From Escherichia virus TH28: a DNA stretch of 55,824 nucleotides. Where the stretch lies: the sequence record MT446402.1; one strand, given 5' to 3'. The stretch's first letter is position 1. The number at the start of each line of letters is the position of its first letter. Shown here piece after piece: positions 1 through 55,824 of the stretch. A program made the position numbers and the translations under genes. The notes beneath the pieces were generated by a model. It was not told the origin of the DNA. It was given only the letters and a program-made list of their open reading frames with translations, and did not search any database.

Positions 1-53
1 TTCGGGGAGATTGCGATATCAACCTGAACTAAATCAGAAATTGGGATTGACAT
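1..53 (-). CDS. tail sheath protein, N-terminal fragment cut by window edge (copy A)
   Basis: Reverse translation of 1-53 gives MSIPISDLVQVDIAISP, the N-terminus of the 482-aa ORF at 50677..52125. Confidence 0.4.
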   Translation of the reverse strand, partial: MSIPISDLVQVDIAISP

Positions 54-56
54 TTA

Positions 57-575
57 TTAAACCTTTTTGGTTGTGATAAGTGTATTACCATCATAGAAGT
101 TGCCACCAACATATGCGCCAGACATGACTCCGATAGGACTCAAATCTTCACGAATAATATTGAATTGCATTCTAACCGCTTGGCGAACTTCCCAATTGGT
201 TTCCATTTGTATGGTGGCAAGATTTAAAGGTTCTTTACCAAGAGCAGCAAACTTCTCCTGCTTCAATTTGGCTTGAACATCGGGACGGTAAAACGAATTA
301 TCAAACTTGATAAATTCATCACCCTCACGAGAAAACATTATTGCAAATGTCAGAATACGAACACCACGAGTACGGAATATCTCTTCGCCATTAATGGTTA
401 CTATTCTGTTCTCGTCAAAACCTGGGTTGGTGCTTGATAAACATTTGATTGCAGCATACTCACCATGGGGTCGGGGAGCGTTAATCTGCATGTTGTATGT
501 AAATTGTGGGATGCCCACACATACATCTACAATCTCTTTCATGGATTGTAGTTCTTCAAGTCTAATATCCATCAC
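57..575 (-). CDS. head-tail joining / tail completion protein (copy A)
   Basis: 172-aa ORF between capsid genes and sheath; near-identical paralogue at 52128..52646. Confidence 0.4.
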   Translation of the reverse strand: MMDIRLEELQSMKEIVDVCVGIPQFTYNMQINAPRPHGEYAAIKCLSSTNPGFDENRIVTINGEEIFRTRGVRILTFAIMFSREGDEFIKFDNSFYRPDVQAKLKQEKFAALGKEPLNLATIQMETNWEVRQAVRMQFNIIREDLSPIGVMSGAYVGGNFYDGNTLITTKKV

Positions 576-988
576 TTCTCCAGTACACGAGCGGCAATTA
601 CAGAGAAGAATCCGGCATCTTCATAATCGTTTATTGCTATAACTTTATACTGAATGCCATAAACAGTGATGATTGATTTCATCGGCATTTCAGTACGACT
701 ATGAATCTTCATAAATGCTGGCTGACGTTCACCAACATCAGTTGCTTTAAGCTGTTGACCAGCTACACCCGAATCCCTGTCACCATATGCAATGGGAGTA
801 CAGCGGAACTTCTTCGGAGGTGCCCAAGAGTCTTCCACCCAATTATTAAGATTGTCATAATGACCTTCTATATATACTGCAAGGGTAGGACGACCAGTGG
901 TTGTGTATTTGTTGAAAGCTAAGCGTTGATTAATCAAAACTGGAACCCAGGACTTAACCTCGGCCCAGCAAATGCCATGCGCCGCCAT
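572..988 (-). CDS. head-tail connector region protein (copy A)
   Basis: 138-aa ORF in structural block; paralogue at 52643..53059 with divergent N-terminus. Confidence 0.4.
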   Translation of the reverse strand: MAAHGICWAEVKSWVPVLINQRLAFNKYTTTGRPTLAVYIEGHYDNLNNWVEDSWAPPKKFRCTPIAYGDRDSGVAGQQLKATDVGERQPAFMKIHSRTEMPMKSIITVYGIQYKVIAINDYEDAGFFSVIAARVLEK

Positions 989-1323
989 TGCAAATAACGT
1001 TGACCGTACACGGTTGACATGAAATCAGCTTCGATATATGGAATAGTCGAAATGATTCGGTCGCTGAACTCTACCTGTACATCGTCCACATCGGTACGAC
1101 TTACAGGCATAGCTGGCATTGCGGCATCACCAGGCATTATGTCGTCAATTGTTGAAGACCAATGCGCGACAAGTGATGCCATAGCTGGGTCATAAAACCC
1201 ACACCAACGCGATTCGATTGTACCCATCACAAGTTTTGCATCTTCAACTAAGATATCAAAACGACCTTGGGTCATGTCAGCCATAGCCGGATAACGTTTC
1301 ACCAAATCGGTCAGTGTAATCAT
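934..1323 (-). CDS. head-tail connector region protein (copy A)
   Basis: 129-aa ORF; paralogue at 53005..53394. Confidence 0.4.
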   Translation of the reverse strand: MITLTDLVKRYPAMADMTQGRFDILVEDAKLVMGTIESRWCGFYDPAMASLVAHWSSTIDDIMPGDAAMPAMPVSRTDVDDVQVEFSDRIISTIPYIEADFMSTVYGQRYLQWRRMAFAGPRLSPGFQF

Positions 1324-1763
1324 TATGCCAACTTATCGTAGAGAGCCAGTTTAACATCTTCCGGCATACCCTTGACGTCAACCCCATTCTTAACAAGGAT
1401 AGCATCAATATCAGGCATACCAACTTTCACGCGTTCAACAATGGAAAGAGAGCCAGCTTTGATTGCTTCTTTGACCAGGTTGACTTTACGAGTTTTACCA
1501 GTGCTGTAATACTCCTTGATGACCAGAGCTTCTTTACCAGTCTTAACAGAAGCGCCGATATTCTCGTCATCAAGCTGAACTACTTCTTCGCGCAGTTCTT
1601 CAACTTCCGTCATGGACTCCGTAAGAGACTTGTAAACTTCATCGTCGATTTCTACAGTTGCGCCACCAGGAACATGAATAAAGTCCAGCTCAGATTTGCC
1701 AGACTTCCCTTTCTTATAGAAGAAGAATTGAAGGTTGCGGGATTCGTTGTTCTTAATCTGCAT
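1323..1763 (-). CDS. head-tail connector region protein (copy A)
   Basis: 146-aa ORF; paralogue at 53395..53835 with many substitutions. Confidence 0.4.
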   Translation of the reverse strand: MQIKNNESRNLQFFFYKKGKSGKSELDFIHVPGGATVEIDDEVYKSLTESMTEVEELREEVVQLDDENIGASVKTGKEALVIKEYYSTGKTRKVNLVKEAIKAGSLSIVERVKVGMPDIDAILVKNGVDVKGMPEDVKLALYDKLA

Positions 1764-1810
1764 TACTATTTCTCTTAAGTTGTGGGCGAGAATAGTCCCG
1801 CCCTGTTTTA

Positions 1811-2818
1811 TTAGATGCCGGAGTTGATGGAGATTGCTGCCGGGTACATCGTTTGGAAGCCAGCGAAACGACCACGGCCAGGTACTTCATAAATCAGGCC
1901 ATGAAGCTGTACTGGTTGCCAGGTCAGCGGCAGAGGCTCACGCAGACGGAAAGTACGGTTGCCCATTGCGTTGCGGCAAACAACTACGAAGCAATCAGAA
2001 CCAGCATTGCCATGACCTTTGATTGCGTTCAGACCCTTGATTTTGTCGCGGGAGTTGATGAACTGGTTGTTGGCAATGAAGAACTGACCAATCGTCTTAT
2101 CAGACTGTTCAGAACGTGCGGTGTTGAAGATGTACTGCTCATGCTCAACAGGCATCCAGATTTCATCAGGGCGCATGATTTTCAGAGTAGAGGCATACAT
2201 TGCAGACACAGCAGCAGTCAGGTCGGCGATAACTTCGGTCGGAGTCTTCTCGGTCCACTTAGTAGAACCGCCAGCACCCTGAGCAACAGTTGCTTTGGTA
2301 ATGTCTGGGTTTTCGAAGAAGCCAACGAAGCCGTTAGCCTGGTCGCCGTACCATGCAGCAGAGTTTACATACTGCTCGTAACCACGAATCGCAGCATTTG
2401 CTTTACGAGTTTCCAGCGGCAGACCAGTTACAGCAGCAGATGCAACTTCGTCAATGTCGTAGTCGAATGCAGTACCAACAGACTTAACTGTTACGCTGTA
2501 TTCTTTACCAGAAATGCTAGACTTAGGCAGGTCAGTTGCACGGGCGTTAATCACCTGAGCTTTACCAACATGGTTGTAAGAACGGTAGGTCAGAGTGTTT
2601 ACGCCAGCACCGCCAGTGGTGTCCACGCCGAAAGCAGCACGCGCTTCCAGTTCAGGGTACAGGGTGTCGTAAGTTTGAGCTTCAATGAACTCAAGCTGGC
2701 GTTGAAAGAATACTGCGTCGTCATCGTTCAGGACAACAGTGCCAGAATCCTGGATACGAGTGATGGCGTCGTTCAGTTCAAATTCAGAACCGTCAGCCAG
2801 TTTAATCATCTTAGGCAT
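1811..2818 (-). CDS. major capsid protein (copy A)
   Basis: 335-aa ORF downstream of portal, protease/scaffold and decoration genes; size fits an HK97-fold capsid protein; paralogue at 53879..54886. Confidence 0.55.
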   Translation of the reverse strand: MPKMIKLADGSEFELNDAITRIQDSGTVVLNDDDAVFFQRQLEFIEAQTYDTLYPELEARAAFGVDTTGGAGVNTLTYRSYNHVGKAQVINARATDLPKSSISGKEYSVTVKSVGTAFDYDIDEVASAAVTGLPLETRKANAAIRGYEQYVNSAAWYGDQANGFVGFFENPDITKATVAQGAGGSTKWTEKTPTEVIADLTAAVSAMYASTLKIMRPDEIWMPVEHEQYIFNTARSEQSDKTIGQFFIANNQFINSRDKIKGLNAIKGHGNAGSDCFVVVCRNAMGNRTFRLREPLPLTWQPVQLHGLIYEVPGRGRFAGFQTMYPAAISINSGI

Positions 2819-2858
2819 TGTGATGTAATTCCATTATGTTGGCATATTGCCATTAAAT

Positions 2859-3203
2859 TTATGCTGTCCACACTTTAGACAGAGATGTACCTGCAACAGA
2901 CGTCCCGTAGGAGTCCTCAATTGTGCAGTTTACAGAGAAAGTTTTGCCAACCTGGTCGGCTGGAGTGGTTCCAGTAATGTGGGCGCGATTTACCGCGTCA
3001 TTTACCAGAGATAACCCACCAGCCCCTTCGGTTTCCATAGCAAACTTATAAATATAACTTCCATCATCTGCTTCTACCACTGCGGCAGGGTCAGTACGGA
3101 TGTAAAAGTCTACAGCTTCACCAGCAGTCAGTACAGCACCGATAGTGTTGCTCCACCCGCTTGTACCATTTGCAGAGTATTGCGTCTGACCGACGGAAGT
3201 CAA
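2859..3203 (-). CDS. Ig-like (Big_2-type) domain protein, probable capsid decoration (copy A)
   Basis: 114-aa Thr/Val/Ala/Gly-rich beta-type sequence between decoration and capsid genes; counterpart 54931..55182 has a different sequence. Confidence 0.4.
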   Translation of the reverse strand: MTSVGQTQYSANGTSGWSNTIGAVLTAGEAVDFYIRTDPAAVVEADDGSYIYKFAMETEGAGGLSLVNDAVNRAHITGTTPADQVGKTFSVNCTIEDSYGTSVAGTSLSKVWTA

Positions 3204-3220
3204 TTTAGCCTTCGGTGTGG

Positions 3221-3691
3221 TTACGCCTTTGGGAGTACGTTAATCATTACTGGAACAACATCACCAGCAGCCGCCGGATAGCGAAGTGCAGTCAGGTTTG
3301 TAGCAGCAGTGTAGGTGCCATCAACGCCACCAAATTGACCAGTGGCAGATACGCCAATGTTCTTGTCAGTGATTGCAGTAACCAGTTTAACCATGATTGG
3401 GCCAGACAGCATACGCCCAGAGGCCAGCCAGCTTTGATTGCAACAGTGCCGTCACCAGGACGGTTGCGATTCGATGTTAATCTGGCGCATAGTAATGCCC
3501 AGAACAGTGCCGTCGGCTTCAATACCAGGCTTAACCTGATTAGAAGCAGTACCCTGAACAACAGCTAAACCAAAGTTAGCCATTTCAGCTTCAGCATTGA
3601 AAGTCAGGCGCTGAGAGTTAGTGGTAGCCAGGCCATATTGCTCACCCGCATATGCTGCACCAGTATTAATAGACCAATCTTGCTTTGGCAT
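3221..3691 (-). pseudogene. head decoration-like protein, disrupted copy (copy A)
   Basis: Intact 157-aa homologue at 55224..55697; here a 2-nt and a 1-nt deletion relative to copy B create an out-of-frame stretch with an in-frame TGA at 3452-3454. Confidence 0.5.
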
Positions 3692-3700
3692 TGTCTTACC

Positions 3701-4942
3701 TTATAAAGAGTTGAAGCGTTCTAAACGACGTTTGTTAGCTTCTTCGGAAATAGAAACTTTAGGCTTACGAGCTTCTGAATCTTTCTTAGCAGAGAATTGC
3801 ATAGATTGGTTCAGTGCATCGCCCAAAGTAATGGAATCACAATCTTCAAGTGCTGCATCGAAACGAGCAGAGATATAATCTTCACTCTTATCGCTGAAAT
3901 CCTTGTCATGCAATTTATTAACTACAGCCAACTTAACTTCTGAATCGGACTTGCCGGAGAAATCAAGACTGGAGAATTCGTCGCCAAGACGGGCCACATC
4001 AATGAGAAGTGCTGTACGAGCAACAACACGTTTGTCTACCTCAGCCTGAATGGCTTCATCGGATAGTCGTGCAGTTTCTGCATCAGCAAGTTTCTGCTCA
4101 AGGGTGCTAATCTTGTCAAGCGCCGCATCACGCTCTGCTTCAACAACATCAAAGGTTGCCTTATCGACAATGGAAATCTCTTCACCAGAGTCACCAATGC
4201 GAGTAGTCTGAGCACGACCACGAACAACAATTGCAGCATGGTTAGGGATAATACGAACTTTGTCGAAGTCTGCATCGGCATCTTCTGCAACAGCCAGTTC
4301 TGCATTATGCCCCAGGGAGATTTGGTCAACGCCAGAATCAACTAATCGAATGGCTTGCTCGTCATTCAAAACGATTGATGCAGCCAAGAAAGAACCGTCT
4401 GCAATTGGACGACCTTCGATGAACCCTTTCTGGAGTTCTTTGTTGTTCTTGATATTGACGTCATCTTTTGGATGGCCGATAGTAACCGGAATTGAGCGAC
4501 AACCTTCGATGGTTGCTTCATCAAATAATACTTCCGGTTTGGTGCGAACACGGCAAACAGATTCTGGGTCTAGATGTTTTGCAATCTCACCAAGTTCTTT
4601 CGCTTTGTACAGCATAATGCCAGTACGAGCAATGGTGCATTCTGCAATCATTTCGCCAGAGTCGCGTAAACGACGGGTCGTCAGAGTAGCCTTGTCGGTT
4701 AACAAAACTACTTCATTCACAGTATCTTCGTCGTTAAGCTGGACCAGGTTTTGGCTTTGCTTCACTTGCGTTACCCTTTTGGATGTTAGGAGGTTTAGGA
4801 TTTGGCTTACCAAGGTCACAAGTTCCGAACACGCCCGAATGGAACATGACTTCATTTGCAACTTGCGTAGTAATGGTGCCGTTGTTAACCAGTAGGTCAA
4901 CAGCAAATGCCAAATCTTTAGCTCGCTTCGCTTTCTCAACAT
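3701..4942 (-). CDS. prohead protease / scaffold-like protein (true start probably near 4740)
   Basis: Acidic, helix-rich 413-aa ORF directly after portal; position typical of protease-scaffold fusions; overlaps portal ORF so an internal start is likely. Confidence 0.45.
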   Translation of the reverse strand: MLRKRSELKIWHLLLTYWLTTAPLLRKLQMKSCSIRACSELVTLVSQILNLLTSKRVTQVKQSQNLVQLNDEDTVNEVVLLTDKATLTTRRLRDSGEMIAECTIARTGIMLYKAKELGEIAKHLDPESVCRVRTKPEVLFDEATIEGCRSIPVTIGHPKDDVNIKNNKELQKGFIEGRPIADGSFLAASIVLNDEQAIRLVDSGVDQISLGHNAELAVAEDADADFDKVRIIPNHAAIVVRGRAQTTRIGDSGEEISIVDKATFDVVEAERDAALDKISTLEQKLADAETARLSDEAIQAEVDKRVVARTALLIDVARLGDEFSSLDFSGKSDSEVKLAVVNKLHDKDFSDKSEDYISARFDAALEDCDSITLGDALNQSMQFSAKKDSEARKPKVSISEEANKRRLERFNSL

Positions 4943-6050
4943 TGGATTCAGGGAAGATATCTAACCATTCATAGTCATATTCTTCAATGCCAAAGTGCGC
5001 TTGGACAATCTTGTCTACCACATCTAAACGAGGGTCGAACACAGAAGTCTGCAAGCCAGTCAACAAGTCGATATAGTTTACGAGGTCAGATTCGCCCGTA
5101 GCGTTCATACCGTCTGGAGATGCAGAAAGGAAACGTGTAGCCGGAATACCAACTGCGGCAGCAACTATCTTTAAGTATTCCCAAATCAAATCTTTCACAC
5201 CAGATAGTGCAATTGACTTGGTGTCATACTTCTCAGTGTTGTCGAGAATTAGGACATTATAAATACTCTTTGCCAGCTTCATGAGTTTGAAGCGCTTCAT
5301 CACAGCAGCTTCACCTTCCGGTGATGTAAGCAGAGATTGTAAGCCTTCAACAGTTACCACATCAATTGTGGCTTCTTGAGCAAGGCTGGCAGCAGCAGCA
5401 GCGGTTGTATAAAATTGGTCAATCGTTTTCAGCAGTGGAATAAGTACCGAATCAGAATACCACATGTTACGTTGGAATTCGAACAGTGGGAGTTCAGTAC
5501 CCTCGAACCGAAGGAAACGAGTGTAGTGGATATAGCCGGGATACCCAGCCAAAGTGTAAAACTCTGGCAAACCATAATGAGGACTCAAGGGGTCCAGCAC
5601 CATAGTTCCTGCGGCAAATAAGCGTGAGCGGTCAATAACTCTCATGGATTTAATACATCCAGTCTTCAAGTTATCCAGACGCAATGGTGTATCAAGTTTA
5701 CCCGTCCCTTTCAGGTCGAGTAAAACAAATGAAGTCCCATAGAGTCTGGCCCATTGATATGCTTCACGGAACAGTTTGCGGATACGAAGTTTCTTATCTG
5801 CTTTGCGCCCTTCTTCACTATCAATATGTCGCCACTTACGCGTCATGTCTTGAGGAATAACGGTACACACTTTCTGCGATACCCAATCCTCACGGAAGCG
5901 GTTCATTAGTTCGCGATAGTTCGCGTTCTTGTTGGAGAAAGACCACTGGTTAAAAGTAGACTTATCTGCCTGACCGCCCAACCCTGTTACAAGGTTTTCT
6001 AATCCATCCGCAACTTTGACAGAGAGATTGTTTTTCTTTTTGGAAGTCAT
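4734..6050 (-). CDS. portal protein
   Basis: 438-aa ORF immediately downstream of large terminase, upstream of scaffold and capsid genes. Confidence 0.6.
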   Translation of the reverse strand: MTSKKKNNLSVKVADGLENLVTGLGGQADKSTFNQWSFSNKNANYRELMNRFREDWVSQKVCTVIPQDMTRKWRHIDSEEGRKADKKLRIRKLFREAYQWARLYGTSFVLLDLKGTGKLDTPLRLDNLKTGCIKSMRVIDRSRLFAAGTMVLDPLSPHYGLPEFYTLAGYPGYIHYTRFLRFEGTELPLFEFQRNMWYSDSVLIPLLKTIDQFYTTAAAAASLAQEATIDVVTVEGLQSLLTSPEGEAAVMKRFKLMKLAKSIYNVLILDNTEKYDTKSIALSGVKDLIWEYLKIVAAAVGIPATRFLSASPDGMNATGESDLVNYIDLLTGLQTSVFDPRLDVVDKIVQAHFGIEEYDYEWLDIFPESNVEKAKRAKDLAFAVDLLVNNGTITTQVANEVMFHSGVFGTCDLGKPNPKPPNIQKGNASEAKPKPGPA

Positions 6051-6262
6051 TATTTCTTCCTTAGAACAGTTCCATTACCTTTAACAATTTGAATGTTGTC
6101 GGAGGTGTGGAGTCGCAGATTTGACTCGTGCTTTAACTTAACACAGTCACTCTCTGTGGTAGAAACTGCCTCAATCACGCACAGAATGTTCCCTTCCAAA
6201 TCTTGAATCTGGAGGGAGTTGTTCTTGCGGGAGCGGGCATCTAATCGAGTGATTACCGCCAT
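6050..6262 (-). CDS. hypothetical small protein (internal start of ORF 6050..6412)
   Basis: ORF overlaps terminase 3' end; Met at 6262 gives a non-overlapping 70-aa product. Confidence 0.3.
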   Translation of the reverse strand: MAVITRLDARSRKNNSLQIQDLEGNILCVIEAVSTTESDCVKLKHESNLRLHTSDNIQIVKGNGTVLRKK

Positions 6263-6263
6263 A

Positions 6264-8309
6264 TTACATCCATGCCGAGTAGTTGGCACTTGGGCCGGAG
6301 AATTCGATTGCAACCATATCTGAAACGTTATCGACACAATCGTCGTGTCCAGTACCACTACCCAAAGAAGTGAATCCAAGTATTTCACGTCTAACGTGGT
6401 CAATGTGTTCATGACCAGCAGGGAAGAATATCCTCTTTTGAGAGAAATATGGGATTGCGTTAAGGAATCGAGTTACCTTGTCATTACCGTTAATGCCATC
6501 GCGAGGCAGTGGTAAGACTCGGACACTCCCATCTCTAATAAATTGTTGGTTCAAGAACTGTCCAGCAGACTTATCTTCCATGTACAAAGCACGAGGAATG
6601 CAGCCTACATATTTCAAATCCAACTTATTGCATTTATTCCAGAAGTCGATAATAGCAGTCTTGAGTTCTGGAGTTTCAAACTTACCGAGCATGATATCTA
6701 AACAATAAACATCACGCTCTTTAGTCACGCCCCAATGCTTAAGGACCGAATAGTCAGAATAAGACTTGGCAGTAGATGCCGTGTCAGCAGTAATGAAACT
6801 TCTAACTATGCGACTTCTGTCGAAAGCGTCTGGCTCATACTCTTGCCACCAATCTTCTTTAACAAGGCCATGACCTTGGGCAGACGGGTCGCCAGCATAC
6901 TGTGAGTTGTATGTGTATGGGTTGGACTCCTTCATTGCCTCCAAAGATTCTAAACTCTTACGTGAGGGCCACAATGCAGACTTCTCTTCTTTCCTGTTCA
7001 AATCATAGAGAATAGGGATAGCATGAGTGTAGTTCTGCTTCTTAATTAATTTGTCGTACCACTGAGCACTGCCAACACCTTTCTCAATAATCGCTGGGAT
7101 GTTGAGATAATGATATTTATCAGAGGAACCACCACGGAGTATATAGCCAACTAAATCTTGGTCATGAACTCGCTGCATGATGATAACCATTGGAGTACGA
7201 GAGCACTTAATTTGGTTTCCACGAGAATCGGTTATGCACCCATCATTGGCAAGACGGGACATAAAGGTGTTATCAAAGCGGTCGTTGATTTCTGCTCGAA
7301 CTGTGTCAGAGTAGGCATCCTTAGGTTTGATAACGTCATCCACCACAAAGCAACCAGAGTAGTTTGCAACAAGAAGTCCAGCACCTTTACCAGTTAATTT
7401 ACCACCAGTAGGTACTGCGTGCATAACTCCAGCTTTGGTCGTACCCCAGCGTTCAAGGGAACGTTTGTTGGGGTCGATTCTCACCTTTGGGAATATGCGT
7501 TGGAATAGTGGGTCCAGCATTACTGCGCGGATGTAACCGCTCGATTCCAATACAACGTCTTCTGCATAGGAGGTGATGATGTTGTGGCTTGATTCATTGT
7601 GGCAAAATGAATACAGTGGTAGTGCAATACTCATAAGCTGAGTCTTGGAATGTCGTGGTGGAATGGTGACAATTAGTCGGTCAATCTCACCGTCAACAAC
7701 TTTCTGACCTACTTTGAATATTACATCGTGAAAGTCTTGAGACTGGAATGGGAATCCCATTTGAATATGGAACTGCCATTTACCAAATGCTTCAAAACTC
7801 TTCATCAAAACTTTACGGACTTGTTCTGCAACCTTGGCTGGGATTACAGATGGGTCAACGTTGTGTGGGTCATAAAGGATTTTATCGACAAGCTCTTGAG
7901 TATTGTCGTGTTCAGAAGTTGGCTCTTCTAAAGTCGAACCAGCTACACGGTCTGATACCCCAGCTTGGATTCCTTTCTTCAACTCGTCGGCATACGCAGT
8001 TGAATCTTTCTTATCGCCAGAGCGAAGGCGCTCAAGTTGTGCTCGGAAAACGGAACGCAACACAGCATCGTTTTCCAGACCCTGGCCTTCTAACTCTGCT
8101 TGAATTTGTTCTTCATAGCTGTCAACTATCGCAGAGTTTTCTGAAATATATCGACGGAGCAATGGCAAAGATAGAATGCAGAATCTTTCTCTTGAGACTT
8201 TTAATACGTCACCGTAGTGTTTGGCAAGATACGAGGCTACTGTATCATTAAACTCCGGTCCGAGGTCATCAGTCTTTGACATTGATTCGTTCTCTTTGGT
8301 TTTAATCAC
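6264..8309 (-). CDS. terL: terminase large subunit
   Basis: 681 aa; Walker A-like PRHSKT, Walker B-like VVDD, C-terminal acidic nuclease motifs (ADTA, GHDD). Confidence 0.8.
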   Translation of the reverse strand: MIKTKENESMSKTDDLGPEFNDTVASYLAKHYGDVLKVSRERFCILSLPLLRRYISENSAIVDSYEEQIQAELEGQGLENDAVLRSVFRAQLERLRSGDKKDSTAYADELKKGIQAGVSDRVAGSTLEEPTSEHDNTQELVDKILYDPHNVDPSVIPAKVAEQVRKVLMKSFEAFGKWQFHIQMGFPFQSQDFHDVIFKVGQKVVDGEIDRLIVTIPPRHSKTQLMSIALPLYSFCHNESSHNIITSYAEDVVLESSGYIRAVMLDPLFQRIFPKVRIDPNKRSLERWGTTKAGVMHAVPTGGKLTGKGAGLLVANYSGCFVVDDVIKPKDAYSDTVRAEINDRFDNTFMSRLANDGCITDSRGNQIKCSRTPMVIIMQRVHDQDLVGYILRGGSSDKYHYLNIPAIIEKGVGSAQWYDKLIKKQNYTHAIPILYDLNRKEEKSALWPSRKSLESLEAMKESNPYTYNSQYAGDPSAQGHGLVKEDWWQEYEPDAFDRSRIVRSFITADTASTAKSYSDYSVLKHWGVTKERDVYCLDIMLGKFETPELKTAIIDFWNKCNKLDLKYVGCIPRALYMEDKSAGQFLNQQFIRDGSVRVLPLPRDGINGNDKVTRFLNAIPYFSQKRIFFPAGHEHIDHVRREILGFTSLGSGTGHDDCVDNVSDMVAIEFSGPSANYSAWM

Positions 8310-8487
8310 AATCCACTAATGGCTGAGTTTGCACGGGATTGATGCGAATGATGTTGCCCAAACTAGAATCAGCTTTTAAAATGCGCCGATTTAGCGGCAT
8401 GAATGAATCACAGATAGGACATTGTTGGGTGATAAAATCATCCTCTGCCACTTCGTAATGGCAGTTACTACATTGAATTGTGCGCAT
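8302..8487 (-). CDS. zinc-ribbon protein
   Basis: 61 aa with CxxC ... CxxC (CSNC, CPIC). Confidence 0.4.
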   Translation of the reverse strand: MRTIQCSNCHYEVAEDDFITQQCPICDSFMPLNRRILKADSSLGNIIRINPVQTQPLVDCD

Positions 8488-8541
8488 AAGCGACTCCGAA
8501 TAAGATAGGAGGCCAGATAGCCTCCCTATTATGCGTGCCGC

Positions 8542-8871
8542 TTAATATTTAATATCGCTCCAATCCATATCTTTAAAGAAATCTTCAAGATACTGCTGGG
8601 TAGAACCAACAACCACCACAATCTTAAATGGCAGTATCAGCGGCTTTACAGCCGACATTAAATCTTCGCGCCCACGCTTGATACGTTCGACGTTCTTGAT
8701 TGTATTTTCACCACGAGGAAGCATGAAAACGATAACATCCGCACCTGTTTCATTGCGCGTTGCAAGTGCACGGGTGAGATAAGTACCACCGCCAGTTGAA
8801 GTGACGGTGGATTTCAAATATGCAAACTTGACTTTGCGATTATTTACAACAACAGGTGAGGACAGTTTCAT
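8542..8871 (-). CDS. hypothetical protein
   Basis: 109-aa ORF on coding strand; no recognisable motif. Confidence 0.4.
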   Translation of the reverse strand: MKLSSPVVVNNRKVKFAYLKSTVTSTGGGTYLTRALATRNETGADVIVFMLPRGENTIKNVERIKRGREDLMSAVKPLILPFKIVVVVGSTQQYLEDFFKDMDWSDIKY

Positions 8872-8900
8872 TCAGATAGGTTCCAAATAGTTACTAATTA

Positions 8901-9352
8901 CTAAACTCGTCCAGTTGAACCAAACCCACCTTCACCACGAACAGTGGAATTTAAGTGGTCAACTTCAACGAAATGGTGTTGAGTAGCTTTACTAACTTGC
9001 ACTTGACAAACACGTTCGCCTGGTTGAATAACAAAGGCTGTGTCCGAGTCGTTGTGCAGCTTAACCATAAGATTACCGCGATAGTCGGAATCCAGAATGC
9101 CTGTGCAGTTTGCAAGGCGAATACCAGACTTAAAGCCGTGCCAGAACGGCTATGCACTTTGAGTTCGTATCCAATTGGTACTTCGAACTGGAGGCCAGTA
9201 TCGACAACAACAGAAGAGCCGGGATTGATAACAACAGTGGTATCGGATACAGTACAAACATCAGCAGCAGCAGCGCCAGCTGTAGCATACACAGGTAATT
9301 TCGCATTAGGGTGTACTCGTTTAACTGCAACAACTTGGGTCATACAAGACAT
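8901..9352 (-). pseudogene. dut: dUTPase, reading frame broken near 9141-9152
   Basis: N-terminal part (YATAGAAAADV, HSRSG) is in the frame of ORF 8951..9352; C-terminal motifs (GIRLANCTGILDSDYRGN, QPGERVCQ, RGEGGFGSTG) are in another frame ending at stop 8901-8903. Confidence 0.65.
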
Positions 9353-9354
9353 GG

Positions 9355-10083
9355 TTATTTCTCTACTTGATAAGTTATGCGTTCAATCCAATTGAACACT
9401 TTGAATACGGAATCGTCCACCTTACCATCAATTAGATGTTCATCCACTGTTACGCGGGTAGGTGTATTTGGGAGGTTGATGTATCTGCGAGAATCGCCCG
9501 TGAAATCAAAACCATCACGATGCAAACGCACAATGATGACGAAATCATAAGCAGACTCAACGGCAACGACTTCATCACCAAAACCGCCATCGGGATAAAT
9601 GACATTAATAACGCCACCCATACGCCCCGTGAGTTCTTCAACACGAGCAGCTTCAACCTTACCGAAGTAGTCTTGTCCGTAGCGAGGTTTATAGATGTCT
9701 TCACTAGCGTGAATAAGAGCTTGACGAGGTGTTCTGCCACCAAGACCTGCAAGGGAGATAGAGTCTTTGAGGTCACGGTCCGAAGCATAGTGGATAAACT
9801 TGTCCACATCGACTTGAAAGTGTTTGGCAGTATGCTCATACAGTGCATCCTTAAACTGGTGTTTAGTGAATCGGCGCTTACCGAGAAAGTATGATTCCTC
9901 GGCAGCAACTATCTTGTTGGCAATTGTGTCTTTACCACAGCCAGGTGGGCCATTAAGAATGACAGCTAAACGCTTAATCAAAACTTTCCTCGCTCTTGTC
10001 TGTGCGAAGGCGAACCAAAGAAGGGAAGCGGAATTTACCAGCTTCTGTCTTCTCACGATATCGAACTTGCATAATCGAACCAA
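9355..10083 (-). CDS. deoxynucleoside monophosphate kinase (T4 gp1-like P-loop kinase); start probably internal
   Basis: P-loop GPPGCGKDT; overall resemblance to T4 dNMP kinase by recollection; 5' end overlaps ligase ORF. Confidence 0.55.
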   Translation of the reverse strand: MVRLCKFDIVRRQKLVNSASLLWFAFAQTRARKVLIKRLAVILNGPPGCGKDTIANKIVAAEESYFLGKRRFTKHQFKDALYEHTAKHFQVDVDKFIHYASDRDLKDSISLAGLGGRTPRQALIHASEDIYKPRYGQDYFGKVEAARVEELTGRMGGVINVIYPDGGFGDEVVAVESAYDFVIIVRLHRDGFDFTGDSRRYINLPNTPTRVTVDEHLIDGKVDDSVFKVFNWIERITYQVEK

Positions 10084-10729
10084 CTAGCTCGTTACGATGT
10101 TCCCACAACCACTTACGGATTGCGGTGTTTGATTCTGGAATACCGTGGTCTGCCAGACAATCTTTCACCATTGAGCCAGCACTGCCGTAGTTAGAAGAGA
10201 TAGAGCCACACATACCTTTGAGAGCACCAGTACCTTCTTTCATACCAGTAATCTTCACATCGGCGTATTTGTATGGTACAATCTTCCACCACTTACCTTT
10301 TGCATCTCGGACGATAATACCCTCATGACCAAGCGCCAGATATTTATCCATCAATGCCTTAAGGTTTTCATTGCTTGGGTCCTTGCACCAGCCGATGTAC
10401 AGGCGTGGGTCAACAGCACCATCACTCAACTCATACACGTTTTCTTGAGTTAGTGCGACCGTAGGCGGGTCAATACGACCGAGGATGCTAGAAGTCTCAT
10501 TCCAACTATTACGGAATATCTCAGCATCTCTGAACTCCAGGTGCGATAAATGAGGTAAGGGTTTGGAATTACGACTCCAGACACCACCTGCTTTATTACG
10601 GATAGCTCGAATTCCGTCAATCTTGATGAAGAGTTCGCAGCGTCCTTTGATTTGGCAGTCTGGGTCTTCCCAATCATGAGCATGGGCCTTCGTATATTTT
10701 GTACCATCATCGAGAAGCTTAATAGTCAT
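9974..10729 (-). CDS. ATP-dependent DNA ligase
   Basis: Adenylation motif I KIDGIR near N-terminus; 251 aa. Confidence 0.65.
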   Translation of the reverse strand: MTIKLLDDGTKYTKAHAHDWEDPDCQIKGRCELFIKIDGIRAIRNKAGGVWSRNSKPLPHLSHLEFRDAEIFRNSWNETSSILGRIDPPTVALTQENVYELSDGAVDPRLYIGWCKDPSNENLKALMDKYLALGHEGIIVRDAKGKWWKIVPYKYADVKITGMKEGTGALKGMCGSISSNYGSAGSMVKDCLADHGIPESNTAIRKWLWEHRNELVGSIMQVRYREKTEAGKFRFPSLVRLRTDKSEESFD

Positions 10730-11243
10730 TAAGATTCAGTCTCAAGTATTCTCGGACAGCATTCTTACGTCCGATTTTGGTTTTAGGGATTGGGTCAATC
10801 TTGGCGAGTTTGCACTTAGCAATTTGCTCGTCATCTTTCAATTTGGCGAATGCAATACACTTCTTCTCTATGACTGCATCTCTACGAGATACCCCATATC
10901 GTTCCATGTATGTTATGATGCCATGACAATCATGACACAACAGTTCCAAATCTTCCGGCTGAACCAATAGAAGGTTGTCCACAAAACGGTGAAGGTCTTC
11001 CAGCTTAAGGAGTCCTCCAACCTGTTTCTTGTGGTTCACTTCAATCTCTTTCAACTTATACAGTTTCTTACAGTGATAGCACTGAATGTGGAATATTGGT
11101 TTGTTGGATGTACCAACTTTCAACGCCACACGTCGAGCCTGGATAAGAGATAGCTTGCTTGGATGTTTAGACCAAACACTGCGAATAGCAGACTGGAGCC
11201 AAGAAACAAACTTGGCTTCCGTACCGCAATAACCGTAAGCCAT
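10719..11243 (-). CDS. HNH endonuclease
   Basis: Cys/His clusters CYHC ... NH ... CHDCHG typical of HNH nucleases. Confidence 0.6.
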   Translation of the reverse strand: MAYGYCGTEAKFVSWLQSAIRSVWSKHPSKLSLIQARRVALKVGTSNKPIFHIQCYHCKKLYKLKEIEVNHKKQVGGLLKLEDLHRFVDNLLLVQPEDLELLCHDCHGIITYMERYGVSRRDAVIEKKCIAFAKLKDDEQIAKCKLAKIDPIPKTKIGRKNAVREYLRLNLNDY

Positions 11244-11254
11244 TTCAACTCCAA

Positions 11255-12316
11255 TTATTTCTGGAGATACTCTGCATGAGGGATTATACGGTTCTCTTTA
11301 AGATGGAATCGGTCGATGACACCTTTATAGTGCCACAAGCGAACGAGGTTTCCATCATCAATTTGGTGATGCATGTACACGAGTCGGCCAACTTTGAGAA
11401 GTTCTTCTTCCCAACCGTCTCCGAATCGCATGATAAATGCACCAATAACTTTCTTCAAACCTTCTGCATAAGAAGTGGTCTTATCCAAAAGTTCGAAAGA
11501 TTCGACAGCACCGACACCGCTTCGACGGAAGTATGTTTCTCCAGCCTTGGCACCAGTCTTGTAAATCTTCTCTTCCAGAACACCACAACCCATAACGTTA
11601 TCCGTTGAGTCGCCGATAAGAAGTTGATGCAAGAAGAATTTAGGGCCACAGCCTTTGACTTCTTTCTTCTTAGATTTACCGTTGTCTTTGATAATTAATT
11701 TGAGTTCACCATAATCCTTCGGGATTACAATCTTCTCACCAATGTTCTGAGATTCACGTTCCCATTGGTAGTGCTTGATTACTGGACCAGTGTCGCCGAA
11801 TTGTCCGATTTGGCGCAAGTCTTTGTCAAGCGACGCAATCCAAACTTCATCATATGTGCACGGACCAATACGCGTGAGGCTCTTAATCTCATTACGTTTA
11901 CCCATTGTTGCTTCGTATTCATGACGGGCGAATACAGCCAGAAGGTCATCTGCTTCCAGACCCTTCATCCACATTCCGTTCCATGCAACCATGAGATGTG
12001 CTTTCGCATTCTTAAGGTTTTCTGGACGCCATACGCCATCACGGTTGCCCTTATAATCAGGAGCAAATTCGTTGCGCATGGTTTTGGATGGTGAAATGAA
12101 AGTAATTACTTCTGTAGCACCAGCACGTTTGGCGAGGAATTCCATTTTAGAATCCATCGACATTTGAATCTTAGCAAAGTTAATATCTTCGGGGTCTTTG
12201 CCGTGCTCTTCAGCAGCACAGTGGCTGAATGCAACCATGTCGCCGTCTACCAGCAACAATACTCGTTTCTTACTCACTTTGGTAAGCTCCAAACTAAAGG
12301 CTCCCGAAGGAGCCAA
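11255..12316 (-). CDS. 5'-3' exonuclease / flap endonuclease (T7 gene 6-like)
   Basis: LLLVDGDMVAF and GDSTDN motifs of the FEN/5' nuclease family. Confidence 0.75.
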   Translation of the reverse strand: MAPSGAFSLELTKVSKKRVLLLVDGDMVAFSHCAAEEHGKDPEDINFAKIQMSMDSKMEFLAKRAGATEVITFISPSKTMRNEFAPDYKGNRDGVWRPENLKNAKAHLMVAWNGMWMKGLEADDLLAVFARHEYEATMGKRNEIKSLTRIGPCTYDEVWIASLDKDLRQIGQFGDTGPVIKHYQWERESQNIGEKIVIPKDYGELKLIIKDNGKSKKKEVKGCGPKFFLHQLLIGDSTDNVMGCGVLEEKIYKTGAKAGETYFRRSGVGAVESFELLDKTTSYAEGLKKVIGAFIMRFGDGWEEELLKVGRLVYMHHQIDDGNLVRLWHYKGVIDRFHLKENRIIPHAEYLQK

Positions 12317-12322
12317 TTATAA

Positions 12323-13222
12323 TCAGAACGGCATACCATTGCCGCCAGCAGCACCACCTTCCGCTTCACGCTGTGCTTTTGCAGCAGCTTGAGCTTCCAG
12401 TTCGGCTTTCATTGCTGCATCAACTTCTTCATCAGAAGCCTGATTCGGAACAGAATCATCAGCAGGTTTACCGCCCAGCAGAGCAGACAGTTTGGTTTTG
12501 TAGAAGTCAACACCAGCAGTGATGCGGTTCTTGATTGCGTAAGGAGAATCACCACCAGGCAGCTTGTTGAACACTTCTAAGTCTGGCTCAGACATGTCGA
12601 AGAATACAGTCGGGTTAACCAGAGCTTTGGCTTCTTTCTTCTCTTTGGACTTCATTGGGGAGAAGGTAGCAACCTTGTTCGCGACCTGACCAGCGTTCTT
12701 GCCAGACTGTTTGGTGTATTGAACAATGCCAACAACCAGAGGTTCGCCCAGCCAATCTGGCAGGTTCTTAGCAGGGTGGCCCTGAATACTTTGTTCCAGA
12801 TTCTGTTTAACTTCCAGAGCATCAATCGCTTTAGCGAATTTGTAGATGTGGGAGTTGTCACCCATGAAGCCATCAGCGTTGTAGGTAAACTCAAAGTCAA
12901 ACCAACGCGGCTTGTCTTCAAGATTCTTCGCCATCATTACGCCGTCATCTTCGTCCGGGTCTTGGACCATGACCATAGCACCATTGCCATCAACTTCTTT
13001 CATGTACTCGTCGAGTAGTTCGAAAGTAACCAGAAGTTTCAGGGATGGGTTTGGATATTTAGCAGAGCCTGGCTGTAAGCCCAGGTCGATAATACGGCAG
13101 ACACGAGCAGGATAACCACCCGCTTCCAGTAATGGTGCAGCAGAAGGAGTCTTGTTCGAGGCCAGGGTAGGAGCAGCAAATGCCATTTTGAGTACCTTAA
13201 ATTTCAATAATGTGAGAGTCAA
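12323..13222 (-). CDS. hypothetical protein, possible ssDNA-binding protein
   Basis: 299 aa with acidic C-terminal region ending in Phe (GMPF), as in T7 gp2.5-type SSBs; position in replication block. Confidence 0.3.
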   Translation of the reverse strand: MTLTLLKFKVLKMAFAAPTLASNKTPSAAPLLEAGGYPARVCRIIDLGLQPGSAKYPNPSLKLLVTFELLDEYMKEVDGNGAMVMVQDPDEDDGVMMAKNLEDKPRWFDFEFTYNADGFMGDNSHIYKFAKAIDALEVKQNLEQSIQGHPAKNLPDWLGEPLVVGIVQYTKQSGKNAGQVANKVATFSPMKSKEKKEAKALVNPTVFFDMSEPDLEVFNKLPGGDSPYAIKNRITAGVDFYKTKLSALLGGKPADDSVPNQASDEEVDAAMKAELEAQAAAKAQREAEGGAAGGNGMPF

Positions 13223-13442
13223 TGTCCAGGTCGGACAGGATAGATTGTGTTACTGCGAAATCTTCCGATTCCTTTAATGCTTTCAGGGCACTTTCGTAGG
13301 TGATATCGCCCTGATAATCACTTCCAAATAATGCCGAGGCGTGCATCTCAATTGCAGACACCGCCAGTTGTGTGGACGGAATATCTCCAGCCGCTTGATG
13401 GAGTTCCATCTGTTGTTTGTCGTACAAGGCTAAAACACGCAT
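13197..13442 (-). CDS. hypothetical protein
   Basis: 81-aa ORF between DNA polymerase and 12323..13222. Confidence 0.35.
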   Translation of the reverse strand: MRVLALYDKQQMELHQAAGDIPSTQLAVSAIEMHASALFGSDYQGDITYESALKALKESEDFAVTQSILSDLDIDSHIIEI

Positions 13443-15376
13443 TAGTGAATCTCCGCGTAGTTATCACCGAACTGCACATCACATGCACAATCACGGTTAA
13501 GTTTAAGTTCTTTGTTGGTACGTTCCATTGCCTCATTAAGCAAGTCCGTCCACAAATCACGGAAACCTTTCTTAACTTGGAGAATCAATTCATCGTGGAA
13601 TTGTCCAGACAGAAGCGGGTCACAGCCCCAACGTTCGTTACAAATTGCAATAATGTTGTTACACCAAATGTCAAACACATATGCACCAGTGCCCTGACAC
13701 AATGTTGAGAAGCGGTCTTTCTCTGTACGCAGCGAATACCAGAATTTGTTTACCGGATTCTGTTGCCACATTTGACCATCAACTGTGATGACTTTAGTGT
13801 TAGCAGCAATCTCTTTGATTGACCAGTTCAAGTCCCAATATGCTTTATGCAGACGTGCAGCCGTTGATTGGTCACAGTCAGCAGAACGGGCAACAGTTGG
13901 AATACCAGCACCATACTGACAAGCATAGTTAGTGGTCTTAAACATTGGACGTTGCTTACATTTCTGTATGCCATCCTTGTGGTCTTGAGATTCTTTCTCA
14001 GTGATGAATCCACCGATTACGCCAATTGCAAGGTGAGCATCGTAGTCCGGTGCCAACTGCTTCTTAACATATTCAGGGTCGTACATCCATTGGAAGTGGT
14101 GCTTACAGCGGTCTTCCAGTGAACACAAGTCAGAGCCTAACTGTTCGTAATCTTCACGCCACGCTTCCAACATTGAACGCAGTTCTTCACCGCCAAATAC
14201 ACGAATAGAAGGGAGGTTAACAAGTTCGCGATGTTTAAGGCGTAAAGTATTGGTAAGGCCACCACATCGCGCAGTAAGGAACCCATCGGAATCGACGTCA
14301 CGAAGGAAGCCATTAACAACAGACAGACGGTGTTTATACACGCCCATCCCAATAAGATGTTGAATACCAGAGTCGGGGTTTCTTTCTGCCAGCTTATGCA
14401 AGCTCGGACAAATTTCGGGATTGCCATCTTCATCCTTGACCGTGATTTGAGGAATCTGGCGAGTCTCGCCTGTCTCTTTGTTACGGTCAAACTTAAATGT
14501 TTCTGGAACCCAGCCAAGGCTGAATAACCAATCTTTGATTTGTACGTGAGAACCAGCGTTAGGTTCTTTGTAACCCTTGAGCACCTTAATGTGCAAGTCT
14601 GGGTCTTTCCAGTCCAAACCGTTTGCATCACAGACGGCTTTCCACTTCATACCAGTTGAGGACAATTGTCCATTCATCTTATGGCATTTGGCAGGACGCG
14701 ACTTTATGACATATTCGGGAACACGAGGCATTGATGCTTCCAACGCATCCGTCTTCTCTTTAATCATTGGTTCAAGTTTGGCCTTAAATGCCAATGCTTT
14801 CTCAATGTTCAGCTTCCAGCGAGTGCGTTGTTGAATAACTTGTTGACGCGCTTTGGTCATAAGGTATTCAATAAAACGCTTAACTTCGCCAGGAGTTTTA
14901 TAAATCTTGAGGAGTTGAATATATTGCTGTTCCCACAGCTTTAGCTGAATCTTACAGTCTTCCATCACACGATGGTTATATTCTTCCTGAGTTTGATTTT
15001 CCCAATCATCAATGACTGGTTTCGGCACACCAAACTCTTCTCCATAACCTTCTAAGCCGTGCTTAACACGACGAGGTTGCAGATACCAACTGATAAACAA
15101 AGTATCAATTAGTGTACATTTTGAAACGTCGTAACCCAAGAACTTTAATGCTTCAAAGTCAAAGGTTGCGCCATTGTGCATAATTAATGTTGGACCTGAG
15201 TCCAGGAATGTTTGAATGGATTTACGGTCGGTCCACTCTGTTACAACTTCTTCACGGGTTTGAACATCAATGTGTCCAATGTTGTGAAGACGTGGGGCAG
15301 CTTGTTTCCTCATCTGCTCCAACAGTCCAGTTGTTTCAATGTCACTGGCATACATTCTTTCCCAAGGATACAACAC
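13442..15376 (-). CDS. DNA polymerase, family A, with 3'-5' exonuclease domain
   Basis: Exo I motif DIETTG at N-terminus; motif B R..K...NY..YG; motif C HDE. Confidence 0.85.
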   Translation of the reverse strand: MLYPWERMYASDIETTGLLEQMRKQAAPRLHNIGHIDVQTREEVVTEWTDRKSIQTFLDSGPTLIMHNGATFDFEALKFLGYDVSKCTLIDTLFISWYLQPRRVKHGLEGYGEEFGVPKPVIDDWENQTQEEYNHRVMEDCKIQLKLWEQQYIQLLKIYKTPGEVKRFIEYLMTKARQQVIQQRTRWKLNIEKALAFKAKLEPMIKEKTDALEASMPRVPEYVIKSRPAKCHKMNGQLSSTGMKWKAVCDANGLDWKDPDLHIKVLKGYKEPNAGSHVQIKDWLFSLGWVPETFKFDRNKETGETRQIPQITVKDEDGNPEICPSLHKLAERNPDSGIQHLIGMGVYKHRLSVVNGFLRDVDSDGFLTARCGGLTNTLRLKHRELVNLPSIRVFGGEELRSMLEAWREDYEQLGSDLCSLEDRCKHHFQWMYDPEYVKKQLAPDYDAHLAIGVIGGFITEKESQDHKDGIQKCKQRPMFKTTNYACQYGAGIPTVARSADCDQSTAARLHKAYWDLNWSIKEIAANTKVITVDGQMWQQNPVNKFWYSLRTEKDRFSTLCQGTGAYVFDIWCNNIIAICNERWGCDPLLSGQFHDELILQVKKGFRDLWTDLLNEAMERTNKELKLNRDCACDVQFGDNYAEIH

Positions 15377-15442
15377 AGTATGGCTCCAATGGATTTGGTG
15401 AGGTCTACGCTGGTGGGCGAACCATGCAGCGTAGAAGCTCTG

Positions 15443-17206
15443 TTATTGATGTGGACCGTTCTTCTTAGTAAGTTGAACAATCTCTTTGGTTTCGAACAAG
15501 GAGTCGTCCCAAGAACGTTGAATGATTCGACCAGAGTCTGAGTCATAGTACGTCTTGAAGCCTTCTGTCTTACCACTCTTACGAGCTTTGATAGAACGAA
15601 TGATTGAGCAGTTCGGGTCTACTGCCTGGCTATTACGCTCAAAGCCAAACATGCCATGAGAATATTTAGCAGCAGCACGAGAGCCAGTAAAGTCTGACTT
15701 CTTGATTCGTCCACCATCTTCATGAGGTCGTTGACCTTTTGCCACAGGGTTAAGGTGCGACAAGATATTGACGTGGAACTGGTATTGGTCTGCCAGCTTA
15801 GTAATGTCTGCATACAGCTTGCCTAAGAAGTCGTTCTTCTCTGAGGCAGAAATCCCTTCCGATAAGTAGGTTAAGTTATCAAGAACAAACATATCAATGT
15901 CTGGACCAATCTGACGAAGAATCGTCTTTAACCCATCCCAAGTTTCATAAGGGTCTTCTCCAGCTTGCTTGCGGTCCCAAATCTCCATGTTACGAAGCAT
16001 CTTCGCAGCAGTTTGACGGAACTTCGCTTCATCGTATCGAGGGTCTTCACGAGTAAACGCAGGTTCCCAATACGGCAAGTTGTCATTGAGGCCAGCCATA
16101 CGGCGTAATGTTTCCGCAGGAGTTTCCTCCATGTATGCAGTAAACACTCCCCAATCATGCTGAATAATGTTGTGATGCACAATCTGTCGAGATAGTGTAG
16201 TTTTACCACCACCTTCCGCACCACCGATTGAGATAACTTCGGCACGACGTTGACCAAACATTAAGTCAGTCAGCTTAGGCCAAGGATAGTCCACACCCTG
16301 TTCAACTTCGTCATCAAGTTCTTCCATAAGAAGTTCTTTATTGACAAGAGCTGTAGGCAGAGGACGAGCAGCACGGAATACAACAGCAGATTGAGTAGCT
16401 TTCAATAAGCCACGTTTCAAACAGTCGTTGGCATCATTGGCAGGAAGTGTGGCAATCATTGCACCAGGCAACAAACGACATGCTTCCTTTGCAGCTTTAC
16501 GCCCAGGTTCATCATCATCAAATACGATAACAACCTGTTCCCAACGTTGCTTGATTTCTTCTGCAACTGGTGACAAACATTTGTGTACGGAATCGCTTCC
16601 ATCACTCAAACTAATTACAGCAAAATCCAAATCTTCATATGCACCACCACGGTTCATAGTTTTGAGGATTTGACGCAATGCGATACAGTCTTCTTCACCT
16701 TCTGTGATGAACAGTGTCTTACCGCCAATAGCTTTTGCAGCCATCCAGTTGTATGGGTCGTTGCCTTGAGTATCGCCAACAGACCACATAACTTTCTTGT
16801 TCAGAAGTTTAATCTTCCAGCGAACAAGTTTGCCATTCTTGGTATATCCATGCGCCAAAGCATTTGGAGTCTTACCATCAAACTCTGAATAGAGTAGGCG
16901 AACACCAGCAGCTTTCCAGAACTCCGGTTCAATACTGCGATGGTCTAAATCAAATGGAGGGCACGAGGTTACTTCGTCAATTTCTTCCTGAATTTCTTCT
17001 GGAGTCTTGACTTTAATTTCCGGAATATTCTCCGGATTATTGCCATACGGATTCGGAACAAGAACGCCACATGCAAAGCAGTAACCAGAGAAGTTCTTAT
17101 TACCAGCTTCATCGACATTCAACCAAACCTGTAAAGACTTGCCAGATGTGGATTTACAGTCTGGTACATCGTGCTTAATCTTGGCAACACATTGCTTGAC
17201 GTTCAT
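15443..17206 (-). CDS. primase-helicase (T7 gp4-like)
   Basis: N-terminal Cys zinc-finger region, central TOPRIM-like region, Walker A GGAEGGGKTT. Confidence 0.85.
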   Translation of the reverse strand: MNVKQCVAKIKHDVPDCKSTSGKSLQVWLNVDEAGNKNFSGYCFACGVLVPNPYGNNPENIPEIKVKTPEEIQEEIDEVTSCPPFDLDHRSIEPEFWKAAGVRLLYSEFDGKTPNALAHGYTKNGKLVRWKIKLLNKKVMWSVGDTQGNDPYNWMAAKAIGGKTLFITEGEEDCIALRQILKTMNRGGAYEDLDFAVISLSDGSDSVHKCLSPVAEEIKQRWEQVVIVFDDDEPGRKAAKEACRLLPGAMIATLPANDANDCLKRGLLKATQSAVVFRAARPLPTALVNKELLMEELDDEVEQGVDYPWPKLTDLMFGQRRAEVISIGGAEGGGKTTLSRQIVHHNIIQHDWGVFTAYMEETPAETLRRMAGLNDNLPYWEPAFTREDPRYDEAKFRQTAAKMLRNMEIWDRKQAGEDPYETWDGLKTILRQIGPDIDMFVLDNLTYLSEGISASEKNDFLGKLYADITKLADQYQFHVNILSHLNPVAKGQRPHEDGGRIKKSDFTGSRAAAKYSHGMFGFERNSQAVDPNCSIIRSIKARKSGKTEGFKTYYDSDSGRIIQRSWDDSLFETKEIVQLTKKNGPHQ

Positions 17207-17211
17207 TTATA

Positions 17212-17862
17212 TTATTCCTGATTGGTCAAAGCCTTCCAGCAAACCGGAAATAGTTCTGACATAATTTTATTCACTTCTTCCGCAAACAAGCGAACTTCAT
17301 ATTGCGCATGTTCGGAGGAACGCTGATTGTACATGGATGCCCAGCCATAAAGAGAGCCAGTCCAAACCCATTCAGTCATCATGGATTGCGGCAACACCAT
17401 GCGAGCTTGCTCTGGAGCAATCCCCAAACCAATTAACATTTCATATTCTACGATGCAAGCCATGTTATGGCTTTCCATACGATATTTAATGTCATCAGCA
17501 AAATCTTGTGGCAATGGTTGTGCAGATTGAGTCATCAACTTTTCAGGACGACCAAACACAGTATCTGGAATGAAGAATTCGATTTCGATTGCTTCACCAT
17601 CTTTGTAGCGACGGCTTACTTCATTCCAACTAAAGCCAGTTTGGTGTTTGCCAAGCTGACGTGCAATGAAGATTGGAGCTTTGCAACGAAGAGTTACCTG
17701 TGCATGACGGAACGGCGTAATGTGTTTATGCTTTGCAAGAAACTCAATCAGCTTCTCGTCACGTAAAGATATTTCATGCGACTCTGCACCATAAGAAACT
17801 CGTGCAGCATTAACAGTTGTAAGGTCGCTGCCCATGTGGTCAACGAGTGTTGCAGTAATCAT
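17212..17862 (-). CDS. thyX: ThyX-like flavin-dependent thymidylate synthase homologue with atypical motif
   Basis: Overall resemblance to ThyX as I recall it (VNAARVSYG, KAPIFIARQ, SEHAQYE) but KHQ where the RHR signature is expected. Confidence 0.7.
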   Translation of the reverse strand: MITATLVDHMGSDLTTVNAARVSYGAESHEISLRDEKLIEFLAKHKHITPFRHAQVTLRCKAPIFIARQLGKHQTGFSWNEVSRRYKDGEAIEIEFFIPDTVFGRPEKLMTQSAQPLPQDFADDIKYRMESHNMACIVEYEMLIGLGIAPEQARMVLPQSMMTEWVWTGSLYGWASMYNQRSSEHAQYEVRLFAEEVNKIMSELFPVCWKALTNQE

Positions 17863-17918
17863 TTGCTCTCCGGTTCATATGGTGGGAGATTAATTAGCTC
17901 CGCACCATGATAATGGTA

Positions 17919-18149
17919 TTATTTCAATGACGCCTGAATTTCTTTTAGCGACGCATTTAGTACAGAACGCTTTTCGTATTCGCGTTGATTGTACGTGTTT
18001 GTCAGTGCTTCCGCAGCTCCTATCGACAGAATTGCAAAACCACCAAAGGCATTGCGAACTTCTTCAATATCCATATGCAGGACTTCACTTGTAATTTGGC
18101 TGGCTATTACAGCCTTGTAAATCTCTTCGGCAATTTCAGCAGTTTTCAT
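17919..18149 (-). CDS. hypothetical protein
   Basis: 76-aa ORF on coding strand. Confidence 0.4.
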   Translation of the reverse strand: MKTAEIAEEIYKAVIASQITSEVLHMDIEEVRNAFGGFAILSIGAAEALTNTYNQREYEKRSVLNASLKEIQASLK

Positions 18150-18998
18150 GTTTCTCTCCAGTTAAATTTAAGTAAGTGTCCTGACGTGGACTATTACGAA
18201 CATTACAATACATTGGCTTAAATGGTGTTTCCACTGCGGCCAAGACACTTATTAAATTTGATTCGAACCGCCCAAGTGAATCAGCCTTGTTTATGGGGAC
18301 CATCGGGGAAAAGTATAAACCCGCTTAATGCTCGCATCATGTTTGAACATTAAGAACCCTGACTTGCATATTTCATGTGAATAGGGGCATAGTCTATGTT
18401 TAATAGCTAACACCGGACAAGGAGGATTCCAGCTTAGAGCCTGAACTCAGTTCCCGACACATCACAATCAGCGCAACTAAGCCGTATCGCTACGGTATGC
18501 CAGACGCTAACTTGAGCCTTTTTGGACAGAGGCATAACTGTTTGGAAAGTGGTGGATTCGGTGAACTCCGCGTTCACAATTACACAGTCGGACTCGGATG
18601 CTTCATCCCTATCCCATCGTGCAGGTTTCATTAACTCTACGAATCCATTGAATTCGGTGACCAGTACGTTGGTCAGACGCTGTGGCCTTTACGCGGCCAA
18701 CGTGCCATTAATGCTGGCAAGACAGAGCTAACGTTCTCAAGCACTTTTGTCTAGGTCTGTTCCCGGCCACTGTTCTAGGAAGTGACTACCTGAATTTCAC
18801 GCATTCAATACGGGGCTTCCGTCCTCGGAGGCAGCAATTTCAATTGTTATGCCCAGAGCAATTGCAGGAATTACACCTACCATGCTACAAGTAGCTAGAG
18901 TCTCGTTATTTAAAGTCACGCACTCCCTCGACTATATTATACGTGTATTTAAAGTCCCGTACCGGACTGCCAAATGAAATGCGATGGCGAGCATTTGT

Positions 18999-19211
18999 TC
19001 ACTCACTGTCGGGTAAGTTAGAACACTTTTGTGCCCACGTCTCATTGTGGACTAAAATCTGTGTTTTGGTTTCGCGTGACAAAACTTTCACTTCTGCAAC
19101 ATCCAAATAGATTGGTTGTGCAATCAAGCAATAATCACTTACGAACCCACTTTGAGAGCAACTCACTATCGACATTGCTATCAGAACTGCTAGACACTTC
19201 TTTCTGAACAT
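18999..19211 (-). CDS. o-spanin-like outer-membrane lipoprotein
   Basis: Internal start MFRKK, hydrophobic stretch, lipobox IVSC; out of frame and overlapping 19135..19371. Confidence 0.45.
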   Translation of the reverse strand: MFRKKCLAVLIAMSIVSCSQSGFVSDYCLIAQPIYLDVAEVKVLSRETKTQILVHNETWAQKCSNLPDSE

Positions 19212-19371
19212 GCGATTTAATCTCGATAGATTCCTTAATAGAATCGAATTGCTTCTCTTTGGCTTCCTGACGCTCCTCGGCTTTGCCTGAGCTTTTGCCT
19301 TTGAGGAACACTGCAATAATAATACCCAATGCAGTAAGGACGCCAAGAATAATTGACTTAAGCTGTTGCAT
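19135..19371 (-). CDS. i-spanin-like protein
   Basis: 78 aa with N-terminal transmembrane segment IILGVLTALGIIIAVF then charged region; overlaps lipoprotein ORF in another frame. Confidence 0.45.
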   Translation of the reverse strand: MQQLKSIILGVLTALGIIIAVFLKGKSSGKAEERQEAKEKQFDSIKESIEIKSHVQKEVSSSSDSNVDSELLSKWVRK

Positions 19372-19379
19372 GAATCACC

Positions 19380-19622
19380 TTAGATGGCGCACGCACCACT
19401 TGAACAGTCGTTATCACCAGCACCAGGAACGATTGCTTCTTCGTCCTGCTTCTTCTTGAGTTCTTCGATTGCTTCTTCGGCAGCACCGAAGTCTAGGTTA
19501 TCAAGTGCATCAAAATCCATGAGGACTCCAGTATTGCGGTTATTGGAATGATTGCCAATGTAAGAGTCGAACTTACATAACACCCCGTCGAGTGTCGTCT
19601 TCCCATTTAGACGAATTGGCAT
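19380..19622 (-). CDS. hypothetical acidic protein (internal start of ORF 19380..19658)
   Basis: Annotated ORF start would overlap the tRNA-like element; Met at 19622 avoids overlap. Confidence 0.35.
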   Translation of the reverse strand: MPIRLNGKTTLDGVLCKFDSYIGNHSNNRNTGVLMDFDALDNLDFGAAEEAIEELKKKQDEEAIVPGAGDNDCSSGACAI

Positions 19623-19628
19623 TAAGGG

Positions 19629-19721
19629 TGGACGAGGTTGGGTTCGAACCAACGACACATCTGTCGAACAGATTGCTCTACCTGACTAAGCTCTGGAGCA
19701 GACCTTCTGAGCTACTCGTCC
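19629..19721 (-). tRNA. tRNA-like element, 93 nt, with extra sequence in the D region
   Basis: Minus strand: 7-bp acceptor stem GGACGAG/CTCGTCC, U8-A9, D-stem halves GCTC..GAGC, T-arm GTTGG-TTCGAAC-CCAAC, discriminator A; about 21 extra nt between the D-stem halves; possible anticodon UCG. Confidence 0.4.
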
Positions 19722-20592
19722 AAAATTGGGTGGGTTTTGGTAACGCAGGTTTTCCCGAACTGCGAGGCTTGTAGAATCAGTGAGCCGCCTGTTTGGTATC
19801 TTCGGCCTGCCGTGGATTGATGGTCCCGACTCACTTCATCTCAGGTACGAGGCACTACTTTGCGAGTGCAAGCAGGTGTTGAACCCAAGTACCAACAGGC
19901 AACCTAATTTATTCCACCGTTGTGGAAACCATTGGTTAGAGCAGTTTATTTCCATGCTCAGGGCAATTCACTTTAGGGCGAATTAGGTTATACAGTGCAG
20001 CTTCGAAGTCGCTGCCACAGGCTTGAGATTCCTGTGTGGAGGGAAATCCAAAGGAGCACTTCCTCAAGGAGTTACGTTTCACATTGGCATAGCTTCTCAC
20101 ACTAAACCAATTGAAGACATTCCAGTGTGCTCGTCCGTCCTCCGGAAATATCCAACTGCATAATTAAGTTTGTACTCTGTCACATCCCTACGCGCACTGA
20201 GGGACTTAAGTCTGCATTACATCGCAGAATACAAATTAATTATTGCTCCGATTTATTAATCACATCTCGAAGCCACAATGCGCCAAATTTGGTTACATGG
20301 GATTGGAAGACCACGGAGAGAACTTAAATTTAATTAAGCTGCAACTCGCATTTCAGAATCATTTGCATTTATTTTAAATGAATAAAACAGCCGCATGATA
20401 ACGAATGAAAACTACTTCAATGAACACTCTTGTCGGGGCCACGAGATTGGGCATCGGCCTACCTCCCAACTCTAATCACAAGAATGCTCATTGAAGCCCA
20501 CTCACTCTGGAATGGGTTCAAGGCAGCACCGGACAACTTCCAGTGCACGCCAGATCGATTTAGCTTAGTCTCTCAAGTTTGCCATCGGCAAC

Positions 20593-20931
20593 TTAGAATA
20601 CCGGAGCTTCTTCAACAGCAGCTTCTGCTACTGCAACAGCGGCTTCTTCTTCGACCTTAACTTCTTTCACGGTGTCAAACACAGTGCGTTCAACTTCCGG
20701 ACAACCGGCTTCAACCCACGGCAGGTAGAATGCCAGGAATGCAGCAGCGGTATTGGTCTGCATTGAGCGAGAACGGTCAATCAGCTTGTTGGTGTTTGCG
20801 AACGCTTCAACAGCAGCTTCAATTTTAGCGCCGTTTTCCAGTTTAAAATCGTGTGCGTTACACTCAGCTTCACTCAGGAACAGGGAACCATCGTTAGCTT
20901 CGTACTGAGTTACGGTTACAATCTTAGCCAT
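20593..20931 (-). CDS. hypothetical protein
   Basis: 112-aa ORF, acidic Ala/Glu-rich C-terminus; 17-bp motif 77 nt upstream. Confidence 0.45.
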   Translation of the reverse strand: MAKIVTVTQYEANDGSLFLSEAECNAHDFKLENGAKIEAAVEAFANTNKLIDRSRSMQTNTAAAFLAFYLPWVEAGCPEVERTVFDTVKEVKVEEEAAVAVAEAAVEEAPVF

Positions 20932-21007
20932 TTGTATATACCTTATATTGAATAGTTTTGCACGCCATCATGACGTGACTGTAGATAGATTAAAGAGCCT
21001 TTCTCTT

Positions 21008-21024
21008 TTCACATCCAATTAATG
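21008..21024 (-). promoter_or_regulatory. conserved 17-bp motif (minus strand CATTAATTGGATGTGAA)
   Basis: One of 7 copies of CATTAGTTGGATGTGAA-like motif in gene orientation; 77 nt upstream of 20931 start. Confidence 0.45.
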
Positions 21025-21054
21025 TGTCAGGACTGCTCTGATTTAACAAACAAC

Positions 21055-21729
21055 TCAATACATATTGAATCGTTCGATTGTTTTGATTACCAAATCCTTT
21101 GTCTCAGCGACAGTGAGTTCAGTGATGATTGATTCGTCATAACCCTCAATCTGGATTGCTACAAAACGCCCAACACCTGTTACGGTAAGTCGGTTAGTTC
21201 TGTCACGAACAACTACACCAGCTTCTTGCGCGACTGCTCGCAACAATTTCCAGCGTAAAGTTCGGTTTGGTACAGCAAAGCCCTTTGTCAAGAACAACTC
21301 TTTCATGAGTTCCCCAAGGCAAACAGCTTCAATGTTTTTTCCTCTTCCAACTAATTCTTGCAACAGGCACAGCGTCAACATTTCTAAATTGTTGAAGTGA
21401 CCAGCGCGCTCCAAATTAAAGAACTCTGGAGGAACAGTTGAACGAGATTTAACAGCTTGCTTGTATGCACGTTCTTCTTCCTGTGCAGCAAGCATCAGCA
21501 TCTCTGGCTTAATATATTTCATAGCAGAGAAGCCAGCGCGTGTGGCTTTAATTATGCGACAAGCCTCTTTCATCTTGTAGCGTTGCCACTCACCGCGCTT
21601 CGATTCTGGATTAAAATGGACCCACATAATGATAACATCTTCCTTGGCAAGATAGACGGCATCATTATCATTGAGCCATTGCTTGCACGTCGATAGTGCA
21701 ATCTCTTTGTCATCATCATGATAAGACAT
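21055..21729 (-). CDS. hypothetical protein (internal start of ORF 21055..21786)
   Basis: 243-aa ORF overlaps upstream gene; Met at 21729 removes overlap. Confidence 0.45.
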   Translation of the reverse strand: MSYHDDDKEIALSTCKQWLNDNDAVYLAKEDVIIMWVHFNPESKRGEWQRYKMKEACRIIKATRAGFSAMKYIKPEMLMLAAQEEERAYKQAVKSRSTVPPEFFNLERAGHFNNLEMLTLCLLQELVGRGKNIEAVCLGELMKELFLTKGFAVPNRTLRWKLLRAVAQEAGVVVRDRTNRLTVTGVGRFVAIQIEGYDESIITELTVAETKDLVIKTIERFNMY

Positions 21730-21730
21730 T

Positions 21731-22057
21731 TTAGTGGCCTTGTAGGATACGTTTGTTCGCAGTTTCTGCGTCGATTCCCAAATCAACTAATGTAACCAAG
21801 CACTGCGAAATCCGCTCTTGCGCAGCTTTCTCCAGAATTTGGTATTTTTCGTCGTTAACGCCTAACACATTCTTGGCATGAATGAGTGTAGCCATTAGGC
21901 CATGGCCCAAAGCAACAGCTTGCATTGCCTGGAGTTCAAAGTTGATTGTGATGCCAGCGAGTTCATGCTCTTTCTGGATAATCTCAATCAACTCCTCTTT
22001 CGATTTGTCTTGTAAGTTCAAAATGGAACTCCGTAAGTTGGTTGGTTTGTTGTCCAT
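21731..22057 (-). CDS. hypothetical protein
   Basis: 108-aa ORF. Confidence 0.45.
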   Translation of the reverse strand: MDNKPTNLRSSILNLQDKSKEELIEIIQKEHELAGITINFELQAMQAVALGHGLMATLIHAKNVLGVNDEKYQILEKAAQERISQCLVTLVDLGIDAETANKRILQGH

Positions 22058-22329
22058 TCGCGAGTTGCAATTTGCATGGACTTGTTTGGTCCGAGGTAGA
22101 AGTATTTCTTAACTTCCTCAAGTGTGTATTTAGCACTGCTTCCGAGTATGTCTTTGAAAGTGTGCTTCCAGAACCCATCTTTCTCCGAAATTCCTACGGT
22201 AAAGTCGTTGGTGCCGTTGTACCACCAACGTCCGCCAACCAGGACGAAGTGGATTGTTTCTTCCTCACCTGTGGGAGCTGTTGTTACATTTCTTAATGTC
22301 AAAACTTTAGCAGAATGCTTGCGAATCAT
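22018..22329 (-). CDS. hypothetical protein
   Basis: 103-aa ORF. Confidence 0.45.
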   Translation of the reverse strand: MIRKHSAKVLTLRNVTTAPTGEEETIHFVLVGGRWWYNGTNDFTVGISEKDGFWKHTFKDILGSSAKYTLEEVKKYFYLGPNKSMQIATREWTTNQPTYGVPF

Positions 22330-22964
22330 AGGAACTCTCCAATTTTCGATTCAGTGTTTGTGACTTCTCTTCTCATCTTTTGGCCCAGGAACAGGCCACA
22401 GGGTAGCGCAGGAAGGCCGAAAATCGGGCCACTGCCTACCGTTTGTGTCAATTCTGGATAACTGCATTGGCGAAGGGTTACTCCCGTTAGGGTGCGATAC
22501 GCTAATCACATGAGTGTCGTCGCCATACGGCTCAGGCGTGTCACAGAGGCTTTGCAACCCTTCCCAATACATTCACCCAAATCCCAGCGTTGGCGTAGCT
22601 GGTGGCTCGGTTTTGTGCGGATTATGCCACTCTAAGCCCTGTTTGTCCGACTTTCTCGGAGCACCAGCGACTTGTGGCACAAACCTATTTTCGAATGACT
22701 AACATAAGCATGAGGCATAACCCTCTAATTATTCAGCCCTAACAGCTTGCTTATTTAGTACCAATTCAACCCAATACATCGACCTATAACAAGTGATTAG
22801 CTTCTGCGAAGAAGTATTCTGGCCCTTTGGCCTATGTTAAAAGATAAGTGTATTTGATGGAAACATTCCATCGAAAATAACTTTGTAGAATGAGTTGAAC
22901 ATTCTCGCACGTTATCGGCCGTAACGGTCTACCGAGTTACAAAGTTATTATCTGATGTTGTTTC

Positions 22965-22981
22965 TTCAATTCCAACTAATG
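22965..22981 (-). promoter_or_regulatory. conserved 17-bp motif copy
   Basis: Plus strand TTCAATTCCAACTAATG; part of a roughly 20-bp direct repeat with 23105-23121. Confidence 0.4.
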
Positions 22982-23050
22982 TTTCAGAATTATTCCAATA
23001 TTCCAAACAAAAAGAATAATAAGAATAAATTAAATAAATGAAGAAAGTGC

Positions 23051-23080
23051 TTGACACCCATTTGGCTATAAGTGTATAAT
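23051..23080 (+). promoter_or_regulatory. consensus sigma70-type promoter on the non-coding strand
   Basis: TTGACA (23051-23056), 18-bp spacer, TATAAT (23075-23080), AT-rich upstream; points rightwards, antisense to 23192-23975. Confidence 0.5.
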
Positions 23081-23104
23081 GCCTTTCTTCCCTAAGAGGT
23101 CAGA

Positions 23105-23121
23105 ATCAAATCCCACTAATG
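23105..23121 (-). promoter_or_regulatory. conserved 17-bp motif copy
   Basis: Plus strand ATCAAATCCCACTAATG, directly downstream of the plus-strand sigma70-like promoter. Confidence 0.4.
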
Positions 23122-23191
23122 TTTCAGACTAAAGCCGAAGGCCAATGCGAGTACAAAACCCGCTTGGCACTTCGAAGAAACCCGCCTGGAA

Positions 23192-23395
23192 CTATAGTGT
23201 TTTCCAGTCTGAATCAAACATTACAGTTGGTCGAGTAAAGATTGTTGAAGAATCGGTGCTCAAGAAGGTATGATTCCCATACCGTTTAACTTCCTGATAA
23301 GCAAATCCCTCAATCCACTCTCCGCTGGTGGCTTTAATCTTCGTTGGCCCCAGAATACGGTAATAAGTATTTCTTGGCTGGTGATGAACAATCAT
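23192..23395 (-). CDS. DUF1653-like small protein (internal start)
   Basis: YYRILG ... YQ ... RPTVMF resembles DUF1653 family pattern by recollection. Confidence 0.35.
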   Translation of the reverse strand: MIVHHQPRNTYYRILGPTKIKATSGEWIEGFAYQEVKRYGNHTFLSTDSSTIFTRPTVMFDSDWKTL

Positions 23396-23408
23396 CTCAG
23401 CTTCGATT

Positions 23409-23975
23409 TCAGATGTTTTCAAGCTGCGCACGAAACAATACCCCATTTGAGAAGATGAAGTCTGAACCATAATCGTGAACAAACTTCTCCCAATCAATGT
23501 AGTTCAGTAAATTATCAGGAATGCCATACGAATCGCTTTCCTGTCGGAAATACTGCTCCATAGAGTCAAATTCTCCGATATACGCATCAAGCAAATTAAC
23601 TTCTTGATAGAAGATATCAATTTCATCACTGTCGTATGCAGCCATGATAATTTCTTCACTAACTTCTGTCAGCAAATTGTTATAATGGTCGTAGCGAGTG
23701 CGACTAAAGACACCTTTAATAAAGCAGAGCTTGGTTACGCTGTCATCATCTGATTCGATAATGTCATACGTGCCGGTTTCAGGGAATTCGATTCCGTATT
23801 CTTCATGCAGATACTCCTGCATATTGAAGTCATAGAGCCGCCATGCCAGACCATCAATCCAAACATCTTCAAATTCAGAGTTGTTTTCGCCTGTGTAGAA
23901 ACGAACCAATAAGGTTTCATCTCTACGCCAGGACTTAAGTTGTTCCACTGCTTTAGTAATGTTATCGTTTTGCAT
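23409..23975 (-). CDS. ardA: ArdA-like antirestriction protein
   Basis: Highly acidic; C-terminal block LLNYIDWEKFVHDYGSDFIFSNGVLF matches the conserved ArdA C-terminus (NYID..SG.F....G.F) as I recall it. Confidence 0.6.
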   Translation of the reverse strand: MQNDNITKAVEQLKSWRRDETLLVRFYTGENNSEFEDVWIDGLAWRLYDFNMQEYLHEEYGIEFPETGTYDIIESDDDSVTKLCFIKGVFSRTRYDHYNNLLTEVSEEIIMAAYDSDEIDIFYQEVNLLDAYIGEFDSMEQYFRQESDSYGIPDNLLNYIDWEKFVHDYGSDFIFSNGVLFRAQLENI

Positions 23976-24252
23976 TAAGTTTCTCCCACATACCTTGAAG
24001 TTCCATGTTAAGGATTTTGAGCTGTTCAATTCGCCCTTTCCCGCCCTTTACTAGTATGTCCAGGATGGCGGTCTTCTCTTCATATGTTACTAGATAACAG
24101 CATCTGCCAACCTCAATTTCGTGTCTCAGACTACGGGAATCTTGCACATGATTTGACAAATGTTGGTGGAGTTCTGCCTCTGCACGAGACGTACGCTCCT
24201 GCATACGCTCTAATTCTTTCGGTATTTCCTGATATTCCATCGGATACTCCAT
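23962..24252 (-). CDS. hypothetical protein
   Basis: 96-aa ORF, charged and helical. Confidence 0.4.
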   Translation of the reverse strand: MEYPMEYQEIPKELERMQERTSRAEAELHQHLSNHVQDSRSLRHEIEVGRCCYLVTYEEKTAILDILVKGGKGRIEQLKILNMELQGMWEKLNAKR

Positions 24253-24260
24253 TGATGAAG

Positions 24261-24656
24261 TTATGCTGGAAGTTCGAAGTGCGGTGCGTCGAGGAATTTA
24301 GCCCATTTCACTGGCTTAGTGAATGAACGTTCCCATGTTCCACCCCAACGAATAACAATTCCAAGCTCCTCTGCGGCTTTGAACATGTGTTCAGCTACAA
24401 TTTGGAATCGTTCAAGGTCATTCCAGTCAATTGGGTATGGTGCAATGTCCAAAGCGTTGCCTGACATGTGTCGGCTAATAGAAACTTTGGTTGCACCCTG
24501 CTTTAAAAGCTCTTGTTGACGTTCATAAGAGCGTAAACCTTCCAAAACAGTTACATCAAAAGGCATGGTTTCACATGCCCGTTTGAAAACTGCAACTAAT
24601 GAAGGATTTACTCCCTTAAGTCGGTCTAAAGAACGTTGGCCGAGCTTAACATTCAT
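24261..24656 (-). CDS. peptidase M15 family (L-alanyl-D-glutamate peptidase-like) peptidoglycan hydrolase
   Basis: Zn-ligand motifs SRHMSGNALD and C-terminal HFE; 131 aa. Confidence 0.65.
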   Translation of the reverse strand: MNVKLGQRSLDRLKGVNPSLVAVFKRACETMPFDVTVLEGLRSYERQQELLKQGATKVSISRHMSGNALDIAPYPIDWNDLERFQIVAEHMFKAAEELGIVIRWGGTWERSFTKPVKWAKFLDAPHFELPA

Positions 24657-24931
24657 TATTTACCCTTTAATGCATCGTTTAAAGTGTTGTTCAACAGTGT
24701 GTTGAGTTCATCAAGCTCGTCAAATGCTGCCTGAGCTTTGTTAACTTCGTCAACAAGTAGTGCTCGAAGGACTGCATGCTCAACAAGCACCCATCCGTTA
24801 ATACAGTCGATGAAAACTTTAACTTTATCAACTGGAGCATTTAAATCAAAGGCCGACAAGTCGGATTTGGCATTGTCCAACTTTCCTTTTGCCTTACTTA
24901 GTTCAACAGGAACTTGGTCTATAGAAATCAT
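24656..24931 (-). CDS. hypothetical protein
   Basis: 91-aa ORF. Confidence 0.4.
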   Translation of the reverse strand: MISIDQVPVELSKAKGKLDNAKSDLSAFDLNAPVDKVKVFIDCINGWVLVEHAVLRALLVDEVNKAQAAFDELDELNTLLNNTLNDALKGK

Positions 24932-25161
24932 TGAAAATTATTTCCACTAGGGTGAATGGTTAATTTGAAGGATACTAATTCCCTATTGATTGAGGTTGTT
25001 CCTAGAACTGTTGCCTCAAACAACATGGATTTGGAAGTTTCCTTACCTACACGTTCCAAGTATTTTACAACTCGGTCGTGAATTACTGCCCATTGGCGAT
25101 ATTCGCAATCGGATTCCAGCAGGTATTGAACTCCATCAATGGTAAATTCGGATGACGTCAT
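24928..25161 (-). CDS. hypothetical protein
   Basis: 77-aa ORF. Confidence 0.4.
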   Translation of the reverse strand: MTSSEFTIDGVQYLLESDCEYRQWAVIHDRVVKYLERVGKETSKSMLFEATVLGTTSINRELVSFKLTIHPSGNNFQ

Positions 25162-25508
25162 TTAACTTCCTTACAATAGGTTGATAACAATGGAAATTTG
25201 GCATGAAAGAAGTCAATGTCACGATAAATCTGTAGCACCAAACGTTCCTCAGCGTCAACACCAACTAAGGCCAGCTTACTGCTCTGTGTATTGTAGAACA
25301 CTGTTGACATTGGATTAGGATTTCCATTATCTGGAATCTCAATCCATGTACCTTCGTGCAAAGAAATTGTTGCAATGAGTGGCTGGCTCATTGTAATTGT
25401 TTCAACGGACATTTTGTACCCGCCACACTGGAAGCTGCGAACAGATGCTTCTGATTTGAATGCGAATACTCCAAACAAAATTGTGAGTGCAATGTATAAA
25501 GTTTTCAT
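25158..25508 (-). CDS. secreted / periplasmic protein
   Basis: N-terminal signal-peptide-like MKTLYIALTILFGVFAFKSEA. Confidence 0.45.
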   Translation of the reverse strand: MKTLYIALTILFGVFAFKSEASVRSFQCGGYKMSVETITMSQPLIATISLHEGTWIEIPDNGNPNPMSTVFYNTQSSKLALVGVDAEERLVLQIYRDIDFFHAKFPLLSTYCKEVK

Positions 25509-25563
25509 AAATGCTCCAGTGATAATTAATCGAGGCCACTCGAAGTGGAATGACCTCTGTTAA

Positions 25564-26466
25564 TTACAGCTTCTTAATAAGCTCTGCGGATTTGCTTGCG
25601 GCAACTTTCATTTCATCGCGTGCGGCTTTAGTGATTGATGCCTTGTCCACGCGAATATTGCAGTTGCCAATTGCAATCTTGCCATCTGCTGTTGGTGCAA
25701 GCTGCTGTAAGTCAAGCATTTGCTCCAGCTTTTGCAGAAGAATACGCTGCGCTTCGATTGCATTTTGGATATTTAAAGTTTCCATAACTGCTCTTACCTT
25801 TCTTGAAAATGTTCCGGTTAATGCGAGGCGTACTTGTAGACCTTTAACGTTTCCATAGTCTACATTTACTTTATTGGCTGGTGAATGTGGATGTTTGTAC
25901 ACGTTTGTTACAGTTGCCCAATTATTATTTACCCAAATAACATCACCAACTTCCACATCTTTTCCGAGAACATCTTCTTCATCGGATACTTTCTGCTTCT
26001 TAGATTCTTCTACAGGAAGGAATACTGGATTTATCTGATTAGGGAACTCAATTGTTGGTGAGTTTGACATTGGTCCTGGGTTAACAATATAAACAACCCT
26101 ACTCTTAACAAAGTCGAAGTACCCTTTTTCGTGGTGCAGACGAACATCCGAGCCATAATCTTCTACGCGAGTAATGTAGAAGAAGTTCACACCGTAGCTC
26201 AGTGTTTCACCTGCTACAACCATACAAGCTTTTACTGGAGTAACCTTTGGCAACTCTTTATATGTACCAATGTTACATAAAATTTCAACAGCCTGCATAT
26301 TCTCCAGATTGAAGTATCCCTGTTTTGTGTGGTTTATTTGCACACTGTCTCTGAGTTGAATAACGTCAGCTACAGGATATTCTTCTCCCTCATGAACTAT
26401 TACATCACCTTTCTTAACCAGATTGGCTGGAATCTTTACAACCTTAATTCCCATGATATTCCTCAC
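25564..26466 (-). CDS. hypothetical protein (300 aa)
   Basis: Long ORF on coding strand; no recognised motif. Confidence 0.5.
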   Translation of the reverse strand: MRNIMGIKVVKIPANLVKKGDVIVHEGEEYPVADVIQLRDSVQINHTKQGYFNLENMQAVEILCNIGTYKELPKVTPVKACMVVAGETLSYGVNFFYITRVEDYGSDVRLHHEKGYFDFVKSRVVYIVNPGPMSNSPTIEFPNQINPVFLPVEESKKQKVSDEEDVLGKDVEVGDVIWVNNNWATVTNVYKHPHSPANKVNVDYGNVKGLQVRLALTGTFSRKVRAVMETLNIQNAIEAQRILLQKLEQMLDLQQLAPTADGKIAIGNCNIRVDKASITKAARDEMKVAASKSAELIKKL

Positions 26467-26576
26467 GCATTGCTGAACAGTGCTTACACACCCAAAAGGT
26501 TACATAATCGTTTTCATGCGAAATTTCCCAATTATGTAGCCCTATAAAACATAAAATTTTCATAGGGCATCTCCAA

Positions 26577-26954
26577 TTAGAATGGAATATCGTCGTCGAA
26601 GTCTTTCGGCTCGTTCGGATTGTAGTTACTGTTCTGCGTCTGTTGCTGAATAGGTGCTTGCTGTTGTGCAGCAGGTTGCTGGCGTTGCTGTTGCTGTTGA
26701 GCAGCAGCTTGAGGTTGAGCTTTGGCTTTAGCTTTCTCTTCACGCTTACGCATCATTTCATCAACTTGTTCTTGGGTCATGATGGTGAGTGCCAGCGAGG
26801 TAAATTCATTACCATTGGCTTGCTTGTTCCAACCAGACACCCAATACCAGATTCCGTCAACGTTAATACGTCCACGAACGTCAGGATGTTTTGGGTCTTT
26901 CTTAAAGCCATTGGAACCGATGATGCCAGTGTTTACGTCTGAATATTGTGCCAT
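26577..26954 (-). CDS. short SSB-like protein with Gln-rich linker and SSB-type C-terminal tail
   Basis: C-terminus KDFDDDIPF matches the enterobacterial SSB tip; Q/A-rich linker; N-terminal region only about 65 aa; 17-bp motif 73 nt upstream. Confidence 0.5.
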   Translation of the reverse strand: MAQYSDVNTGIIGSNGFKKDPKHPDVRGRINVDGIWYWVSGWNKQANGNEFTSLALTIMTQEQVDEMMRKREEKAKAKAQPQAAAQQQQQRQQPAAQQQAPIQQQTQNSNYNPNEPKDFDDDIPF

Positions 26955-27026
26955 GATTAAGATTCTCTTAAGTTAATTTACGGTTTAAGTTTCAGCGACA
27001 TTGCTAACCACGGAATAGCTTTGTCT

Positions 27027-27043
27027 CTCACATCCAACTAATG
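27027..27043 (-). promoter_or_regulatory. conserved 17-bp motif copy
   Basis: Plus strand CTCACATCCAACTAATG; 73 nt upstream of 26954 start. Confidence 0.45.
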
Positions 27044-27202
27044 TTGAATTAATCAGGAACACTCAATGAATGCTCCTTGTTAATTTAACGCGCCAGTTTA
27101 TATTCCTGCTTGTAATAGCAGCAGGTTGGCAAAGCCTATAACAATCGTAATTATAACAACGCTAATAGTAAGTGTCAGTATTAGGTATTTAATATTCAAT
27201 CC

Positions 27203-27490
27203 TCACATCACCTTCGATACAGGAATTGGGTCAATGTTTGATTCAGGTTTATACCAACTAACTTCACCAGAATCTTTCACAAGTTCCCAATTATCGGAGA
27301 ATGTACGATAGAGTAGAACATTGTTATCATCAATAACGACAAAACCCAAAGGAGATTGAATATACGCACCTAATGTACCACTGTTTCGAGGAACTCCGTC
27401 ACCACGACCTGCGACGATTTTGTACTTCTTGCCTTTGGTAAAGCTGGAATTAGTTTCACCAACATATTTAACGATTGAATTCTTGTTCAT
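27203..27490 (-). CDS. small hypothetical protein
   Basis: 95-aa ORF; shares short KxVG/W-rich pattern with neighbours. Confidence 0.4.
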   Translation of the reverse strand: MNKNSIVKYVGETNSSFTKGKKYKIVAGRGDGVPRNSGTLGAYIQSPLGFVVIDDNNVLLYRTFSDNWELVKDSGEVSWYKPESNIDPIPVSKVM

Positions 27491-27701
27491 TGCTCTAGTT
27501 TCTCCAAAGCTGCCAAAACTGAATCACCAGAACCGCTAATTACAAGCGACTCTCCTGGAAGATTGTAGGATATATAAGAGAACGTCCATTTTACAACAGT
27601 TCTCTGATATTAGGAGCTGTATTTATCAGACAGCTCTACATCTTGTCTTGCATCATTTAATAAGAACTCCTGTCCATTGACATTGAGTCTTTTAAACATT
27701 T

Positions 27702-28004
27702 CTATATAGTTCTTACCCACGGTTTCATCTTCTCCCATTTAGACAAACCACCTTCAAGACTAAAGATTCGGTTACAGCCAGATTCATCTTTAATGACAAA
27801 TTGAGTTCCTGTCAGTTGAATTGGCTCAAGTGCGCCAAACAACACTTTAGGTTTTGACAAGCTGGTGGCAAGAACCACATAAACTTTGCTTGGGCAAATA
27901 TCAAAAGCAAAGTCGCGAGTGTAAACTAAGTCACCAACTTTCAAATATGCTGGCAACAGGCGACCTGTGGCTGGGTCACGTTGTAAACGAGTACGTTGTT
28001 TCAT
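27702..28004 (-). CDS. small hypothetical protein
   Basis: 100-aa ORF. Confidence 0.4.
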   Translation of the reverse strand: MKQRTRLQRDPATGRLLPAYLKVGDLVYTRDFAFDICPSKVYVVLATSLSKPKVLFGALEPIQLTGTQFVIKDESGCNRIFSLEGGLSKWEKMKPWVRTI

Positions 28005-28067
28005 AAATGCTCCAAGTTAATTAATAATATTCAGCAACCACTCTCATTATAAGAATGGTTGAGGAAA

Positions 28068-28298
28068 TTATTTGACTTCTTTCCAAGTCCAAACACTGCC
28101 GTTTAATGGGACACTTTCACCAATGCTCCAGTAGGGTCTGCCATTGGCAGCCACTCGGTCCCCAACATTCGAAACAATTATTCGAGGGTCGATTCCGTGT
28201 TTTCGCTGTTTGTGGATAAGTTCTCCTTCAATCACATCTCCAACTTTTGGAGTATGTTCGGATGAAGAAGAGGATTTTATACATACAAACTTTGTCAT
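28068..28298 (-). CDS. small hypothetical protein, paralogue of 28295..28522
   Basis: Shared pattern VGDVIEGE ... NGxxWTW. Confidence 0.45.
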   Translation of the reverse strand: MTKFVCIKSSSSSEHTPKVGDVIEGELIHKQRKHGIDPRIIVSNVGDRVAANGRPYWSIGESVPLNGSVWTWKEVK

Positions 28299-28522
28299 TG
28301 TAATACACCTTGTTCACAAATGTCTGCAAACTCTGCACGATGGTCACGCTGCCATGTCCAGAATGCACCATTCATAGGAACGACAGCACCTTTACGAAAT
28401 GCTGGAGAGAACTCCTCAGCAGATTTGGTAACTTTAAATTCCAAAGGTGAAATAGCTTCACCCTCAATGATTAGGCCAACTGGAACGTAGTCTTTGTTGG
28501 AAGCAACACATTTAAATTTCAT
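28295..28522 (-). CDS. small hypothetical protein, paralogue of 28068..28298
   Basis: Shared pattern VGLIIEGE ... NGAFWTW. Confidence 0.45.
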   Translation of the reverse strand: MKFKCVASNKDYVPVGLIIEGEAISPLEFKVTKSAEEFSPAFRKGAVVPMNGAFWTWQRDHRAEFADICEQGVLQ

Positions 28523-28826
28523 GGTATAAAACTCCTAATTCAGATTCTAATTTAAATTCACGGAAGAAATCCATTGTTACAAATCGGACTTTACCTTCGT
28601 CATCAACTACGTTACAGGAAATGTCGGAGTGGACCATCCTGCCTAGCTTCAAAGCAACTTCTGAAAGATTCGCTTCGCCAGTCCCTGAGATTACACGGTA
28701 GATGCGATATGGTGTAAAGCCGCTTAAAGAGTTATTACGGCTTGGGACAATCATCATGCCTGTTTTAGTAGCCATAATAACTCCAATATTAAAAGTACAT
28801 GAATGCGCCAATAGTAAGTAGCACAA
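28512..28826 (-). CDS. hypothetical protein
   Basis: 104-aa ORF, likely internal start at MATKTG. Confidence 0.35.
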   Translation of the reverse strand: MCYLLLAHSCTFNIGVIMATKTGMMIVPSRNNSLSGFTPYRIYRVISGTGEANLSEVALKLGRMVHSDISCNVVDDEGKVRFVTMDFFREFKLESELGVLYHEI

Positions 28827-29041
28827 GTGGGAACATCAGAATACAGAATACTAATTTCTTTACGATATCCATTATTTCACCAGGAAGTAGAGAACAATAG
28901 CAACACCAACACATGTAATGATTGTTGGCATATAATTATCAATTTTACGATATTTACGTTCGACTGGCTTCTTGCCTTCGATGGCATTCATCAGTTCTTG
29001 ATGATTAATCTGCTGCATTAATGTGTTGAATTGCTGGTCGT

Positions 29042-29230
29042 TCATTTTGCCTCCAGAATTTGGCTTAATGAGCTGAACACGATTTCCTCATGTTCGTCAG
29101 GTGTACATGCATTGATGTAACCAAAGTCATAACCAACAAACTTCTCTGCCCACTGCTGTAAACGAAGTAAAGAATTGAAGTACAAACTTTGCTCTACACC
29201 ATTTAACTTAAAGTAGACGATGAAGTCCAT
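29042..29230 (-). CDS. hypothetical protein
   Basis: 62-aa ORF. Confidence 0.4.
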   Translation of the reverse strand: MDFIVYFKLNGVEQSLYFNSLLRLQQWAEKFVGYDFGYINACTPDEHEEIVFSSLSQILEAK

Positions 29231-29472
29231 GATTAACCTCGGGCTTTAATGAAGTGAGGGTGAGCAGCCATTGCCACAATTTTGTTGTGCTTGTCATTTT
29301 TGAATTGCAAGCCAAACATATTCAGGGTGTGCAGCAGGTTTCCAAACCAGACGCCCCCCTTTCTCCATAAATCATCGTGTCAGCCAACATCACTGCCTTA
29401 GTTACAGTATTAACCAAAGCATGTGAAACAACACCGTCACGATTGATGTACTGATACAGTGCATAATTCATT

Positions 29473-29724
29473 TCAGAATCCTTTAGTGTATCCAACAGTT
29501 TTACGTAGAATGATTTCATCATTTGAACCACCTGGCTCTAATTCGATTTCGATTTCAACAACATCACTGTCTTTAAGTTTACATGCACGGCTTGAGTCAT
29601 AGAATCTTACAGTGTTGTACAGACCACACTCACCCTCCACCTTAATACATTTGATAGAATTGTAAGTGAAGATTTGACCTTCTGACAGGTCAGCAAATTT
29701 TGCACGTTTGTTGATGGTGTCCAT
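29473..29724 (-). CDS. hypothetical protein
   Basis: 83-aa ORF preceded by GGAG and a G8 tract. Confidence 0.4.
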   Translation of the reverse strand: MDTINKRAKFADLSEGQIFTYNSIKCIKVEGECGLYNTVRFYDSSRACKLKDSDVVEIEIELEPGGSNDEIILRKTVGYTKGF

Positions 29725-29761
29725 TATAGCTCCGAAGTTGGAGGGTTACTCCCCCCCCATA

Positions 29762-29980
29762 TTAAACTGAAATTGGCTCTTGAACTAAATCAGAAGCTGA
29801 GATTTCTTTAAACTCTTCTTCTGTAAAAGTTCTCTCATTGTCATTTAATAAAACACCAATGTTAGAATCACCAACGAACACAGCATTTACATTAATGTCA
29901 TCTTCCAAAACCTTTTGCAGATGTTCCCCACCACGCGTGAAGAAGATTGCACCATCTTCCAAATCTTTAAAACGAGTCAT
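29762..29980 (-). CDS. hypothetical protein
   Basis: 72-aa acidic ORF, first gene after the repeat region. Confidence 0.4.
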   Translation of the reverse strand: MTRFKDLEDGAIFFTRGGEHLQKVLEDDINVNAVFVGDSNIGVLLNDNERTFTEEEFKEISASDLVQEPISV

Positions 29981-30270
29981 TTTATTCTCCTAAGTTAAAA
30001 GAAAACTCCCGTCATAACGATTGTGGAGGTCTTGTATTACCTTAATCCACCTTAAAGAATCAGGGAGTTATATAGTATTCCTGTGTGTGCCGCCATCATG
30101 GACTTCCTAGTCTGGTGGGCGCGTTGCAATCCAGCAATAAACCACACGTTTTTCACAGGCTATATATGTGACACACAAAGTGTCTAAAAACTACAATGAT
30201 TAGCTTGGAGACATAATCTCTCTAAAATCTGTCACACAATTTCAGCAGAATTCACAGAGATTTGGTCTTA

Positions 30271-30287
30271 TTCACATACAACTAATG
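30271..30287 (-). promoter_or_regulatory. conserved 17-bp motif copy
   Basis: Plus strand TTCACATACAACTAATG. Confidence 0.4.
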
Positions 30288-30339
30288 ATAAATGAACATG
30301 CTTAATTGCAACTAACTCATCTGCCAAATAGACGAATTT

Positions 30340-31164
30340 TGTCACAATTAAACATGCGTCATTAATTACAGGTTTACTCCCACCTTGAATGTATTTGGCA
30401 CATTAAGATTGGAGCAAGCAGGTACGGAAAACCGACCATGTACAGCATAATAAAACTAATTAAATAAAGGGTTTTATCCCAATATTGTCACAATATTTAC
30501 ATGCGATGATAAAGCCTTCGCTTGGCTGGAAGCCAGTATTCATGCGGGTTGCAAGAATATTGGGTCAATACTGATACAGCTATTACATGTGAAATTGGCA
30601 CAAATACTGTTACAAAATTAACATGCCGGATTGGTAGACAATTGTATCTTCGAGGTGATTAGTCCTCTAACAATTCTGCCACATTCTAACATGCCAATTT
30701 GTAGCAATATTTACATGCCATACTGTGACGCAATTGTCACAATATTTGTTGCTCAAAATCGGGGCGGGCTACGGGATTAGTTTCGCGGCTTTGCTCCGAC
30801 TCTTCTCTTCTTTCGAATTAAGATAGAAAGAAAGAAGCATGTCCAAAAGTTCCAGTCTTGCCAAAGTTATCTCCCGGCTTGTGGGTGGGCCTTTATAATA
30901 GGAGATGGAGCAATATTGTCGCAATTGAACATGCTTTAGTTGAAGAACAGTTTCGAATGATAATCCTACTTCACACATGGTTGCTGGAACTTTGTCTGGC
31001 CAAAGACAGGGAGTTCAATGATTGCCACATCATTACAACGCTGTGTGTTTAGTTGACATGCTGAAATGTTTCTAGAATGATTTCAACATGACATGCGGAA
31101 TACTTCTCCGTATTCTGTTACTTCACATCCAACTAATGTCGAATATTGAAACAATATTACATGC
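30340..31164. repeat. array of at least 8 same-orientation copies of a roughly 20-bp motif (plus strand ATTGTCACAATATTTACATGC)
   Basis: Copies at 30340-30357, 30484-30504, 30608-30626, 30677-30694, 30700-30718, 30733-30752, 30915-30934, 31150-31164 plus partial copies; irregular spacing; immediately downstream of RNAP gene. Confidence 0.7.
31122..31138 (-). promoter_or_regulatory. conserved 17-bp motif copy
   Basis: Plus strand TTCACATCCAACTAATG. Confidence 0.4.
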
Positions 31165-31200
31165 AGCAATATTGCTTGAATATTGGGAATTAAAGGATTT

Positions 31201-31247
31201 AATTAATAAAGAATAAAGAAAGGGCCATCACCTTTCGATGACAGCCC
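31201..31247 (-). terminator. putative intrinsic terminator after RNAP gene
   Basis: Minus-strand hairpin AGGGCTGTCATCGAAAGGTGATGGCCCT followed by U-rich TTCTTTATTCTTTATT; RNAP stop at 31256. Confidence 0.5.
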
Positions 31248-31255
31248 TGTTTCTC

Positions 31256-33370
31256 TTATTGACAGAAGTAGTAAGCGTGTTCGCTCATCAGAAGCTCTTC
31301 GGTTACGATGTTCTCATGATACATCTGAATGCCACCAAGTTGCTTAGACAGATTCTCGAATTGATTGTTGGTTACGAAGATTTCAACATATGCTGCACGA
31401 ATAACTTCCATCATTTTAGGAGCATCAGCTAAGCAGCAACGGAAACAATCATGGATTGAAGTAAAGCCACGAAGACCAGCTTCTTTAGCTTTGACTGCAA
31501 CAGTACGAGCAACCAATGCGTCAATACCTTGAATGTAGTTAACAACGAAGGTACGTTTGAATTCCTCTTTAGTTGGATTGGACTCACGAATGGTCCAAGG
31601 CTTATTCTCCTGAATCTGACCAAAGATGACACGAGTTTGAGAGTCAACACGAATGCTGAATGCATCACAAACATCACGAGATGGGAAGCAAGGTTTCATT
31701 ACAACTTGACCATCAGTGTGCTTATATGTGATGTACTCTTTGTTGAGTTCAACACAACGAGCAAATGCAGCATCAGCAGCTTTCTCGATGAACATGTTAA
31801 TCTTAGCACCCAATGCGTTATGGATTGCTTCAACACAAAGTTCAGCAAATGCTTCGGCTTTCTCCATAGGAATCTGGAGAGCTTCTGTCATGTATGCGGT
31901 GAAATCAGAAGAACCAGTCAATGCAGCTTTACCACCACCATATTGGATAGCCATGTATGGAGTTTTGATAAACTTACGACCAGCTTTCGGATTCAAGAAT
32001 TCATCCATAATTTCAGCGGATGGTTTCATTGAAGAACGGTCAAGCAACTTCAACAGTTCACGAAGAGATAACTGGTATGGGTCAGATGCTTTAGTCTCAG
32101 AATCAACCAGACCTGTAGCACGAGCCATTTCCATGTTACCAGCAATGAATGCCAAGTATTGGGTACCAGAACATTTAGCATCTAAGCCAAAGCCTACACG
32201 AGAATCACACTCACCTGTAGTCTCAAACTTGAACCAATCCAGAGCCAGACGAACATAAGTGAATGGCTTAGAAGGACGCTCACCTTTAGGCATGTTCAGC
32301 ATACGAGCCAAAGAACCAGCAGGATTCTGTGCAACATAAGTTAAACGTTTTGCAGAAGTCCAGTCTCCACCAGCAATATCTTCCAGCTCAAGCATGAACA
32401 TGTTGTATGCCAGAGTTGTTGAGCCATCATCATTAAACTTGCTCACAGTGTTCTCAACATTGTGGGAATACAGGCAACGAGCAAAGTCGGATGATTGTGG
32501 GTTAGGACCAGCACATGCTACATGATACAAACGACCACGGTTATCAGCAAAGTAGTCAGAGAACAGAGTGTCCTGCCCAACCATTGCTACAGCATTGTTC
32601 CAAACATGGAGTTCAGTCTGGATTGCTTCTGGCATCTGTAAGCCACCAAAGGTACGTTGTTCTAACATGGAAGAGATAACCTTAACCATTGTTGCATCAA
32701 CGTGATATTCAGTATCTTGCAGGAATTCGATTGCAGCTTTCAGAGTCTTGGATGGCTTAACTTTGCCACCTTTAACGAAAGGCTTGCGACGAGATTCAGT
32801 TGTTACACGCTCAGTGAATGGAACTGAGGTATCTTTGGTTGTAACCAGCTCAACCCATGCATCAGTCATCTGGAACGATTTGTCCTCGTTCATGGTGATG
32901 AAACCGAAGTGCTTAGCTAAACCAATGAGGTTGATAGCTGGGTCAACATAGTGCATTGCTTTCAGGTCGTTGTTATAACGGTTGGCATCAGCAATAGAAG
33001 CAGAAGCCAGCTCGACCATTGCAATGGCTGGGACAACATCATCACGAGTGAATGACGTCATCATCTTGAAGATTGCAAGAGCAGCAATAGCACAGGTCTG
33101 AGGCTGCATGTAATTCTGTTTCTCTTTGGCACGGTATACCAGAGCCGTGATAGCAGGGACAACGGATTTGATAGTTTGAGTTGAGATAGTTGTCATTTTG
33201 CGAGTCTCCAAGTTAGTTTCGGTTTTAGTTTCGGATTGTGTAGCAGCAGTGATTTCGTCAACCATTTGGTTGCAACGGTCCATCGTATCAAGCACGTCTT
33301 TCCAACCGTGGCCTTCTTCTTTTAAGCGAGCGCCATCAGCAGCCAGTGCGCGATATTCTTCGTTAGTCAT
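31256..33370 (-). CDS. single-subunit DNA-dependent RNA polymerase (T7-like)
   Basis: Motifs DNRGRLY, DAKCSGTQY (motif A), RKFIKTPYMAIQYGGG (motif B), IHDCF (motif C) match T7 RNAP; 704 aa. Confidence 0.85.
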   Translation of the reverse strand: MTNEEYRALAADGARLKEEGHGWKDVLDTMDRCNQMVDEITAATQSETKTETNLETRKMTTISTQTIKSVVPAITALVYRAKEKQNYMQPQTCAIAALAIFKMMTSFTRDDVVPAIAMVELASASIADANRYNNDLKAMHYVDPAINLIGLAKHFGFITMNEDKSFQMTDAWVELVTTKDTSVPFTERVTTESRRKPFVKGGKVKPSKTLKAAIEFLQDTEYHVDATMVKVISSMLEQRTFGGLQMPEAIQTELHVWNNAVAMVGQDTLFSDYFADNRGRLYHVACAGPNPQSSDFARCLYSHNVENTVSKFNDDGSTTLAYNMFMLELEDIAGGDWTSAKRLTYVAQNPAGSLARMLNMPKGERPSKPFTYVRLALDWFKFETTGECDSRVGFGLDAKCSGTQYLAFIAGNMEMARATGLVDSETKASDPYQLSLRELLKLLDRSSMKPSAEIMDEFLNPKAGRKFIKTPYMAIQYGGGKAALTGSSDFTAYMTEALQIPMEKAEAFAELCVEAIHNALGAKINMFIEKAADAAFARCVELNKEYITYKHTDGQVVMKPCFPSRDVCDAFSIRVDSQTRVIFGQIQENKPWTIRESNPTKEEFKRTFVVNYIQGIDALVARTVAVKAKEAGLRGFTSIHDCFRCCLADAPKMMEVIRAAYVEIFVTNNQFENLSKQLGGIQMYHENIVTEELLMSEHAYYFCQ

Positions 33371-33432
33371 GATAAGTCTCCAATTGATTATGATTTAACT
33401 GAAACGGATTAGACTTGCGTAGCCTATTCATA

Positions 33433-33449
33433 ATCACAACCAACTAATG
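33433..33449 (-). promoter_or_regulatory. conserved 17-bp motif copy
   Basis: Plus strand ATCACAACCAACTAATG; 63 nt upstream of RNAP start. Confidence 0.45.
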
Positions 33450-33499
33450 GTAAGGCTAGCTCGTTACAACAGCGTGCTCTGATTGCCTTTGACCTTGAC

Positions 33500-33960
33500 C
33501 CACTACCTAACTTGGTGTTGATTGAAAGCCGATAGGCTATAGGAAAAAGTTGGGGTAGGGACCGTATTTAAGTCCGATAGGACGTTGGGCTTCCCCTCCT
33601 CGGAGATAAAATTTTAAAAATAATAATGACACAACTTCCCCCCCCCCCCGCCACCTCAAAAATAAAATAATATCGCCACAATTCTAGTCTCATTAATATT
33701 GAAACAATTCGAGTCTCATTAATTCCGTAGCAATATTTAAATTAAAAAAAAAAAAATTATATAAAATTTTTATAACATAGTCGGGCTTCTGTTCGAACAA
33801 ATTTCGGCTAGATACAGCTGACCGATTGTGAACGAGTCTATGTCCAGATACAGTTGACCGATCATTTACCATTTGGTTTGAACTTTACGCATTCCTAATA
33901 TTACTTTAAATATTGTAGCAATATTGGGAATAAGTAATATTGAAAACTTACTTATTTTAT
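33500..33960. other. repeat- and homopolymer-rich intergenic region (candidate genome end, origin or packaging region)
   Basis: C12 at 33638-33649, A13 at 33744-33756, direct repeats CAGATACAG(C/T)TGACCGAT at 33811 and 33844, AGTCTCATTAAT at 33687 and 33711, CAATATT-type motifs. Confidence 0.45.
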
Positions 33961-34043
33961 TCTAGCTCAAAGAGAAACGACGCTAACGCATCGAATCTCT
34001 TCTCACATATTAACTGACAAACGTCAGCCTTCACCATACCCAA

Positions 34044-35162
34044 TCATAATTCAAATCCACCTAGAGCATCAGTATCAACTTCGGAGTCAATTTGCCCGAC
34101 CAGATAGGAACTAATCTCCGTTTCCTGTGGAGCAACCTGTACAGCATCCGAATTCAACCATGCGTTAATCCACGGAATCGGGTTAGTTGCACCTTTGAAT
34201 GGAGCATCTAATCCAACTGCTTGCATACGAATATTCGTGATATATTCCACATACCCGCACAGAATTTGCTTGTTTAAGCCAATCATGGAGCCATCTTTGA
34301 ACAGATAATCGGCCCAATCTTTCTCTTGTTGAGCAGCATCTTCGAACAATTTCTGGCACTCTTCACGGCATTCTTGGGCAATTTCACCCATTTCTGGGTC
34401 ATCTTTACCACTCGCAAGAATATTCAACATGTGCTGAGTTCCGGTCAAATGGAGTGCTTCATCTCGTGCAATCAGTCGAATAATCTTGGCATTTCCTTCC
34501 ATTAACTTGCGTTCAGCGAAGGCAAATGAGCAAGCAAAACTAACATAGAAGCGAATTGCTTCAAGTGCGTTGATAGACATGAGGCATAAATAGAGCTTCC
34601 TCTTCAACTCACGAAGACTAATTTCATGACCAGCATGGTTCCCTTCTCCGAACAATTGCCATAATGCAGTGAGTTGTTGAAGCTCGTCATAATATTGGGA
34701 GATGCCAATTGCTCGTGCTTTGATATGCTCGTTAGTTACAATTTCATCAAAGATAATGCTTGGGTCTGTAACGATGTTTCGAATAATGTGGGTGTAAGAA
34801 CGTGAATGGATAGTCTCGGAGAAAGACCAAGTTTCAATCCAAGTTTCAAGCTCAGGAATGCTCACGATTGGGAGCAAAACTGTGTTAGGTCCACGTCCCT
34901 GAATGGAGTCCAGAAGGATTTGATAGCGCAAATTACTGGTGAAAATGTGCTGTTCGTTTGGTGGAAGCTTCTGGTAATCAATGCGGTCTTGTGAAACATC
35001 TACCTCTTCCGGTCTCCAGAAGAATGACAATTGTTTCTCAATCAACTTCTCGAATATGCCATACTTCTGTTGGTCATAGCGAGCAACGTTGACGTTCTGA
35101 CCAAAGAACATTGGTTCTAATAGTTGGTTATTCTTGGTTTGTGAAAAGGTAGTGTAAGACAT
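34044..35162 (-). CDS. nrdB: ribonucleotide reductase class Ia small subunit
   Basis: Long blocks matching enterobacterial NrdB as I recall it ([52 protein letters not shown]). Confidence 0.9.
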
Positions 35163-35164
35163 TA

Positions 35165-35725
35165 TTATTTATTTCCTAAATACTTATAAAATTTATGTCC
35201 ACCATAGGTTCCTCTTCCAACAACTCTTTTGAAATTACATTTCTCTGTAGCTGTGCAGAAGTGGGTGGCATCGGTTACATCTGGGGCATCCAACAATGCG
35301 AAGCTAATTGCCACATTCATGGCGTCCCAAACCTGTTTTGATTCGGTCTTCCAATTTGTTTTAACTATGTTCTTCCACTGAGCATTCTTCTTCTTTGCTT
35401 CTCTTGTCCAAGCAAACTGGTTGCGTTGATATACTACATCGCAAACGGTGTTAGCGAATGGCTTCCCGAATTTGATTCGATTACGGACGACATTAGCTAC
35501 CAGAATCTTTCCATGTTTGCTTTCTCCACGAGCTTCAAACCAAATTACTTTGGCATAGCATTCTATATCTTTGCGTTGAGAAATAGATAGTTTCGGATTT
35601 CCATTTAAATAGGATTGACTTGCAAAATCTGTAATAGTGGCGTTCACTGCCCCAGCCGAAGCTGGGACATTTGCGTGAAACAGACTTACCAACAGAAATG
35701 CAAGAACTTGTGCTGAGGGCATCAT
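35165..35725 (-). CDS. SleB/CwlJ-family cell-wall hydrolase with N-terminal signal sequence (probable endolysin)
   Basis: Motif IWFEARGES ... VANVVRNR ... QRNQFAW; hydrophobic N-terminus; next to holin-like gene. Confidence 0.6.
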
Positions 35726-35740
35726 AGTTCCTTGTTTGCA

Positions 35741-36082
35741 TTATTTGGCCTTCTTAAACCAATTGAGTGGGTTGAGTTGTTTGATTGCAGCAGTGAAGCA
35801 ATCTCGAATTGTGGTAATGATTAGGTTAGCCCCAATCAAACCAATCACCATTGCAGCGATTGTGGCATAACGTGGTTCATCTTTGAATATGTCCACGAAG
35901 CCAGGGAGGGAGAAAACAAACGTACCAATAACCACACAAAGCAGAGCATCGAGAATTGCTTTCAGCAAGCCTTCCTTTTCATATGCCCCACGAATGAGTG
36001 CAGTCAATCCAGCCAGGAGTCCATGAAGAACTCCATACTGGTGCATTGCTTCCCAAATCATCTGGAAAGTTTGTCTATCCAT
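35741..36082 (-). CDS. holin-like membrane protein
   Basis: 113 aa with about three hydrophobic segments and charged C-terminus; adjacent to hydrolase. Confidence 0.5.
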   Translation of the reverse strand: MDRQTFQMIWEAMHQYGVLHGLLAGLTALIRGAYEKEGLLKAILDALLCVVIGTFVFSLPGFVDIFKDEPRYATIAAMVIGLIGANLIITTIRDCFTAAIKQLNPLNWFKKAK

Positions 36083-36612
36083 TAGATTTCATTCCAGTCG
36101 ATTGTCTTAGTTAAGTCCATTCGAGATACAAGGATTCGCTTCTTCTTCAATTCAAGAAGAGCTTCTTCATCACCTTTCTCTTGCATCTTGAGTTCAAATA
36201 CACTATCGAGCAGAGCAATCTGTTCTGACAGGCGTGAGATTGCTTTGCCCTGACGGAACTTGTTGAACAGTATGCGGTTCTCGGTGTGAGGTACAAACTT
36301 CTTACCATCAAACTTCCAGAAGTGCATTTCTTCTGCGACACCTTCTGGCAGGGCATCCAATTCAACTATGTTTCCACCTAGCGGCGTAGCCACAGTGTCA
36401 CCAGGTCCAAAGTCGATATGACGAATAGAGCCATCATTCTCATACACAACCTTGGCAGTTCCATCTTTAAGACTCTTTCGAATCTTATACCAGCACTTAC
36501 CATTCTCGTCACACCCGAAGATAATTTTGTGCTCGTCCTTGAGCACTTGCTGGTTTTCAGTTAAGTTTGTGTTCTCAACAAACCCTTTATAGTTACACAG
36601 AATAGCTGTCAT
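36082..36612 (-). CDS. tail fibre assembly / chaperone-like protein
   Basis: 176-aa ORF directly downstream of tail fibre genes. Confidence 0.35.
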   Translation of the reverse strand: MTAILCNYKGFVENTNLTENQQVLKDEHKIIFGCDENGKCWYKIRKSLKDGTAKVVYENDGSIRHIDFGPGDTVATPLGGNIVELDALPEGVAEEMHFWKFDGKKFVPHTENRILFNKFRQGKAISRLSEQIALLDSVFELKMQEKGDEEALLELKKKRILVSRMDLTKTIDWNEI

Positions 36613-37945
36613 ACCATGTTCCGTTCATATATTTCTGCAATTTACGACGACCAACGTAGTCAATAAATTCATCAGAAGTTGTGTTATAGCACGATGTAAT
36701 GACCCAACCAGATTCATCGCGGTAGCCAGGGCCACGCCATGCAGCAGTTTCTTGGTAGGATGCTAAACGAATGTCACTCATGAAATAGGCATTGACCCAA
36801 TTCTCTCGTGCAAATCGGAAAGGACCGCCATTACCAGTGTAGTCGATGTTACCATCAAGGCCGAACATCCAGTTATGTACTGCTCCGTCATCGCTTCGGC
36901 GTGAAATTACAGGACTTGAGAAGTCCGATGTTCTGGTGTATGCACCAAAGGAAATCCAAGAGCCATATCCATAACCAGTTGTGATTGTGTTCAATGTTGC
37001 AAGAGGAACCCAGGAATCTGGGCCAACTTCACAACTGTACACACCATAAGGAACGTTGCCATCTGCCTCTTGTCCCCAGCCACGACCCCAAGTTATGCCG
37101 CGATATTGACCAAGCAAGTGGAGCTTAAAGTCTTGACCAGTGCCAAGTAATTTAAGTTGGTTGTACCCTTCTGCGATAAGACGTGCAGTGAAGTCTAAAC
37201 CAGAGTTTGCATAGTGGAAGTCAATAAACGGCGTATTGTTATACAACTCTATTGCAGCAACTTCTGTGGTGCGGTCACGCTGCAAGACTCGTGCAAGCTC
37301 TCTCCAGTTGGCCCAATTCTGCGAGGCATCTAGTGTACGACTTCGAACCCAGACGTTGCCATAGATTGAAGTATAGCGTTGCTGAACATTATACGCAGAT
37401 GGAAGAACTTCCAAAGTACCAGCCATTGCTGCCGGATAGCCGCCAGCAGAGCCAGCAACAGCATCAGACTCTTGATAGTAGATACCAACATCTGACGCAC
37501 CTGTAAGCAGGTTAATGTTCATGTTTGAGGCATTCTTACAAGTCATTACAGCATGTGCTGTGTACACCCTGCTACCAGATGTGCCTTGCGAGTAGTACAT
37601 AATCGGAGGCCGTGCTGCGTTACCATGTGTTACCAAGATTGAAGCATTGCTGTTATCAGACACGCCAAGAACAGTAATGATTACATACGCACCGCTTACA
37701 GAAGATAAGTCCCACTTCTGCAACTCTGGGGGAACGTTGACAGCAGAGTTCATCTCAACGTAGAGAACTTCACCATTTACAAAAGTGTATGTATTGAAGT
37801 TGAAGTTTCTTACAAATGCCGTGGTTGGAATCTGGGCATTCTTTTGTCCAACAGTGATTACCTCACCACGAGCAGTACCTGCATTTAAGAATGCAGCAGA
37901 CTTTAAGGCGGCAACTAAGCCGCCAAATGACCAACCTTTAGCCAT
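36593..37945 (-). CDS. tail fibre protein
   Basis: 450 aa, Gly/Ser/Thr/Tyr-rich beta-type composition; in fibre block. Confidence 0.5.
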   Translation of the reverse strand: MAKGWSFGGLVAALKSAAFLNAGTARGEVITVGQKNAQIPTTAFVRNFNFNTYTFVNGEVLYVEMNSAVNVPPELQKWDLSSVSGAYVIITVLGVSDNSNASILVTHGNAARPPIMYYSQGTSGSRVYTAHAVMTCKNASNMNINLLTGASDVGIYYQESDAVAGSAGGYPAAMAGTLEVLPSAYNVQQRYTSIYGNVWVRSRTLDASQNWANWRELARVLQRDRTTEVAAIELYNNTPFIDFHYANSGLDFTARLIAEGYNQLKLLGTGQDFKLHLLGQYRGITWGRGWGQEADGNVPYGVYSCEVGPDSWVPLATLNTITTGYGYGSWISFGAYTRTSDFSSPVISRRSDDGAVHNWMFGLDGNIDYTGNGGPFRFARENWVNAYFMSDIRLASYQETAAWRGPGYRDESGWVITSCYNTTSDEFIDYVGRRKLQKYMNGTWYDSYSV

Positions 37946-37954
37946 TACATTACC

Positions 37955-39346
37955 TTATAAAGTGGATATTTGGTTTGGTGTCATCTTGAAATCCCAAACT
38001 CGGAAGTTACGAACCGCATAGTTTCTTGATGTTGGGCGATAGTGAATCTGTGGGTATCTTCCGACACATGCAGCAGCAGCATTCTGAGAAGTATCAGAAG
38101 CTACACGAACACCATCAACATAAATCTCAAGGCCAGTGGTTGTGCTAAGGGTTGCAACAATACGATACCAACGATTCACCTGGGCAGGAAGATTATAGTA
38201 AATCCAATCACTAGCTCCAGAGGCATTTCGGTTAATATTAAGCTGACCTTTGTTCTGCAAATAGAAATCTATGTTCTCGTTATTCAACCCATTTAAGGAA
38301 AAGAATACGCCAACAGAATCATCACTACTCGGTGCACGAGGTGTATTAGATAGGATGTCTACACAGATTGTGCAGTCCATAAAACCATATCCAACACCTT
38401 CATACATCACATCCAGATTATCTTGTCCAGCAGGTCGATACAAAGCACCACCGTAAGCATTGTTGAAGTACAAGCTATCGGGGGCGTTAATTGCACCCTT
38501 TCCATAATAGATGTTGAAATCACCAATCAAATGCTGGCAGAAGTTTGGTTCTGGTACAGCATACTTTGGTTCTTCACGAGCCTTAACTTCTGCAAATGTT
38601 GCATCAGTAATGATTCGAGAGTTGGTGTTTGTTGAAGCCTTTCCAACAACTGGAACACCACTGGCATCCAGACCAATACGTGTATCACCAGACTGCATGT
38701 AGAAGCCAGCAGGACCGAATGACAACTTTGTGGTTCCACTTGCATCAAACAACATACCTTGCTGGAACGTAACAGGTCCGGTATAAGTGCCGCCAATGAT
38801 AGGTACAGCACCTGCCTGAGCAGCAGTTACTTGATGGGGATTGTTTCGGTCGTTGGCGTGACTTGCAACAAGGGCATTATATTGAGCAATCAACGAATCG
38901 ATTTGTGCTTTGTTGTATGCACCAATCATGTTGGCTGTTAGTCTGTGTGGGTTAGAAGTAACATCTGCAATGTGTGCAGAAATCTTACTAACAATATCGT
39001 CGTAGTCATAACGAGATACTTGAATCGCACTTGCAGCCCACTGCCCTAAGTTCTGGCTAGGGCGCAGAGTACGACTAGGAGAACCAACAGTTGCAACATA
39101 AACAGTTCGAGTTGCATCATCCCACACAAGGGAACCAAGTCCGTACTGAACATCGGTTCCCCATTCGAAGACACCACGTTCAGCTAATGCCAGAAGAGTA
39201 GTGTCAACCTTATACTGCAAATAGTTAAGAACCTGGAAGGTTGGGATTTCTGCAATCCACCCTTGAAGATATTTAGCATCTCCTGGGTCACGCCGTAAGT
39301 TGGCGTTGTTCGAAGTCCAGACTCTATTAAGTTTTGGTCTTAACAT
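37955..39346 (-). CDS. tail fibre protein
   Basis: 463 aa; fibre-like composition. Confidence 0.5.
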   Translation of the reverse strand: MLRPKLNRVWTSNNANLRRDPGDAKYLQGWIAEIPTFQVLNYLQYKVDTTLLALAERGVFEWGTDVQYGLGSLVWDDATRTVYVATVGSPSRTLRPSQNLGQWAASAIQVSRYDYDDIVSKISAHIADVTSNPHRLTANMIGAYNKAQIDSLIAQYNALVASHANDRNNPHQVTAAQAGAVPIIGGTYTGPVTFQQGMLFDASGTTKLSFGPAGFYMQSGDTRIGLDASGVPVVGKASTNTNSRIITDATFAEVKAREEPKYAVPEPNFCQHLIGDFNIYYGKGAINAPDSLYFNNAYGGALYRPAGQDNLDVMYEGVGYGFMDCTICVDILSNTPRAPSSDDSVGVFFSLNGLNNENIDFYLQNKGQLNINRNASGASDWIYYNLPAQVNRWYRIVATLSTTTGLEIYVDGVRVASDTSQNAAAACVGRYPQIHYRPTSRNYAVRNFRVWDFKMTPNQISTL

Positions 39347-40545
39347 TATCGTCTCGCAAGCATAGAGATTTGGTTGGCAGAAAGTCTTGGATATACGGCA
39401 AAGAATCTTAGAGCCATAACAGTCTTATCTGCAAATAAGTTATTATCAATGTAGTCCTTCAAATCAAGTCCGTCAGGGAAGTTGAAGGAATCACCATCAG
39501 CAGTTCGCATGACCACATCGACTTCATCGGTAGTAACCACAACAACCACAGTGGTCGGTATATCCAGAATAGGACCAAAGAATTTCAACCCATTGTCAGA
39601 GATTTTAAATCCACCATACCAAAACTCTGGGTCAATGGTTGTCTCGACAGTCCACAAACCAACAGACTCTGCGTCATTAATATCTTCATGGAAGTTGGCA
39701 CGGAGCATTGGCACAGGAAGTGCAAACTGATTACCATACTTAATGTTGAAGCTGTTGTAGTTTGCTTCTGTGATGATTTCAAAAGCACCCGCAGAGTTGA
39801 TGAACCACGCGTGTCCACCACTGTCCACACCGATTGCAGTAGTTCCGTTGACCAATTCAAATACGCCGGTAGAATCATTTCGATGTGCATATTGTGAAAC
39901 ACCGCTACCAGCATATGCTTCTTCAGTGAAGACTATCGGACCTGTGAAGGTTCCACCAGATGTTGGAAGTGTTCCAAGTTGTTCTGGAGTTACCCTGTGA
40001 ACAGATGCACCAGTTCTGGAGATGTGATACGGGATTGTTGTAACTCGTTCGTCACTGGCAAACCTGTCATACACATAATCTTGAAGGTAGGTTCCATCAA
40101 CAATTGTGTCTACAGTATCCTTGTGCGGGTTCTGTTCTGCCATGTGGGCATTGAACGTGTTCTTGAGATATTGGACCTTTTCACTATACTGAACGAGGTT
40201 AGTCTCAAGAACTTCCTGCCACCCACTTCCAGAGGTTGAAGGATTTATATTCCCAGGAATCTCTTCCCGCTTCTGATAAATCTTACCATCAACTAATGCA
40301 AAAGCACCGAGTGAGTATGTTACAGTGTCGCACCATTGAAGTATGCCACCAAGCAACATCTCTCGAATCTTGACGTCAGTGATTTGAGTTAAGAAGTTCT
40401 GCCATTGTTCAGGAGGCTTTTCAGCTTCCCAACCAACAGTGGCATATCGGTCTGGAATATAGGATGGTGCAGTTGTATCCAAGTCGGGGTCAAGTGCTTC
40501 GCCATCCTGCGCCCAATATTCTGGGTAATTCAAACGATTTGTCAT
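39346..40545 (-). CDS. tail fibre protein
   Basis: 399 aa; follows baseplate genes. Confidence 0.5.
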   Translation of the reverse strand: MTNRLNYPEYWAQDGEALDPDLDTTAPSYIPDRYATVGWEAEKPPEQWQNFLTQITDVKIREMLLGGILQWCDTVTYSLGAFALVDGKIYQKREEIPGNINPSTSGSGWQEVLETNLVQYSEKVQYLKNTFNAHMAEQNPHKDTVDTIVDGTYLQDYVYDRFASDERVTTIPYHISRTGASVHRVTPEQLGTLPTSGGTFTGPIVFTEEAYAGSGVSQYAHRNDSTGVFELVNGTTAIGVDSGGHAWFINSAGAFEIITEANYNSFNIKYGNQFALPVPMLRANFHEDINDAESVGLWTVETTIDPEFWYGGFKISDNGLKFFGPILDIPTTVVVVVTTDEVDVVMRTADGDSFNFPDGLDLKDYIDNNLFADKTVMALRFFAVYPRLSANQISMLARR

Positions 40546-41186
40546 TGGTTCTCCGGTGGATAAACTTTAGAGACGTATGGAAGGTCAATAGCACCACCAT
40601 TGTCTGCAAGGGTTATGGAGATGCCAACAGGTTTAAAGTCTGGCAGCATGTAAGCTAACAAGACTTTCTCAGCAACTGACAAGGTATTATGAACCTGATA
40701 GTGTAACGTCTGGAACCCTTCAACAATTTCAAGATTCAAGTTACGACCAAGAACAAGGTCTACATAAACAATCAGTTCTTCGATTGTACAGCTTCCGACA
40801 ATCTTGCGAATACGAGCACGTATCGCATCTTTAAGCTGAGTGTCGGTACGAACAAAGTCACCAGAGTCTCGGTCACTATCTGACTTCAAGACACCACCAA
40901 CGCCAGGATTATTGTCATCTCCAGCAGGGAATGCACTTGGGTCAGAATAGAAGCCGAAGTACCCAAGTGGTGCAGCACCATAGATAGTACGGCTGGCACC
41001 AACGAGATATGCAATATCATCAACCATGACGCCGAATGAATCAGCAAGGTAGCGATATTTAACAGACTCTTCTTGAGCATTTTGAACGAGCTTTAACTCG
41101 TCCAAGAAAATCTGGATATATGCCCGTAAGTTTGGAGAATCGCTATACTGCATTAGCAGCATATCTAAACCAGATTTACCAGCCAT
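40542..41186 (-). CDS. baseplate protein (P2 gpI-like)
   Basis: 214 aa immediately downstream of baseplate J-like gene. Confidence 0.45.
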   Translation of the reverse strand: MAGKSGLDMLLMQYSDSPNLRAYIQIFLDELKLVQNAQEESVKYRYLADSFGVMVDDIAYLVGASRTIYGAAPLGYFGFYSDPSAFPAGDDNNPGVGGVLKSDSDRDSGDFVRTDTQLKDAIRARIRKIVGSCTIEELIVYVDLVLGRNLNLEIVEGFQTLHYQVHNTLSVAEKVLLAYMLPDFKPVGISITLADNGGAIDLPYVSKVYPPENQ

Positions 41187-41194
41187 GATTAACC

Positions 41195-42349
41195 TTATGG
41201 TGTTTCAGTGAAAATTACAGATGCAGTTGTAGCTTCCGCTTTCTTATCAATGTCCAGTTCGATTGTAGCAATTCCAGTAGGACTTGCAGAAGTACCAATG
41301 AACAATGAATCAACCTGAACACCATTAGTGGCATCCATGATAGGCTTGAAACATTCTGACCAGATAACAGAATCACCTGGGTTCAGGGAGTTGATGTAAT
41401 CCATCATAGCTGTTTGTAACTGACGGGCAGCATCATTGGAACTAATGTTAGAACCAGGGCGACGCTTGAATGTACCAGTTACATAAATGATTTCATCTTC
41501 TGGACGACTGAACTTAACTTCGTGTGGATAACCTTTACTGTCATAAATAGACACAGATGTAGTCCCATGAGTTGGGACACCGCCCGTTTTGGAAGAGTAG
41601 ATTCGACGAGCAATTTCGTCTTCTGTTCCACCCTCTACGACAACAAAGACTGTACCCGAAGGCTGAGTCCCAATAGGAGCGCCGGTATCATTATCACGAA
41701 TACGAAGGTAAGATAGATTAAGGTCAGCGAGTGCAGCGTAAATAGCTTCAACAAAGGCCGAACCGCTGTGCGCAGTAGTCCTGTCACGGCGAGTACGAAG
41801 TGCTGGGTCAGACTCATAATCCACACCTGTTTGACCAATCTCTGGGTTGTTAACTGATTCCCAACCTGCGACTGGTGTATTGATTTTATTAACAGTGTCG
41901 GCAGCAATATAATATTCACCAGTTTCTGTGGCTACTGCCGTAACAGTTCCTGGAATAATGCAATCATATTGCGTCTCAAAATCCATTGTTCCATCACTGA
42001 CAATAGAGCCAGCAGGAACAAGGGTGCCAGCCTGACCAGCACAACGGACACCAACACGAGAAGGCCAGTTGACCAATCGTTTAGTGAATGTCAGTTCACA
42101 GATGTTGTCCAGACCAATCTTCTGCATTGCACCAGGACGATAGGCATTGTATACCATTTCAGCCTGTTGCCAGCACTTAGAGATTTCTTCCGAAATGATT
42201 CCAATAACCTGACCATCTGGGCCTTCTGGACTAATGTCAAAGTTGGCACCAAACACGCTAAGGAATCTGCTATTAATGTGCGACACGATTTCTTGAACAG
42301 GCTTCTGTACGAACCCGTTTTCAGTCACGCCGTACTGGATTGTTGCCAT
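41195..42349 (-). CDS. baseplate J-like protein
   Basis: 384 aa; size and position match the gpJ/gp47 family. Confidence 0.6.
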   Translation of the reverse strand: MATIQYGVTENGFVQKPVQEIVSHINSRFLSVFGANFDISPEGPDGQVIGIISEEISKCWQQAEMVYNAYRPGAMQKIGLDNICELTFTKRLVNWPSRVGVRCAGQAGTLVPAGSIVSDGTMDFETQYDCIIPGTVTAVATETGEYYIAADTVNKINTPVAGWESVNNPEIGQTGVDYESDPALRTRRDRTTAHSGSAFVEAIYAALADLNLSYLRIRDNDTGAPIGTQPSGTVFVVVEGGTEDEIARRIYSSKTGGVPTHGTTSVSIYDSKGYPHEVKFSRPEDEIIYVTGTFKRRPGSNISSNDAARQLQTAMMDYINSLNPGDSVIWSECFKPIMDATNGVQVDSLFIGTSASPTGIATIELDIDKKAEATTASVIFTETP

Positions 42350-42696
42350 GTTAAGTAATCCTCAAGATTCCCGTAATCGGAGATAGCAATGAAAGAAATT
42401 CTCACTTCACGCTCACGGAAATCAGCATCAATGTTTATAGAGATAAGTTGTTGAACACCAGGAGTGCTTCGAATGACATTGGCGATAGCCGCCTCAATGT
42501 CGGCAGTTCGAACAGTTTTAGTGAAGATTCCTTCAAACCAAGGAAGACCAGTGGTCGGGTCATGTTTCCATTCTCCGAACACCGTCAGTAATCTGCACTT
42601 AACTATTTGAGCAACTTCTTCTACACCACCAACCCTGGTTGCACCACGACCAATAATAATATCGTGGTTAGAATCTAATAGTAAGTTTCCAGCCAT
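42325..42696 (-). CDS. baseplate wedge protein (gpW/gp25-like)
   Basis: 123 aa between spike and J-like genes. Confidence 0.45.
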   Translation of the reverse strand: MAGNLLLDSNHDIIIGRGATRVGGVEEVAQIVKCRLLTVFGEWKHDPTTGLPWFEGIFTKTVRTADIEAAIANVIRSTPGVQQLISINIDADFREREVRISFIAISDYGNLEDYLTWQQSSTA

Positions 42697-43490
42697 TATT
42701 TCATCGGCCCTACATCGCCGCCTTCTGGGTTAGTGTGAGTGTGTTCGTTAACCGTGACCCCGTTAATGGTGAACGTACCCTGTTGAATCATGTTGCCTGT
42801 GATGGACATTGTTCCACCACCACTGCCACCGGAAACGGACATTCCACCAAGTACAGTGAGTGATTTGGTAACTGTTGTGTCGCCATCCAGAAGGATTTGC
42901 GGCGAGATAACAGACGCTTTCTCTGTCGCTTCAATTACTATCTCCGAATCTTTCGTGATTGTAATCTTTGCAGCACCAGTAATAAGTTCTACCTTTCCGT
43001 CACCATGAAGTGTCAGACGTTGGTCACGACTTGCATTTCGGAGTTCAGTAACTCCTGCATTAAATCCTGGTATTGCACCTGGAATTGGTTGTGTCCCAAT
43101 AATGCACACAGCAGAATTGTGGGAGAACAATTGGCTGAATGCTGGGGCAGGTCTTCCACCAATCATGCCAGCAGAGTCTTTATTCTCTGCCAGCCAATGT
43201 TCGATTCCACGTTGAGCAAAATGAACATAGCAAGGAGTACCATCTGGGACTGGATGCGTTAAACTCCAGCCACCACCCTGAATGAATTGTACGGGAACAT
43301 TTCTGAGCCGCTTCTTCTTCTCCAGGGTGTAGGCATTGGTGTAGCCTGTGAATAGGTTTTCGATTGCAAGCTGCACCTCACATGTTTGAGTTACAGCATC
43401 GAAGTTATAAATATGGCCTGGGTATCCTGTGTTAACAGTTGCAGACTTTACATCGTTGTTATGACTCGCCACGTTCAAGCACACTCGCAT
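42696..43490 (-). CDS. baseplate spike (gpV/gp45-like)
   Basis: C-terminal Gly-rich repeat region ending NEHTHTNPEGG, typical of spike tips. Confidence 0.5.
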   Translation of the reverse strand: MRVCLNVASHNNDVKSATVNTGYPGHIYNFDAVTQTCEVQLAIENLFTGYTNAYTLEKKKRLRNVPVQFIQGGGWSLTHPVPDGTPCYVHFAQRGIEHWLAENKDSAGMIGGRPAPAFSQLFSHNSAVCIIGTQPIPGAIPGFNAGVTELRNASRDQRLTLHGDGKVELITGAAKITITKDSEIVIEATEKASVISPQILLDGDTTVTKSLTVLGGMSVSGGSGGGTMSITGNMIQQGTFTINGVTVNEHTHTNPEGGDVGPMK

Positions 43491-43821
43491 CTACAATGAA
43501 GAGGAACATTTGTCGCCAAGTGTAGACCTCTTCTCCTGGGCTTACAGTATTCGTAACGTACATGTTCGGAAGTGGTGTACTGTATTGCTTAAGAATATCA
43601 ATACCACCACGAATTGGGATTCCGTAAATCTTTTCAGATGCACCCCAAGCAAGGTCAAACATGTAACAGTTTAAATACTCGTTTAAATACAATGCAGACA
43701 TTTTGACTGTGATTCCACGAAACTCAAAAGATACATCCTTTGAAATATCGTATGGAACAGTCTTCACATATCCTGGAGGGAGTAGTGATAATATTTCTTG
43801 CAGTGCTTGTTGTTCTGTCAT
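43459..43821 (-). CDS. baseplate / tail hypothetical protein
   Basis: 120-aa ORF in baseplate block. Confidence 0.35.
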   Translation of the reverse strand: MTEQQALQEILSLLPPGYVKTVPYDISKDVSFEFRGITVKMSALYLNEYLNCYMFDLAWGASEKIYGIPIRGGIDILKQYSTPLPNMYVTNTVSPGEEVYTWRQMFLFIVDASVLERGES

Positions 43822-44768
43822 TTGAACAGTCTTCCTTTAACCGAGGACAGTGGAGATTCAAGTTTGGCAAGTTTGTCTTTCAACGTACCAAGTTGACTCA
43901 CTGCCGTAGCACCTACTGCACCCAGACCTGGGAGAGATATGCCAGCACCACCGAGAGCACCTATTCCAGCACTTTGAGCAATCTTCCCAAACTCAGAGTA
44001 GTCTGTCATGGATTGCATTGCTTTACGTGCTTCGATTGCCAATGTATCTTCACCAATAACCTGCAATTCTTCCAGCGTGATTTCAACAGCCAGTATCGCA
44101 GAAGTCATCTTGTCAGTCTTAGTTCGAATGCCTGTTACTACGCAATTCAAATAAGGCCCAATGATGGTGGAGATGTACAGCTTGGTTCCGGTCGAACGGA
44201 AGTTGTTGAACAAATCATAGGTAGACTGAATTCGGTTGCTTGTTTCAAATGCAGAAGCAACAGCACCAGCAGCAGCACCAATGATTGGGATGATTGGGTT
44301 ATTAAAGATTGCACCAGTGGCAACAGATAAACCCTGAACAGAAGCAGTCCACATTGCAGCGTTCTGCATGTTTGTTGCAACAGCAGTTAGCTTTAGGATT
44401 CGGTTCTGTTTGATGATGTGGTCACTTACCATGAAGCCCGAACTTACAGGGAACTTGGTAACGACTGATTGAGCATCATGCTCTTCACTAACCATTGCAT
44501 CAAACTTAAAAGAGTTGAAGCTCTCTGGAACCGAAGACATAACAAGGGATTCCATTGTCTTGGCAATGCCGCCAAAGGCTTTACCAAACAATCCTTCATC
44601 TTCTTTCTGAACCGATGGGCCATTTGACCACATGATTACAGATGGGTTATGCCCGTAGCTAAATGCTTTTGACAGGGATGATAATCCATCCCCGATAAGA
44701 CTTGTATCAATTAATGCCATTAGAAAGACTCCATAGCCATTCCACTGTTTAGGTAGGCTTGCTGCCAA
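43818..44768 (-). CDS. tail / baseplate structural protein
   Basis: 316-aa ORF in baseplate block. Confidence 0.4.
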   Translation of the reverse strand: MAASLPKQWNGYGVFLMALIDTSLIGDGLSSLSKAFSYGHNPSVIMWSNGPSVQKEDEGLFGKAFGGIAKTMESLVMSSVPESFNSFKFDAMVSEEHDAQSVVTKFPVSSGFMVSDHIIKQNRILKLTAVATNMQNAAMWTASVQGLSVATGAIFNNPIIPIIGAAAGAVASAFETSNRIQSTYDLFNNFRSTGTKLYISTIIGPYLNCVVTGIRTKTDKMTSAILAVEITLEELQVIGEDTLAIEARKAMQSMTDYSEFGKIAQSAGIGALGGAGISLPGLGAVGATAVSQLGTLKDKLAKLESPLSSVKGRLFK

Positions 44769-45826
44769 GCCGCTTCTTTACCGCCCATTGCAGTATTGCC
44801 ACCAAGCATTGCAGTGATGGTTGTTTGGAAAACAGTTTCATGGGTTGAGCCATGATGGACAACTTCTGTAATGAAGTATTTATCTTCCATCGCCCAACGG
44901 AACACGCTCTGGTCTGTGTTAAGAACAACACCCTTTCCAGTTACAGAGGTTACACCATTCGCCAGCAATTGTTCTCCCAACAAAGGAGATACATCAAGAA
45001 TCATTCCTGGCTGATAACTCGCATTCAGAAATGTATTCAATGAATATGTTGCAATGCCAGCAATAGGATTCCCAATAACCTGGTTGGCATCCAGCTTGAT
45101 TGGTTCACGGTCTTTTGACATTCTATCTACAGCATCTTTGTTGCCGTAGGTATCTGGGAAGATTTGAATCTCACCAGTAGTTACAGAGAATAGTAAATTG
45201 TATTCTCCAAGCAGGGTTCGGAACTCTTCCAAGAATGTGTCATGGAATACTCGACCCAACTTCAACTGAGATTTGAATACAGACTCTTCAACACCAAAAG
45301 ATGAAATAGTGGAGAAGCCGTAATCCGCACACATAGAACGAATGGCATCTTCCAACGTTGCACCATTTGGAATATCTTTCATCTGAGTAAATTCAGTAGA
45401 TGCACCATAGGCTTTGGAGATGCAGAACAATTGTGTTACGTGTTCTGGAGGACGTCTGAATCCAACTGCGTTTGTTACTATGCCAGAGAAGATTGTTGGG
45501 AGGATTTGACCAATCTCAATCCTTACTTCCGAATCAGCCTGACTTGGGCTTTGATACTTACTGTGACCAGCATTAACAATGCGCTCGTCTTCATAGTATC
45601 CTGCACGAATTTCAATATACATATCACCATAGGACTTGTCTTGAAGGAATTTAACTTCATCAACGCCCAGGTTGTATAGAGTAATATCGGCAGTATCTGC
45701 GGGCCAACCAACAGTTGACCGGATGGTGAAATCAATCTTGTGCGCTTTAAACACAGACTTGGTTTCTGGGTCATCCTTTCTTGAGACAACTATCTCTATA
45801 CCACGCATCCACGGCATGTTATACAC
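44720..45826 (-). CDS. baseplate hub-like protein
   Basis: 368-aa ORF directly after tape-measure-position gene. Confidence 0.4.
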   Translation of the reverse strand: MYNMPWMRGIEIVVSRKDDPETKSVFKAHKIDFTIRSTVGWPADTADITLYNLGVDEVKFLQDKSYGDMYIEIRAGYYEDERIVNAGHSKYQSPSQADSEVRIEIGQILPTIFSGIVTNAVGFRRPPEHVTQLFCISKAYGASTEFTQMKDIPNGATLEDAIRSMCADYGFSTISSFGVEESVFKSQLKLGRVFHDTFLEEFRTLLGEYNLLFSVTTGEIQIFPDTYGNKDAVDRMSKDREPIKLDANQVIGNPIAGIATYSLNTFLNASYQPGMILDVSPLLGEQLLANGVTSVTGKGVVLNTDQSVFRWAMEDKYFITEVVHHGSTHETVFQTTITAMLGGNTAMGGKEAAWQQAYLNSGMAMESF

Positions 45827-45892
45827 CTATTGAAATTAATACATATTCAAATAATATTAAAGAGGAATGCCGAGACGAATCCCGGCACTTTC

Positions 45893-48800
45893 TTATCTAC
45901 GTTCCATTGCACCATTACCCATGTTGATTGTTTGGGTAACAGTTTGACCGTTCGGAGTTGACACGGTTGCAGACGCTTGCTTGTTGTTCACAGTAGCTTT
46001 GACTTCAACGTTAACTACAGTGGCCTGTGTCTGACCATAAGACAGTCCGTTTCTGGTGAAGCCAGTTGCACCTTCTGCGATAGAATCACCCTGAGAAGCC
46101 CATTCACGGTACTTCTTGACGCGGTTCTGTGCCTGTAGAGGAACAGCATTGAGCCAGTCGGTTCCGTGTTTGTTGATAGCATCATCAACAGTTCCAGCAC
46201 CATCCGTATACGCCGCCATAGCCTTCTCAGCGTCACCATTATAACGCTTGAGCATTGCATCATAGTAGTCACGACCAACGCGAGCACGTTCTTCCAGTGA
46301 GTTATCACGGGCAGGTTTAACGCCAAATCCTGGGTCACGGGAAGTTGAATCAAGAACCTGCATACGACCTTTGGCACCAGTCGGAGATGTAACCACCGAA
46401 CCATCTGCGTTCAAATCGCGGTTCCCTGACTCTTCTCCTGCGATAAAGTCATATACCGTTCTGGTAGTATCAGCTAAACCATTTGACGCTGTACGCGCTA
46501 CTCTGGCCGCATCTCCACCTGCTTCGATAAATGAACTCCCGTATGATATTGCAGCTTGCGGGACTGCGTATCCTGGCAGCACCCCAGCACGCTCCGTCTG
46601 CGCTATTCCTAGCTGTGCAATACCATCGGCATACTGTGAGTTGGCACCACGGCTTACGTTCTCCTGAGCCTCGTTCACGCTGTAATCTGTACGGTCATAG
46701 GCGCGAGCCATGCCATCCAGACCTGCCATCTCCATAGCGCCAGCGATACGAGCCTGACTCCAGCCCCGCTCCTGACCACGTTCACGCATTACCCGCGCTA
46801 AGGCCACAGGGTCGCCCTGTGCCGCACGAATGTCGCCAATAGTGATAAGACCACGGGTTCCCTGAACGATGTTGACAGCGCCGCTAGGGTCGCCATTCAG
46901 GAGGGTGTTATAGGCACTATGTGTGGTTCGATTGAGTCGGCCAGCTTGTTGCTGATTAAGCCCCAACATCTCCAAGCCCTGTGACATGGAAGAATATTCA
47001 TTAGGGTTATTGACACCAGCGTCTAAAGAGTTTCCGTAGAAATCGTTCAGACCTTCGAGCGCCTCGTTACCAATCTGGGTAGCACCGATAGCCATACCCG
47101 CCACACGTCCCCACGGGGTCATCATGAGGGCATTCATTGCACCATTGGATAGTGAGCCTATGCTACCGCCAGCTACGCCAGCAGCCAATGCGCCACCAGC
47201 ACGACCGAAGTCATCTGAGAAGCTGCCACCAGTATTCCAACCACGACCGCCACCGCCACCGGAACCACCCCCACCAATGCCATAACTACTAGCATCGAAG
47301 GTGTCCCAGAAGCCGCCACCACCGCCACGACCACCATTGTCCCCGAAGTCGGCATCTTGTCCACGCAGCTTATTTTCTTCCTGAGCAGCGAGGATACCTT
47401 TCTTGACAGATACTGCCATCAAGTCATTGCCAGTTGTGCTGTCAGAGCCTACGGCAGAGGCTGTGGCTTCCCCAACTCCAGCACTGGTACGGTTGCCTAT
47501 GAATGGGTCATCGGCTGTACCAGCAGCGGCAGAGTAGCCACGCGTTGACTTCTGCTTAACATCCTTCCAGATACCATCGCCAGTCATTGCAGCACGAGCA
47601 CCTTTGATTAAATCATCATTGGACAAGTCTGAATTAGCTTCAACAAACTCTCGACCAGCATTAAGACGACCAATAGTAGAATCAATCTTATCTTTGTTGC
47701 GTTCGTACCATCCCTCGTCCTTCTCAATCCATTCCGATACCGTCTTGTCTCCGATTGTCTGAGAGAACAATGCACGACTACGGCCAGATACAAGCATGCC
47801 AAATTGAAGTTGGTCGAGATAGTCCTTATGCTCACCAGCAGACAGGTTAGAAAACTTCTTAGCCCTTTCAGGGTTCTTGTGTTCCCAAATCGCGTCATCA
47901 CCGATAAGACCATCTGGGGAATACATGAACGACGGATAATTGTCATTTGTTATTGCGCCAGCTTGCTCAATGTCGAATCCAAATTCTTTGGCGACACGGT
48001 TACGAGCAACTTCTTCCGTCCGATGACCTGCTTCGAACATTCGTTGAGTAAATTCACTTGGCCCCTTTCCGCGTTGTAGGCCAATCTTATCAACCATTGC
48101 AGCCCAGGGTCGGTTGTATTCATTGTTACCAAGAAACGAGCCAACAGTGGAACCAGTAATGTCATATTGCTTGCGGAAGTCTAACCATTCCTGAGTGCCC
48201 TGTTCCATGTTGTGATAACGGATTGGGCCTTCTTGCGGAGCTGGCTGTGGAGCAGAGTCCAAATTAGATATAGCAATGCTCTCACGACGAGAGCGAGCAG
48301 AGTTCCAACTTGTTGGAGAATCAAGTTGTGCAATAAACTCTGTTGAAGGACTTAATTCAGTAGGTCCAGTATTTCTTAAACGTTCAGCAGGGTCAAATGT
48401 TCGAGAAACTTCTGCCTCATTATATTGGTGAGCATTCTCAAGAACACCACGAATTGATGTACCAGAGTAACGAGGGTCGTCACCAATATCTTTCTTAAGG
48501 TTATCGTAACCGGAACGAACATCTGCAATGTCTGCATAACGAGAAGCAGAGTCCAGGATTAAATCTCTGTCAGAAGATTGAGTGCGATATGCATTCATTC
48601 CTCTTTCAGCACCACCAGAATAAACCTTTGCCGCAGATTTAACTACGCCAGAAACATCTTGGTAGAGTGTCTTGCTTGCATCAGACCAACCTGGAGAACC
48701 AGACAAGGATGCAGATAGGGAATATTCAGACTTGATACCTCCACCAAATGAACCTATCGGAAGACCAGATGCGTTAAGAGGCTGTCGAGGATGCAGAATA

Positions 48801-49570
48801 TCTCCAACAACAGATTCAGAACCAAGTTGAGGTAATGAATCCATGTATGAAAGTTTTGGCCCCGACTTATTTCCTACATTCATTGCAGATACGGCAGCAA
48901 CTTCTCGGAAGTTTTGCGGCAATTCTGATTCTAAACGTTTGGCTACACGATAAACATCTCGTGCATAGCGGTCTGGGTTGTCGTATTGTTCACGGTCAAC
49001 ATACATGTGAGCAAGATAGCCAAATGACTTGGCAATATCTCCACGGTTTGTGGAATATTCATCCATAATATTACCGGTATAGTGTCCGGCAAGTTCAGGC
49101 ATTATATCTTGATGACCTGCAAGAGTATCTCGCATGTACGAGTTAAGCATTCCCCAATGACCTTCCGGCTTGTTGGGGTTGGCTTTAGGCATGTGCATCC
49201 AAACATCATCAGCGGATACACCAAGTTGTTCCATGTATGCGTGAACTGCTTCTACATGGTGTCCTGGTCCGTTCATTGCAGCATGGAATGTTTCAGTCAG
49301 CCCAGCGCCAGAAATCATCTGTGCTATATGTGCTGCATCTGAAATCATATCAGAAGTCCCGTATGAAGTTTCATCCTCATACATCTGGGAATCTGGTTCG
49401 CCCAAAAGCTGTGAATTTGTTTCCATCCAACCTGACGCAGCACTTGATTCAAGTTGCTGGGCCATATCTCGTTTGCGCATACCAGGATTGAAGGACAGAC
49501 CGTACTGAGCACCCATGCCGATTAGTTCGGCCTCGGATAGCTTCATTAAATCTTTTAAGTTCTTAGCCAT
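45893..49570 (-). CDS. tape-measure-position protein with YqaJ-like nuclease domain, Gly-rich segment and C-terminal lytic transglycosylase domain
   Basis: 1225 aa; residues about 455-600 carry QGTQEW...ITGS, SPDGL, WEHK (PD-(D/E)XK YqaJ pattern); residues 740-810 are Gly-rich; residues about 1040-1140 carry the SLT motif GEESGN...SPTGAKGRMQV. Confidence 0.7.
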   Translation of the reverse strand: MAKNLKDLMKLSEAELIGMGAQYGLSFNPGMRKRDMAQQLESSAASGWMETNSQLLGEPDSQMYEDETSYGTSDMISDAAHIAQMISGAGLTETFHAAMNGPGHHVEAVHAYMEQLGVSADDVWMHMPKANPNKPEGHWGMLNSYMRDTLAGHQDIMPELAGHYTGNIMDEYSTNRGDIAKSFGYLAHMYVDREQYDNPDRYARDVYRVAKRLESELPQNFREVAAVSAMNVGNKSGPKLSYMDSLPQLGSESVVGDILHPRQPLNASGLPIGSFGGGIKSEYSLSASLSGSPGWSDASKTLYQDVSGVVKSAAKVYSGGAERGMNAYRTQSSDRDLILDSASRYADIADVRSGYDNLKKDIGDDPRYSGTSIRGVLENAHQYNEAEVSRTFDPAERLRNTGPTELSPSTEFIAQLDSPTSWNSARSRRESIAISNLDSAPQPAPQEGPIRYHNMEQGTQEWLDFRKQYDITGSTVGSFLGNNEYNRPWAAMVDKIGLQRGKGPSEFTQRMFEAGHRTEEVARNRVAKEFGFDIEQAGAITNDNYPSFMYSPDGLIGDDAIWEHKNPERAKKFSNLSAGEHKDYLDQLQFGMLVSGRSRALFSQTIGDKTVSEWIEKDEGWYERNKDKIDSTIGRLNAGREFVEANSDLSNDDLIKGARAAMTGDGIWKDVKQKSTRGYSAAAGTADDPFIGNRTSAGVGEATASAVGSDSTTGNDLMAVSVKKGILAAQEENKLRGQDADFGDNGGRGGGGGFWDTFDASSYGIGGGGSGGGGGRGWNTGGSFSDDFGRAGGALAAGVAGGSIGSLSNGAMNALMMTPWGRVAGMAIGATQIGNEALEGLNDFYGNSLDAGVNNPNEYSSMSQGLEMLGLNQQQAGRLNRTTHSAYNTLLNGDPSGAVNIVQGTRGLITIGDIRAAQGDPVALARVMRERGQERGWSQARIAGAMEMAGLDGMARAYDRTDYSVNEAQENVSRGANSQYADGIAQLGIAQTERAGVLPGYAVPQAAISYGSSFIEAGGDAARVARTASNGLADTTRTVYDFIAGEESGNRDLNADGSVVTSPTGAKGRMQVLDSTSRDPGFGVKPARDNSLEERARVGRDYYDAMLKRYNGDAEKAMAAYTDGAGTVDDAINKHGTDWLNAVPLQAQNRVKKYREWASQGDSIAEGATGFTRNGLSYGQTQATVVNVEVKATVNNKQASATVSTPNGQTVTQTINMGNGAMERR

Positions 49571-49841
49571 TGTCTTCTTCTTTAGGTTTTAGTTCATTAC
49601 GCAAATCAAGTATTGCGTGGAAAGTTAACAAATCCATAATAGAGTAGGTCCCGTCCGAGAGTTCTTTAAGAGAACAGAGAGAACTGTCCTCTATTACAGG
49701 ACGGTGCAGGAAGTATTTTATTTCCGGGAACTTCTGAGTTAAATCGTTTCCGGACTCGAATTCTTCTGCTCGGCCATTTTGGATGCTTCCACCGCCTCCA
49801 ATTGTCTGCGTTCGTTGAGTTCGAGCCCTTGCTTGAAAAAA
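49563..49841 (-). other. -1 frame extension of tail assembly chaperone (frameshift product)
   Basis: From the slippery heptamer the -1 frame stays open for about 92 codons and stops at 49563-49565, overlapping the next gene's ATG at 49568-49570. Confidence 0.5.
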
Positions 49842-50197
49842 TCAAGGAAGTTCGATTCAAGAACAAATGCAAACACATGGTGCATGAGCATTAAATTGCC
49901 GTTGTACTTCATCTGCATAGTGCGTGGATTAACTTCGACACCATCAATGGTTGCCATACACACTACACGTTTAATTAATTCTGTTACTTCCGTATGAGTT
50001 CCACCCTGCTGCATCAAATGAATAATGTCTGCAAAGTTATATTTGTTCTCAACGAATGGGAATATCGAAATACCGAGTTTCTGAACAAGCTCGACTTGGA
50101 GGTCAAGAGCTTGGCTGGCACCGAGTTGTCGCGTACCAACCAAGACTGTCTCACCAGAGTCGGCTTGTAACTCGCGTTGGCGAAGTTCACAAGCCAT
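49739..50197 (-). CDS. tail assembly chaperone
   Basis: 152-aa ORF between tube and tape-measure-position genes; contains slippery site. Confidence 0.55.
   Translation of the reverse strand: MACELRQRELQADSGETVLVGTRQLGASQALDLQVELVQKLGISIFPFVENKYNFADIIHLMQQGGTHTEVTELIKRVVCMATIDGVEVNPRTMQMKYNGNLMLMHHVFAFVLESNFLDFFKQGLELNERRQLEAVEASKMAEQKNSSPETI
49835..49841 (-). promoter_or_regulatory. -1 ribosomal frameshift slippery heptamer U UUU UUC
   Basis: Minus strand gat-ttt-ttc with zero-frame codons UUU UUC (X XXY YYZ pattern). Confidence 0.5.
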
Positions 50198-50211
50198 GCT
50201 CTTACCTTATA

Positions 50212-50667
50212 TTAAACGCCGATTTCTGGATACTGGCCAGTCACGATGGTGAGGCGTTCTACAAACACAGCCCACATATTCGAAGTGAAGGTTACACCAC
50301 GAACGATTGCTGGCTGTTGCAGAATTGCACCGTTGACACCGTTAACCAGTACGTCACCCATCTTGTCAACCAATTGCAACTGCAAAGGTTCCCAGAGGGA
50401 TTTGTTACCAGACAAACCAGTTGCACGAGTAAGCTGTGCACGTTGGTAAAGGATTTCGTTCCAGTCTGCCGTTTGCAGCAGTGGGAAAGTGATAACCCCA
50501 GACTGGTCAGCAGTGGTTGCTACAGCAAGTTTGCCGTAAGCATCCATAACAGGAACATGCTGTGGCACGTTGTAGCGTGCCGTAATTACAGATTGCCCTG
50601 CCTGAAAACCGTCTACACGAGCACCGTCAATCAGGAGGTCTGTATTATAAAACGAATATTGCTTCAC
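50212..50667 (-). CDS. tail tube protein
   Basis: 151 aa between sheath and chaperone genes. Confidence 0.5.
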   Translation of the reverse strand: MKQYSFYNTDLLIDGARVDGFQAGQSVITARYNVPQHVPVMDAYGKLAVATTADQSGVITFPLLQTADWNEILYQRAQLTRATGLSGNKSLWEPLQLQLVDKMGDVLVNGVNGAILQQPAIVRGVTFTSNMWAVFVERLTIVTGQYPEIGV

Positions 50668-50676
50668 TGTTCACCC

Positions 50677-52125
50677 TTACTGAATGAAGTTGCCAGAGAT
50701 TACAGCACCCTGGATTGCACCGGAACCGATAGCAATAAAGGAAGTACCTTCCCAAATACGTTCACCCTTCTGCGACTGCAAGAGTTCTAACGGAGTAGAA
50801 ATAACTTTGTAGCCTTCTGGATAGAAGACGCCTTCGTTATCATAGCCAGGGGCAATGAGGCCGTTAGTCTTAGCGAGTTCGAGCGCCAGGGTTACTTGCT
50901 GGTTAACCATTGCTACACCAGTGTCCGTCCAAGGAATCTTGGTAGTGGAGGTGTAGAACAAGTTGAACACGTTCAGTCGAACTTTCTGAGTCAGCCATTC
51001 AACACCTTGTACGGAGTCGAACCATGTGCCGTCAGCCATACGACCGTTGTAGAACATTACGTTGCCAGCAACAGAAATGAATGCGTTACCACCACAAGAA
51101 AGCAGCGCACTTACCTGCCCAGAAGACAGGTCAGCAGTGGCGATACCTGGACCTTTCTTGTATGCCAGAATAAGAACAGAGTTTGCAACGTTAAAGTTAA
51201 CAGTTGATGCACGACCCAGGATAGAAATTTCCGGATATTCATCACCATTCGCAGAAGCATCGTAAACACACAGAGTGTTACGCAGGTTCTGGTTCTTAGC
51301 ACGACGGAAGCTGTTATCAGTGCCGTTGATAAGAATGTTCTTGTCGTTATCACCCCAGCCAAATACTTTGCTGGATGCTTCACACCACTTCGCCACAGAC
51401 ATTTGGTTGTCTACTGGAGAGGTTTTGCCACGATACTGGCGGTCAAGGCCCACATAGAAGAAGTTGAATGGAGCATCTGCAATATTAGACAAGTCGGAAG
51501 AAATGGATAGCTCGTTCTTACCAGCAACAATAACTGCGCTGTCAGAAGATTGCAGTTTCAGTACTTCACCAACTTTACCACCAACGTTGCTGATAGTTGC
51601 GTTGATGCCAGTTGCAGAAGTGGTCAGCTTGAACTTGCCAGCTTCCTGAGTAACAGTTACGCCAGCACCAACAGAAGATAGTGCAGTAGTTACTAGAGTT
51701 GCAACTTCTTCGAAGTCAGCAGCAGCAGAGAAATCAATCGGGTCAGTAACATACTGAACACCGCTAACACTTAACTGCATGGTTGCAGCAGTTTCCAGCT
51801 TAATGGTTGCCAATACAGCAGCAGTTGCAGCAGTAACAGTGGCAGGAGTTGCTGGAGTCAAAGTATCGTACTTGATAGCACCAACCAGGAAAGTCTTCGG
51901 AGTTGGCTTCTGCGAGTACCAAGAGGTAGCAGCTTTAGCAATCTCACCACCAGGGAAGTCTGCGAGAACTTCTTTCAAACTGGTATAGGAACGAACCGGA
52001 TATACATCAACGGTCGGTACAAACTCTTTGCTCATAAAGAGCAATGGCCCAAAACCATCGGTCGCAATGGCGTTCGGGGAGATTGCGATATCAACCTGAA
52101 CTAAATCAGAAATTGGGATTGACAT
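50677..52125 (-). CDS. tail sheath protein
   Basis: 482 aa immediately upstream of tube gene; size and position fit Mu/P2-type sheath. Confidence 0.5.
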   Translation of the reverse strand: MSIPISDLVQVDIAISPNAIATDGFGPLLFMSKEFVPTVDVYPVRSYTSLKEVLADFPGGEIAKAATSWYSQKPTPKTFLVGAIKYDTLTPATPATVTAATAAVLATIKLETAATMQLSVSGVQYVTDPIDFSAAADFEEVATLVTTALSSVGAGVTVTQEAGKFKLTTSATGINATISNVGGKVGEVLKLQSSDSAVIVAGKNELSISSDLSNIADAPFNFFYVGLDRQYRGKTSPVDNQMSVAKWCEASSKVFGWGDNDKNILINGTDNSFRRAKNQNLRNTLCVYDASANGDEYPEISILGRASTVNFNVANSVLILAYKKGPGIATADLSSGQVSALLSCGGNAFISVAGNVMFYNGRMADGTWFDSVQGVEWLTQKVRLNVFNLFYTSTTKIPWTDTGVAMVNQQVTLALELAKTNGLIAPGYDNEGVFYPEGYKVISTPLELLQSQKGERIWEGTSFIAIGSGAIQGAVISGNFIQ

Positions 52126-52127
52126 TA

Positions 52128-52646
52128 TTAAACCTTTTTGGTTGTGATAAGTGTATTACCATCATAGAAGTTGCCACCAACATATGCGCCAGACATGACT
52201 CCGATAGGACTCAAATCTTCACGAATAACATTGAATTGCATTTTAACCGCTTGGCGAACTTCCCAATTGGTTTCCATTTGTATGGTGGCAAGATTTAAAG
52301 GTTCTTTACCAAGAGCAGCAAACTTCTCCTGCTTCAATTTGGCTTGAACATCGGGACGGTAAAACGAATTATCAAACTTGATAAATTCATCACCCTCACG
52401 AGAAAACATTATTGCAAATGTCAGAATACGAACACCACGAGTACGGAATATCTCTTCGCCATTAATGGTTACTATTCTGTTCTCGTCAAAACCTGGGTTG
52501 GTGCTTGATAAACATTTGATTGCAGCATACTCACCATGGGGTCGGGGAGCGTTAATCTGCATGTTGTATGTAAATTGTGGGATGCCCACACATACATCTA
52601 CAATCTCTTTCATGGATTGTAGTTCTTCAAGTCTAATATCCATCAC
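52128..52646 (-). CDS. head-tail joining / tail completion protein (copy B)
   Basis: 172 aa; 2 substitutions relative to 57..575. Confidence 0.45.
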   Translation of the reverse strand: MMDIRLEELQSMKEIVDVCVGIPQFTYNMQINAPRPHGEYAAIKCLSSTNPGFDENRIVTINGEEIFRTRGVRILTFAIMFSREGDEFIKFDNSFYRPDVQAKLKQEKFAALGKEPLNLATIQMETNWEVRQAVKMQFNVIREDLSPIGVMSGAYVGGNFYDGNTLITTKKV

Positions 52647-53059
52647 TTCTCCAGTACGCGAGCGGCAATCACGGAGAAGAACCCAGCATCTTCATAATCG
52701 TTTATTGCTATAACTTTATACTGAATGCCGTAAACAGTGATAATGGATTTCATAGGCATCTTAGTACGACTATGAATCTTCATGAATGCTGGCTGACGTT
52801 CGCCAACATCAGTCGCTTTAAGCTGTTGACCAGCTACACCTGAATCCCTGTCTCCATATGCAATGGGAGTACAGCGGAACTTCTTCGGAGGTGCCCAGGA
52901 ATCTTCCACCCAGTTATTAAGATTGTCGTAATAACCTTCTATATAAACTGCAATGGTGGGTCGGTTTGTGGTTGTGTATCTGTTAAATGCTCGACGTTGA
53001 TTTATCACATCTGCCACCCTGGAGAAATTCGAGGGCCAGCAAAAGCCATACGTCGCCAT
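52643..53059 (-). CDS. head-tail connector region protein (copy B)
   Basis: 138 aa; paralogue of 572..988. Confidence 0.4.
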   Translation of the reverse strand: MATYGFCWPSNFSRVADVINQRRAFNRYTTTNRPTIAVYIEGYYDNLNNWVEDSWAPPKKFRCTPIAYGDRDSGVAGQQLKATDVGERQPAFMKIHSRTKMPMKSIITVYGIQYKVIAINDYEDAGFFSVIAARVLEK

Positions 53060-53394
53060 TGCAAATAACGTTGCCCATAAACGGTAGACATGAGGTCAGC
53101 TTCAACATAGGGAATTGTTGAAATGATTCGGTCGCTAAACTCTACCTGCACATCGTCAACATCTGTACGACTTACAGGTATAGATGGCATAGCAGCATCC
53201 CCAGGCAGTAGGTCGTCAATTGTTGAAGACCAATGCGCAATAAGGGATGCCATTGCTGGGTCATAAAACCCACACCAACGCGATTCGATTGTTCCCATCA
53301 TCAGTTTTGCATCTTCAACTAAGATTTCAAAACGGTCTTGGGTCATGTCAGCCATTGCAGGATAACGTTTAACCAAATCGGTTAGTGTTATCAT
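53005..53394 (-). CDS. head-tail connector region protein (copy B)
   Basis: 129 aa; paralogue of 934..1323. Confidence 0.4.
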   Translation of the reverse strand: MITLTDLVKRYPAMADMTQDRFEILVEDAKLMMGTIESRWCGFYDPAMASLIAHWSSTIDDLLPGDAAMPSIPVSRTDVDDVQVEFSDRIISTIPYVEADLMSTVYGQRYLQWRRMAFAGPRISPGWQM

Positions 53395-53835
53395 TTACGC
53401 CAACTTATCGTAGAGGGCCAGTTTAGCTTCTTCCGGCATATCTTTGATGTTCACGCCGTTAGCAACCAACACTTTATCAATGTCAGGCATACCAACTTTC
53501 ACGCGTTCAACAATAGACAGACTGCCAGCTTTGATAGCTTCTTTGACCAGGTTTACTTTACGAGTTTTACCCGTGGTGTAATATTCCTTAATCACGAGTG
53601 CTTCTTTGCCAGACTTAACGTCAGCACCAATGTTGGAGTCGTCCAGCTTAACTTCTTCTTCACGCATCACTTCAACTTCAGTGACAGAAGAGGTAATTGC
53701 TTTATACACTTCATCATCAATTTCAACAGTTGCACCGCCAGGAATGTGTACAAAATCCAGTACAGGTTTGCCAGATTTATCCTTCTTATAGAAGAAGAAT
53801 TGGAGGTTGCGAGTTTCGTTGTTCTTAAGCTGCAT
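53395..53835 (-). CDS. head-tail connector region protein (copy B)
   Basis: 146 aa; paralogue of 1323..1763. Confidence 0.4.
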   Translation of the reverse strand: MQLKNNETRNLQFFFYKKDKSGKPVLDFVHIPGGATVEIDDEVYKAITSSVTEVEVMREEEVKLDDSNIGADVKSGKEALVIKEYYTTGKTRKVNLVKEAIKAGSLSIVERVKVGMPDIDKVLVANGVNIKDMPEEAKLALYDKLA

Positions 53836-53878
53836 TACATTTCTCTTAAATTAGGCGAGATTTCTCCCGCCATCTGGG

Positions 53879-54886
53879 TTAAATACCGGAGTTGATGGAG
53901 ATTGCTGCCGGGTACATTGCCTGGAAGCCAGCGAAACGGCCACGACCAGGTACTTCATAAACCAGACCATGCAGCTGAACTGGTTGCCAAGTTAACGGCA
54001 GCGGTTCACGCAGACGGAAGGTGCGGTTGCCCATAGCTTCACGGCACACAACTACGAAGCAATCTGCGCCAGAAGCACCGTGACCTTTGATTGCATTAAG
54101 GCCCTTGATTTTGTCACGGGAATTAATGAACTGGTTGTTGTCAATGAAGAACTGACCGATAGTCTTATCAGACTGCTCAGAACGTGCGGTGTTGAAGATG
54201 TACTGCTCATGCTCAACAGGCATCCAGATTTCAGAAGGACGCATGATTTTCAGAGTAGATGCGTACATTGCAGACACAGCAGTGGTCAGGTCAGCAATAA
54301 CTTCGGTCGGAGTCTTCTCGTTCCACTTGGTAGAACTGCCAGCGCCCTGAGCAACAGTTGCTTTGGTAACGTCTGGGTTTTCGAAGAAGCCAACAAAGCC
54401 GTTAGCCTGGTCGCCGTACCATGCAGCGGAGTTTACATACTGCTCGTAACCACGAATCGCAGCATTTGCTTTACGAGTTTCCAGCGGCAGACCAGTTACA
54501 GCAGCAGATGCAACTTCGTCAATGTCATAGTCGAATGCAGTACCAACAGACTTAACTGTTACGCTGTATTCTTTACCAGAAATGCTGGACTTCGGCAGGT
54601 CGGTTGCACGGGCGTTGATTACCTGAGCTTTACCAACATGGTTGTATGAACGGTAGGTCAGCGTGTTAACACCAGCGCCGCCAGTAGTATCAACACCGAA
54701 AGCAGCACGAGCTTCCAGTTCAGGATACAGGGTGTCGTAAGTTTGAGCTTCAATGAACTCAAGCTGACGTTGAAAGAACACTGCGTCGTCGTCATTCAAA
54801 ACAACGGTGCCAGAGTCCTGGATACGGGTGATGGCATCATTCAGTTCAAATTCAGAACCGTCGGCCAGTTTAATCATCTTTGGCAT
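53879..54886 (-). CDS. major capsid protein (copy B)
   Basis: 335 aa; paralogue of 1811..2818 with few substitutions. Confidence 0.55.
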   Translation of the reverse strand: MPKMIKLADGSEFELNDAITRIQDSGTVVLNDDDAVFFQRQLEFIEAQTYDTLYPELEARAAFGVDTTGGAGVNTLTYRSYNHVGKAQVINARATDLPKSSISGKEYSVTVKSVGTAFDYDIDEVASAAVTGLPLETRKANAAIRGYEQYVNSAAWYGDQANGFVGFFENPDVTKATVAQGAGSSTKWNEKTPTEVIADLTTAVSAMYASTLKIMRPSEIWMPVEHEQYIFNTARSEQSDKTIGQFFIDNNQFINSRDKIKGLNAIKGHGASGADCFVVVCREAMGNRTFRLREPLPLTWQPVQLHGLVYEVPGRGRFAGFQAMYPAAISINSGI

Positions 54887-54930
54887 TAAATTTATTCCAT
54901 TAGGCGCAGATTATTCTACGCCAATTAAAC

Positions 54931-55182
54931 TTAAGGATGCGTAATGGTGATTGCTTTAGTAGCAGTTACACCAGGAGCAGTCTTATGAGTTGCTTTGATT
55001 GTTGCAGAAGTCGCAGTACCAATCGTCGCAGTTGCAACAGTTACAGTACCATTGGCCGCCACAGTTACTCCAGTGACCGCTGGGTCAACAGTGAAGTTGT
55101 AGTCACTTGCAACAGAGTTTGCAAACGTAAACAGTTTATCAACAGTTACGGTAGCATTTACAGTTGAAGCATCAGCAGTCAC
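54931..55182 (-). CDS. Ig-like (Big_2-type) domain protein (copy B, different sequence from copy A)
   Basis: 83 aa, Thr/Val/Ala-rich beta-strand repeats (VTVAANGTVTVATATIGTAT). Confidence 0.4.
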   Translation of the reverse strand: MTADASTVNATVTVDKLFTFANSVASDYNFTVDPAVTGVTVAANGTVTVATATIGTATSATIKATHKTAPGVTATKAITITHP

Positions 55183-55223
55183 AGCCGCCGCTACCGCAGT
55201 AACGGTCGGTGCTGGAGGTGGCG

Positions 55224-55697
55224 TTACGACTTTGGGACTACGTTAATCATGACCGGAACAACATCACCAGCAGCAGCCGGATAGCGAAGTGCAGTCAGGT
55301 TGGTTGCCTTAGTATAGCCAGCGCCAACACCACCAAATTGACCAGTGGCAGACACGCCAATGTTCTTGTCAGTGATTGCAGTAACCAGTTTAACCATGAT
55401 TGGGCCAGACAGCATAACGCCCAGAGGCCAGCCAGCTTTGATTGCAACAGTGCCGTCACCAGGACGAGTTGCGGATTCGATGTTAATCTGGCGCATAGTA
55501 ATGCCCAGAACAGTGCCGTCGGCTTCAATACCAGGCTTAACCTGATTAGAAGCAGTACCCTGAACAACAGCTAAACCAAAGTTAGCCATTTCAGCTTCAG
55601 CATTGAAAGTCAGGCGCTGAGAGTTAGTGGTAGCCAGGCCATATTGCTCACCCGCATATGCTGCACCAGTATTAATAGACCAATCTTGCTTTGGCAT
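55224..55697 (-). CDS. head decoration-like protein (copy B, intact)
   Basis: 157-aa ORF; intact version of the split gene at 3221..3691. Confidence 0.45.
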   Translation of the reverse strand: MPKQDWSINTGAAYAGEQYGLATTNSQRLTFNAEAEMANFGLAVVQGTASNQVKPGIEADGTVLGITMRQINIESATRPGDGTVAIKAGWPLGVMLSGPIMVKLVTAITDKNIGVSATGQFGGVGAGYTKATNLTALRYPAAAGDVVPVMINVVPKS

Positions 55698-55706
55698 TGT
55701 CTTACC

Positions 55707-55824
55707 TTATAAAGAGTTGAAGCGTTCTAAACGACGTTTGTTAGCTTCTTCGGAAATAGAAACTTTAGGCTTACGAGCTTCTGAATCTTTCTTAGCAGAG
55801 AATTGCATAGATTGGTTCAGTGCA
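55707..55824 (-). CDS. prohead protease / scaffold-like protein, C-terminal fragment cut by window edge (copy B)
   Basis: 55697-55824 is identical to 3691-3818, which covers the 3' end of ORF 3701..4942. Confidence 0.4.
   Translation of the reverse strand, partial: ALNQSMQFSAKKDSEARKPKVSISEEANKRRLERFNSL

Follow-up and report, generated by a model that had tools for sequence, protein, structure and literature searches.

The slip site for the lambda tail chaperone frameshift is G GGA AAG, and it lies near the very end of gene G of this siphovirus. The two lambda products, a major short form and a minor fusion, share an N-terminal domain and neither is found in the virion; the tail-chaperone frameshift is conserved in dsDNA phages (Levin 1993; Xu, Hendrix & Duda 2004, 2013, 2014; reviewed in PMC5009743). 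In P2, E and E+E' are encoded in the FETUD tail operon (Christie et al. 2002) and the −1 shift takes place on T6G, and a T7C slip site has been predicted in P2-like Xanthomonas prophages, both according to PMC3931495. A GTTTTT chaperone frameshift was argued in 2025 for myoviruses of the Vandenendeviridae (Pakpunavirus) and the Andersonviridae on the basis of an uninterrupted −1 frame across divergent genomes, the downstream piece having been mis-annotated as hypothetical or intergenic; that paper mentions the Chaseviridae for tail fibres only (PMC12846349).

We analysed 55,824 nt of DNA from Escherichia virus TH28 (sequence record MT446402.1), referred to here as the window, in which a sequence-only reading had proposed a programmed −1 frameshift in a tail assembly chaperone gene. 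All features described below are on the minus strand.

The tail module of TH28

The region 45800-52200 was 100% identical to Escherichia viruses TH23 and TH33 and 88-98% identical to the Carltongylesvirus group of Escherichia, Yersinia and Shigella phages. These 88-98% relatives are classified in the Chaseviridae, Cleopatravirinae, Carltongylesvirus and are lytic myoviruses related to phiEcoM-GJ1. The TH28 window is thus that of a Chaseviridae (Carltongylesvirus) coliphage.

The gene order on the minus strand was sheath, tube, chaperone, −1 ORF and a 1225-aa gene in the tape-measure position. The tail sheath gene (52125..50677, 482 aa) matched phrog_205 'tail sheath' with E=9e-93 and PF11863, and the tail tube gene (50667..50212, 151 aa) matched phrog_280; the GenBank names of this upstream pair in relatives are 'tail sheath' and 'tail tube protein'. 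The 1225-aa gene (49570..45893) begins ATGGCTAA and matched phrog_19855. Its protein carries a YqaJ-like domain at aa 461-597 and an SLT domain at aa 1060-1136, and its counterpart is called 'tape measure protein' in PYps23T and 4HA13. When −1 ORFs across the stops of other genes were inspected as a control, many neighbouring genes in the window were seen to overlap in the −1 frame, which made the control uninformative.

The chaperone gene and its slippery heptamer

The short product of the chaperone gene ('G', or TAC-N) is encoded in the zero frame at 50197..49739, from an ATG at 50197 to a stop codon at 49741-49739 (included in the range), and is 152 aa long. It scored 54.1 bits with Pfam PF21822 (Phage_TAC_15), for which the cut-off is 22, with residues 23-126 aligned to positions 8-124 of the 127-position model, and it matched PHROG phrog_11820 with E=3e-58. 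PF21822 was present in all 26 database homologues too. The lambda gpG and P2 gpE families gave no profile match; because Pfam at E<=0.1 returned PF21822 alone, the element is not a sequence-level member of either family. A search of PDB sequences with the predicted fusion returned a chance match only and no chaperone. The end of the Pfam chaperone domain, at residues 123-126, coincides with the proposed shift site, and the C-terminal part of the chaperone is predicted to form a long helix (H102-146).

The proposed −1 shift site is the heptamer U UUU UUC at 49841..49835. The sequence-only reading had placed it in the zero frame of the ORF, and codon reading confirmed this phase: the zero-frame codons at the site are GAT (49843-41), TTT (49840-38) and TTC (49837-35), followed by AAG, with Phe-Phe as codons 120-121. 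Read on the minus strand, T TTT TTC therefore fits the canonical X XXY YYZ pattern and is correctly phased. No other canonical heptamer occurs where the zero and −1 frames overlap, and TTTTTTC has a single occurrence on the minus strand of the whole 55.8-kb window. In reporter assays in E. coli, U_UU.U_UU.C fell in the efficient class H_HH.U_UU.Y and gave >0.1% shifting without a stimulator, and the U_UU.C tetramer was second-best, after A_AA.G (PMC4066793).

We counted 32 in-frame XXXYYYZ heptamers in ~15,500 codons; an A or U triplet was present in 16 of these, and ~0.03-0.07 would therefore be expected in the 33-codon overlap zone. This chance expectation, taken from the window sequence by itself, is suggestive only.

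Coding in the −1 frame

In the −1 frame a TGA at 49844-49842 is followed by 92 open codons (49841..49566) and a TAA at 49565-49563, so that the open stretch begins with the heptamer's first base. Both the length of about 92 codons and the stop position agreed with what had been read from the sequence before. This −1 extension, the 'T' or TAC-C part, occupies 49841..49563 as 92 codons (FFQARAR...KPKEEDNG) plus the TAA. Joined to G residues 1-119, its 92 codons give a predicted GT fusion of 211 aa, for which the predicted tryptic junction peptide is YNGNLMLMHHVFAFVLESNFLDFFQAR; the corresponding predicted zero-frame (short-form) peptide is YNGNLMLMHHVFAFVLESNFLDFFK.

The −1 stop had been described as overlapping the ATG of the next gene. 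The TAA lies inside ATGGCTAA (49570-49563), so the extended ORF does overlap the 1225-aa gene, by 8 nt, but the stop itself is 2 nt past the ATG (49570-49568) and not on it. The separate ORF at 49666..49878 is in the +1 frame, as had been stated, since (50197-49878) mod 3 = 1.

Both the zero and the −1 frames are coding in the overlap zone (49841..49739), and the shift must occur within it. The zero-frame stop is 100 nt past the heptamer start, which leaves the shift site 31 codons ahead of the chaperone stop, and the zero frame of this zone encodes a G-specific 31-aa tail, KQGLELNERRQLEAVEASKMAEQKNSSPETI.

Coding constraint was analysed in the 57 codons beyond the chaperone stop, in the 168-nt 'gap'. 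For the −1 frame, dN/dS was 0.08-0.13, or inestimable where synonymous sites were saturated, while the other two frames over the same 57 codons gave dN/dS of 0.8-3.9 and contained 3-5 stops. Substitutions piled up at the third positions of −1-frame codons, for example 12/8/28 at positions 1/2/3. Judged by these substitution patterns, the post-chaperone gap codes for protein in the −1 frame only and is under purifying selection. The conserved −1 peptide motif is YFLHRP..E..LC.L.EL.DGTYS..D...FH.ILDLR, and the C-terminal 50 aa of the extension matched phrog_4364 (E=2e-17). The T part modelled alone, without an alignment, had a pLDDT of 47, too low for the model to be used. No natural in-frame fusion was found among the 26 matches to the 211-aa query in a database of 5.8 billion proteins; all of these matches were 149-158 aa long and covered the G part of the query only.

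Conservation of the site among relatives

The comparison set consisted of 7 annotated GenBank loci and 27 IMG/VR loci found with the chaperone alignment, which together gave 21 distinct sequences. It spanned Carltongylesvirus, Suwonvirus, Loessnervirus, Myducvirus, an Aeromonas phage and metagenomic relatives, with chaperone identities down to 32-38% (minimum 32%). TTTTTTC was found at the same codon (114-120) in 20 of the 21 distinct loci. The sole exception was Erwinia phage Faunus, which has GTTTTTC with GAG as the preceding codon. The −1 frame was open in 21/21 loci for 90-104 codons past the heptamer, through the whole gap, and its peptide was conserved; it was also kept open back to the heptamer, the FFQARAR..IGGGG segment included. 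The open −1 frame read in TH28 was thus borne out by the related phages, none of the 27 IMG/VR and 7 GenBank loci lacking one.

The three zero-frame synonymous positions of the heptamer did not vary, apart from the Faunus GAG. The codon ahead of the Phe pair was GAT, GCT or AGT, always with the final T kept (Faunus again excepted), and the Phe codons at the site were always TTT and then TTC, whereas the third positions of Phe111 and Phe117 varied. The base following the T run was C in all loci, though the −1 residue was Q, H, R or L. Runs of U7 or A7 are avoided in genes, which the authors of the reporter study linked to polymerase slippage and indel mutations, and the invariant C at heptamer position 7 is consistent with U7 avoidance (PMC4066793).

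The zero-frame stop, on the other hand, was found anywhere from 37 to 118 nt from the heptamer start among the relatives. Because the −1 stop directly precedes the heptamer here and the zero-frame stop of one locus (L034) is at 37 nt, the permitted shift zone, counted from the heptamer's first base, is at most 37 nt long. The short form's own tail went down to ~10-12 residues in the most distant relatives.

In a blastn comparison with Erwinia phage Y2, 49880-49810 was the only query stretch matched, at 84.5% identity. An AAGG located 5-8 nt downstream of the heptamer was invariant and the peptide VFAFVLE.NF..FF just upstream was also conserved, and this flanking conservation is more simply explained by double coding (Q/E-G in frame 0, Arg-AGG in frame −1) together with the chaperone fold. 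Judged from the aligned loci, it was the comparison with relatives, and not single-sequence statistics, that was decisive in putting the heptamer far beyond chance.

Search for a stimulatory RNA element

A downstream hairpin or pseudoknot had been named by the sequence-only reading as something to look for. By folding, RNAalifold and covariation, no conserved stimulatory hairpin or pseudoknot of the IS3/dnaX type was found at 5-9 nt spacing. Single-sequence folds of the window scored no better than shuffles (z -0.05 to -0.8), RNAalifold of 19 sequences gave 0 consensus pairs, and an Rfam scan of 49400-50300 at E<=1 gave no match. No upstream Shine-Dalgarno-like or GGAGG-like motif was seen by eye. 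The invariant AAGG was also considered as a Shine-Dalgarno-like stimulator and was rejected, being downstream of the site and explained by double coding.

The minimum-free-energy fold contained a candidate long-range stem of 9 bp (49828..49752), in which GGGCUCGAA (49828-49820) would pair with UUCGAGUCC (49760-49752), starting 6 nt past the heptamer. In folds of +1..+50 and +1..+95 the stem was predicted in 7 close relatives, which form a Carltongylesvirus-like subset only. It showed no covariation, and 314/500 shuffles scored at least as high. Since the stem is limited to this subset and lacks covariation, we kept it as an unproven candidate.

The site may act without an RNA stimulator or with an unconventional one, the level of shifting being set by the bare heptamer together with a nascent-chain or local-context effect, a reading that we regard as rather unlikely. 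On this reading the two isoforms, which diverge in the middle of the predicted helix H102-146, would have two alternative functional C-termini.

Proposed mechanism and alternative explanations

From the anatomy of the heptamer, its conservation, the coding constraint on the −1 frame and the absence of a start codon from which that frame's conserved domain could be translated on its own, we infer that a ribosomal −1 frameshift at U UUU UUC yields a longer second form of the chaperone, with a probability of roughly 0.88. Most ribosomes would read straight through the chaperone mRNA and make the 152-aa product. A minority, with tRNA-Phe on UUU in the P site and on UUC in the A site, would slip back by one base, and both tRNA-Phe would re-pair with UUU UUU in a tandem slippage. 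After the slip, CAA GCA AGG... would be read in the −1 frame for 90 further codons, up to the stop at the TAA in the first codons of the next gene. The 211-aa fusion would then consist of the complete chaperone domain (residues 1-121) and a conserved 90-aa C-terminal domain replacing the 31-aa tail. Lambda gpG/gpGT and P2 E/E+E' suggest by analogy that the protein in the tape-measure position would be coated by both forms. The extra C-terminal domain would, on the same analogy, recruit the tail tube protein; slippage efficiency would set the ratio of the short form to the fusion, and neither form would be kept in the virion.

Some observations count against a ribosomal shift here. The searches described above gave no conserved stimulatory structure, no Rfam match and, by eye, no upstream Shine-Dalgarno-like sequence. 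The site, 31 codons before the chaperone stop, is further upstream than that of lambda, and the G UUU UUC of Faunus weakens P-site re-pairing.

The main residual rival is transcriptional slippage, in which an RNA polymerase, either the phage T7-like enzyme or that of the host, would add one U on the T6 run and the fusion mRNA would be translated normally. A T7-like RNA polymerase is encoded in the Chaseviridae, as described in PMC6872899 and PMC12842549. The invariant element is indeed a homopolymer run, and one added U and a −1 ribosomal shift would lead to identical proteins, which leaves sequence analysis unable to separate the two. However, the T run is only 6 long, and productive transcriptional slippage usually takes place on runs of 7-9 or more. 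In all loci, moreover, the conserved unit keeps its X XXY YYZ phase relative to the reading frame, and its seventh base is always C and never T, though a T there would make the run longer without changing the amino acid. This invariant C fits selection for a ribosomal site and argues against polymerase slippage, which we consider improbable.

We give each of the remaining alternatives only a very slight chance. A shift elsewhere in the 100-nt overlap, for example near the chaperone stop, would leave the heptamer conserved for the sake of the Phe-Phe that it encodes; Phe120 and Phe121 are indeed invariant in the protein, and lambda-type sites are usually nearer the stop. Against this, no second canonical heptamer is present in the overlap zone, the stop drifts between 37 and 118 nt while the heptamer stays fixed and only 37 nt are common to all loci, and codon choice at both Phe codons is frozen along with the preceding wobble base, unlike at Phe111 and Phe117. 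The downstream ORF could also be a separate small gene with an internal or non-canonical start. This is how annotators have treated it in GenBank, where 'hypothetical protein' calls stand at phiEcoM-GJ1 gp61, PM1_050, Myduc gp50 and 2KOFFS_0042; their small gap ORFs are 37-73 codons long, and phrog_4364 was built from such calls. In the window, however, the first ATG, GTG or TTG of the −1 frame is at codon 68, which is 26 codons inside the conserved domain, the motif of which begins at codon 42. In 16/21 loci, the window included, the stretch from the heptamer to the conserved domain is free of start codons, and the other 5 have one non-conserved TTG or GTG there. Candidate start positions vary between relatives, annotated starts differ from record to record, and conservation of the open −1 frame reaches all the way back to the heptamer. 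As the first start follows the onset of the motif and the starts are unconserved, independent initiation cannot yield the conserved domain.

Annotation of the locus

None of the GenBank/RefSeq records that we fetched (phiEcoM-GJ1, PM1, Myduc, Y2, Faunus, 2KOFFS and others) had a frameshift marked; these records either leave ~170 nt as 'intergenic' or have a small hypothetical protein called arbitrarily at this place. A mention of a frameshift was likewise absent from the Chaseviridae papers that we found (Myduc, ST32, PP101, the PYps phages, Mangalitsa and the ICTV profile). The arrangement is family-wide and was previously unannotated in the Chaseviridae records checked.

With the 211-aa fusion recognised, one gene model is corrected in each genome of the family, and phrog_4364, a PHROG of unknown function, is accounted for as a cluster built from fragments of the −1 extension. 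The tape-measure position of the 1225-aa gene is confirmed, which settles the various names given to it (tail fibre, T4 gp5 analogue, virion structural protein). With the proposed shift, a lytic myovirus family that has a T7-like RNA polymerase would join the phages that keep the tail-chaperone frameshift, and the Chaseviridae would make it possible to study, in a clean natural setting, how a bare U UUU UUC site performs in E. coli. Knowledge of frameshifting and of tail assembly is unchanged by these results, and their main value is in annotation.

Comparison with known systems

The assignment of the locus to a tail module with an arrangement of the lambda G/GT or P2 E/E' type, which the sequence-only reading had made, was upheld by the PF21822 match of the chaperone, the gene order, the slippery site and its conservation. 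P2 resembles TH28 in having a contractile tail, the order sheath, tube, chaperone and tape measure, and a −1 shift at six consecutive T (T6G in P2 and, as proposed, T6C in TH28). In both phages the −1 ORF is without a ribosome-binding site of its own and overlaps the start of the tape-measure gene, as described for P2 in PMC3931495. The two differ in that no sequence relationship was detectable (PF21822 only, with Pfam at E<=0.1) and in the extent of the overlap: the −1 frame reaches 37 nt back into E in P2, while the overlap in TH28 is 100 nt and its short form has the 31-aa tail described above. This short form has a tail of its own because the shift site is 31 codons ahead of the chaperone stop, unlike in lambda and P2.

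The lambda gpG/gpGT locus resembles that of TH28 in that a pair of overlapping ORFs directly precedes the tape-measure gene and carries a slippery heptamer for a −1 shift. The chaperone of TH28 belongs to a different sequence family, and tube binding by its T domain is proposed by analogy. The Vandenendeviridae and Andersonviridae are similar to TH28 in being lytic myoviruses with a poly-T slip motif argued from the same kind of evidence, and the GTTTTTC of Faunus, at the homologous place, resembles their GTTTTT. They are nevertheless different virus families, and the motif of TH28 is a full X XXY YYZ heptamer, T TTT TTC. By analogy, the arrangement in TH28 would work like those of P2 E/E+E' and lambda G/GT, and would thus be a frameshift of an already known type.

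Region linking the chaperone to the following gene

The -1 extension of the tail assembly chaperone (92 codons plus TAA, 49841..49563, minus strand) ended at window 49563-49570 in a ATGGCTAA overlap, with its stop lying within codons 2-3 of the next gene. Comparison of homologous sites showed the same type of overlap, as AATGGCTAA, in most relatives. Because the remaining relatives had TGATGG or TAATGG at the junction, or an extension stop a few bases upstream, a close stop/start junction is, judged from these homologous sites, common but not obligatory.

In GenBank/RefSeq records, small 'hypothetical proteins' of varying length and start are annotated in the gap that separates the chaperone from the gene downstream. 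All those in four homologous chaperone loci from relatives (L001:2992-3138, L002:1245-1466, L004:1195-1308, and L007:1252-1410) were pieces of the -1 extension. As phrog_4364 ('unknown function') matched the extension over its C-terminal 50 aa, this family appears to have been built from such annotated fragments.

Downstream, profile matches predicted both an exonuclease and an SLT domain in one chain, the 1225-aa protein in the tape-measure position (gene 45893-49570, minus strand). The YqaJ/RecE-like PD-(D/E)XK exonuclease domain covered aa ~432-640 (PF09588, E = 2.9e-11; phrog_434, E = 6.5e-21) and the SLT lytic transglycosylase domain aa ~1060-1136. It is unusual for a protein in this position to contain a nuclease domain. 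In GenBank the orthologue goes by conflicting names: tape measure, tail fibre, T4 gp5 analogue, and virion structural protein.

Chaperone locus in relatives

This Chaseviridae chaperone locus was also present in GenBank PP952070.1 at 1898-2582 (match H48), a record labelled 'Staphylococcus phage Pel53' with Staphylococcus hyicus as host. In blastn it showed 71.5% identity over the full length of the query, on a par with phiEcoM-GJ1. Since Chaseviridae infect Gammaproteobacteria, this host assignment looks doubtful.

Among the relatives, only Erwinia phage Faunus had G TTT TTC in place of T TTT TTC (L005:1021-1320 / L022). A search of the Faunus overlap zone for a further canonical heptamer found none besides G TTT TTC. 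This variant sequence suggests that A-site tRNA slippage on U UUC alone may suffice. The Faunus G TTT TTC agrees with a GTTTTT motif that has been described in Vandenendeviridae and Andersonviridae (PMC12846349).
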